Source: a virus (taxonomy: Duplodnaviria; Caudoviricetes). From it: a stretch of DNA of 42,497 bases. The stretch covers positions 1 through 42,497 of IMG/VR virus record IMGVR_UViG_3300032421_000009. One strand, 5' to 3'. Under the pieces are notes generated by a model. That model was not told the DNA's origin. It made no database searches and saw only the letters and a program-made list of their open reading frames with translations. Both the position numbers and the translations under genes were made by a program. Below are positions 1-42,497 of this stretch, piece by piece (position 1 is the stretch's first letter; each line of letters begins with the position of its first letter).

Positions 1-157
1 CGCTCCGGTTCGCCGGTTCGGTGACGGAAACCCACAGTGACAATCCGATGAGCGAAACACAGCAACAGCCAGCTACCGAAGAGCGCGTCCCGCAGTCGCA
101 GCACGTCCTGCAGAACGAGGAGAACGAGGACGCCACCCTACCGCTGCAACAGCCGCC
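1..157. repeat. Terminal direct repeat, left copy (circular overlap)
   Basis: 1-157 is identical to 42341-42497 except one mismatch (C31 vs A42371). Confidence 0.97.
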
Positions 158-845
158 GCAACCGGAAGCGCCTGTCGAGAGCGAGGCCAAGCCCGACGAG
201 CCGGAGGTCGATGAGCGCGAGGAGCTGCTGCGTAAAGAACGCCGCGCCCACGCCAATCGCGTCGGCCAGATCGTCAAGCAGCGCTACGCCGAGAAGGCCC
301 GCGCCGATGCGCTGGAGCAGAGGCTGCGCGAGATCGAGCAGCGCCAAGCGCAGTATGATGGCAGCCCGCAGCCGGCGCCGACGCAGGAAGACATCGACCG
401 GCTGATCGACCAGCGCGCCGCCGAGAAACTCGCCATCCAGCAGCACAACGCCCGCGTCGAGGAATGGGACAAGGCGGGCAAGGAATCGTTCGGCGAGGAC
501 AAGTTCAAAGCGGCCTGCGAGACCGTCGCCAATATGTCGTCCGCCGAGCAGCGCCGCATGCTGCTGGCCATCGCGCTGGACGTGGAGGGCGGCCAGCGGG
601 CGATCATCGAGATGGCGGACGATCCCGAGGAGGCCGAGCGCATCCTGGCGATGCCGCCGCACCGTATGGCGCTGGCTCTGACAAAGCTGGGCGCCACACC
701 GACACCGGAGCCAAAGCCGGTGTCGCGATTACCGCCGCCGATCCGCCCGCCCTCAGGGGGACGCGCGCGCGGCCAACCCGATCCGGAAAAGGGATCGTGG
801 GATGAGTTCAAGCGCTGGTCAGCCGACATGAACTGGCGCCGCTAA
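48..845 (+). CDS. Capsid scaffolding protein
   Basis: Acidic/Q-rich N-terminus and coiled-coil body; lies between the portal region and the coat gene as in P22-like phages. ATG at 48 preferred over GTG at 21. Confidence 0.7.
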   Translation: MSETQQQPATEERVPQSQHVLQNEENEDATLPLQQPPQPEAPVESEAKPDEPEVDEREELLRKERRAHANRVGQIVKQRYAEKARADALEQRLREIEQRQAQYDGSPQPAPTQEDIDRLIDQRAAEKLAIQQHNARVEEWDKAGKESFGEDKFKAACETVANMSSAEQRRMLLAIALDVEGGQRAIIEMADDPEEAERILAMPPHRMALALTKLGATPTPEPKPVSRLPPPIRPPSGGRARGQPDPEKGSWDEFKRWSADMNWRR

Positions 846-868
846 CGCCTACGCCGTGCCTGCCGACT

Positions 869-1063
869 TGCGGCGGCTACCGCATGCATCCGCGACAGCG
901 GACCTCCGACTGAGCGCGTAGATCGCTCTGCGACGGGCGGGAGCAATCCTGCCCGTCCTCAGGTGCCACCTGAGACCCGACTGGAAGCGGCTTCTTCCTG
1001 TGTGCCGAAGAACCCCTCCGGGGTGACGGCCTGCCTCCGAAACGAAGGGATCAGGAATGAGCC
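869..1063 (+). ncRNA. Structured intergenic RNA / 5' leader of coat gene (putative)
   Basis: Consecutive hairpins at 869-884, 889-902, 912-928, 932-957 (11-bp stem, GCAA loop) and 958-974; long-range pairing of 989-1000 with 1052-1063. Confidence 0.5.
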
Positions 1064-1066
1064 ACA

Positions 1067-2293
1067 GTGCCCAATACCATCATTACGCCTACGCTCGTCG
1101 TGAGGCGCGCTATCGAACTATTCAGAAACTCCAACGCCTTCCTCCAGATGGTGGATCGCCAATGGCAGGACGAGTTCGGCGGGCCTAGCGTCGCCGGACA
1201 GAAGCCGGGCAGCACCATCCAGATCCGCCTGCCGAATGACTACGTAGCGCGCAGCGGACCCACCGCAGTCCCACAGTCCACAGTTGAATCAACGACCGCA
1301 CTGACGGTCGCGACGCAGACCGGCGTGGATATCGCGTTCTCAATGGCCGAACGCACGATGTCGATACAGGACTACGACGTGCGCGTTATCCAGCCGGCGG
1401 TCAACGCACTGGTCGGCAACATCGCCTCCAACATCATGCTCGGCGCCGAGGCGATCCCGAACCTGGTGCATAATGTCGATGGGAGCAACAACACACTCAC
1501 GCCGACGCTGACCACCTGGGCGACCGCGGGCGCGCTGCTCGACAAGCTCTCGACACCACGCAGCCAGCGCCGCGTCGTGCTCGACCCGATCACCATGGCG
1601 CGCACGGTCAACTCGTTCAGCGGGCTGTTCAACCAGCAGTCCAAGATCGGCCAGCAGTACGAAACGGCGATGATCAAGACCGACGTGCTGGGCATGGACT
1701 GGGCGCAGGACCCAACGGTGCTCACCCACACCACGGGCGCTTACGGCGCACTCGGCACGGTGTCGGGTGCCAGCCAGACCGGCAGCACGATCACCACGAG
1801 CGCACTCGCCGGGCCGCTGAAGAAGGGCGACATCATCACCTTCCCAGGCGCCTTCGCGGTCAATCGCGTGACCAAGACCACGACGGGGCAACTGGCGCAG
1901 TTCGCGGTGACGGCGGATGTCGCGGGCGGTGCCACCTCGATCCCGATCTACCCGGCGCTGATCCCGGCCAGCGGCGGCAATCCCGTCGCCTACCAGACGG
2001 TCACCGCCTCGCCCACCGCCGGTGGCACCATCGTCTGCCTGACCAACGCGTCCGAAACCTACCGCAACAACTTCATCTTCCATCCGCTCGCCGTCACCCT
2101 GGCGATTGTGCCGATGGAGATGCCGACGCGCGGCGTGGTCGAGAGCTACCGCGAGAGTCAGGACGGCGTGAGCATCCGTCTCATCAGTTTCTACGACGGC
2201 ATCAACGACCAGATGATCACCAGGCTCGACGTGCTCTATGGCTGGAAGTGGGTCCGGCCCGAGTGGGCCTGTAGGGTGCCAGATATCCTCTGA
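1067..2293 (+). CDS. Major capsid protein, P22 gp5-like
   Basis: 408 aa; N-terminal MPNTIITPT...GSTIQIRLP and C-terminal RLDVLYGWKWVRPEWACRV are typical of the P22 coat family; synteny. Confidence 0.9.
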   Translation: MPNTIITPTLVVRRAIELFRNSNAFLQMVDRQWQDEFGGPSVAGQKPGSTIQIRLPNDYVARSGPTAVPQSTVESTTALTVATQTGVDIAFSMAERTMSIQDYDVRVIQPAVNALVGNIASNIMLGAEAIPNLVHNVDGSNNTLTPTLTTWATAGALLDKLSTPRSQRRVVLDPITMARTVNSFSGLFNQQSKIGQQYETAMIKTDVLGMDWAQDPTVLTHTTGAYGALGTVSGASQTGSTITTSALAGPLKKGDIITFPGAFAVNRVTKTTTGQLAQFAVTADVAGGATSIPIYPALIPASGGNPVAYQTVTASPTAGGTIVCLTNASETYRNNFIFHPLAVTLAIVPMEMPTRGVVESYRESQDGVSIRLISFYDGINDQMITRLDVLYGWKWVRPEWACRVPDIL

Positions 2294-2321
2294 TCGTTGT
2301 TGATGGATACAGGAGAAACCA

Positions 2322-2513
2322 ATGTCAGATACGACACGCAAGGACCACGCGGCGGACGAGCGGGAGCGGCAGCGCCAGGCGGCGCACCAGACCTCACAGC
2401 CGGCACCACAGGCCGCCACCGACGATGAGATCATGAAAATCCGCAAAGCGGCCGGCGCCATCGCCGAGGTCATCGAGCCGGTGCAGCGCGTTCGCCAGGA
2501 AAGGACCAACTGA
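2322..2513 (+). CDS. Hypothetical protein (63 aa)
   Basis: AGGAG SD; TGATG coupling to the next gene. Confidence 0.6.
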   Translation: MSDTTRKDHAADERERQRQAAHQTSQPAPQAATDDEIMKIRKAAGAIAEVIEPVQRVRQERTN

Positions 2514-3025
2514 TGCCAAACAACACGGAGCACGAGCGCGAAGAGCAGCGCAAGCGCGAGGAACAGCAGCAGCGCCAGCAGCAGGAGCGCGACCGCCAGC
2601 AGCGCGAGCCGGAGGCGGGGCCGGGCGGCGTCATGCCGCAGCCCAAGCCGGGCGACAAGGTGGCGAACCCGGCACATCCCGAGGCGCCCACCGAGGTGCC
2701 GCCGGATTATCCGAACGCCGCCGACGTGTTCGGCGAAGGAGCGCCGGGCGCACCCACCGCCTACCCGAAGGTGAAGTTCCACCCGATCTATGGCGGCGTC
2801 CGCGTCAGCGACGCTTCTGAGGAGGGCCTGCTGCAACCGCCTTATGCGTGGTTCGATACCGCGGAACTGGCCGACATGGCCCGCACCTACACCGAAGCCG
2901 AGCAGGTGCGGACGCATAACCAACTCCGCAAGCTGAAGGAGCTGGAGGACGCCGGCCTGCCGGTCGTCAGCAGCAGCGTGCAGGCCGAGGAGGCTGTGCG
3001 CCGCGGCATGGCCGAGCCACTGTAA
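2513..3025 (+). CDS. Hypothetical head-region protein
   Basis: Coupled ORF (TGATG/TAATG) with a Q/E/R-rich N-terminus. Confidence 0.65.
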   Translation: MPNNTEHEREEQRKREEQQQRQQQERDRQQREPEAGPGGVMPQPKPGDKVANPAHPEAPTEVPPDYPNAADVFGEGAPGAPTAYPKVKFHPIYGGVRVSDASEEGLLQPPYAWFDTAELADMARTYTEAEQVRTHNQLRKLKELEDAGLPVVSSSVQAEEAVRRGMAEPL

Positions 3026-3798
3026 TGGCCATCCGCACATGCCAGGATCTGCTCGCGTCAGTGCTGCGCACCAGCGGCGTGACGGGAGTGGGCCAGACGC
3101 CACTCGCCGAGGACATCACCACCGCGTTTGAATACCTGGTGGAGATGATCGGCATCTGGCAGCGCGAGCGCTTCCTGGCATGGCGGCTGACCGAGCAGAT
3201 CATCCCGAGCACGGGCGCGCAGTCCTACGCGATGCTGGACCGCCCGCCACGGCTCGACAGCGCCTATGCGCGGCTGCTCACCGGCCAGCAGGTGGCGACC
3301 GTCTACAACGCCGGGCCAGTGGATTTCCCGCTCTACCTGATCGACAGCATGGACGAATACAACGAGATCAGCCTGAAGCAGCTTTCGACGTTTCCGGCCG
3401 CCGTCTGGTATTCGCCGGACTATCCGACGAGTTCGCTGTGGTTCTGGCCGATCCCGCCAGCCGGCCAGTTCGACCTGCACGTGTTCTACCGCGCCGGGCT
3501 GCCGACCTACACGGCGCTCACCGATCCGCTGGGCCTGCCGCCAGAGTATGTCGCCGCGGCACGCTACGAGTTGGCGGTGAAGCTGCAGATGGAATACGGG
3601 CTGCCGGCGCGGCCCGACCATGTGGCGACGCTCATGGGCATCAAGGCGGGCATCCGCGCAGCGAATGCGCATGTGGCGCAGTTGAAGGTGCCCGGCCCGC
3701 TGGTGCCCGGCATGGGCGGCACAGGCGGCATCAGCGGCGCTGTGGGGCCGCACCAGAGTGTCATCGTGCTCGATAGCGGCCTGCCGGTGCTCGGATGA
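3025..3798 (+). CDS. Head-to-tail adaptor, P22 gp4-like
   Basis: LRTSGVTGVGQTPLAED... and LPPEYVAAARYELAVKLQMEYG motifs; position after the coat gene. Confidence 0.7.
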   Translation: MAIRTCQDLLASVLRTSGVTGVGQTPLAEDITTAFEYLVEMIGIWQRERFLAWRLTEQIIPSTGAQSYAMLDRPPRLDSAYARLLTGQQVATVYNAGPVDFPLYLIDSMDEYNEISLKQLSTFPAAVWYSPDYPTSSLWFWPIPPAGQFDLHVFYRAGLPTYTALTDPLGLPPEYVAAARYELAVKLQMEYGLPARPDHVATLMGIKAGIRAANAHVAQLKVPGPLVPGMGGTGGISGAVGPHQSVIVLDSGLPVLG

Positions 3799-4037
3799 GC
3801 GGAAGTACGGGCTATCCCTGGCTGCCGGGCCAGGTGTTGACGGCGGCGGATCTGAATGAAGCGATTCAGTTGAGTTCTGGCCCAACTGGACCCATGGGGC
3901 CCCCTGGAGCTGACAGCACCGTGCCTGGGCCACCTGGCGTGGGGATTATAGCAGGCAACGGCGTGCCGGCAGGGACGCAACCTGTGGGCACGCTCTACAT
4001 CGACGCGCTGTCCGGCGATCTGTGGCAGTTCAGCTAG
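3795..4037 (+). CDS. Small virion protein with short collagen-like repeat
   Basis: GQVLTAADLN motif followed by GPTGPMGPPG; ATGA overlap with the upstream gene. Confidence 0.6.
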   Translation: MSGSTGYPWLPGQVLTAADLNEAIQLSSGPTGPMGPPGADSTVPGPPGVGIIAGNGVPAGTQPVGTLYIDALSGDLWQFS

Positions 4038-4486
4038 ACGTTGAGCGTGTCGGCGGCCGTCCACTTCAGACGCAGCCGTTTCCGCTTTGCTGAGGCGCAG
4101 ATTGAGCAATAGCGCACGCGTCCGCGTTTGCTTTGGTATGTCTTGTCGAATGGATGGCCGAGCGTGCAATGGCGCTTCTGGGAGTTGAGATAGGGAAGCG
4201 AAGTGCTATCGCGCTTGACGCTCTCCTCCACCGAGATTGCTTGCAGATGTTGCGGATTGACGCAGGCGCGATTGCGACAGGTGTGGTTGACGAAGAAACC
4301 ATCAGGAATGTCGCCATTGATGGAATACCACGCGACGCGGTGTGCTCTCCGGTTCATGCGGCGGAAATAGAATGTCCCGTATCCATCGCGATCCAGCGGC
4401 CCCTGCCAGAGCCAACACTCACCGATCTTCTTGTGTTTGGAGGCGAAGCGCGTTGCTTCCTGTAATGTCATACTCATGGCCCGCAT
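4034..4486 (-). CDS. HNH homing endonuclease
   Basis: CWLWQG..DGYG, AHRVAW and [14 protein letters not shown] motifs plus a C-terminal C..GH...CxxC; antisense to the structural operon. Confidence 0.88.
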
Positions 4487-4525
4487 GGTTACCGGCCCGC
4501 AAGACCGGTTGCAAGGGATTTAACT

Positions 4526-5113
4526 ATGGCCTGGGCTAAGATCGGCAATCTCAAGGGGCCGCAGGGCAATCCTGGTCCAACTGGGGCTGCGAGCACCGTC
4601 CCAGGCCCCCAAGGTCCAGCCGGGCCAACCGGCCCCGCAAGCACCGTTCCGGGTCCACAAGGACCACAGGGTCCGGCCGGCGCAACTGGCGCAACTGGAC
4701 CGGCGGGCACCACGACATTCTCCGGCCTGACCGGCGCGGCGACGTACGCGCAGCTTCCAACCGAGGTGCAGCAGATCCCGATCAGCTTTGCGTTCTCCGG
4801 AAAGCCGGCGACCGGCGCTGTGGTGAACGCGCCGATGCCGATGACGGTGACGGTGCCGGCGTCATTGGCTGGGGCTGTGGTGTACGACACGACCAAGACG
4901 ACGGCTAATGCGGCATTCACCGTGAACAAGATCAGCGGCGGCAGCACGACAGCGCTGGGCACCGTCACCATCACCAGCACCTCGAACACGAGCTGCACGC
5001 TTGCGGGCGCTGGTGGCACGCTGAATGCCGGTGACGTGCTGCAGATCGTGGCGCCGACGCAGGATGCCACGCTCGCTGACGTGGGCATCTCGATCCTGGC
5101 GAGCCGCGTCTGA
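4526..5113 (+). CDS. Collagen-like repeat virion fibre protein
   Basis: GNLKGPQG start, Gly-X-Y repeats, beta-rich C-terminal domain. Confidence 0.75.
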
Positions 5114-5712
5114 TGCCGACGACGTGGAATCCCTCGGACAAGACAGCCGGCACCACACTATCGAATGGTAATCTGACTGTTGTATTCACGGCGACGGGAA
5201 ACGGTGTCCGGTCCATCTACAGCGACACGGCTGGAAAGTGGTACTGGGAAGCGACGTACAACTCGGGCAGCTCGCAGTGCATCGGATTTGCCAATGCCAG
5301 CGCCGTGTTGAGCACGGTCTGGACCACTTCGACCAACGCTGTGGTGGCGTATAACGGTAGTATCGACGTCAATAACGTCTCCCAGAGCGGTGCTGGCTTC
5401 ACAATTCTCACCGGCCACACGGTAGCAGTTGCCATCGACCTGGGTGCTCAACGCATCTGGTTCCGTAATGTGACCACCAGCGGCAACTGGAATAACAACG
5501 TCGCCAACAATCCGGCGACAAACGTGGGCGGGCTTAACATAGCAGTGCTTGGCTCTCCGTTGTTCGCACTACTCGCGGGGATTGGCACGGCTAACTGGAG
5601 CACCAACTTCGGCGCCACGACGCTTGTCGGCGCGGTGCCATCCGGCTTTACCGCCGGTTTTGGCCCGGCTGCCGCAGCGGCCACGCAGGCGCGCGTGATG
5701 GTGCTGGCGTGA
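5113..5712 (+). CDS. SPRY/B30.2-like beta-sandwich virion protein
   Basis: TWNPSDK..TLSNGNLT...GKWYWE...VAIDLGAQRIWF...NFG pattern. Confidence 0.7.
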   Translation: MPTTWNPSDKTAGTTLSNGNLTVVFTATGNGVRSIYSDTAGKWYWEATYNSGSSQCIGFANASAVLSTVWTTSTNAVVAYNGSIDVNNVSQSGAGFTILTGHTVAVAIDLGAQRIWFRNVTTSGNWNNNVANNPATNVGGLNIAVLGSPLFALLAGIGTANWSTNFGATTLVGAVPSGFTAGFGPAAAAATQARVMVLA

Positions 5713-7499
5713 CCCGGCTCGCATTGAGCGGCGGCGCTTACGAGGCCCGCAGCGTCATCGCAAGCGCACAGCGGTGCCTCAACCTCTATGCCGAGACCGT
5801 GCCGACCGGCAACCAGAACACCGGTGCCACCGGCCAGGGCGAGCCGGTGCAGTTCGCCTATTACCCGACGCCCGGCCTGCGTAAGCTCTCCACCCTGCCG
5901 CAGAACGGCGTCCGCGCCATCAGGCAGGCGACGACCGGCGGTATCTACGCCGTGGCCGGCTCCGGCGTGTATCGCATCGACCCCAGCACCTGGGCCGGCA
6001 CACTGCTCGGCTCCATCACCTCCGGCCACCGCACGCCCGTCAGCATGCAGGACAACGGGCTGCAGATGGCGATTGTGGACGGCTCGCCCTATGGCTGGTC
6101 CATCGACCTCACCAACGACACGTTCGCCGCCATCAGCGATCCCACCGGCATGTTCAGCGGCGCCGACGTGGTGCAGTACCTCGACACCTATCTGTTATTC
6201 AACAAGCCCAGGACGCCGCAGTTCTATTCGTCCGACAGCCTGAGCCTGAAATTCGACCCGCTGTGGTTCGCCAATAAGCAATCGTTTAGCGATCTGCTGG
6301 TGACGCTGGCGGTGGCCAAGCGCGAGATCTGGCTGCTGGGCGATAGAACGACCGAGGTCTGGTACAACAGCGGCAAGCCGGATTTCACGTTCGAGGAGCA
6401 GCCCGGCACATTCGTGGACCACGGCACCTGCGCGAAATACAGCGCCGCCGTTCACGATAATTCGGTGTTCTGGCTGTCGAAGGACCGGCAGGGCCGCGGC
6501 AACGTCGTCCAGGGCGCCGGCTACCTGACCAAGCGTATCTCCACTCACGCCATCGAGCAGGAAATGGCCGGCTACGAGACGCTCTCGGACGCCATCGGCT
6601 TCTGCTACATGATGGCCGGCCACGCCTTCTATGTGCTGACCTTTCCCAAGGCGGACAGGACCTGGGTTTACGATATCGTCACCGGCCTGTGGCACGAATG
6701 GTGCTGGATCGACAGCAACGGCGACGAGCACCGCCACCGCGCCAACTGCTGCTATCCGTGCAATGACACCATCGTGGTCGGCGACTGGCAGAACGGCAAT
6801 CTCTATGCGCTGGACCGCGATGTCTACACGGACGACGGCCAGCCGATCAAACGGGTCCGCGCGTTTCCGCATCTGCTCAACGACGGCAACCGGGTGTTTT
6901 ACCGGCAGTTCGTCGCCGACATCGACACCGGCACGGGCGGCGGCGAGGTGATCGAGCAGACGCTGATCCGCACGACGTTCACCGCACCCGACGGCACACC
7001 GCTTGAGAGCTACAGCAACGATGCGGATGTCGGGACGTGGACCGTGGTGAGCGGCGCGGCACAGATCACCGGCAACGCGCTGCTCGGCACGGGCGCTGCC
7101 GAGTATCGCTCGACCGCCCTGATGGCGGGGCCGGACTACATCCTGACGTTCAAGGCCATCCCGACCGACTACAGCATTGTGCCGACCGGCAACGTCCACG
7201 CCACGGCACGCTCCGGCTACACCGCGACGATCCGCGGCGACGGCGCGCAATACTGGGTGGACCTGGCGGTGAGCGGCGGCTCGTCCACGTCGATTGCCAT
7301 GGGCACCATTCCGTCAGGACACTACGCGGTGACGCTGCGGCTGCAGGGCGCCACCATCACCCTGTCGGTGCAGCGCTCGTCCGACAGCCTGTGGCTGCGC
7401 GGCGATGGCGCATGGACCGCGACGGCCAGCAACGCGATCACCGTCAACGACGACACGCACCCGGCGCCAGGCCAGGTCACCATCGGCGGGAGCTGGTAG
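5709..7499 (+). CDS. Tail hub / DNA stabilization protein (P22 gp10-like), N-terminal part plus appended domain
   Basis: QRCLNLY..PTPGL, TEVWYNSG, GHAFYVLTFP..RTWVYD and VGDWQNGNLY motifs. Hub-like sequence stops near residue 410 (IDTGTGGG) and is followed by ~180 unrelated residues. Confidence 0.85.
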   Translation: MTRLALSGGAYEARSVIASAQRCLNLYAETVPTGNQNTGATGQGEPVQFAYYPTPGLRKLSTLPQNGVRAIRQATTGGIYAVAGSGVYRIDPSTWAGTLLGSITSGHRTPVSMQDNGLQMAIVDGSPYGWSIDLTNDTFAAISDPTGMFSGADVVQYLDTYLLFNKPRTPQFYSSDSLSLKFDPLWFANKQSFSDLLVTLAVAKREIWLLGDRTTEVWYNSGKPDFTFEEQPGTFVDHGTCAKYSAAVHDNSVFWLSKDRQGRGNVVQGAGYLTKRISTHAIEQEMAGYETLSDAIGFCYMMAGHAFYVLTFPKADRTWVYDIVTGLWHEWCWIDSNGDEHRHRANCCYPCNDTIVVGDWQNGNLYALDRDVYTDDGQPIKRVRAFPHLLNDGNRVFYRQFVADIDTGTGGGEVIEQTLIRTTFTAPDGTPLESYSNDADVGTWTVVSGAAQITGNALLGTGAAEYRSTALMAGPDYILTFKAIPTDYSIVPTGNVHATARSGYTATIRGDGAQYWVDLAVSGGSSTSIAMGTIPSGHYAVTLRLQGATITLSVQRSSDSLWLRGDGAWTATASNAITVNDDTHPAPGQVTIGGSW

Positions 7500-8551
7500 T
7501 GCCGTATGCACTGAACCCGCTGCTGATGCGGCGATCCAGCGGCGGCGCTCCCACGCTGGAGCGGCCTGCCGGTTCGGTGTTCAGCGGCCCCCTCGTCTGC
7601 GGCGTCTGGTCGGTGTGGCTGTCCGATCCGCTGTTCGCCACGTCAGGGCATCACTCGTTCAACGTCTCGGTCAGCGACACGCCAACCGGCTCGGTCTACT
7701 GGGAGTTCGGCGTCGGCATCGATAACAACAACAGCGTGGGGGTCAGCGTGGTCAGGCAGAACTCGCCTGGCAGCATGACCGCATTCAGTTGGGCGTCCGA
7801 TGTCGCCTCCTGGCCCACCTGCCAGGGGCATGTGCTGCTCAGCTTCGACCTGGTCGCGGGTGTTGCACAGGCATACATCAACGACGTGGCGCGGCCGTTA
7901 GGCTCGACCACGCCGCCCGCCGCGTGGTTCACCGCCGGCGTACCGTTCGCGGCGAATACCGTGACGGATGAGAGCTACCCACCAGGCGGCTATCTGGCGG
8001 ATCTGTGGTTCAGCCAGACGCCCTCTTTCGTGGATCTCAGTGTCACCGCCAACCGGCGGAAGTTCATCAATGCCGATCTGACGCCGGTCGATCTCGGAAC
8101 CACCGGCACCGCGCCGTTCGGCACCGCGCCGACGATCTACCAGAGCATCCGGCCGGGCGGCGTTGCCGCTGACTTCCTGACCAACCGAGGCGCCGCTGGC
8201 GGCACGTTCGCGCCAGTGGGTGCAACGCTTGTCGATGCGCTAGGCGATCCCTGCGTGGCGTCGCCGCCGGACCCCGAACCCACTTCGGTATTCCTCGCAT
8301 TAGACGACGTGCAGGTCCGCACCATCCCGACGCCGCCGTGCCAGATCTTCCTCGATTGGTCCGACGACCGCGCGCACTCGTTCGGCAGCCCCGTCGGCCA
8401 GCCGATGGGATCGCTCGGCGAGTATCGCACATTCGTTCAATGGCAGCGGCTCGGCTACGCGCGCGACAGGGTGTGGCGGCTAACGTGGTCATGCCCGCGT
8501 CCCACCGCCCTGCAGGGTGGCTGGATTGAACTCACAGCAGTGAAGACATAG
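7499..8551 (+). CDS. Beta-sandwich domain fused to the C-terminal segment of the gp10-like hub
   Basis: GTG start overlapping the TAG (TAGTG). Ends LDWSDDRAHSFG..MGSLGEYRTFVQWQRLGYARDRVWRL, the usual gp10 C-terminus. Confidence 0.75.
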   Translation: MPYALNPLLMRRSSGGAPTLERPAGSVFSGPLVCGVWSVWLSDPLFATSGHHSFNVSVSDTPTGSVYWEFGVGIDNNNSVGVSVVRQNSPGSMTAFSWASDVASWPTCQGHVLLSFDLVAGVAQAYINDVARPLGSTTPPAAWFTAGVPFAANTVTDESYPPGGYLADLWFSQTPSFVDLSVTANRRKFINADLTPVDLGTTGTAPFGTAPTIYQSIRPGGVAADFLTNRGAAGGTFAPVGATLVDALGDPCVASPPDPEPTSVFLALDDVQVRTIPTPPCQIFLDWSDDRAHSFGSPVGQPMGSLGEYRTFVQWQRLGYARDRVWRLTWSCPRPTALQGGWIELTAVKT

Positions 8552-8553
8552 CG

Positions 8554-9321
8554 ATGCCGCTTCCTCTTGGCCCGCCGCAGATCCAGTTCATCGACGCTGA
8601 CGGCCACCCATACGCGGGCGGCACCGTGCAGACGCTGGTGCCTGGTACCAGTACGCCCAAGGATACATGGCTGGACCCGGACAAAGCCGCCGCCAACACC
8701 AACCCGGTGGTCCTCGATGCCGCAGGTCGCGCCATCATCCTGGGCAGCGCCGACTACCGGCTGATCGTGCGCGATGCCGCCGGCAACCTGGTGTACGACG
8801 GCTGGACCTCCACCGGCATTTCCGACGCGCTGCTGCCGTTCACCACCGCGCCGACGCTGGCCGATGCACGCGCGCTGCTCGGGATCGAGGACGCGATCCA
8901 GGTGGAGACGGATCGGGCGCTCGCCGCCGAGGCCAACCTGCAGACGCAGATCAACAACGAGGTCACCCGCGCCACCAACAAGGAGAACGACCTCCAGTCG
9001 CAGATCGACGCGGAGGAAGCCGCGCGCATCGCCGCGGACACCGACCTGCAGAACAAGATCACCGCGTTGGGCGCCACGAGCCTCAAGGTGGGCACCAACG
9101 TGACTGACTCGTCGGGCCATCTCAGGGTGAACTTCCCGACGCCATTCCCTACCAACACCACCGCCGTTGTGACGCAGCTCATGAACAGCGACCTGAGCGC
9201 GGTGTGGCTATCGGTTAACTACGACGCCAACGGCTTCGATATCTGGTCGAGCATCCCGCTGGCCGACGACACGGTGCATCCGATCCCGGCGGCGTTCTGC
9301 TGGATCGCCACAGGGAACTGA
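8554..9321 (+). CDS. Tail fibre/spike with head-binding-type N-terminal domain and coiled coil
   Basis: QFIDADGHPYAGG...NTNPVVLDAAGRA N-terminus, heptad region, and a C-terminal FPTPFP...WIATGN domain. Confidence 0.7.
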   Translation: MPLPLGPPQIQFIDADGHPYAGGTVQTLVPGTSTPKDTWLDPDKAAANTNPVVLDAAGRAIILGSADYRLIVRDAAGNLVYDGWTSTGISDALLPFTTAPTLADARALLGIEDAIQVETDRALAAEANLQTQINNEVTRATNKENDLQSQIDAEEAARIAADTDLQNKITALGATSLKVGTNVTDSSGHLRVNFPTPFPTNTTAVVTQLMNSDLSAVWLSVNYDANGFDIWSSIPLADDTVHPIPAAFCWIATGN

Positions 9322-9873
9322 ATGACCGTCGCGCTCAACACGGGCGTGCCCTCGGCGCCGCTGGTCGATCCGGTCAGCGGGCAGGTCACGCCGGCCTGGC
9401 GCGCGTTTCTGCTGGCACTGTATCAGCGCACCGGCGGCGCAGTCGGGCAGTCGTCCGATACGTCCGAACTGGAGGCGCAGCTCGCGGCCGAGACGGCGGC
9501 GCGCAGCACGGCGGACACCGGGCTGGCGACCGGACTGGCGAGCGAGGCGGCAACACGCGCGGCGGCCGATACCACGCTGAACACCGCGGTGACCCGCGAG
9601 GCGACGCTGCGGGCGCGGGCCGACAGCAACGAGGCGACGGCGCGGCAGAATGCCGACGCGCTGCTGGTGCCCATCGCGCAGCTCTGCTCGATGTGGGCGG
9701 CGTGCGACCTGTCGTTCCTGCCGACAGCGGATCCTGGCAGCGGCATGCCCTGGCTCGACGGCATCCACATCGCGGTGGGCACGTCGTCGTCGAGCGTGGT
9801 CGGCATCGGAAAAGAGGATGGCACGGGGCGCTGGGGCCTGGAAGACGGCACGGGCGCATGGATCTGGGGCTAG
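9322..9873 (+). CDS. Tail needle-like coiled-coil protein (gp26-like, putative)
   Basis: PLVDPVSGQVTPAWRAFL motif and EAxxRxxAD trimeric coiled-coil repeats. Confidence 0.55.
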   Translation: MTVALNTGVPSAPLVDPVSGQVTPAWRAFLLALYQRTGGAVGQSSDTSELEAQLAAETAARSTADTGLATGLASEAATRAAADTTLNTAVTREATLRARADSNEATARQNADALLVPIAQLCSMWAACDLSFLPTADPGSGMPWLDGIHIAVGTSSSSVVGIGKEDGTGRWGLEDGTGAWIWG

Positions 9874-9882
9874 GAGGATACC

Positions 9883-10947
9883 ATAGCTGACACCAAAATC
9901 AGTGCGGGCGCAGATCCCGGCACGCTGACGGCGACCGACAAGCTGCCGCTGGCGCGCAGTGCGTCCACGACAGCCTACGCCGCGACGATGGCCGAGATCG
10001 CCAGCTACGCGAATACCGCCTACACGCCGAACTACAGCGCGGCGCCGCCGATGATGGACGGCACAGCAGCGCCTGGCGTGGCGGCAGCGGTCTCGCGCGG
10101 CGATCACATCCACCCGTCCGACCTTACCCGCGCGCCGCTGGCATCACCGACCTTCACCGGCACACCGGCTGCACCGACAGCAACGGCAGGCACCAACAGC
10201 ACACAGATCGCGACAACGGCCTATGTTCTGAATGCTGTTACAGGTGGAACCGCCGCCGCTATTCCAGGCGCCAGCTACGCCGACAACGGCGGATTCACCA
10301 TCAACCAGAGGGCCTATACGAGCGGTGCCGCGCTCACCGCCGGGAGCTATGGCCACGACCGATGGAAGGCCGGCGCGGGTGGCGCGACATACACGTTCGC
10401 CGCACCATCAGGGCCGTCCACCAGCATCACCATCACCGCCGGCACATTGCAGCAGATCATAGAAGGTGGCGCGCTCGCTGGCGGCACTTACACGCTGTCA
10501 TGGACCGGCACCGCGCAGGGGCGCATCGGCGCCGGGTCGTATGCTGCCTCGCCAGTCAGCGGCAGCGTTACAGCAGGAGCCAACACCACCATCGAGTTCA
10601 ACGCCGGCACATTGTCGCAAGTGAAGTTCGAGCTTGGGTCTTTGGCGACACCTTGGGTCGCGCTGTCGCCGCAGCAACAGCTCGCCGCCTGCCAGCGGTT
10701 CTATCAGACGCTAGGACAATATGTTGCTGGTTATGCAAGCGGTGCTGGATTGACCATAGCTGCATCGGTATCAATTCCAGTGGCTATGCGAACCATTCCA
10801 ACTGTCGTGATGACTGGTAGCGCGCCGCTAAATCTTAATAGCGTCACATCCGTTGCGGGTAGCGGGTTTTTATACACACAGGGAATAGCTGCCGCCGCAG
10901 GGCAATGGGCTATCAACGTCGGATATAACCTGTCGGCGGACCTCTGA
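9883..10947 (+). CDS. Tail fibre protein (probable ATA start)
   Basis: AGGAGG SD 5 nt before ATA-GCT-GAC-ACC-AAA-ATC (MADTKIS), in frame with the ATG at 9988; contains SRGDHIHP, APLASPTFTGTPAAPT and LAACQRFYQ fibre motifs. Confidence 0.78.
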   Translation: MADTKISAGADPGTLTATDKLPLARSASTTAYAATMAEIASYANTAYTPNYSAAPPMMDGTAAPGVAAAVSRGDHIHPSDLTRAPLASPTFTGTPAAPTATAGTNSTQIATTAYVLNAVTGGTAAAIPGASYADNGGFTINQRAYTSGAALTAGSYGHDRWKAGAGGATYTFAAPSGPSTSITITAGTLQQIIEGGALAGGTYTLSWTGTAQGRIGAGSYAASPVSGSVTAGANTTIEFNAGTLSQVKFELGSLATPWVALSPQQQLAACQRFYQTLGQYVAGYASGAGLTIAASVSIPVAMRTIPTVVMTGSAPLNLNSVTSVAGSGFLYTQGIAAAAGQWAINVGYNLSADL

Positions 10948-10955
10948 GGCAACCC

Positions 10956-11273
10956 ATGGACCTTGTATATACAAACGCAGAGCAGACCTCGATCCAGGCG
11001 ACGCTGGACGACAAGGAGAGCCTCGGCAATCTCACCGGCCCTGGCGTGTTCTACGTGCCTACTGATCCGGCGAATGCCGAATACGCCGAGATCGTCGAGC
11101 AGGGTTACAAGGTCGAGCCATACGTGCCGCCGCCGGAGCCAGTGCCGGAGGCCGTGGACCTGCCGCCGGTGATGCCGACCGACCCGACGCATGCCACGCC
11201 CAAGGCATACGTCGACACCGAGATCGCGGCACTCGCCGCCCGCATCGAGACGCTGGAGGCCAGGCTCGGGTGA
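10956..11273 (+). CDS. Tail fibre-associated protein / chaperone
   Basis: VPTDPANAEYAEI motif; directly follows the fibre gene. Confidence 0.55.
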   Translation: MDLVYTNAEQTSIQATLDDKESLGNLTGPGVFYVPTDPANAEYAEIVEQGYKVEPYVPPPEPVPEAVDLPPVMPTDPTHATPKAYVDTEIAALAARIETLEARLG

Positions 11274-12109
11274 CACCGCCGCCCTTCGTCGTGCTCAGCC
11301 TGCCACGCAGCCGCTCCTACTGGCTGTCGCGGTATCTGAGCTACGGCGGCTGGCATTGCGGTCACGAGGAAATCCGCCACGCGCGGACGCTGAGCGATGT
11401 CAGGGCGTGGTTGGCCCGGCCGCGCACCGGCACAGCGGAAACTGCGGCAGGGCCGTTCTGGCGGCTTCTGAGACGCCTGGCGCCGCATACCAGGGTGGCC
11501 GTCGTGCGTCGCGACCCGGCCGCAGTGTTCAACAGCCTGTTGCGGCTCGGTCTGCCGTTCGATGCCGCGGTGATGGTGCGACAGTTGCGGCGGTTCGATG
11601 CCGCCCTGGACGAGATCGAGGCGCACTGGCCAGGGGCGCTGAGCGTTACATTCGACGGTCTGCGCGAGGAGGCGACGTGCGCCCAGGTGTTCGAGCGCTG
11701 CCTCGGATTGCCGCACGATCCGGCCTGGTGGGCTTCGCTGGCGCCGCAGAACCTGCAGGCGGACATCCATGCCGTGACACGGGATATGGTGAGCAATGGC
11801 CCGCTGATCGCGCATCTGCAACGCGGTATCGGCCGGCGTGACTATACGGCCCGGCTGGAGGTGCTGGACAATGGCCAGACCTTCGCGCATCTCGACGTGC
11901 ATCGTTGGACAGCGCGATCAGCCGCTGCGATGCGTCGGGATCTCGATGCGGTCATCGCGTGGCACAGCCCGATTTACGTCACGCAGACCGCGCACCCGCA
12001 TAACGACGATTTCGACAAATGGCGCAGGTTCGTGACCATGATGGGGTTTAAGTTCCGCAACACGGCACCGAATGGATGGTCCGTCTACGTGCTCGGTGAG
12101 CAGCACTGA
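11270..12109 (+). CDS. Sulfotransferase-like (P-loop) protein with a possible GNAT-like C-terminal part
   Basis: FVVLSLPRSRSYWL...HE resembles the PAPS-binding loop; also VVRRDP and VTFDGL motifs. Confidence 0.5.
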   Translation: MTPPPFVVLSLPRSRSYWLSRYLSYGGWHCGHEEIRHARTLSDVRAWLARPRTGTAETAAGPFWRLLRRLAPHTRVAVVRRDPAAVFNSLLRLGLPFDAAVMVRQLRRFDAALDEIEAHWPGALSVTFDGLREEATCAQVFERCLGLPHDPAWWASLAPQNLQADIHAVTRDMVSNGPLIAHLQRGIGRRDYTARLEVLDNGQTFAHLDVHRWTARSAAAMRRDLDAVIAWHSPIYVTQTAHPHNDDFDKWRRFVTMMGFKFRNTAPNGWSVYVLGEQH

Positions 12110-12657
12110 TGCGGCATTTTGTCCGCATCGCTGACGGCATCGACACACTGCCGCTACAGCTTGAACTGACGCGCAACGAGGCTCTGTGGGATGCGCTGCC
12201 GACGCGCAGACTTTATGAGGGCACGCCACACGGCGCGATGACCGACATCTATGCGCGGTATATGCCAGAGGCCGAGCTTACGGACCTCGCCGTGCGCAGG
12301 CGTGAGCATCGCAATGTCTGGTGGCCGGCATGGCACGCACTGCCCGCATTACGGCCGCTGGTGTTCGGGCTGATGGCGCGGGTGCAGGCGGTGGAACTGG
12401 GCAGCGTCCTGCTGACGCGGCTGCCGCCTGGTGGCGAGATCCTGCCGCACTCGGACGCAGGATCATGGGCGCCGGAATGGTATAACGCTAAGTGTCATCT
12501 CACGGTGTCCGGCTCGGCTCTTGTGACCTGCGAGGACGAGGTGTGCCGGTTTGATACCGGGCAGATCTGGACGTTCGACAACCTGAAGATACACGCCATC
12601 GCTAATGATGGTGATGTTGACCGGGTTGTTGTCATCGTGTCGATGCGCGCGGAATGA
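12109..12657 (+). CDS. Aspartyl/asparaginyl beta-hydroxylase-family 2OG-Fe(II) dioxygenase
   Basis: LPPGGEILPHSD...FDNLKIHAIANDGDVDRVVVIV (HxD...H...R). Confidence 0.82.
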   Translation: MRHFVRIADGIDTLPLQLELTRNEALWDALPTRRLYEGTPHGAMTDIYARYMPEAELTDLAVRRREHRNVWWPAWHALPALRPLVFGLMARVQAVELGSVLLTRLPPGGEILPHSDAGSWAPEWYNAKCHLTVSGSALVTCEDEVCRFDTGQIWTFDNLKIHAIANDGDVDRVVVIVSMRAE

Positions 12658-12675
12658 ACTGAACAGGAGGGTGTA

Positions 12676-13464
12676 ATGCCGGCTGGATGGGTGGCAGCGG
12701 GTGCGGGCGCGCTGTCCGCAGGCTCGCAGTTGATGGGCGCCGGCAAGTCAGCCGGTGGGGCGAAGGATGCCGCGAACCTGCAGAAGATGCAGTACCTGAT
12801 GACGCGGCAGGACTTGAGTCCGTTCACCGCAGCAGGTGCGAGCGCATTGCCGGGGCTGGCGACACTGGCGAGCAGCGGGCCTACGGGTGGCGGGCCGAAT
12901 TATCTGGATCTCGCCTATAACCAATACCTGCCGCCACGGATGACGCAGGCGGAGTTGGAGCAGACGCCGGGTTATCAGTTTCAGCTCCAGCAGGGGTTGA
13001 AACAGACGCAGAGCGCAGCAGCGGCGCGAGGGCTTGGTGTGTCAGGTGCGAGCCTCAAGGGTGCGGCTGAGTTTGTGACGGGGCTGGCGGACAAGAACTA
13101 TCAGAACCAGTTCGCCAACGCGCAGACGCGGTTCAAAGACGTACTGGAGATGAGCACCGGGCAGCAGAACGTCCTCAACAGCCAGTTCAAGCGGCTATAT
13201 GACACGGCTGCGCTCGGTGAGAGCGCCGCGGCTGGGCTGGGTAGGGAGGGTACGACAGCGGCATCAAACGCCGGCAGTGCGCTGACGACGGCGGGGGGAG
13301 CGGAGGCGGCGGGACTGACCGGCGCCAGCAACGCGCTGAACCAGGGCGTGCAGAATTACCTGAGCTACGACGCGTTCAAGAACTACTCGAACCCGCAGAA
13401 CACGTACGGGACGCCAATCTACGGCTCCGGCGCCAACCCCAACATGCTGTGGTCGCAGCAGTAA
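12676..13464 (+). CDS. DNA ejection (pilot) protein, gp7-like
   Basis: G/A-rich N-terminus and TPGYQFQLQQG...SAAAARG..SGASLK motif. Confidence 0.72.
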   Translation: MPAGWVAAGAGALSAGSQLMGAGKSAGGAKDAANLQKMQYLMTRQDLSPFTAAGASALPGLATLASSGPTGGGPNYLDLAYNQYLPPRMTQAELEQTPGYQFQLQQGLKQTQSAAAARGLGVSGASLKGAAEFVTGLADKNYQNQFANAQTRFKDVLEMSTGQQNVLNSQFKRLYDTAALGESAAAGLGREGTTAASNAGSALTTAGGAEAAGLTGASNALNQGVQNYLSYDAFKNYSNPQNTYGTPIYGSGANPNMLWSQQ

Positions 13465-13480
13465 GAGAGGACCGCGCGCG

Positions 13481-15052
13481 ATGAGTGGCTCGAACTTCGG
13501 CCTGGCACCGCCGGTTGTCGTCAACCCGCTGCAGGCGCAGACCACGGCGCTCGATGCGGCGGGCAAGGTCTACGACCTGCGCGACAAGCAGGCGACCGAG
13601 GCGTGGGGCGCCGCTCTGCAGGCATCGACCGATGAGAACGGCAATGTGGATCTGCAGAAAGCGCAGCGGCTCGCATCGCAGAATCCGCTGGCACGGCAAG
13701 GCATGACGCGCACGCTGCTGAACACCTCGACGCTGGCCAACGAGCAGCAAACCCGCAATCTCAAGACCAACGAGGTGCTCGGGAATGCCGTTGGCGCGAC
13801 GCTGCAGCTTCCAGACGACCAACTGAAGCAGGCCGTGCTCGGCCAGGTCGAGCGACTTGTGGCGGGGCGCGTCATCACGCGCGAGCAGGCCAACGCATCA
13901 CTGATGCATATGTCATCCAATCCCACCGAACTGCGGCAGCAACTGGAGACGCTCCGCACCGGCCTGATGCCGAGCGGAGAGGCGACGACGCAGATCTCAG
14001 GCAGCCTTGGGACACAAACCGGGCTGGGCGGTCGCACCATTGGCACCGTGCAAAACCGGCGCACTGGTGCGGTGAGTTCTCCGGATCAGCCTGGCGCCCC
14101 CCAGGGTCTGTCAGCCGAGCAAGCCGCCGAACGCACAAGATGGCTGCAGTCGCCGAGAGACTATGCCGACCCGGCCAATCCCAATGTCCAGAAGCACGGC
14201 ACCAACGAGACCTTCCTGCGGGATAGCGGTGTGCCTGACCAATACATCTATCCCGGCGGTGCTCCGGCCTCACCTGGCTCGCAGGCATCGCCGTTCGGAA
14301 CCGGGCGGCCACCACCGGAACTGCTTAATCCCAAGAAGCCACCGGCGGCGCCAGCACCCGCCGCCTCGCCTACAGCGACCCCAGCCCCGTCGCCGGCAGG
14401 AACGGGGGTCAGTGGCCCGACGCCGCAGCAGACTGCGGAGGCAGAGGCGACCAAGGAACAAGGGAAGCTAGGCCCGCCGCTGTTCCAGAAGGAAGTAAAC
14501 GCGGGCGCCGAGGCGCAGATGCAACTGGCCAACTACGGCACCATGCTCTCCGACCTGACGAAATTCACCTCAGGTTCAGGCGCCGGCAAGACGCTCGACT
14601 GGAAGCGCGCGGCCGTCACATGGGCGCCGGGGCTAGCGAAGGCGCTCAACATCAAACCAGAAGAAGTCGCGGCACAGGAGAGCTTCGACAAGGTTGCGGC
14701 TCAGGTGGTGCAGGCGCAAAACCCAGGCAGCGACGGGCGCATGAACCTGAACATGGCGGCCACTCCACATTCGGCACAATCCCCAGAGGGCGTCGATTTC
14801 ATCATCCGCACGCTGCAGGGCAATGCCGATTACATCCGCGCCCGTGCCTCGCTCGCCGCTAATTACAAAGAGAAGGGGAATTACCCGGCCTTCCAGGAGA
14901 GCGTGAAGGATCTCGACCCGCGCGTGTTCCAGCTTGCGCGCATGACACAGCCACAGCGAGACAGCTACTGGAAGAGCCTGGACGACACGGTACAGAGCCA
15001 ACTCGGCGCAGCGATTCAGAAGGCCAAGGATCTGAAGGTCCTCGGTGGCTGA
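13481..15052 (+). CDS. DNA ejection protein, gp20-position
   Basis: Q/A-rich helical protein lying between the other two ejection genes. Confidence 0.6.
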   Translation: MSGSNFGLAPPVVVNPLQAQTTALDAAGKVYDLRDKQATEAWGAALQASTDENGNVDLQKAQRLASQNPLARQGMTRTLLNTSTLANEQQTRNLKTNEVLGNAVGATLQLPDDQLKQAVLGQVERLVAGRVITREQANASLMHMSSNPTELRQQLETLRTGLMPSGEATTQISGSLGTQTGLGGRTIGTVQNRRTGAVSSPDQPGAPQGLSAEQAAERTRWLQSPRDYADPANPNVQKHGTNETFLRDSGVPDQYIYPGGAPASPGSQASPFGTGRPPPELLNPKKPPAAPAPAASPTATPAPSPAGTGVSGPTPQQTAEAEATKEQGKLGPPLFQKEVNAGAEAQMQLANYGTMLSDLTKFTSGSGAGKTLDWKRAAVTWAPGLAKALNIKPEEVAAQESFDKVAAQVVQAQNPGSDGRMNLNMAATPHSAQSPEGVDFIIRTLQGNADYIRARASLAANYKEKGNYPAFQESVKDLDPRVFQLARMTQPQRDSYWKSLDDTVQSQLGAAIQKAKDLKVLGG

Positions 15053-17615
15053 CAACTACGACACGATCATCAACGACGCGGCGGCCGAGTGGAACCTCGA
15101 CCCGCGGCTGCTCAAGGCGCTGATCCTGCACGAGAGCGGCGGCAATCCAAATGCCGTCAGCAAGGCGGGCGCGCAAGGTCTCGGCCAGATCATGCCGGAA
15201 ACCCAGCGCCAGCTCGGCGTCACCGCGCCGTTCGATCCGGTGCATTCCATCTACGGCGCGGCGAAGTATCTGAATGAGGCGCTGGACAAGGAAGGCACGC
15301 CGGACAAGGCGCTGCTCTACTATCACGGCGGGCCGGGCTGGCGGCAGAGCTTCGGGCCGGAGAGCCGCGGCTATGTGCCGGCCGTCACGGCGCAATACGT
15401 GAAGCTGGCGCCGAAGCAGGACGCCGCGGCGCGCGTGCAGGTCGCGCAGGCGACGCCGACAGTCATGACCGATGCAGCGCCGGGAAAACCTATGGCCAGT
15501 GATGACGTGCTGAAGCTGCTGCCGCCGGCTCCGAAGGCTGGCGGTGCTGCGGCGCCCGTTCAGGCACCTAGCGGCGGCGCTGGGACGGGGCAGGAGGCCG
15601 CTCCAGGCGGTAGCCCGCTAGACCTGCTGCCACCGGCGCCGAAGCCGTCAGCGACGGCCACAGCGGCGGCGCCATCCGCGCCAACATCATACACAGATCC
15701 GGAAGGGCTTGGACGGCCTGAGATCAACCCTCTCGATGTGCCGGCGTCCTCGCCTGCTGCTGTCAGTCGTATCGGCCAGGCGGTCAGGGAAGGCTGGGAG
15801 GGCGGCCCATCCTTCCCGCGCGTGCCGTCTTCTTACGTGACAGCACCTATCTACAATCCGTTCATTACCACCGCAGAGACCGTGCTGAGCGGCGGTAACG
15901 CGCTGCTTCGTGGCGCTCAGCAGACCGCTGTGGAGGCGACGCCAGACATCCATCTGCCGTCGTTGCCGCCGGGTGTGACGATCCCGCTCGGTGGTGGGCG
16001 GCAGCTTTCCGGTGAGCTTACGCCCGGGTCGCTTGGGCGCGAGATCGCGGCATTACCGGAGGCGTTTCCGACTGGCGGAGCTGAGATGCGCGTGCCGGGT
16101 CGCCCGCCCCTTCCTGGCGAGCCACCACCGACGCCGCGGTTTGTGCAGGAATACTACGGCGAAGGCACCCCGACGAACCCGCTGGCAGCAGCCCCGCCAC
16201 CAGAGCGACCGGCCTTTGTGCCACCGGGCGTCAATGTCCAGGCCAGGCCAGTTGTCACACCGCCTGAGCAACCGCCCGCCTTCGTGCCGCCGGGTGAGGT
16301 GAAGGCTGGCGCAACGCCGGCCGCCGTCACCAAGGAAACGCCACTCGGTGCTACACCGGAAGGTGGCGGCCCGCAGCCGGTCGGTGCGCAGATCACGCCC
16401 ATTGTCGGCGAGTCGATGTTCAGCCCAAAGGAAGAGGCGGCATATCGCGCTACCGCGGAGGGGCAGAAGCTGCTGGAGCCGCAGATCCGCGGCGAGGTGG
16501 ACAACAACACTTACATTCCAGGCGTGGTCTCCAACACCGCCGAGATCGAGCAAACCGTCGAGGCTGCACGCGACATGAAGCAGCTCGGCATCCAGTCGCC
16601 AGCGGCGTCCCAGATGGCGCAGGATATGCAGCAGCGCAATATGGGTCTCCGTCGCGAGTATTCGCTGAACACCGAGAAATCACCGACCGACATCCATTTC
16701 CGTGAGCAACAGCGCGAAGCTGATCTGAACCAGCAGGCCGACCAAGTATTCGCTCCGACGAACATCAAGGGCGACGTGGCGATGCAGCCTCTGATAGATC
16801 ATATGCGAGCCGAGCTGGCGAAGCCGCGCAACGCCGAGAACAGCGCGCTGCAGGCGGAGTTCAAGGAACTGGAAAAAAGGCTGACCAACAAGGACGGCAC
16901 AGCCAGGACGATGGGGCCGGAGCAGGCGTGGTCGCTGCGTCAGGACATCGACAGGATGACCGACAAGCTGTCCACCACGGGAGACGACCTGCAAGCGCGG
17001 AACCGGCGGCGGGTGGCTCGGAACATCGACCAAGTGGCAGACGTGCTGGACACCGAGATCGAGAAGATGGCGCCCGGATACAACGAGATGAAAGCGACCT
17101 ATAGGGCGCACTCGGATGCCATCCGCGAGATGCAGGCGCTGCAAGGGATGACGCAAGCCATATCGACTGGACCGAATGGCAACCTGTCATTCGCGGCAAT
17201 GCAGCGGTTTATGAAGAAGGTCGTGCAGATGCGGATGACGGGATCGCAGGATCTGAACCCGTTCAAGGCTATTTCGGAAGAAACTATGCAACGGCTGTGG
17301 GCGCTGCGCGACGACCTGCGCCGGTCTGCCGGGGCACTGGAGTTGGCCCGCGCCGCCGGTAGCGATACCGCTGCGAACATGATCGACGTGCTGAAGCACT
17401 GGGGCAGGCTGGGTGGGCAGGGTGCCATGCATGCTGGTGCCTCCGCGCTATTCGGGCCAGCCGGTCCTGTGGCGATTCGGATGCTGCAGGAAGGGACGGC
17501 GCCGATGCGGGCAGCGCGGGCTGAGAGAAGGGCCGTGCAGGAGATGCAGACCCATCTCAATCCGAACATACCGATGCGGACGCCGCCAGGTCAGGAGAAC
17601 GCGATGGCTCGCTAG
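15045..17615 (+). CDS. Large ejection protein with N-terminal lytic transglycosylase (SLT) domain
   Basis: LKALILHESGGNPNAVSKAGAQGLGQIMPET...AAKYL...YHGG SLT motifs; 856 aa. Confidence 0.85.
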   Translation: MADNYDTIINDAAAEWNLDPRLLKALILHESGGNPNAVSKAGAQGLGQIMPETQRQLGVTAPFDPVHSIYGAAKYLNEALDKEGTPDKALLYYHGGPGWRQSFGPESRGYVPAVTAQYVKLAPKQDAAARVQVAQATPTVMTDAAPGKPMASDDVLKLLPPAPKAGGAAAPVQAPSGGAGTGQEAAPGGSPLDLLPPAPKPSATATAAAPSAPTSYTDPEGLGRPEINPLDVPASSPAAVSRIGQAVREGWEGGPSFPRVPSSYVTAPIYNPFITTAETVLSGGNALLRGAQQTAVEATPDIHLPSLPPGVTIPLGGGRQLSGELTPGSLGREIAALPEAFPTGGAEMRVPGRPPLPGEPPPTPRFVQEYYGEGTPTNPLAAAPPPERPAFVPPGVNVQARPVVTPPEQPPAFVPPGEVKAGATPAAVTKETPLGATPEGGGPQPVGAQITPIVGESMFSPKEEAAYRATAEGQKLLEPQIRGEVDNNTYIPGVVSNTAEIEQTVEAARDMKQLGIQSPAASQMAQDMQQRNMGLRREYSLNTEKSPTDIHFREQQREADLNQQADQVFAPTNIKGDVAMQPLIDHMRAELAKPRNAENSALQAEFKELEKRLTNKDGTARTMGPEQAWSLRQDIDRMTDKLSTTGDDLQARNRRRVARNIDQVADVLDTEIEKMAPGYNEMKATYRAHSDAIREMQALQGMTQAISTGPNGNLSFAAMQRFMKKVVQMRMTGSQDLNPFKAISEETMQRLWALRDDLRRSAGALELARAAGSDTAANMIDVLKHWGRLGGQGAMHAGASALFGPAGPVAIRMLQEGTAPMRAARAERRAVQEMQTHLNPNIPMRTPPGQENAMAR

Positions 17616-17869
17616 TAGGGCTGCAGCATCTGTCTGAACTGGTGGCGCCAGTAGTAAGTCGGCAGGCTTGCAACGAACCATCCGGCGACGAAGCCGAGCA
17701 CGATGCAGGCCAGTTCTGCGGCAGCACTCTTCCCGTGTTCTATGGCTAATCCGAGCAAGACAAAACCAGCGCCGAAGGCGAGGAATGTCACCACGCGGGC
17801 GAACCAGTGGCCGAGCAGCCAGAAATACAGCAGCGCGAGCGCAAGGCCGGCGCCAATCATCAGTTCCAT
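17612..17869 (-). CDS. Small multi-pass membrane protein
   Basis: About three hydrophobic segments starting at MELMIGAGL. Confidence 0.6.
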   Translation of the reverse strand: MELMIGAGLALALLYFWLLGHWFARVVTFLAFGAGFVLLGLAIEHGKSAAAELACIVLGFVAGWFVASLPTYYWRHQFRQMLQPY

Positions 17870-17870
17870 G

Positions 17871-18107
17871 TCAGTAGCCGCACTGCGTCTGATAACCCTG
17901 TCCTGGGATAAACACGGGGCGGCACCCTCTGGCATCCGTCTGCCACATGGTAATGGTTGGTGGCGACATCATGTTGGTTGGCGGCACCGGCGGTCCGGAT
18001 AGCTGCCACTCGGCATTCCCGGATGCGGAGTGCTGCTGCCAAGTCGTCTGCGCCATCGCTGGCGTTGCCGCGAGCAGGAGTGCCGCGGCGAGTGCTAGTC
18101 GGGTCAT
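17871..18107 (-). CDS. Small exported protein
   Basis: Signal peptide MTRLALAAALLLAATPAMA; C-terminal Cys pair. Confidence 0.6.
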   Translation of the reverse strand: MTRLALAAALLLAATPAMAQTTWQQHSASGNAEWQLSGPPVPPTNMMSPPTITMWQTDARGCRPVFIPGQGYQTQCGY

Positions 18108-18183
18108 AGTCGGTAAGTCCTTCATTGAATGTGCGGCGCGTGTGTCATCCAAAGCGCTGCGCCGCTGAACGCTCTAGTGTGGA

Positions 18184-18357
18184 TCATGTTAATATTCCGG
18201 CCCGCTCCAGCGCCTCTATGATGCGATGATAGTCGGCGCCGGTGTCATTCTCGACCATCGCCATTAGGCGCTCAGTCGAAATGTCCGGTTCGGCGTCCTC
18301 GATCATCTCCCAGATGGAGATGATCAGTTGGTCCCGTTCAGTTCGTGACATGCGCAT
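18184..18357 (-). CDS. Hypothetical protein (~57 aa)
   Basis: Protein-like 3' part of ORF 18184..18606. Confidence 0.5.
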   Translation of the reverse strand: MRMSRTERDQLIISIWEMIEDAEPDISTERLMAMVENDTGADYHRIIEALERAGILT

Positions 18358-18377
18358 TGTCGGTCTTCCCTGCCTGC

Positions 18378-18590
18378 CTAATGTGCCGGCTCGTCGATGA
18401 GGCCAAGCCGGCGCTCGATGCGCTCCAGCCGTCCGTCCAGCCGGTCCACTCGCAATGACACCGAGGCGAATTGTGCCTCCAGGGCGCCAACGCGCAGCCG
18501 CAGATCGGCGGTGTCCTCCAGCACGCGGCCAAGCATGTCGCGGATCTCGCGCAACCGGGCCAGCACCAGATTGTCGGGCGTCTCGCTCAT
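18378..18590 (-). CDS. Small coiled-coil protein
   Basis: PDNLVLARLREIR...RLDGRLERIERRLGL heptads; ATGA coupling. Confidence 0.7.
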   Translation of the reverse strand: MSETPDNLVLARLREIRDMLGRVLEDTADLRLRVGALEAQFASVSLRVDRLDGRLERIERRLGLIDEPAH

Positions 18591-18898
18591 TCGTCTGTCT
18601 CTTCATCCGTCGTGCAGGCGATGCCGTTGATGTTGCTCCACGAGCAGTCGCCGCCCTCGTCTTCCACCATTTCCAGCAGTGCCTTCGACGCCGGCATAAC
18701 GGTCATGCTGCTTTCGCGGGTCCAGGAACCCAGCTCGTCGGTGGCGTCATCGTCTTCGCCTAGCAGTTTGATGCCGTCGAGTTCCATGTTGGTGCGCATG
18801 TCGTCCCATGCGGCCTTATCGGTCGCGCCGTAGCCGTAGATCACGCCACTGTCGTCGTGGACGATGTAGCCGGCGGCGGTGATTTCTGTCGTTGTCAC
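18587..18898 (-). CDS. Hypothetical acidic protein
   Basis: Coupled ORF in the minus-strand operon. Confidence 0.6.
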   Translation of the reverse strand: MTTTEITAAGYIVHDDSGVIYGYGATDKAAWDDMRTNMELDGIKLLGEDDDATDELGSWTRESSMTVMPASKALLEMVEDEGGDCSWSNINGIACTTDEETDE

Positions 18899-19023
18899 TG
18901 GTCAATCCTCTTTTGGTCAATGATGCGGCGGATGAGATCGGCCACGGTGATGCCGAGCCTCTTCGCCTCGCGGCGCAGCCAAACCAACTGCGGTTCTGTC
19001 ATGGTCAGAGACATTCTTGCCAT
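18895..19023 (-). CDS. Ribbon-helix-helix (CopG/Arc-like) regulator
   Basis: MARMSLTMTEPQLVWLRREAKRLGITVADLIRRIID. Confidence 0.7.
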   Translation of the reverse strand: MARMSLTMTEPQLVWLRREAKRLGITVADLIRRIIDQKRIDQ

Positions 19024-19082
19024 GCACCCGATATGCACCACCGACGCACCAGCAGTCAACACAATAATGCAGGGGAAACCGC

Positions 19083-21065
19083 ATGGCCGAGCCACCGACC
19101 TACCCGCACATCATTGTATTCGAGACCGCCGAGACGCAGCGGCTGTTCGTGCCTGCGGAGGTGGAGCCGGAGCCGCCCGATCCACCCGATCCGCCGGACC
19201 CGGAGGAGCCACCACCGGACGACGGCGAGGCGCGCGCCACAATCCGCATGGGCGGCAACGATTACGTGTTCCTCGCCAGCGAGGGCCAGGCGCTCGACAG
19301 CTACACCGACCCGGACGGCAGGTTCGTCATGGACAACGTGCTGTGCGTGAATCCCGGCTTGCCGCACATGCTGGCGTTCTACCGCCCGGACAGGTCCGGC
19401 GGCCGCGAAGAGTGGGTGTTCGAGCACGGCCAGCCACGCGCCACCGCACAGGCCGCCAACCTTCCCGCCTACACCGCCACCATCACGCGCCGCGACGGCT
19501 CCACAGCCACCGTAGAGGCCACCAGCGGGCACTACTGGTTTGGGCGCTGGCGCTGGCAGTCGGCACCGCGCCCGGTGCGTCGCACCTACGCACAGCTCGT
19601 GGCGCAGAACCTCATCCCGCCGCTCGACACGACCGGGCTGGCGAAAGGCCCGATCCTGTCGGTGAGCGCCTACAAGCCGATGGCGACGTGTGGCATGCCG
19701 GGCAATCAGGGCCAGACCGGCGGCTACCCAGGACTGGGCATCATCACGGGATGGCAGGCGCAGTACCTCGTGCGCAACGCCCCGGAGACTCCGTGGCGCG
19801 ATCAGGCCGAGGCAATCAACAGCTATCCGTGCGTGGTGCGCGATCCCGAGACGCTTGCCCCAGCGCCAGGTGATATCGTGGACGACTTCCCCGGCGCCAA
19901 CATGTACAGCAGCAGCGAGGGCACGCCCTACATCGCCAAAGGCCCCAGCCCGCTGCGGACGGACCAAGGGCATCTGCCCTCTGCGGTGTATATACCTTTC
20001 CTGCTGACCGGCGATCCGTACTATCTGGAGGCAATGCAATTCACGACGAATTACCAGCAGCTTTCGCTACCCAGTGATTCGCGCTGCATGGTGATGGGAC
20101 GATACTGGGCGTGGCCGACCCGAGCCATCGCGGAATGCGTCGTCGCAACGCCCGCCGTGGTGCCGTCGTGGTTGTTGCCGAGGTCGTACTGGGAGCATTG
20201 GCTGGAGGTGAACCGGGGCCACGTCGAGACGCGGATGGCGAACGCCTCTGACCCGTATTACTACGTTTTCCATACGATCTACGAGAGCGGCCAGTCGTCG
20301 GAACTGGACCCCAACCGGTCGGGCGATCATGTCTGGCAGCAGGCCTTTGTGGACCTGACCGCGGCGTGGATCGCATCCTGGCGGCCGGAGTGGGTCGAGC
20401 CGGCCGAGTGGCTCATGCACTCCAGCATCGACCGCGCCTCGGCGACCAGCGGCTGGTGCCGGACGCGCTGCGCGCCGTACCACATCCGCATGCAGAATGC
20501 TTCGGTATTGGCGACGGCGATGACGAAATCGAGCTGCGAGCTGACGATCAAATATGTGCAGCAATTCCTGCCCGGCATGAGCGTGACGATTGACAGCGAG
20601 ACGCTGACGCTGGGCGACAGCGCGGACGGATTGACGTGGGAAATCGCATCGAGGCCGAAGCCGGCGGACCACGCCATCAACAAGCCGGTGTATGGCGCCA
20701 AGTGCCTGAGCTGGCGCGAGGCGACGGATCTCAACGTGCTGACCTATGGTTGGGATGTCGCGGCGGACGGCGACCAGTTGCCCGCCAATACGACCGACCT
20801 GACGTATCCCAGTTATCAGCGCGCGGCGCTCGCCCAGGCGCTGCACAGCGGGCTGGAGGTGCCTGGCCTGGCCGACGCCTATGCGTGGCTCGACGGCGAG
20901 GTGCGGCGGCTGGTGAGCAGCAAAAACCTGCCGGTCGGCGACAACTGGGCCGTGGTGCCCGGGACCGCAACGCGCCGGCGGCATCACCGGCGGTCAGACC
21001 GGACGGATCTGCAGCGGAACGCCAAGCTGCAGGACATCATCGACGCCATCCGCGGCGAAGACTGA
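19083..21065 (+). CDS. Large protein, possible alpha/alpha-toroid polysaccharide lyase/hydrolase-like
   Basis: 660 aa; Pro/Asp linker; DQGHLPSAVYIPFLLTGDPYYLEAMQF and RYWAWPTR resemble YetA/exo-rhamnogalacturonan lyase-like proteins (by recall). Confidence 0.45.
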   Translation: MAEPPTYPHIIVFETAETQRLFVPAEVEPEPPDPPDPPDPEEPPPDDGEARATIRMGGNDYVFLASEGQALDSYTDPDGRFVMDNVLCVNPGLPHMLAFYRPDRSGGREEWVFEHGQPRATAQAANLPAYTATITRRDGSTATVEATSGHYWFGRWRWQSAPRPVRRTYAQLVAQNLIPPLDTTGLAKGPILSVSAYKPMATCGMPGNQGQTGGYPGLGIITGWQAQYLVRNAPETPWRDQAEAINSYPCVVRDPETLAPAPGDIVDDFPGANMYSSSEGTPYIAKGPSPLRTDQGHLPSAVYIPFLLTGDPYYLEAMQFTTNYQQLSLPSDSRCMVMGRYWAWPTRAIAECVVATPAVVPSWLLPRSYWEHWLEVNRGHVETRMANASDPYYYVFHTIYESGQSSELDPNRSGDHVWQQAFVDLTAAWIASWRPEWVEPAEWLMHSSIDRASATSGWCRTRCAPYHIRMQNASVLATAMTKSSCELTIKYVQQFLPGMSVTIDSETLTLGDSADGLTWEIASRPKPADHAINKPVYGAKCLSWREATDLNVLTYGWDVAADGDQLPANTTDLTYPSYQRAALAQALHSGLEVPGLADAYAWLDGEVRRLVSSKNLPVGDNWAVVPGTATRRRHHRRSDRTDLQRNAKLQDIIDAIRGED

Positions 21066-21066
21066 T

Positions 21067-21318
21067 GTGGCCGGGCGGCCGCCGTTCTCGATGCTGCGGG
21101 CGTGCTTTGCCTTGTTCGGCGTCGTGGTACTGCTTCAATGCATCTGGGTAAGCATTGCGGCATTGACGTGCGTCATACTGATTTACCAGCGCGCCTACCC
21201 GCTCGGTGCCTGTGCTGACCTTGGCACGCGCGCATCGGGCGTCTTCTCGGAGGCCTTGGCCGGCATCCTGGCGCTGATCATTGCCGCGCGCGAGCCGCCA
21301 TCGGATGAGGAAAAATAG
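21067..21318 (+). CDS. Small two-TM membrane protein (holin-like?)
   Basis: Two hydrophobic segments and a charged C-terminus. Confidence 0.45.
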   Translation: MAGRPPFSMLRACFALFGVVVLLQCIWVSIAALTCVILIYQRAYPLGACADLGTRASGVFSEALAGILALIIAAREPPSDEEK

Positions 21319-21386
21319 GGGCCGGGGTTGGTTACACATCGGGGGGATGCGCCCCGGCCCAAGTTGCTTGTCTTCCGCCGCGCAGC

Positions 21387-22208
21387 TTATGCCGGCACCG
21401 ATTCCGGGTCCAGCGCGCTCTCGTCCTCGTCCTCATTCGGCGGCTCAGCCCAGATGCGATTCACCATCGCCTTGCGTGCGGCCAGTGCCCGCTGGCGCGC
21501 GCTCTCGTTGATGACCAGCGCCGGATCATCCAGCCGCAGCACCCGCTCTTCGTTCAGGATCGCGTTGGCCTGCTCTTCGGTCTCGGCCCGCTGGCAGCGC
21601 AGCTCGAAGTCATCGAGCCACTGGCGCAGCGTCATCTTCTGCACGCCGGGCTGCTGCTCCAACGGCACTTCGCTGTTGATCTGCTCGCGACGTGTCTGAA
21701 CCGGTGGCCGTTCATCGGCATCGAACACAGCCGCGCCCGGCAGCGTGTCCAGTTCATCCTCGCTCAACAGGCCCAGCCCGCAGATCGAAAGCGTCACCCG
21801 GCGCTTGGCCTTGGTGAGACACTTCATCAGCGCATTAGCCCGGCCGTCGCCCTGTAGCTGTCCAAGCGTCACGGCGCCGATGTCCTCATCTTCCCTGCCG
21901 TCTGGTGTCCTGGCCCGCACCGTGACGATGTAAACGTCGCCGTCCTGCTGTTTGTCGATCACCGCCAGATTGATCTTGTGGAGCTTGCGGAGCTGATCCG
22001 TGCAGTCGCGCGTCGCGTACATCTGGATCTGGCCATTGAGTTGCAGGAACCTGAATGGCCGGGTCAATGGATTGAGGCCAAGCGATTGACAGGTGCGGGC
22101 CATGAACTCAACCCGCTGGCCGGTTGTCAGTTTGGAGAGGTCGCCTGTACCGAGCACATGCTCCAGCGTCTGAGCCGAGACGGTTTCCTGTGTCGTGACT
22201 GCGTTCAT
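21387..22208 (-). CDS. Single-strand annealing recombinase (RecT/Redbeta/Erf-like)
   Basis: CQSLGLNPLTRP...ALMKCLTKAKRRVTLSICGLG..EDE motifs; early leftward operon. Confidence 0.7.
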   Translation of the reverse strand: MNAVTTQETVSAQTLEHVLGTGDLSKLTTGQRVEFMARTCQSLGLNPLTRPFRFLQLNGQIQMYATRDCTDQLRKLHKINLAVIDKQQDGDVYIVTVRARTPDGREDEDIGAVTLGQLQGDGRANALMKCLTKAKRRVTLSICGLGLLSEDELDTLPGAAVFDADERPPVQTRREQINSEVPLEQQPGVQKMTLRQWLDDFELRCQRAETEEQANAILNEERVLRLDDPALVINESARQRALAARKAMVNRIWAEPPNEDEDESALDPESVPA

Positions 22209-22534
22209 AGCGACTGGCTTTCTGTGGCTTTGCGGAACTGCCGCGCTGGGATGATCTCGCCGTGCTCATCGACACCGCTCAGCACGACGCGCGTGACCTG
22301 CACAGGGAAGGTATATTCGTCGGTGATGCCGGGATGGTTAGCGCGCAGTTCTTTCCAGTCCACGCGCTCCTGCTGCACCGTCTTCACCTCGGCGATCCAG
22401 GAGGCGCCGGTGCGCGTGTCGGGGTCCGAGAGCAGGATGCCGCGGATCGCCGCCTCGCGCTCCTCCAGGCGTTTGATGTCGGCGCGGACCTGCGCCAACT
22501 CATCTGGCAGCGGGAGGTTGGGCCGGTCGCTCAC
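22205..22534 (-). CDS. Hypothetical protein next to the recombinase
   Basis: Coupled ORF; coiled coil and RVDWKELR motif. Confidence 0.6.
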   Translation of the reverse strand: MSDRPNLPLPDELAQVRADIKRLEEREAAIRGILLSDPDTRTGASWIAEVKTVQQERVDWKELRANHPGITDEYTFPVQVTRVVLSGVDEHGEIIPARQFRKATESQSL

Positions 22535-22767
22535 GCCGCGCCCTCCATCTCGCGCTGTGCCGGCTCAGGCGCCTCCGGGGGCGTCTCCACGAGCCGTGGC
22601 GCCCGCTGGCGGCGCACCCGCGGCTTGCCGGTCAGCGCCGCCACAACCTCGCGGGTGGCCTCCAGGCGGGTCTGCAGGATCGTCATCTCGATCTCCAGCG
22701 CCCGCTCGTCGGCGCGGGCACGCTCCAGCAGGGCGGCGGCGTTGGTGAGCAGATCGGCGTTTTCCAT
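22531..22767 (-). CDS. Hypothetical coiled-coil protein
   Basis: MENADLL start, GGAGG SD, TGATG coupling. Confidence 0.6.
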   Translation of the reverse strand: MENADLLTNAAALLERARADERALEIEMTILQTRLEATREVVAALTGKPRVRRQRAPRLVETPPEAPEPAQREMEGAA

Positions 22768-23126
22768 CACGCGTCCTCCCTCAGATCCACACTGTCGTAT
22801 GGCTCGACCGCCTCGTCGCAGCAGGGGCAGAAGCTCGCGCAATCGAAGGCGGCGTATTCGTCCCACTCCATCGGGCACGCATCGCAAAAATAGTGGTTGT
22901 GCCAGGCGGAATTGGTTGCATCCGCAGCATTATCGGTAACCAAATGACTATTTGGTGCGGCTGCATTTCCCGCGTCGGGAAGCAGACGGCCACTTTCCGC
23001 GTAGCACGATTGTGGCAGACGGATTACCGTCGCGGCGGGCGCGACTATCCCGCCACCTGGGCGCTCGGTAACTGAACGCCCTCGCCGGTCCCGTCGGTAA
23101 TCAACAAGGGGAATACTATGCCGCAC
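22767..23126 (-). CDS. Zn-ribbon-containing hypothetical protein
   Basis: CDAC...CPCC; start uncertain. Confidence 0.5.
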   Translation of the reverse strand: MRHSIPLVDYRRDRRGRSVTERPGGGIVAPAATVIRLPQSCYAESGRLLPDAGNAAAPNSHLVTDNAADATNSAWHNHYFCDACPMEWDEYAAFDCASFCPCCDEAVEPYDSVDLREDA

Positions 23127-23155
23127 GTCATGACCTCCAGATCTGGAGGCATTAT

Positions 23156-23191
23156 AGCAGCTAATTTGTCATGTGCGACAGAAAAGTTGTC
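23156..23191. promoter_or_regulatory. Left operators (OL-like), GACA-N7-TGTC
   Basis: AGCA-GCTAATT-TGTC (23156-23170) and GACA-GAAAAGT-TGTC (23177-23191) in AT-rich DNA downstream of the repressor. Confidence 0.6.
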
Positions 23192-23211
23192 TGATGGGGA
23201 ATGTTGTTACG

Positions 23212-23601
23212 TCAGGCGGCGCGTGCCTCCGATCGCCGCGAGGCCTTCGCCTGTCCCTTCTTCCGCTCCGAGTCGTCCTCCGGTCCAACCTCCGGCAATT
23301 CCAGTTTCTGCCTGAATGCCTCTACGAAAATCGCCAGTTCGCGGGCTAGCTGCCCTGGCACCAGCCGGTCATTGTTGAAGTAGACCCACTCCAGGGTGAT
23401 GCCGGGTAAAAGCTTCTGGAGTGCGTAGACCGTCTCGTAGCGGGGCAGCACGTAGCCGTTGACTGAGTTGGACAGGCGCTCGCGTCGCATGCCCAGTTCC
23501 GCAGCCGTGTTCTCTACTGACAAGCCGAGCTTTCGCAGGATCGCGCGCATGCGCAATCCAACCTCTTTTGGGTTGGGCTTTTCCATCATGTCCGTCACCA
23601 C
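23212..23601 (-). CDS. CI-like XRE HTH repressor
   Basis: VGLRMRAILRKLGLSVENTAAELGMRRERLSNSVNG...TLEWVYF; divergent from the cro-like gene. Confidence 0.8.
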   Translation of the reverse strand: MVTDMMEKPNPKEVGLRMRAILRKLGLSVENTAAELGMRRERLSNSVNGYVLPRYETVYALQKLLPGITLEWVYFNNDRLVPGQLARELAIFVEAFRQKLELPEVGPEDDSERKKGQAKASRRSEARAA

Positions 23602-23644
23602 TGGTTACCACCGCTTCGCCACGCGGCCCCTGAGTATTGCACGT

Positions 23645-23702
23645 CGACAGATTATCTGTCGCCGCCCGTCTTGGCCATCATCTTGCCGGCAAATCTCTTG
23701 TC
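23645..23702. promoter_or_regulatory. Right operators (OR-like), GACA-N7-TGTC
   Basis: Perfect palindrome CGACAGAT-T-ATCTGTCG (23645-23661) and GGCA-AATCTCT-TGTC (23688-23702) between the divergent regulators. Confidence 0.65.
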
Positions 23703-23715
23703 AGGCTAGTATGTC

Positions 23716-23943
23716 ATGACAATGACGACGGCCAAGCTGTTCCGGCTGTTTGGGGGACGGGAGATCGTGATGGCTGTAACCGGCGCCACCCGGCAGGCGG
23801 CGAACCACTGGATGCACAACGGGGTGCCTTACCGGCACTGGCCGGCGATCCGTGCTGCGGCGGCTGACGCTGGCATTCCGGGCATCACCGACGCGGTGCT
23901 GGCCTCCACGCGGCCGCGGTCGCGCCGGAAGGCCGCCGAATGA
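23716..23943 (+). CDS. Cro-like HTH regulator
   Basis: LFGGREIVMAVTGATRQAANHWMHNGVPYRHW. Confidence 0.75.
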   Translation: MTMTTAKLFRLFGGREIVMAVTGATRQAANHWMHNGVPYRHWPAIRAAAADAGIPGITDAVLASTRPRSRRKAAE

Positions 23944-24416
23944 GCGTCCACAACCCAGGGCGCCAGCCGCATGAGTGGGGCGAGGCCGCCACGGCGCAAC
24001 TGCGCCAGCGCTGGGCGGACGGCGCGGTAACCGCGCTGATCGGCGCCGAGCTTGGCATCAGCAAATCGGCGGTGGTCGGCAAGGCGCGTCGGCTGGGTCT
24101 GCCGCCGCGGGCCTCGCCGATCCATGCCGCCGGCGAGCCTCCGGTGGTGCGCCCCCGCAAGCGCCCGACGCTGCCGGCGCTGGCCGCACCCGCACCGAAA
24201 CCACCGCCGCCGCCTGTGGTGGTTGCGCCGCCGCCGCCGGTCGAGCCTGTGGCGCCGCGGGGCTGCCAGTATCCGCGTGGCAGCCGGCCGCACTGGGCCT
24301 GGTGCGACGCGGCGGTCGTCGGCAGCGGGCCGTACTGCGCGGCGCATCGGGCGGTCTGTTACCTGCGGCCCGGCACCCGCGCCTGGATGCAGGAACGCGC
24401 TGAGGAGGCGGCATGA
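23940..24416 (+). CDS. gcrA: GcrA-family cell-cycle transcription regulator
   Basis: W..LRQRWADG...IGAELGISKSAVVGKARRLGLPPR HTH and C-terminal CQYP...WC...PYCAAH. Confidence 0.85.
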   Translation: MSVHNPGRQPHEWGEAATAQLRQRWADGAVTALIGAELGISKSAVVGKARRLGLPPRASPIHAAGEPPVVRPRKRPTLPALAAPAPKPPPPPVVVAPPPPVEPVAPRGCQYPRGSRPHWAWCDAAVVGSGPYCAAHRAVCYLRPGTRAWMQERAEEAA

Positions 24417-25024
24417 TCGCTGCGCTCTATGTCGATCCGGCCGGCTGCTATGCGGGTATCGACGGCGTGGAGCTGTGGGACGAGGCCCGCGATGCCCGGC
24501 GCTACGGTGGCGTGTGGCCGGTGGTGGCACATCCGCCCTGCCAGCGCTGGGGGCGGTTCTGGCACGGTTCGCCACTGAGGCCGCATCAGTTTGAACTGGG
24601 CGACGATGGTGGCTGCTTCGCCGCGGCACTGGCGGCGGTGCGCCGCTGGGGCGGCGTGCTGGAGCATCCGGCGCACAGCCACGCGTGGCTCGCGCACGGG
24701 CTGCCGTGGCCGCCGGCCGGCGGTGGCTGGCAGCGGGACATTCACGGCGGCTGGTGCTGTCAGGTCGAGCAGGGCTTCTACGGCCACGCCGCCCGCAAGC
24801 CTACGTGGCTGTATGCCGTGGGCGTCGGCGAGCCGCCGGCGCTGCACTGGGGCCGGGGTGAACAGCGGCTCGATCCGGTGATGCTTCAGCGTCACGGCTA
24901 CGCCAGGGCGCGTCGCTGCGGGCTGGTCGCGATGGCTGGCGGCAAGCGCAAGACGGAGATCAGGAACGCGACGCCACCGGCATTCCGCGACGTGCTGCTG
25001 GCGATTGCGCGGGAGGCAGCATGA
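24413..25024 (+). CDS. C5-cytosine methyltransferase-like protein (atypical/short)
   Basis: VVAHPPCQ (PC motif), VLEHP, Q..YGH..RKPTWLY and TPPAF. Confidence 0.55.
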   Translation: MIAALYVDPAGCYAGIDGVELWDEARDARRYGGVWPVVAHPPCQRWGRFWHGSPLRPHQFELGDDGGCFAAALAAVRRWGGVLEHPAHSHAWLAHGLPWPPAGGGWQRDIHGGWCCQVEQGFYGHAARKPTWLYAVGVGEPPALHWGRGEQRLDPVMLQRHGYARARRCGLVAMAGGKRKTEIRNATPPAFRDVLLAIAREAA

Positions 25025-25290
25025 ACGACCGGCCCATGCGGGTGAGCGGCAGCAGCGGCAACGGCGTGCTGGCGGCGCATTCGGAGCCGGCGGTCATCTG
25101 CGGCTGCTGCGGCCAGCCGATCCCTGACCTGACGCGGCACGGCGAGGGCTGGACCAGGGAGCAGGACCAATTCATCAACTACGCCCGGTCGCACGGCTCG
25201 TCGTACAAGCTGATCGCGCACACGCTGGGCACCAGGGACCGGCTGGTGATCGGGCGCATCAACAACCTCCGCGCCAAGCGTCCGGCATGA
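25021..25290 (+). CDS. Small HTH/Myb-like DNA-binding protein
   Basis: CxxC, WTREQD...GSSYKLIAHTLG. Confidence 0.55.
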   Translation: MNDRPMRVSGSSGNGVLAAHSEPAVICGCCGQPIPDLTRHGEGWTREQDQFINYARSHGSSYKLIAHTLGTRDRLVIGRINNLRAKRPA

Positions 25291-25691
25291 GCTTCCGCCT
25301 CACCGCGCCGGTCGTGCCGGAGCACGGCATCCAGCGCCGGATCGCCAGCGTGCTGCGCATCGAGATCGGCGCTGAGGCCAAGATCAGCGAGCACGGCGTT
25401 ACCTGGTTCTGCATCGACCACGCGAACCACCACGGCGAGGTGCCGGGCATCCGCGTCGGTCGCGGCATTCCGCCGGGCATCTTCGACATGCTGGTGCTGT
25501 ATCAGGGCCGCGCGTTCTGGATCGAGCTGAAGAGCCGCAACGGCACGGTGTCCGATCCGCAGCGGTCGATGGCGGCGACGCTGCTGCTGTCGGGCTGCCG
25601 CATCGGCATCGCTCGCGATGAGGACGAGGTGCTGAGCTGCCTCGATGAATGGCAGATCCCGCGCAAGCGCCGGGTCAGGGTGGCGGCATGA
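25287..25691 (+). CDS. VRR-NUC-family nuclease
   Basis: EHGIQ...GIFDMLVL...WIELKSRNGTVSDPQ (PD-(D/E)xK). Confidence 0.8.
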   Translation: MSFRLTAPVVPEHGIQRRIASVLRIEIGAEAKISEHGVTWFCIDHANHHGEVPGIRVGRGIPPGIFDMLVLYQGRAFWIELKSRNGTVSDPQRSMAATLLLSGCRIGIARDEDEVLSCLDEWQIPRKRRVRVAA

Positions 25692-25903
25692 CCAGCCAGG
25701 CGCCGTGGAAGGGCTGGCTCCGCAAGGGCGATACGGCAGGCACGGTCACCGGAGAACTGGTTGATTCCTGGGGTTGGCGCGTGGCGTTGACCGGCACATT
25801 CGTCGCAACCTCGGGGTCCTATGCGCTGACCGGCGTTCTTGGAGAGCCTCCGTCGAGCCTCGTTATCGGGGCGATTGACGAAGAAGCGGAGCCACCGAAG
25901 TGA
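25688..25903 (+). CDS. Hypothetical protein
   Basis: ATGA-coupled ORF. Confidence 0.55.
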   Translation: MTSQAPWKGWLRKGDTAGTVTGELVDSWGWRVALTGTFVATSGSYALTGVLGEPPSSLVIGAIDEEAEPPK

Positions 25904-26033
25904 CCCCGCCCCACCCACGCCTAGCCGTTGCCGGACGAGCCGTCACGCGCCTCGCCGCCGTGACCAGCCTGGACCTGCCTTGCGTGGTCCCGCCGCGCCA
26001 TGCCGTCGCCACGCTAACCCTGGGGAGGAAGTA

Positions 26034-26342
26034 ATGCCATCCAGCTTGACTGCGGAACAGGCGGGCATTGTGAAGGGCCTGCTGGCGCGCGGAGAAAAGC
26101 AGCATGATGTGGCGGCATTCTTCGGCGTGAATGCCGGACGGGTGGCGGAGGTCGCCAAGGGCTACAAGTTTGCCGACGTGCCACCCTCTCCCAAGCGGGA
26201 GTTGCCGACACCGGCGGTCGTCAGCCTGGGCTATTCGTCGCATGTCGTGTTGCAGGCGCTCGGTATTATCGAGATCGCAATCCAGTCGGCGCGCGCGCGC
26301 ATCCTGGCGGGGCATGATTTCGAGCAGGGCCGCAAACATTGA
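26034..26342 (+). CDS. HTH protein
   Basis: GGAGG SD; GEKQHDVAAFFGVNAGRVAEV. Confidence 0.65.
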   Translation: MPSSLTAEQAGIVKGLLARGEKQHDVAAFFGVNAGRVAEVAKGYKFADVPPSPKRELPTPAVVSLGYSSHVVLQALGIIEIAIQSARARILAGHDFEQGRKH

Positions 26343-27352
26343 GTGCGGCGCTCGATCTTGGCGTAAACGAGACAGTCGCCGAGTGGGAAAGCGAAGGGCT
26401 GGAGCTTGGCGAGCGGGAGCGTTCGGCCGCTTCGCTGATGTGGGACATTGGCGATTGGTGGAACCGCGGTGAACGCTACGGCGGGCGGGCGAAGATCGTC
26501 ACTGCCAGCGACTGGACCGGGCCAAGCTACGCCAGCTGCCGCAGGGCCGGATCAGTCGCGGAGCGTTTCGGATCTGTTAGTCGTCTAACAGATTTGAGCT
26601 TTGAGCATCACGCTATCGTCGCGCCATTGCCAGACGAGCAGGCAGTGCCCTTGCTGCAATGGTGCCGGGATGCGCCGCAGCCGCGTTCGGTGCAGGAATT
26701 GCGCACCCGCGTGAAGCAGCTTGCGCGTGCTGCGCGCGAGGCGGAACTGGGTGATGCACAGGCCGCATTGAGCGGGCGCTACGGCGTAATCTATGCGGAC
26801 CCGCCATGGCGCTTCGAGCCATACTCTCGCGAGACCGGCATGGATCGGGCGGCGGATAATCACTACCCGACCATGACGCTGGATGACATCCGTTCATTGC
26901 CGGTTCCGGCGGCCGACGATGCGGTGCTGTTTCTGTGGGCCACGTCGCCAATGCTGCCGGAAGCGATAGAGGTCATGACCGGCTGGGGGTTTACCTACAA
27001 GAGCCATTTCATCTGGGTAAAGGATCGTATTGGGACGGGCTACTGGAGCCGCAACCGCCACGAGTTGCTGTTGGTCGGAACCAGAGGCGAGATTCCGGCG
27101 CCGGCGCCCGGCGAGCAGTTCGTCTCGGTGATCAACGCGGCGGCCGGCGAGCACAGCGCCAAGCCAGCGGCATTTGCCGAGATGATCGAGGAGATGTTCC
27201 CAAGCCTGCCGGCCATCGAGCTGTTCGCGCGCGGGCCGCGGCTGGGCTGGGACGTGTGGGGCAATGAGTCAAACTGGGGAGGAACTTATGCCACTAGACC
27301 AGACCAAGACCAAAACGCGCCGGCTGAAAATTCCCAAGCTGGAACAGGATGA
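26339..27352 (+). CDS. MT-A70-family N6-adenine methyltransferase with N-terminal extension
   Basis: YGVIYADPPW, HYPTM, LFLWAT, HSAKP and IELFAR..GWDVWGNE. Confidence 0.9.
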   Translation: MSAALDLGVNETVAEWESEGLELGERERSAASLMWDIGDWWNRGERYGGRAKIVTASDWTGPSYASCRRAGSVAERFGSVSRLTDLSFEHHAIVAPLPDEQAVPLLQWCRDAPQPRSVQELRTRVKQLARAAREAELGDAQAALSGRYGVIYADPPWRFEPYSRETGMDRAADNHYPTMTLDDIRSLPVPAADDAVLFLWATSPMLPEAIEVMTGWGFTYKSHFIWVKDRIGTGYWSRNRHELLLVGTRGEIPAPAPGEQFVSVINAAAGEHSAKPAAFAEMIEEMFPSLPAIELFARGPRLGWDVWGNESNWGGTYATRPDQDQNAPAENSQAGTG

Positions 27353-27995
27353 AGTCGAAGCGCTCAAGAACGGTGCGGCACCGCCCGAGATCATCCGCGT
27401 TACCCGCCCGCGGCTGCGCATTGCCGCCATCCAGATCAAGGGCATCGCGCCCTACGTGCAGCACGCGTTCTCCGAAAAGCAGCGCAAGGCCATGGAGGAA
27501 ACGCAGCGCCAGGGCCAGCAGGCGCGCGGCAAACGGACCCGCGTGCCCAAGGATTTCGAGGCGGTGTACGAGGCCGCCAAGCACTACGCCAGGGAGGGTT
27601 GGATCGGCATTCCGGCGCCGGCCTTCCGCAATGCCTGCATCGATGCCTGCCGCCTGGTCGGCTTCAAGATGACGCACGCCAAATGCAGCATCTTCATTGA
27701 GCCGGATGGTTTCGACCGCAACGATGGCACGCCGCTGGTACGTATCCAGGGCGAACCGCGCATCCATGAGGCGTCGGTGCGCAACGAGAGCGGCGTGGCC
27801 GATATCAGGTGGCGGCCGATGTGGGAGCAATGGGGCGCCATCGTCAACGTCCAGTGGGACGAGGACCAGTTCAGCGCGACGGATGTGCTCAACCTGATGC
27901 TGCGCGCTGGCCTGCAGGTCGGCATCGGCGAGGGGCGGCCGTATAGCCCCAACTCAAACGGCATGGGTTGGGGCAGATTTGAAGTAGTGGAGTAG
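27288..27995 (+). CDS. Cas7/RAMP-like RNA-binding protein (candidate Vipr-type effector)
   Basis: RAMP-like pattern: N-terminal strand IQIKGIAPYVQH, IPAPAFRNACIDA helix, and C-terminal glycine-rich loop AGLQVGIGEGRP...GMGWGRFEV; GGGGAGGA SD; flanked by pentamer arrays. Confidence 0.7.
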   Translation: MPLDQTKTKTRRLKIPKLEQDEVEALKNGAAPPEIIRVTRPRLRIAAIQIKGIAPYVQHAFSEKQRKAMEETQRQGQQARGKRTRVPKDFEAVYEAAKHYAREGWIGIPAPAFRNACIDACRLVGFKMTHAKCSIFIEPDGFDRNDGTPLVRIQGEPRIHEASVRNESGVADIRWRPMWEQWGAIVNVQWDEDQFSATDVLNLMLRAGLQVGIGEGRPYSPNSNGMGWGRFEVVE

Positions 27996-28010
27996 TAACA
28001 ACGAACTATA

Positions 28011-28078
28011 GGCATGGCATGGCGAGGCAGGCAAGGCGGGGCATCGCGGGATTGGGCGAGGCGGGGCTTGGCGGGCAT
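28011..28078 (+). ncRNA. Short GGC-NN pentamer array (candidate guide RNA)
   Basis: ggcat ggcat ggcga GGCA ggcaa ggcgg ggcat cgcgg gattg ggcga ggcgg ggctt ggcg ggcat. Confidence 0.65.
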
Positions 28079-28090
28079 GGAGTGAGGTTG

Positions 28091-28543
28091 ATGAGCGACA
28101 GGACTGACAATCTGGCGAAAGAGCTGCTGGCGTTGAAGGGCGAGGATGGCCTGATCAACGTGGCGAAGGCCGAGCAGTGGGCGAAGCGTCATCCGAAGTC
28201 TTCGCTGTACGCGCATCTTGAGTGGGACAACGAGGTCGCCGGCGAGAAGTATAGACACTGGCAGATACGCTCGTTGATCTCGGTGCATATCGTCGATGCC
28301 GAGGGATCGCGGCGGCTGGTGCATCTGTCAATTGACAGCAGGAGCGGCGGCTACCGCCCGATCAACGACGTGCTCGGACAAAAGGAGCTGCGGGAGATCA
28401 TGTTGGAGGATGCGCTGGGCGAGTTGGAACGGATGCAGCGCAAGTATGCGCGGCTGCAGGAATTGGATGGGGTCTGGGCTGCGCGCGATCAGGTCAAGCG
28501 CAGCAGGCGGGCGAGCGCTGCCGTCGCGGAAGCAGCGGATTGA
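28091..28543 (+). CDS. Conserved-looking phage protein, partner of the RAMP-like gene
   Basis: HPKSSLYAHLEWDNEVAGEKYRHWQIRSLI...GGYRP...ALGELERMQRKY; sits between the two arrays; ATG at 28091 with GGAG/GAGG SD. Confidence 0.75.
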   Translation: MSDRTDNLAKELLALKGEDGLINVAKAEQWAKRHPKSSLYAHLEWDNEVAGEKYRHWQIRSLISVHIVDAEGSRRLVHLSIDSRSGGYRPINDVLGQKELREIMLEDALGELERMQRKYARLQELDGVWAARDQVKRSRRASAAVAEAAD

Positions 28544-28544
28544 T

Positions 28545-29098
28545 GGCGTGGCAAGTCCGGTCAGGGCCGGGGCAGGCTAGTCGCGGCAGGCATGGCGAGG
28601 CGAGGCTTGGCCCGACCAGGATCGGCTCGGCGGGGCAGGCCCGGCAAGACTGGACGAGGCTGGGCTTGGCTACGCCAGGCACGGCAGGCGAGGCAGGGCT
28701 TGGTCGGGCGGGGCAGGGTACGGCTAGTCAGGGCAGGCTGGGCAAGGCGCGGCTGGGCGAGGCCCGGCAGGCTGGGCATGGCACGGTCTGGCTTGGCGCG
28801 CCTCGTCGCGGCCCGGCTCGGCAGGCACGGCGCGGACGGTCCCGGCGGGTTCCGGCAAGGCACGCCTTGGCTTGGCCAGGCAGGCGGGGCACGACGAGGC
28901 ACGTCCGGGCTTGGCATGGCCAGTCGCGGCTTGGCAGGCCAGGCGGGGCAACTCTCGGCAGGGCCGGGTCCGGTGCGGCCGGGCTGGGCAGGCGGGGCGA
29001 GGCTCGTCGGGGCAGGCTGGGCTTGGCAGGCCCCTGCGGGGAAGGGCGGGACGTGGCATGGTGCGGCAGGCGCGGCAGGTCTCGGCAGGGTTTGGGCC
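28545..29098 (+). ncRNA. Long GG(C/T)-NN pentamer array punctuated by GGCA (candidate guide-RNA array)
   Basis: Strict 5-nt register. 4-nt GGCA breaks at 28585, 28634, 28683, 28732, 28766, 28820, 28879, 28933 and 28987; degenerates after ~29010. Confidence 0.8.
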
Positions 29099-29124
29099 AC
29101 GGAGGGGCGGCAACGCCTCTCCGT
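29099..29124 (+). terminator. GNRA hairpin closing the array
   Basis: ACGGAGGGGCG-GCAA-CGCCTCTCCGT (11-bp stem with one G-U). No U-tract, so it may be a 3' processing/stability stem rather than a terminator. Confidence 0.55.
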
Positions 29125-29311
29125 CGCTGCGTGACGTGAGATGACGCCGTTGCGAAACACGCAGAATCAGCGCACAACAGAAATGGCGCCCAGTTGGAGC
29201 TGGACGCCATCTGTAACTTTGGACTTGGCTGGAGATGGAGAGCCAAGCGGAAACGGAAGCTGCAAACCCGTTTTCGCACACCTCTCCGGCCATGACAAGA
29301 GAGGTGTGCCT

Positions 29312-29614
29312 ATGACATATCCGAGCATTGCCGCCATCCAGGCGGTCGTCTGCGCGCATTTCCGCGTCACCCACCTGGATCTGCTGTCCCGCCGCCGGGG
29401 ACGCGCGATCTCGTGCCCGCGCCAGGTCGGCATGTGGCTTGCGCGCCACACCACGCCCCTGAGCCTGCCGGAGATCGGGCGGGAGTTTCAGCGGGACCAC
29501 ACGACGGTGATGCACGCGGTGGACCGGATCGACCGCGAGATCGCCGCCATTACACCACACGGGGCAATCGCGCTGCAGCTGAGAACAGCGCTGGAACAAG
29601 GGGAAGCGGCATGA
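29312..29614 (+). CDS. DnaA C-terminal (domain IV) HTH protein
   Basis: DLLSRRR...PRQVGMWLAR..T.LSLPEIGREFQRDHTTVMHAV. Confidence 0.85.
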   Translation: MTYPSIAAIQAVVCAHFRVTHLDLLSRRRGRAISCPRQVGMWLARHTTPLSLPEIGREFQRDHTTVMHAVDRIDREIAAITPHGAIALQLRTALEQGEAA

Positions 29615-30405
29615 GCAACTGCAACGGGCACCGCTGGTCCAAATTCTGGTGGCGGGATCATCAGGGTGACGCGGCGCTGCGGGCCTGCAGCCTGGCCGCA
29701 CGCGGCTACTGGATGGAATTGCTGTGCGTGGCGCACGAGGCGACGCCGATTGGCCACGTCCTGCTCAATGGCCGCGTCCCAACCTATCGGCAGAAGGCAG
29801 CCATTGCGGGTTGCACCGAGAAGGAGGCGCAGCGGCTCGAGGTTGAGTTGGAGGAGGCCGGGGTATTCAGCCGGACCGACGATGGCACGATCTATAGCCG
29901 CAGAATGGTCAAGGACGCTGCCCAATCACAGGCTGGCGCTGAGGCCGTCAAGAAGCGATGGGATGCCGCCAAACCTAATACCCCCCCTAATAGGGTGGCT
30001 AATGGGGAGGCCCATAGGGGGGCTACGCCAACCCCTACTACTAAGAAGCTAGAAGTAGAGTCAGAGAAAGAGGAGACACCTGTCGGTGTCTCTCCGCGCG
30101 CACGCGCGAAAACACCGAAACAAATCCTGCCCGAGAGTTGGGAGCCTGGGCCGAAGGAGGTCCAGCTCGGGCACCAGCTCGGGCTGTCAGCCGTTGAAAT
30201 CGCCAGGGAAACCGAGCGAATGCGGGATTGGGCGGCAGCCAAAGCCGCAGCCTACGCCGACTGGCACGCCTTCTTCCGCAACTGGCTCCGCGATGCCGTG
30301 AACCGCCAGCGCCAGGAGAAAACCCAGCCAGTAACCACCGACGAACTGCGCTCCCAATGGGGCCTGCCAACCTTCCTCGGACCCAACGGCAGGCTGCTGT
30401 CATGA
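29611..30405 (+). CDS. Replication initiator (lambda O-analogous)
   Basis: WSKFWWRDH..D..LRACSLAARGYWMELLC...IYSRRMVKD N-domain, internal repeats, and a DWHAFFRNW C-domain. Confidence 0.72.
   Translation: MSNCNGHRWSKFWWRDHQGDAALRACSLAARGYWMELLCVAHEATPIGHVLLNGRVPTYRQKAAIAGCTEKEAQRLEVELEEAGVFSRTDDGTIYSRRMVKDAAQSQAGAEAVKKRWDAAKPNTPPNRVANGEAHRGATPTPTTKKLEVESEKEETPVGVSPRARAKTPKQILPESWEPGPKEVQLGHQLGLSAVEIARETERMRDWAAAKAAAYADWHAFFRNWLRDAVNRQRQEKTQPVTTDELRSQWGLPTFLGPNGRLLS
29973..30044. repeat. Degenerate 12-bp iterons, putative replication origin
   Basis: acctaatacccc/ccctaatagggt/ggctaatgggga/ggcccatagggg/ggctacgccaac/ccctactactaa inside the initiator gene. Confidence 0.55.
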
Positions 30406-30968
30406 CCGAAATCCGCGTCGTCTCAGGCTGGCTCACCGACCTCGCCAACCTCACCGCCGGCAGCGCCATGATGCGCGAAATCAAGCCCAGAATCGCCGGC
30501 AACGCCTCCATGCTGGCCGACGCATTCCCAGCCGCAGCCTTCTCCCGCGCCTCGCTCGATGCCGTCGCCCGCCAGTGCAAATTCTTCCCGAGCTACAGCG
30601 AAATCTGCGAGCATCTCAGCGCCTGGTGGAAGGAGAACCGGCCCACACCACGAGCCATCGAATCAGACCAGCCAGCCACCGTCAGGCAGCGCGAACTCGA
30701 ACGGAATAACCGCGAGAGCTGGGAAGCCATCAGCGCCGAGCAAATCCGCACCAAAATCCGCACCATCCGCAACAGCCCAATGCCAGCCCTGTTCGGCCAC
30801 TTCTTCGCAACAGCACTCGCCAAACACGCGCCACAGCATCTCGGCCTGCTGCCACCCGAGTGGCTCGAAGACCGCAACGAACCAGCCTCCGTCACAGCCC
30901 TGCGCAGACCAGCCGCCGCCGCCATGCCCAGCGAAGTCCGCCGCGGCGACCCAGAAACCGCGCCATGA
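30402..30968 (+). CDS. Replication accessory (helicase-loader-like) protein
   Basis: CKFFPSYSEI motif; directly follows the initiator. Confidence 0.5.
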   Translation: MTEIRVVSGWLTDLANLTAGSAMMREIKPRIAGNASMLADAFPAAAFSRASLDAVARQCKFFPSYSEICEHLSAWWKENRPTPRAIESDQPATVRQRELERNNRESWEAISAEQIRTKIRTIRNSPMPALFGHFFATALAKHAPQHLGLLPPEWLEDRNEPASVTALRRPAAAAMPSEVRRGDPETAP

Positions 30969-31168
30969 CCAACTTCGCCGCCAGCGACCAGTCCTTGGTC
31001 GATATCGCCGCAGCCCTCGAGCAACTCGCCGGGCAGGCCATCGACAACCACGAATTCGCCCAGGCCGCCGCATTCGCTCAAGCCGCCGCAACCTACCGAT
31101 GCGCCGACGCCCTCAGCGACATCCTCGCTGCCATCGAGTTGCTCGCGGCCAAGGACTCCGCCCCATGA
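30965..31168 (+). CDS. Hypothetical protein
   Basis: ATGA-coupled, Ala-rich helical ORF. Confidence 0.55.
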   Translation: MTNFAASDQSLVDIAAALEQLAGQAIDNHEFAQAAAFAQAAATYRCADALSDILAAIELLAAKDSAP

Positions 31169-31437
31169 TGCCCGACGACGACCGCACCGTCCGCCGCCTC
31201 GGACTCCGCTTCGAGCGCCGACTCTGCACCGCCATCGAGCAGTCCAACATCCACCCGCATTACGCCCTCGCAATCATGGCAACCGTCCTCGGCGAACTGC
31301 TCCACGCCATCCCAGAAGCCGACCGCAGCCAGTGCGTCGAGGCCATCTGCCAGATCATCGTCACCCACAGCCTCCACGGCTTCGACGCCGCCGCCGAACT
31401 CGCCGCCAACAAGCTCAGGCCACACCTCGATGCCTGA
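31165..31437 (+). CDS. Hypothetical protein
   Basis: ATGA-coupled ORF (MMPDDDRTV...). Confidence 0.55.
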   Translation: MMPDDDRTVRRLGLRFERRLCTAIEQSNIHPHYALAIMATVLGELLHAIPEADRSQCVEAICQIIVTHSLHGFDAAAELAANKLRPHLDA

Positions 31438-31663
31438 ACCAACCAAGGCCGTCGAAGCCGCCATCCGCGAGGACGGACAAACCATCGCCAACGCCACACT
31501 GAAACGCGCCGGCAATGACACAATCATCGCCCTCGCCATCCTCGCCGTCGCCGTCGAGACCACGTTCCAACGCATCCAAGACCCGGTGAAGCGATACCAG
31601 ACCATGACCGAATGGTTCGCCGCGTTCGGCGACGCCGATGAGGACACCCCACATGCCGCTTGA
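31430..31663 (+). CDS. Hypothetical protein
   Basis: Overlap-coupled ORF. Confidence 0.5.
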   Translation: MPEPTKAVEAAIREDGQTIANATLKRAGNDTIIALAILAVAVETTFQRIQDPVKRYQTMTEWFAAFGDADEDTPHAA

Positions 31664-32258
31664 CGCACTACCCTCTACCCGGTTAGAGGCACCCAACAGG
31701 ATGTGCGCCCAGCCCGTCGCGGACGCTACGCCTAGCGGTAGCCGTCCCCTCCCCTGGTTCGTCATCGCATCCCACTCCCAGGCCGAGCGCCGCGCCGCAC
31801 AGCACCTCGCCCAGCAAGGCTACCAAACCTACCTCCCGCTCTGCGCCATCAAGCGCCGCGATCGCGTCGTCCGCTCCATGTTCCACACAATCCAGGTGCC
31901 GCTGTTCAGCGGATACCTGTTCACCAGCTTCGATCCGCATGAAAACTGGCGCCCCATCCTCTACACCCCAGGTGTCTTCAGCCTCATCAGGAACCCAGAT
32001 GGCAAACCCATCCCAGTCCCACAGCGCGCCTTGGAGGCCGTCAGAGCCAGTGAGGACGCCCGCCGCACCCTCACCCCTTGGGAACCGCTCTGGCGCCCTG
32101 GAGCCGCCTGTAAGCTCGCTGGCGGGGGTGCTTTCGATGGCCATGACGCCGTGGTGACCGCCGTCCATCACGACCGCGCCGTCGTCGCCCTGCTCATGCT
32201 CGGACACCTCCGCGAAGTGCAGGTGAGCCTCGACTGCCTGGCCGCACGGGAGGGTTAG
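31653..32258 (+). CDS. NusG/RfaH-family transcription antiterminator
   Basis: WFVIASHSQAERRAAQHLAQQGYQTYLP...PLFSGYLF...TPGV NGN domain and a KOW-like GGAFDG. Confidence 0.85.
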   Translation: MPLDALPSTRLEAPNRMCAQPVADATPSGSRPLPWFVIASHSQAERRAAQHLAQQGYQTYLPLCAIKRRDRVVRSMFHTIQVPLFSGYLFTSFDPHENWRPILYTPGVFSLIRNPDGKPIPVPQRALEAVRASEDARRTLTPWEPLWRPGAACKLAGGGAFDGHDAVVTAVHHDRAVVALLMLGHLREVQVSLDCLAAREG

Positions 32259-32276
32259 GCTCCCCAGCAAACTGAC

Positions 32277-32672
32277 ATGGCGCGACAAACGCAACACGGT
32301 CCAACCGGCGTACGGCTGAACCAAAAGCAGGACATGCGCTGCAGGTCCGCAATCCAGACCACAGCCCTGCTGCACAGGCTCAACGATTTCGCGCTTCAAA
32401 AGCCCTGCCGCTACTCCGGCCAGATGTTCCAGATGACCGATACGCAGGTGCGCGCCGCCCTCGGACTGCTGCGCAAGACCATCCCAGACCTCGCCGTTAC
32501 CGAGCTGCGCGGCGATCCCGACAGGCCGCTCAGCATCGAATTTACCTGGGCACCAGCAACACCGGCTGTTTCACATGAAACTAAGGACGCGCCGCCGGTG
32601 ATCGACGCAACGCCAGAGCCGGGCGACAGCACCGAGTTCGTGTGGGGCAAGAGCAGCGATGACGCAGCGTAG
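32277..32672 (+). CDS. Terminase small subunit (putative)
   Basis: MTDTQVRAALGLLRKTIPDLAVTELRGDPDRPL; first gene after the antiterminator. Confidence 0.55.
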   Translation: MARQTQHGPTGVRLNQKQDMRCRSAIQTTALLHRLNDFALQKPCRYSGQMFQMTDTQVRAALGLLRKTIPDLAVTELRGDPDRPLSIEFTWAPATPAVSHETKDAPPVIDATPEPGDSTEFVWGKSSDDAA

Positions 32673-32911
32673 CTACACTCGTCCATACCGTAGCTACGCG
32701 CGCCACTACACAGCGGACAGGTGCTGATTGCGCTGCTTGGTATATACGGCGCCGTCTGCATCGCCGGCTGGTGCGCGCTGATCCTCGGCGCACGCTGCGA
32801 TGATTGCTGATTAGGCGCGTAATGCCTCCCCAGGTGGCGCCTGATGGGCACGGGCGGTTGCCCGACACAGCCGCCCGCCGCTCAACCACACAACACACAC
32901 CGGAGACACCG

Positions 32912-33448
32912 ATGCGCCCGCTGCTGCTCGCCGCCACGGCACTGCTCGCCACCGCGCCAGCCTATGCCGCGCCAATCGACGCCGGCAGCGTCATGAATAT
33001 CGTCGGCAACGCCACATTCAGCGCCACCGCCATCAGCTTCACGTCGCCCGCCAATCTCGTGACCGGAACCGGCGTATACACAGCGCTCGGCACCTGCGTC
33101 GGCTGCGTCGATGTATCCACACCCGTCACCTATAACCCGTTCACGCCGGTCGCCGAGCTGTTCAGCGCCACCAACAACGGACTGACGGCGACGGTCAGCG
33201 TCACGGCGCAGCTCGAAGCGCCGGACTACACCGGCAACACGCTGCTCATCGTGGACGCGGCGCTGCTGACGCTCAGCGGCTTCGATCCGACACCCGGCCG
33301 GCTCGCGCTGACGCTCAACCAGGACACCGGACAGATCAGCGGCTCGTTCTCGTCCACCGTGCAGGGCATCAGCGTGCCGGAGCCTGCGACGCTGGCGCTG
33401 CTCGGCATCGGCGCGCTCGGCCTCGGGCTGGCGCGGCGGAAGGCGTAG
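32912..33448 (+). CDS. PEP-CTERM sorting-domain protein 1
   Basis: Signal peptide; C-terminal VPEPATLALLGIGALGLGLARRKA. Confidence 0.88.
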   Translation: MRPLLLAATALLATAPAYAAPIDAGSVMNIVGNATFSATAISFTSPANLVTGTGVYTALGTCVGCVDVSTPVTYNPFTPVAELFSATNNGLTATVSVTAQLEAPDYTGNTLLIVDAALLTLSGFDPTPGRLALTLNQDTGQISGSFSSTVQGISVPEPATLALLGIGALGLGLARRKA

Positions 33449-33534
33449 CGTGCCCGAGCCGTCCGTCGAGCAGCGTGTGCGCGAGCGTGCCTACGCGAGC
33501 AGGACGACGTGATCGACAAGCCGGAGAGCTTCTG

Positions 33535-33714
33535 ATGTCGCCCATCATGCTCATCGTATTGGTCCTGCTAATCCTGCTGCTGTTCGGCGGCGGCTGGTAT
33601 GGCTACCGCGGCGGCTACTACGGCGGCGGCCCATACGCTTACGGCGGCTTCGGTATTGTCGGCGTGCTGATCGTGCTGCTCGTCGTGCTGCTGCTGTTCG
33701 GATACCTGCGCTGA
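33535..33714 (+). CDS. Small Gly/Tyr-rich two-TM membrane protein
   Basis: IVLVLLILLLFGGGWYGYRGGYYGGG...GIVGVLIVLLVVLLLFG. Confidence 0.7.
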   Translation: MSPIMLIVLVLLILLLFGGGWYGYRGGYYGGGPYAYGGFGIVGVLIVLLVVLLLFGYLR

Positions 33715-33950
33715 TGCCGCGCTGGCGTGTCGAGATGCCGCCGCTGCGCTCGGACGCGGCGACTCTGCCGGTGGACGTCGAGGCCGACAGTGTGGCGATT
33801 GCCGGCGGCGCGCTGGTGTTCATGGACCTGGGCCACATCGTGCGCGCGCTCGCGCCAGGCCAGTGGCTGCACCTGACGCTGCTCGGCGACGACGCGCCAG
33901 ATGATGCAGGCGACCGCTACACCGCCGCCACCACGCAGGCGTGCCGGTGA
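33714..33950 (+). CDS. Hypothetical protein
   Basis: TGATG-coupled ORF. Confidence 0.55.
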   Translation: MPRWRVEMPPLRSDAATLPVDVEADSVAIAGGALVFMDLGHIVRALAPGQWLHLTLLGDDAPDDAGDRYTAATTQACR

Positions 33951-35182
33951 CGATCCGGCTTCTCACCGGCGATTGCCGCGACGTGCTGGCTACGCTGCCC
34001 GAGGCGTCGGTGCATTGCGTCGTCACCAGCCCGCCGTATTACGCACTACGCTCGTATCTACACGCCGAGCATCCGGACAAGCGCCGCGAGTTGGGCAGCG
34101 AGGCCACGCCCGCCGAGTATCTGGCGGCGATGGTGGAGGTGTTCCGCGCGGTGCGCCGCGTGCTGCGCGACGACGGCACATGCTGGGTGAATATCGGCGA
34201 TAGTTACAGCGACGGCGGCTCTGGGGCCAACAAGCGGCAGCGCAATCAGCCGAACGAAAACCGAGATGGCACGGCAGACACCAAGGCGCAGCGTGGTGTG
34301 TTGCCAGCCGTGAGTGATGGGGCCAAGCCGAAAGACCTGCTGCTGATGCCGGCGCGGCTGGCGCTGGCGCTGCAGGCGGACGGCTGGTGGGTGCGCTCCG
34401 ACATCATCTGGCACAAGCCAAACCCGATGCCGGAGTCATGCACCGACCGGCCCACGAGCGCGCACGAGCATGTATTCCTGCTCAGCAAGCGGGCGCGCTA
34501 CTTCTACGATGCGGATGCGGTGCGGGAGGCCAACACGGAGGCAACCGCTGACCGCTATGCTGCGGGTTACAACGCATCGTGGAAGCGTGCGCAGCTTGCG
34601 TCTGTCGCCGATGAGCGAACGGAAGGTTTCGCAGGAACGCCAGATGCGGCGCGGGGCCGCAACCTCCGGAACGTCTGGACGATTGCCACGCACGCCTACA
34701 GCGACGCCCACTTCGCCACGTTCCCGCCCCAGTTGGTCGAGCGGTGCATCCGTGCCGGCACCAGCGAGCGCGGCTGCTGCGCGGCGTGCGGGGCGCCGTG
34801 GGTGCGGCAGACCACAACGTCGTTTGAGCCTACTCAGAACCCGGCATTTCCGAAGGCCGGTCAGAAGGGCGTGGATGCATCCAATGGCTGGGGCGAGGTG
34901 CCGCGTGGCAGAGTAAGCGCCACCACCACCGGCTGGTCGCCAGGGTGCCTGTGTAACGCAGGCACCCAACCCTGCACGGTGCTGGACCCATTCGTCGGCT
35001 CCGGTACCACGGCACTGGTCGCGGATCGCCTCCAGCGCCACGCCATCGGGATCGACCTGAGCATCGACTATGCGGCGATGGCGCAGCGGCGGCTCGAAGC
35101 GGACGCGCCGCTGTTCACGTCGGTGCCGGTGCATCCGGTGGAGACGGAGATCGCCGACCTGTTCAGTGCCGCGGCGGACTGA
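33941..35182 (+). CDS. DNA N4-cytosine/N6-adenine methyltransferase (beta class)
   Basis: VVTSPPY, IIWHKPNPMPES, HFATFP and VLDPFVGSGTT. Confidence 0.92.
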   Translation: MPVTIRLLTGDCRDVLATLPEASVHCVVTSPPYYALRSYLHAEHPDKRRELGSEATPAEYLAAMVEVFRAVRRVLRDDGTCWVNIGDSYSDGGSGANKRQRNQPNENRDGTADTKAQRGVLPAVSDGAKPKDLLLMPARLALALQADGWWVRSDIIWHKPNPMPESCTDRPTSAHEHVFLLSKRARYFYDADAVREANTEATADRYAAGYNASWKRAQLASVADERTEGFAGTPDAARGRNLRNVWTIATHAYSDAHFATFPPQLVERCIRAGTSERGCCAACGAPWVRQTTTSFEPTQNPAFPKAGQKGVDASNGWGEVPRGRVSATTTGWSPGCLCNAGTQPCTVLDPFVGSGTTALVADRLQRHAIGIDLSIDYAAMAQRRLEADAPLFTSVPVHPVETEIADLFSAAAD

Positions 35183-35196
35183 GCTATACTGGCGGC

Positions 35197-35511
35197 ATGA
35201 GCGACGAACACATCCGGCGGGCGCATTTCGAGCGGCAGAAGCCGGAGCACCGGTTGGGCGACGCCTCAATCGAGGCCGAATACTACCAGAAGATGAACGA
35301 GCTGGCCGCGGTCCTGGACCACGAGTTTAACGGTGATGCGAAGGGTGACGCCCGACAGGTCGGGTTTGTCATGATGGTGTTCCCGTTTGGCGACAAGTCG
35401 GGCCGCTGCAACTACATCAGCAACGGCGCGGATCGCAAAGACATCGTGGTGCTCATGAAGGAGATGATCGCCCGGTTCCAAGGCCAGCCGGAGACGAAGG
35501 GGCGGGCATGA
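35197..35511 (+). CDS. Hypothetical protein
   Basis: GFVMMVFPFG...NYISNGADR; protein-like composition. Confidence 0.65.
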   Translation: MSDEHIRRAHFERQKPEHRLGDASIEAEYYQKMNELAAVLDHEFNGDAKGDARQVGFVMMVFPFGDKSGRCNYISNGADRKDIVVLMKEMIARFQGQPETKGRA

Positions 35512-35630
35512 GCGACTGGCGGCGTGTTCTGCTCGCGATCCTGGTCCTGGCGGCGGTGGGCAGCACGGTGTTCCGCAGCGTGCCCGGCCGGATGATGGAC
35601 CCGGCCTGCTGGCCCGACTGCCCGCCATGA
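35508..35630 (+). CDS. 40-aa membrane peptide (not in ORF track)
   Basis: MSDWRRVLLAILVLAAVGSTVFRSVPGRMMDPACWPDCPP; ATGA overlaps on both sides. Confidence 0.5.
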   Translation: MSDWRRVLLAILVLAAVGSTVFRSVPGRMMDPACWPDCPP

Positions 35631-35821
35631 CGCCGGATGACGCGCTGGCGGACGAGTTGCGCCGGCACCTGGCCGAGCTGGACGTGGAGATCCTCCGGCT
35701 GAAGCGCCAGATCGGCGAGCTGCGCAGCGCCATCGCCGCGTTACTGGCGCCGGATGACTGTAAAGAATACCGACACTTCCAGCCTTTCGTTGCCGATTAC
35801 CCAGGTAGAAACGCAACATAG
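35627..35821 (+). CDS. Small coiled-coil protein
   Basis: Heptad pattern; coupled start. Confidence 0.5.
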   Translation: MTPDDALADELRRHLAELDVEILRLKRQIGELRSAIAALLAPDDCKEYRHFQPFVADYPGRNAT

Positions 35822-35920
35822 TTGCACGATTCTGGGTTGTTTGTCGGAACTCTTTACACTCGCGCCCTCTGGGCCACGCCTACACTCCGACAGGGCGCCT
35901 TCCGCCCGAAGGAGAACGAC

Positions 35921-36463
35921 ATGAGGACACTCTTACTCGCTGGCGCTGCCACGCTGGCACTCGCCACCGCCGCCCAGGCCGGCCAGATCTCCGCCGGATC
36001 GGTGTTGAACATCGTTGGAAACGCCAACTTCAACTCGACGCAGGTGACGTTCACCAACCCGGCGAATCTCGTGAACGGATCGGGCGATTTCGCCGCCCTT
36101 GGCACCTGCATCGGCTGCGTCACCATGACGACGCCGCTGTTCTACAACCCGCCGGTGTTCGGCCAGGCCTACACCGCCACCAACAACTCGCTGACGGCCA
36201 GCTTCGACCTGCTGTCGCTCGACAACACCAGCGGCAACGGGACGACGACACTGGGCTTGGAGTATTCCGGCGTTGCCCATCTGACGGGATTCGATGCCAC
36301 GCCGGGGCAGCTCGTCTACACCATCAACCAGTTCGGCCAACTGATCGGCAGTTTCAGCGCCTCCACCATCGCCAACCCGGTGGCTGAGCCGGTCTCGCTC
36401 GCGATCCTGGGCACCGGGCTGCTCGGTCTGGGCCTCGTGCGTAACCGCCGCCGTGATGTCTGA
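35921..36463 (+). CDS. PEP-CTERM-like protein 2 (paralog of 32912..33448)
   Basis: AAGGAG SD; signal peptide; VAEPVSLAILGTGLLGLGLVRNRRR; shares AGSVxNIVGNAxF, PANLV, ALGTCxGCV, ATNNxLTA and GFDxTPG with protein 1. Confidence 0.85.
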   Translation: MRTLLLAGAATLALATAAQAGQISAGSVLNIVGNANFNSTQVTFTNPANLVNGSGDFAALGTCIGCVTMTTPLFYNPPVFGQAYTATNNSLTASFDLLSLDNTSGNGTTTLGLEYSGVAHLTGFDATPGQLVYTINQFGQLIGSFSASTIANPVAEPVSLAILGTGLLGLGLVRNRRRDV

Positions 36464-36659
36464 CACTCCGCCGCTCGACCGGTTGGCTGGCTGCGAGATG
36501 ATGCTGACCCAGGACGGAACGCTGAAAGTCACGCTGCTCATGAACGATCTGGAGGAGGCCCGCGCCTGGGCCTCCTACCTGCTCGCCTGGCGCCGTTTCA
36601 AAGCCAAGCCTGACCACGAGCCGCTCGGCGGCCTCCTGCAGGTGCGGAATGCCCGCTAA
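36453..36659 (+). CDS. Hypothetical protein
   Basis: Overlap-coupled ORF. Confidence 0.45.
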   Translation: MMSDTPPLDRLAGCEMMLTQDGTLKVTLLMNDLEEARAWASYLLAWRRFKAKPDHEPLGGLLQVRNAR

Positions 36660-36882
36660 GCTGTCTTACCCGGTGTATCGGCGCTGGCTCAGCGGCGCCA
36701 CGCCGCTGGAGGTGGAGGTGTTGCACGAGACCGGCTCGCAGGCGCTGGTGCGGGTCTGGCGCGAGCCTGGGGCGCCGAAAGGGGAGCAGCGCATCGCCTG
36801 GTGGGTGGCGATCAGCGCGCTGATGGACGAGCCGCTGAAGATGCGGCGGCGGCCCAAGCGGTGCCTGCAGGTGCAGCGGTGA
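36649..36882 (+). CDS. Hypothetical protein
   Basis: Overlap-coupled ORF. Confidence 0.45.
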   Translation: MPAKLSYPVYRRWLSGATPLEVEVLHETGSQALVRVWREPGAPKGEQRIAWWVAISALMDEPLKMRRRPKRCLQVQR

Positions 36883-37127
36883 TCAAAGCGACAGGCAAGG
36901 GGCCGACAGGCAAGGACACGCTGTTCGTCGGGTTGAGCTTCGGCAACTTGGACAAGTTCCGCACCGGCCCGCTCGATAGCCACATCCTGATCAGAGGCGA
37001 GGAGCTGGGGCTGCCGCACGACGTGCTGATTTTCAGCGGCGAGACGGAGGCGCAGATGGCCGATCTGCTGGCGAATGGCTTTGGCCCTGACACCAAGGTC
37101 CACATTAGCGGCCGGTCGAAGAACTGA
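36879..37127 (+). CDS. Hypothetical protein
   Basis: GTGA-coupled ORF (MIKATGKG...LFVGLSFGNL). Confidence 0.55.
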   Translation: MIKATGKGPTGKDTLFVGLSFGNLDKFRTGPLDSHILIRGEELGLPHDVLIFSGETEAQMADLLANGFGPDTKVHISGRSKN

Positions 37128-37500
37128 GCAGTGCCTGTACAAACCCGGAAGTCACCCGTAAACGGTCGTTTGCAAACGTTCCCACATGAGTGACGAGGAC
37201 GAGCGGGCGATGGCGCTGTTGCGCTGGCTGCTGGCGTTGTCGCTTGTGCCGCAGGGCGAAACCGCAGCTAATCGGCGCCGCCGCCGCAAATTGCTCGTCT
37301 GGGTCAAGAGCCAATTAGCCGGCTAAACCCGGGTGCCGCCGTCCGCACCAAGTTGCTTACCACGCCTTATACAGCGCTGCCTTAATCGGTCGTCACAATC
37401 GCCAAAGCCCGCGCCATGGGCCTGACTCCCAGGTTCGGGCCAGGGCCGGCACGGTGGTAATGACGCCGGCCGGCCCGCTCACCGCCGCTTAACCCCACGG

Positions 37501-37557
37501 TCCGTCAGCGGTCCGTCAAACTCCGTCAAACTCCGTCAGACTCCATCAAATCCCGTC
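37501..37557 (+). repeat. 10-bp tandem repeat TCCGTCAAAC (about 6 degenerate copies)
   Basis: tccgtcagcg g tccgtcaaac tccgtcaaac tccgtcagac tccatcaaat cccgtc, abutting the terL ATG. Confidence 0.85.
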
Positions 37558-38877
37558 ATGTCCGAAACACAGCGCCAGAGGCTGGAGGTGCCGTTCGCGC
37601 CTCGCCCGTGGCAAATCCCGCTCATCGACGACCCGGCCCAGCGCATCGTGGCCGTGGTGCATCGCCGTGCCGGCAAGAGCACGGCGCTGCTCTGGCGCGG
37701 CCTCAAGCGGGCGGTGACCACCAGGCGCCCGCAGCCGCGCGTCGTCCACATCCTGCCCTACGGCGTCATGTGGACCCGCACAGGGCTGTGGGACCAGGCG
37801 GTTAAGGCAGCCGAGGCGATCCCCGGCAGCCAGGTGCGGCGCAGCGAGATGGCGATCCGGCTACCGAACGGCGGAACGTGGCAGGCGGGAGGGGCGGATA
37901 ATCCGGACAGTTGGCGCGGGGGGTATGCCGACGAGTGCATCATCGATGAGTTCGATGATACGCCGCAGACGATGGTTCCTCTCGTCATTGAGCCGATGCT
38001 CGCCGACCGTGACGGAACGCTGGTGCGTAGCGGCACGCCGAAAGGCCGGGGACTTTTGCAGGCGGCGTATGCCAGAGCGAGGGTCTCTCCCGGCTACTCG
38101 TCGTATCTGCTGGATTATACGAAGACGAACGCTCTTAGTGACGAAGCTATTGCCAGGCTGCGCGAAGAAATGAGCGATGAGGAGTTCGCGCAGGAGCTGG
38201 AATGCTCGTTCAACGCGCCAAACTCTGGGAGCTACTATGGCAAGCTTCTCGATGCTGCCGAGCGCGAAGGCCGCATAACCAATGTCCCACATGATCCTGC
38301 GCTCAAGGTCTGGACCGCGTTTGACCTTGGCATTGATGACAGCACCGCCATCTGGTTCGCGCAGGTAACGCGTGGCGGCGAGTGGCGGCTGATCGACTAC
38401 ATCGAGGACTCGGGCGTCGGGCTGGACCATTATGCGCGGTTACTCCAGCAGCGGCCGTACGTCTACGAGCGCCACATCCTGCCGCACGACGCGGCGGTGA
38501 AGGAACTGGGCAGCGGGCTGGCGCGCACCGAGACGCTCAACAGCCTCGGCGTGCGGCCCTGGCGGGTGCTGCAGCAGCACGGCGTGGCGGACGGTATCAA
38601 CGCGGTGCGCATGGTGCTGCCGAAGTGCTGGATCGACGCAGAGCGCTGCGCCAAGGGCATCCACGCGTTGCGGCACTACAGACGCGAGTGGAACGAGGCG
38701 GCGCAGACCTGGCGCAGCAGTCCGGTGCATGACCACGCCTCGCATGGCGCGGATGCCGCGCGGTATCTGTGCCTGGGCGTGCGGCAGGACCAGCCGCCGC
38801 CGGTCGAGCGGGCGCCGCGCGAGCCGTGGGAATACACCCAGCCCGGCGAACTGACACAGGACTGGATGCGGCTTTAA
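37558..38877 (+). CDS. terL: Terminase large subunit
   Basis: Walker A HRRAGKS, Walker B CIIDE, SGTPKG, nuclease AFDLGIDDSTAIW and HDHASHGADA. Confidence 0.95.
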   Translation: MSETQRQRLEVPFAPRPWQIPLIDDPAQRIVAVVHRRAGKSTALLWRGLKRAVTTRRPQPRVVHILPYGVMWTRTGLWDQAVKAAEAIPGSQVRRSEMAIRLPNGGTWQAGGADNPDSWRGGYADECIIDEFDDTPQTMVPLVIEPMLADRDGTLVRSGTPKGRGLLQAAYARARVSPGYSSYLLDYTKTNALSDEAIARLREEMSDEEFAQELECSFNAPNSGSYYGKLLDAAEREGRITNVPHDPALKVWTAFDLGIDDSTAIWFAQVTRGGEWRLIDYIEDSGVGLDHYARLLQQRPYVYERHILPHDAAVKELGSGLARTETLNSLGVRPWRVLQQHGVADGINAVRMVLPKCWIDAERCAKGIHALRHYRREWNEAAQTWRSSPVHDHASHGADAARYLCLGVRQDQPPPVERAPREPWEYTQPGELTQDWMRL

Positions 38878-39182
38878 TGGTCGCCTGCCGGTCGCCTGGT
38901 CCAGCCTAGCTCGTCCCACATCTCGCGCGGTGGCTCGGATGCGTCAGGATTCATTCGCCTCAGAGCCTCGAAGGCGGCGGCTGTCTCCGCATCAAGCACG
39001 ATGGCAAACGCTTTCGGTGGTTTGTCGGTCCGCTTCATCAGACGCCACAGCAGCTTGATCTCCTTCGGCGTCAGACGACCCGCCCGCACGAACATGAGGT
39101 CGTAAATCTGCTGGTTGGTCATGCGTCGCCAGAACTGGCTGGGAATAGCAAGTCCGTCGTCTGACATGGCCGGCCCCTCCAA
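38874..39182 (-). CDS. Hypothetical antisense protein between terL and portal
   Basis: Fills the intergenic gap; likely start MSDDG (~39167) with GGAGG upstream. Confidence 0.5.
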   Translation of the reverse strand: MEGPAMSDDGLAIPSQFWRRMTNQQIYDLMFVRAGRLTPKEIKLLWRLMKRTDKPPKAFAIVLDAETAAAFEALRRMNPDASEPPREMWDELGWTRRPAGDH

Positions 39183-39207
39183 ATCCAGAAGACCGCTCTA
39201 GGACACG

Positions 39208-41433
39208 ATGGCCAAGAGTCAATCAAACACCGACAGCGAAATCGTGCGCGAGGCGCAGGACCGCCTCAACCGCGCGCACGAGTATCAGAACAACGCGCAC
39301 CGTCACTACAAGGCGGACATGGCCTTCGCCAATGGCGACGACGACAACAAGGCGCAGTGGGCCGATGGCATCAGCGCCGGCCGGCAGGCCGCCGGGCGTC
39401 CCGCGCTGACCGTCAACAAGACCCGCGTGCATTGCCTGCAGATCATCAACGACGCGCGGCAGAACCCGGTGCAGATCCGCGTTAATCCGGTGGGCGACGA
39501 TGCGACCTACGAGGCGGCGCAGATCTACGAGGGCATCATCCGCCACATCGAATACGTGTCCAACGCACAGCAGGCGTATGCCAACGCCACCTACTGCCAG
39601 GTGATGGGCGGCATCGGCTACTGGCGCGTGCTGGTGGACTACATGCACGACGATACGTTCGACCAGGAAATCTACATCAAGCGCATCGCCGACCCGACGC
39701 AGGTCTACCTGGACCCGGACATCCAGCAGGCGGACGGCAGCGACGCGAAGTGGGGCTTCCTGTTCTACGAGATGACGCGGGAGGAATACGAAGCCGAGTA
39801 TGGCGTCGATAAGGACGACACCAACCTGAACAATGCCGCACTGTCGCTCAACTCGCCCGGAGCCGGCGGCACGGTCTACCGCACCAACGACAAGCATGTG
39901 CAGGTGGTGGAGTATTACCGGAGCTGCACCAGGAGCGACCGGCTGCTGCAGATGCACGACGGCAGCGTGGTGCGCGAGAGCCAGCTACCGAAGGGCATGC
40001 TGGAGGAATTGGCGCAGGTCGGCGTCACGCCGCGGGCCGAACGCGACATTGCCGAGCCACAGGTCGAGTGGTTCCTGATCGCCGACAGCAAGATCATCGA
40101 CCGCAAGGACTGGTTGGGACAGTTCATTCCTATCGTGCGCGTGCCGTGCGAGGAGATCGTGCTCGACGGCAAGCTCGACTGGGTCTCGCATGTGCGACAC
40201 CTGCGCGATCCGCAGCGTCTATACAACTGGTACACGAGCCAGGCGGCCGAGTTTGTGGCCTTGCAGACCAAGGCGCCGTTTGTCGGCACCGCGGAGGCCA
40301 TCGGGCCGTATCTCAACGACTGGGAGGCCGCCAACACCGAGAACAAGGCGGTGCTGCTGTATCGCGGCACCGGCGAGAACGGCCAGCCAATCCCGCCGCC
40401 GGAGCGCTCGCAGCCGCCGGTCATGGCACAGGCCTACATCGAGGGGCTGAAAATCAGCCAGGCCGAGATGATGATGGCGACCGGCCAGTATCAGGCGGTC
40501 ATGGGCGAGCCGAGTAATGAGACCAGCGGCAAGGCGATCAACGCGCGGCAGCGGCAGGGCGACAACGCGACGTACCATGTGATTGACCGGCTGGCGTCGG
40601 CGATCCGCTACACCGGGCGCATCATCCTCGACCTCATTCCACGGGTCTACGACACCAAGCGCGCTTTGATGATCATGGGCGAGGACGGCACGCAGACGCA
40701 GGTGCATCTGGACCCGGAAGCGCCGCAGCCGCACCAGACGACGCTGGACCCGCGCCAGCCGCCGCAACAGCCCAGCATGAACCCGCAGCAGGACCCCGAC
40801 AGCGAGCGCCAGCAGGCGCTGCGCACGGTGTTCAACCCGCTGAAGGGCCGCTACGCGGTGGTGGCGGACGTTGGCCCAAGCTACGCCACCAAGCGACAGG
40901 AAGCGTTCAACGCGTTCAGCCAGGTGATCGCGCAGAACGGCGCGGCGTTCCAGGTGATCGGCGACTTCTGGGCCAAGAACGCGGACTTCCCGGGCAGCGA
41001 CGAGATGGCGGCGCGGCTGAAACAGGGGCTGCCGCCGCAATACAAGGCCAACACGCCGTCGCCGGAGGTGCAGCAGCTCACCCAGGCCGCGCAGCAGATG
41101 CAGCAGCACGCGCAGGAATTGCTGCAGAAGGCCGATGCGGAGATCGCGCAGTTGAAAGCGCAGGTCGTGCATGCGCAGGAGCAGCTCAAGGACAAGAGCG
41201 AAGAGCTGAAGATCAAGGACTATGACAGCGAGACCAAGCGGCTCGACGTGGTGAGCGGCATTGATCCGATGGGGTCGCAGGTGGTGGTGCGGCAGATGAT
41301 CCGCGACATGCTGCAGGACGAGCTTGGCGAACTGCTGAAGCACCACGGCGAGATGGAGATGGCGCTGCAGGGCAACGTGCAGGCGGCCCAGCCGCCGGAG
41401 CCGGAGGGCGCGGACGTTGGCACGGGCGCCTAA
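39208..41433 (+). CDS. Portal protein, P22 gp1-like
   Basis: 741 aa; RPALTVNK, IPIVRV, RDPQRLYN, SGKAINARQRQG and DVGPSYATKRQE motifs; C-terminal helical barrel. Confidence 0.93.
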   Translation: MAKSQSNTDSEIVREAQDRLNRAHEYQNNAHRHYKADMAFANGDDDNKAQWADGISAGRQAAGRPALTVNKTRVHCLQIINDARQNPVQIRVNPVGDDATYEAAQIYEGIIRHIEYVSNAQQAYANATYCQVMGGIGYWRVLVDYMHDDTFDQEIYIKRIADPTQVYLDPDIQQADGSDAKWGFLFYEMTREEYEAEYGVDKDDTNLNNAALSLNSPGAGGTVYRTNDKHVQVVEYYRSCTRSDRLLQMHDGSVVRESQLPKGMLEELAQVGVTPRAERDIAEPQVEWFLIADSKIIDRKDWLGQFIPIVRVPCEEIVLDGKLDWVSHVRHLRDPQRLYNWYTSQAAEFVALQTKAPFVGTAEAIGPYLNDWEAANTENKAVLLYRGTGENGQPIPPPERSQPPVMAQAYIEGLKISQAEMMMATGQYQAVMGEPSNETSGKAINARQRQGDNATYHVIDRLASAIRYTGRIILDLIPRVYDTKRALMIMGEDGTQTQVHLDPEAPQPHQTTLDPRQPPQQPSMNPQQDPDSERQQALRTVFNPLKGRYAVVADVGPSYATKRQEAFNAFSQVIAQNGAAFQVIGDFWAKNADFPGSDEMAARLKQGLPPQYKANTPSPEVQQLTQAAQQMQQHAQELLQKADAEIAQLKAQVVHAQEQLKDKSEELKIKDYDSETKRLDVVSGIDPMGSQVVVRQMIRDMLQDELGELLKHHGEMEMALQGNVQAAQPPEPEGADVGTGA

Positions 41434-42271
41434 CGCGCTGACGCGTCAAGGCTACGTGGCGGACGTGAACCCGCTGGCCGAGAGCTATGTGCCGGTGACG
41501 GACGCCGATCCGGGGCTATTTGGTCGCGTCATGGACTGGGTGCTGCGCCAGCAGCAGATATCGCAGGAACGTGGGCTGTGGACCGGCGGCCAGGTGTGGC
41601 AAGGCGGCCGCCCCACGGTGAAGGGTGTGGCCGACGCCGCGCAGCAATATGCCGGCAACTTCGAGGGCGGCATCAAGGCGTATCACGGATCGCCGCACAG
41701 CTTCGAGCGGTTTGACACGTCCAAGATCGGCACGGGCGTAGGCGCGCAGCCCTATGGGCGCGGACTCTATTTTGCCGGCAGTGAAGACGTGGCCAAGCCT
41801 TATCGTGGCGGTCCATCCGGCCACATGTACGAGGCAGACATCAAGGCAGAGCCGCATCAGATGCTCGATTGGGACCTGCCGTTTGCGGCACAGGGTGGTG
41901 TCGGCAAGGCGGCGCACGAGATCAGCCGGGATCTGCTCGCGAAAGCCTATCAGAAATCGGGCGGGTCGGCGGAATTTGCGGAAGAGCTGATGAAGGAGGG
42001 TGGCGGTCTGGGCAAGCCGTTCTCACCAGATATGACACCCGGCGATGCCATTCTGTGGGCGCAGGCTGTAGGGGTTGCCCCGGCAGATGTCTCGAAAGCC
42101 CTGCACGCCGCAGGCATCCCCGGACTGAAGTATTCCGACGCTGCCGTGGCGGGCGGTCCAGCCAAACAAAACTACGTCGTATTCAACGCCGACACCATCG
42201 ACATCCTGCGCAAGTATGGCATCGCCGGACTAGGCATCGGCCTCGGCGCAGCAGCTACACAAGGCGAATAA
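41417..42271 (+). CDS. ADP-ribosyltransferase-like (polyvalent-protein ART-type) domain protein
   Basis: AYHGSPHSFERFDTSKIGTGVGAQPYGRGLYFA...GIPGLKYSD...NYVVF. Confidence 0.6.
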   Translation: MARAPNALTRQGYVADVNPLAESYVPVTDADPGLFGRVMDWVLRQQQISQERGLWTGGQVWQGGRPTVKGVADAAQQYAGNFEGGIKAYHGSPHSFERFDTSKIGTGVGAQPYGRGLYFAGSEDVAKPYRGGPSGHMYEADIKAEPHQMLDWDLPFAAQGGVGKAAHEISRDLLAKAYQKSGGSAEFAEELMKEGGGLGKPFSPDMTPGDAILWAQAVGVAPADVSKALHAAGIPGLKYSDAAVAGGPAKQNYVVFNADTIDILRKYGIAGLGIGLGAAATQGE

Positions 42272-42340
42272 CCTTCCGGGCCGGGACGTACCCACTCTTC
42301 CACGGGGAGTGGCGACGTTGGCAGGCGTGTGGTCACCGAG

Positions 42341-42497
42341 CGCTCCGGTTCGCCGGTTCGGTGACGGAAAACCACAGTGACAATCCGATGAGCGAAACAC
42401 AGCAACAGCCAGCTACCGAAGAGCGCGTCCCGCAGTCGCAGCACGTCCTGCAGAACGAGGAGAACGAGGACGCCACCCTACCGCTGCAACAGCCGCC
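42341..42497. repeat. Terminal direct repeat, right copy
   Basis: Matches 1-157 with one mismatch. Confidence 0.97.

Follow-up and report, generated by a model that had tools for sequence, protein, structure and literature searches.

A phage-borne VIPR locus with a staggered array of candidate guide cassettes

The locus that we describe here is a VIPR system borne by a soil phage, a type of system that is itself already in print (2026 preprints), as the first-pass annotation of this DNA had suggested. We think it highly probable that it belongs to the staggered-array form of VIPR, in which cassettes of about ten units would each act as one guide silencing a rival phage. Set against the text and legends of the preprint that describes such arrays (bioRxiv 10.64898/2026.04.26.720920), the locus offers a compact test case for how tail-less staggered arrays yield separate guides, and for how a VIPR repertoire changes without Cas1. 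One transcript holding a dozen programmable, PAM-free cassettes four bases apart would also be a natural format for multiplexed silencing.

The locus and its setting

The window, by which we mean the whole stretch of 42,497 nucleotides that was analysed, comes from a virus record with portal, terminase and capsid genes that is 88% complete (CheckV). On its + strand the locus runs in the order vipr, short array, vap, main array and terminal hairpin, with the following features:

27288..27995, + strand: vipr, a 235-aa stand-alone RAMP protein with RRM core, thumb and Gly-rich loop
27957..27979, + strand: U2-matched site in the Gly-rich-loop codons of vipr (sense strand, wobble bases skipped)
28011-28078: short array, 68 nt, between vipr and vap
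28011..28025, + strand: U1, a 3-unit stub of the short array
28026-28029: GGCA junction ending U1
28030..28069, + strand: U2, an 8-unit candidate guide
28091..28543, + strand: vap, a 150-aa accessory protein (intact ORF)
28545..29093, + strand: main array, 549 nt, with 12 cassettes and 11 GGCA junctions (from register parse and strain comparison)
Main-array cassettes by start (units): 28545 (8), 28589 (9), 28638 (9), 28687 (9), 28736 (6), 28770 (10), 28824 (11), 28883 (10), 28937 (10), 28991 (4), 29015 (10), 29069 (5)
29099..29124, + strand: hairpin with an 11-bp stem and a GCAA tetraloop, closing the main array

The two ORFs of 235 and 150 aa, the 68-nt array, the array of about 550 nt and the GNRA hairpin all lie where the first-pass annotation had put them, and its remark that it recognised no cas1, cas2 or classical CRISPR repeat agrees with our scans: cas1, cas2 and integrase are absent from the PHROGs and Pfam results (54 predicted ORFs; 55 proteins in one scan, 14 in another), and no CRISPR-type repeat was found among the window's tandem repeats. 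Class 1 CRISPR-Cas has a cas operon and a repeat-spacer array, whereas the window has neither; what it does have is the minimal VIPR locus (vipr with or without vap, and without cas genes or a CRISPR array), encoded by a virus as VIPR systems mostly are. Rfam found no family in the window, and a search of 25800-29700 turned up neither a sigma-70-type promoter on the + strand nor an intrinsic terminator. Positions 27900-29250 are identical, with zero mismatches or gaps, in contigs of two public runs that are possible sources of the record, and the 4-nt slips discussed below are therefore not assembly errors of the record.

A stand-alone RAMP protein and its partner

The vipr ORF is preceded by a ribosome-binding-like GGAGG, and the C-terminal Gly-rich loop that first drew attention to the protein is present as quoted. 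Its predicted structure (pLDDT 83) resembles the Csm3/Cas7 RAMPs, with CRISPR complexes of types III and VII as the top Foldseek matches (E about 1e-4) and VIA Z scores of 10.4, 10.1 and 9.5 to Cmr/Csm chains. In a profile search the protein matched the Vipr of SUSP1 (36pp_D, E 7.3e-5), which is the sole solved structure matched by sequence below E 0.2. The RAMP fold suspected at first reading is supported. SUSP1 is an Escherichia phage with a type II VIPR (PDB 36pp; bioRxiv 10.64898/2026.04.26.720927, 10.64898/2026.10.15.759431), and hhalign scored the pair at 91.8% over 172 columns, with identity of about 21%. Through this low-identity alignment, the RNA/DNA-contact residues H17, R39, K82, R138, D177 and R179 of SUSP1 map to H59, R83, K127, R176, E215 and R217 here, the last three being invariant across 114 homologs. 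By the same low-identity alignment, six of the eight GGY-/DNA-contact residues compared are either unchanged or replaced conservatively; W178 of SUSP1, which stacks on G2, becomes G216 and K33 becomes Q77. No Pfam or PADLOC family matched Vipr; in PHROGs, Vipr and Vap fall in the unknown-function families 4652 and 15946.

Class 1 RAMPs polymerise along a guide. Those of CRISPR complexes (Csm3, Cmr4, Cas7) share the RRM, thumb and Gly-rich-loop fold (Z up to 10.4), but they pair contiguously with a flip every sixth base, in contrast to the 5-nt gapped code here. The closest solved folds in the searched structure libraries are indeed CRISPR Csm3/Cmr/Cas7 chains, and solitary-repeat anti-CRISPR RNAs are known, so one might suppose that a RAMP with repeats is a decoy or anti-CRISPR element with no role in DNA targeting. 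We give that idea almost no credence, as the nearest solved sequence is a Vipr, the repeats are unlike CRISPR repeats, and what the NN positions say about targets emerges under one particular skip rule.

Vap is modelled (pLDDT 82) with a predicted N-terminal winged-helix-like domain (1-93) and a long C-terminal helix. Its fold matches are weak and mostly to winged-helix DNA binders (E 0.45 or higher; Z 6.4 or lower), with weak coiled-coil matches as well, and these were the only ones to set beside the predicted nuclease or helicase Vap of types III-V. Neither Pfam nor PADLOC holds a family for it, an ESM Atlas search returned unnamed viral clusters only, and a profile comparison with SUSP1 Vap1 gave a probability of 0.2%, with no detectable relationship; a vap homolog adjoins vipr in 61 of 75 homolog clusters. 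Type II systems (SUSP1, P. fulva) have Vap1 and a conserved, structured 3' tail on each separate vrRNA, and the window has neither. By elimination, and as far as the types are set out in the text and legends of the staggered-array preprint, this is likely a type VI or VII system, with a non-enzymatic, DNA-binding Vap unrelated to Vap1.

Punctuated arrays, here and across the clade

The pentamer arrays noticed at first reading are real. In the main array 55 GGY pairs stand at spacing 5, against a mean of 5.9 and a maximum of 12 in 300 dinucleotide shuffles, and the short array has 8 against a mean of 0.8 and a maximum of 4; the best 200-nt segment holds 25 such pairs, and segments away from the arrays at most 6. 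They are not, however, the plain continuous runs that had been described, since GGCA junctions reset the 5-nt register, and the triplet is degenerate in roughly one unit in four. What lies beside vipr is the array form known from VIPR, with at least four tandem YNNGG repeats, constant GGY and variable NN. Most of the cassettes (12 in the main array and 2 between the genes) have 9-11 units, three of those in the main array are short (4-6 units), and after U2 come a variant slip, GGCG, and the ribosome-binding site of vap.

The expectation that homologs would have such arrays too was borne out: GGY-NN arrays adjoin vipr in 102 of the 109 loci with at least 1.3 kb downstream, and in at least 68 of the 75 homolog clusters (90% identity). 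All 16 NN dinucleotides are present in the clade, at 3-10% each. Slips occur at least once in 62 of the 75 clusters and 753 of 909 4-nt slips read GGCAGGC; junction-to-junction segments are a multiple of 5 in 553 of 645 cases, and among the 537 cassettes bounded by junctions, 346 are 9-11 units long. Between strains with identical Vipr, whole cassettes have been gained, lost or swapped at junctions. Could the tract simply be a neutral microsatellite, or else a low-complexity coding ORF (199 aa, 28540-29139)? The main array is indeed spanned by open frames of 180-199 aa, but a 5-nt period that resets after 4 nt does not follow codons, a codon model dropped the frames, and cassette swaps of 5n+4 nt shift them between strains. 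The arrays are, moreover, restricted to the neighbourhood and strand of vipr: the rest of the 3.5 Mb gave 25 calls, and some of these are long vipr-adjacent arrays reaching past the distance filter. We regard both versions of this explanation as exceedingly improbable.

The terminal hairpin (fold z -2.7, with 2 of 200 shuffles equally good) is found also in three strains with identical Vipr (L095, L096 and L098), and is possibly a 3' cap or transcript end. As a feature of the clade the GNRA hairpin did not hold up, being present in only 5 of 74 tails, and a conserved structured 3' tail is likewise unsupported among these (z < -2 in 13/74, against 3/74 controls).

Two published systems are the natural comparisons. 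In staggered vrRNA arrays the guides abut with a 1-nt overlap (bioRxiv 10.64898/2026.04.26.720920, Fig. S18 legend), which equals the 4-nt GGCA slip here; in both, vipr, vap and GGY/NN repeats are found on a phage, and our cassette length of 9-11 units is within the published 9-16. In its text and legends, that preprint backs ribozyme-spaced and single-guide loci, though not the staggered ones, with RNA-seq and analyses targets for types II, III and V; what is reported here on junction sequence, cassette exchange and cassette-bounded targets goes beyond them. With SUSP1 the window shares a homologous Vipr, in which most of the GGY-reading residues appear to be kept as far as the low-identity alignment shows, and its clade follows the same wobble-aligned skip rule. 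SUSP1, however, has 4 separate guides that each end in a 3' pseudoknot tail, and it lacks 4-nt slips, whereas the window has 14 abutting cassettes with no tails between them and one terminal hairpin, and a Vipr with a 40-aa N-terminal extension, a longer Gly-rich loop and Gly for W178.

What the clade's guides match

On the evidence of sequence matching, the NN positions carry target information at clade level under the published 1-nt-skip rule; the gap in the target that the first-pass annotation foresaw is supported, and can be refined to one skipped base per NN. In a first target database, whose construction favoured vipr genes, and with only identical cassettes collapsed, 18 of 567 cassettes had a skip-1 match of at least 90%, against 1-5 in eight controls. 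Among 60 extra genome stretches, not chosen for vipr, the count was 3 of 567 (one of them 20/20) against 0-1, a replication that rests on those 3 matches. Against 168 vipr genes, 6 of 652 cassettes matched, and none in four controls; all six matches are sense and wobble-skipping, and the cassette's own vipr gene is always the worse match. Guides compared with other arrays and tails gave 5 matches of at least 85% (0-1 in controls), two of which were actually vipr ends.

It is worth asking whether the array might be one long guide, or be read in overlapping windows through the GGCA junctions, given that a single structured tail closes the entire array and that the locus shows no obvious processing nuclease. 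Yet among 17 strong matches that end at a junction, agreement falls to chance level beyond the cassette (9 of 34 junction bases; 14-31 of 102 bases of the next cassette), and strains exchange whole cassettes at these very points, so we consider this reading very improbable. The gapped GGY/NN model proposed at the outset keeps its core, in line with the published VIPR mechanism and the clade-wide skip-1 matches; its single guide gives way to separate cassettes of about ten units.

The search covered phage DNA, and the targets identified in it are phage genes, which is consistent with the phage half of the original suggestion that competing phage or host DNA could be silenced. The matches point to an arms race among soil phages, in which guides appear to be aimed at the vipr, vap and replication genes of rivals; type II guides directed against the vipr of other phages have been described (10.64898/2026.04.26.720927; 10.64898/2026.10.15.759431).

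How the locus might work

In the staggered-array mechanism that we favour, each cassette would be one guide RNA that places a Vipr filament on rival phage DNA and silences the target. By analogy with type II systems, one protomer would bind each GGY, the NN would pair with the target while every third target base is skipped, and target binding would repress transcription without cutting. The operon is presumably co-transcribed with early/replication genes. The 4-nt junction may break the register of the filament, and in this manner separate the guides or expose a processing site, taking the place of the 3' tail that each type II guide has. Vap would serve as a DNA-binding helper, and the guide repertoire could be remodelled via recombination between repeats.

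The window's own guides

We think that U2 may be vipr-directed, judging by its best match, which is its own vipr (14/16 NN bases); none of 166 other vipr genes matches it as well. In IMG/VR the full U2 pattern occurs at 27 loci, which form 13 clusters and include no vipr gene; one of these matches reads in frame in what we take to be a portal gene. A U2-type guide that best matches its own vipr would imply RNA-guided negative feedback on the operon, and this forms part of a bolder, rather doubtful proposal: that GGCA-punctuated arrays are a tail-less, Cas1-free guide memory in which the slip alone delimits guides, whole cassettes are gained, lost and recombined from strain to strain, and the cassette that comes first after vipr is dedicated to guiding against vipr.

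No guide of the window had a target at 19/20 or better in related loci, the 60 extra stretches or exact-core IMG/VR scans (five guides), M1-M4 and M11 having been searched against related vipr loci and the 60 extra stretches. Guides without a found target, several truncated cassettes and degenerate triplets in about a quarter of units might together suggest a decaying VIPR locus, its guides now targetless and the system idle. Against this, neither ORF is broken, and strains with differing arrays have a 100% identical Vipr; degenerate units are usual across the clade, where they continue to match targets (45/46 in strong matches, with no evident relation between degenerate triplets and the skipped target base), and databases as small as these yielded a target for only about 3% of all guides in the clade. 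Decay is, in our judgement, very improbable.

Among individual candidates, the exact 8-unit core of M7 hit 2 IMG/VR loci, the best at 18/22 (and 0 of 50 whole records at 3 mismatches or fewer), and that of M6 hit 17, the best at 18/20; the 7-unit core of M9 reached 18/20 at best in 120 of about 240 loci, which is chance level. These were rejected. The 7-unit core of M8 hit 113 IMG/VR loci, the best at 17/20. Six M8 matches, at 16/20, fall in a terminase family that shares 42-46% identity with the window's terminase, with 47 further terminase relatives at 16/20 or below, and we keep this family as no more than a weak lead. As for the phage of the window, the clade's matches place its own lineage among the guide targets.

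Locus and published background

The stretch from vipr to the hairpin downstream of its arrays is a real VIPR locus, of a kind already known. VIPR joins a RAMP protein (Vipr) to an accessory gene (vap) and vrRNAs of 9–16 GGY/NN repeats (10.64898/2026.04.26.720920); in four preprints the vrRNAs are described as recognising dsDNA with one base skipped per NN and as repressing transcription (10.64898/2026.04.26.720920; 10.64898/2026.04.26.720927; 10.64898/2026.10.15.759431; 10.64898/2026.10.21.760802). The first-pass annotation had likened the locus to such RAMP plus GGY/NN systems, and they do exist in print; further literature searches added nothing to these defining preprints.

Elements of the VIPR locus
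27288–27995, +, vipr (ORF)
28011–28078, +, short array (GGY-NN periodicity)
28091–28543, +, vap (ORF)
28545–29093, +, long (main) array (GGY-NN periodicity)
29099–29124, +, hairpin with GCAA loop (fold)

All the elements picked out by eye, namely the RAMP-like gene, the 68-nt short array, the partner gene, the long array and the GNRA hairpin, are present. Array periodicity is far above chance, with 55 GGY pairs at spacing 5 in the long array and 8 in the short one (shuffle maxima 12 and 4), and the letters of the array region are identical, ungapped, in two public runs, both possible sources of this DNA.

The Vipr and Vap proteins

Vipr relatives number 2256 among 2413 candidates. An AlphaFold model built from 114 sequences (pLDDT 83) finds type III and type VII CRISPR RAMP chains in Foldseek (24 matches at E <= 0.001), and VIA-align gives a best Z of 10.4 (148 residues, rmsd 3.7), its rows 1–29 being CRISPR entries without exception, so that the RAMP fold proposed for 27288–27995 is supported by the predicted model. 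Sequence searches of solved structures place a single entry below E 0.2, the Vipr of SUSP1 (E 0.004 with a single sequence, 7.3e-5 with a profile; hhalign 91.8% over 172 columns). In the alignment SUSP1 H17, R39, K82, R138, D177 and R179 correspond to H59, R83, K127, R176, E215 and R217 here, whereas W178 becomes G216 and K33 becomes Q77.

The Vap model is confident as a prediction, yet its fold matches are weak, mainly winged-helix DNA binders for residues 1–93 and coiled coils for the remainder. No similarity was detected to Vap1, which accompanies the type II VIPR of SUSP1. Since DNA-binding vaps are assigned to types II, VI and VII and enzymes to III–V (10.64898/2026.04.26.720920), type VI or VII is likely by elimination. 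The data tables S1–S4 of that preprint cover 667 systems, among which this clade may already figure.

Arrays across the clade

For comparison, 170 loci were fetched from viral, genome and metagenome collections (in two of the retrievals, the 80 best out of 312 and out of 124), three annotated phage loci were added, and L001, L011, L012 and L136 were left out as copies of the window. As the annotation anticipated, GGYNN arrays accompany vipr homologs: an array adjoins vipr in 102 of the 109 loci with at least 1.3 kb downstream, and in at least 68 of the 75 clusters formed at 90% identity, a floor because five of the seven misses carry long or degenerate arrays by eye. A Vap homolog occurs in 61 of these clusters and a 4-nt slip in 62. 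GGCA-punctuated arrays are present in named phages, cultured mycobacteriophages included, where the neighbouring Vipr homologs are labelled hypothetical proteins (cyanophage Cy-LDV1, L009, 3111–4050; mycobacteriophage Quico, L010, 1614–1854), and Quico is a ready laboratory model.

The slips read GGCAGGC in 753 of 909 cases, and junction-to-junction segments are multiples of 5 in 553/645. Parsing by register yields 922 unique cassettes, with 9–11 units in 346 of the 537 that are junction-bounded; the window has 12 in the main array (M1–M12) and two between vipr and vap (U1, U2). Three loci with an identical Vipr and about 97% identical DNA (L095, L096, L098) share M6–M9 with it, apart from some single-base changes. 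M2–M5 are missing from L095 and L098, which have another cassette in their place, and the 3' end of the array differs in all three. Array content therefore changes in steps of whole cassettes and through internal deletion, for which recombination between repeats would be a route. In the four records L095–L098, all of them encoding an identical Vipr, a small ORF replaces the short array, so the slot between vipr and vap is exchangeable.

The target code

Each cassette of 9–14 units was converted to a gapped pattern, and the fetched loci, with arrays masked, were scored for matches to it. At >= 90% the skip-1 pattern matches for 18/567 cassettes, against 2, 4 and 5 for skips of 0, 2 and 3 and 1–3 for five controls made by reversing, swapping or shuffling; three skip-1 matches are perfect (18/18, 20/20 and 22/22). 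This database was vipr-rich by construction, and therefore 60 other stretches (0.94 Mb) were fetched as a second set, where skip-1 gives 3/567 at that threshold, one of them 20/20, and eight controls 0–1. When 168 vipr genes are the sole targets, 90% is reached by 6 of 652 cassettes and by no control; each of the six matches on the sense strand, leaves out the wobble base and fits its own vipr less well. The gapped target proposed earlier thus holds as a code at clade level, while for the window's own guides the searches found no firm target.

In 17 strong matches that end at a junction, agreement falls to chance beyond it (junction bases 9/34, next cassette 14–31/102), and on this sequence evidence we read one cassette as one guide and GGCA as punctuation. 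Units with degenerate triplets (GAC, GGA, CGC, GTC) in strong clade matches still agree with the target at NN in 45/46, so a strict GGY seems dispensable at some units.

Guides of two phages, L022 and L104, converge on one site in L034 (~11700–11735, −; 17/18 and 20/22), whose translation by hand gives a motif that we take to resemble a phage DNA helicase. A 20/20 match links an L146 guide to a gene of the L023 genome (L468, near 8324, +), L023 being a close relative with a vipr region ~88% identical in DNA.

The legend of Fig. S18 in 10.64898/2026.04.26.720920 describes 'staggered' arrays with guides overlapping by 1 nt, for which the text of that preprint reports no RNA-seq; the present analysis adds computational support for this staggered-cassette model. 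The available text of the four preprints contains no such cassette analysis, though their figures and tables may.

Mechanism and targets in this lineage

Fold, array anatomy, cassette dynamics and clade-level code were computed here, and the molecular steps are borrowed from the published SUSP1 descriptions, by which one Vipr protomer would sit on each GGY, form an R-loop triplex and repress without cleavage. The 4-nt junction might stop the filament and, taking over the part of a 3' tail, delimit or expose guides; Vap would help on DNA, and the system could serve phage–phage competition. Foreign guides do match this lineage: an L109 cassette matches the vipr of L095 (17/18), and one from L114 the window's DnaA-HTH gene near 29454 (20/22).

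U2 scores 14/16 on the codons for the Gly-rich loop of its own vipr, a level reached anywhere in the genome by 6 of 300 shuffles (non-significant alone after 11 guides) and, among 171 vipr genes, only in its own and four encoding the identical protein. Clade-wide, 7/652 cassettes come within 2 of 16 bases of a full match to their own vipr over the best eight units (controls 0, 2, 0, 0), and five of the seven lie <= 60 nt after vipr, a zone holding 30/652 cassettes (Fisher p 3e-6, for a pattern seen post hoc in related loci). U2 might be an autoregulatory guide. In four of these seven cases, however, a foreign vipr gives the better fit over the same eight units, and guides aimed at competitors' vipr are already described in 10.64898/2026.04.26.720920 and 10.64898/2026.10.15.759431, so that rival-directed guides are the simpler reading. 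A terminase family as the target of M8 (16/20) is a weak lead.

Genome setting

Classed as a virus record, the window encodes portal, terminase, capsid, repressor-like and replication genes, and the VIPR locus lies in the rightward early/replication region, downstream of an MT-A70 methyltransferase gene.

Neighbouring features
26339–27352, +, MT-A70 methyltransferase gene, overlapping the vipr start
33941–35179, second DNA methyltransferase
23215–24413 and 29312–29611, divergent repressor/cro-like pair, GcrA-family gene and DnaA C-terminal HTH gene

This last group suggests a temperate phage of an alphaproteobacterium; PHROGs names no integrase in the window. Positions 1–157 and 42341–42497 form a 157-nt terminal overlap with a one-base difference in a homopolymer, and the sequence is probably that of a nearly complete circular genome, though the record is classed linear. 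An ORF at 32804–33448 (+), without a PHROGs family, ends in a VPEP motif followed by a hydrophobic stretch and basic residues, a tail that we take to resemble a PEP-CTERM sorting signal and an unusual cargo for a phage.
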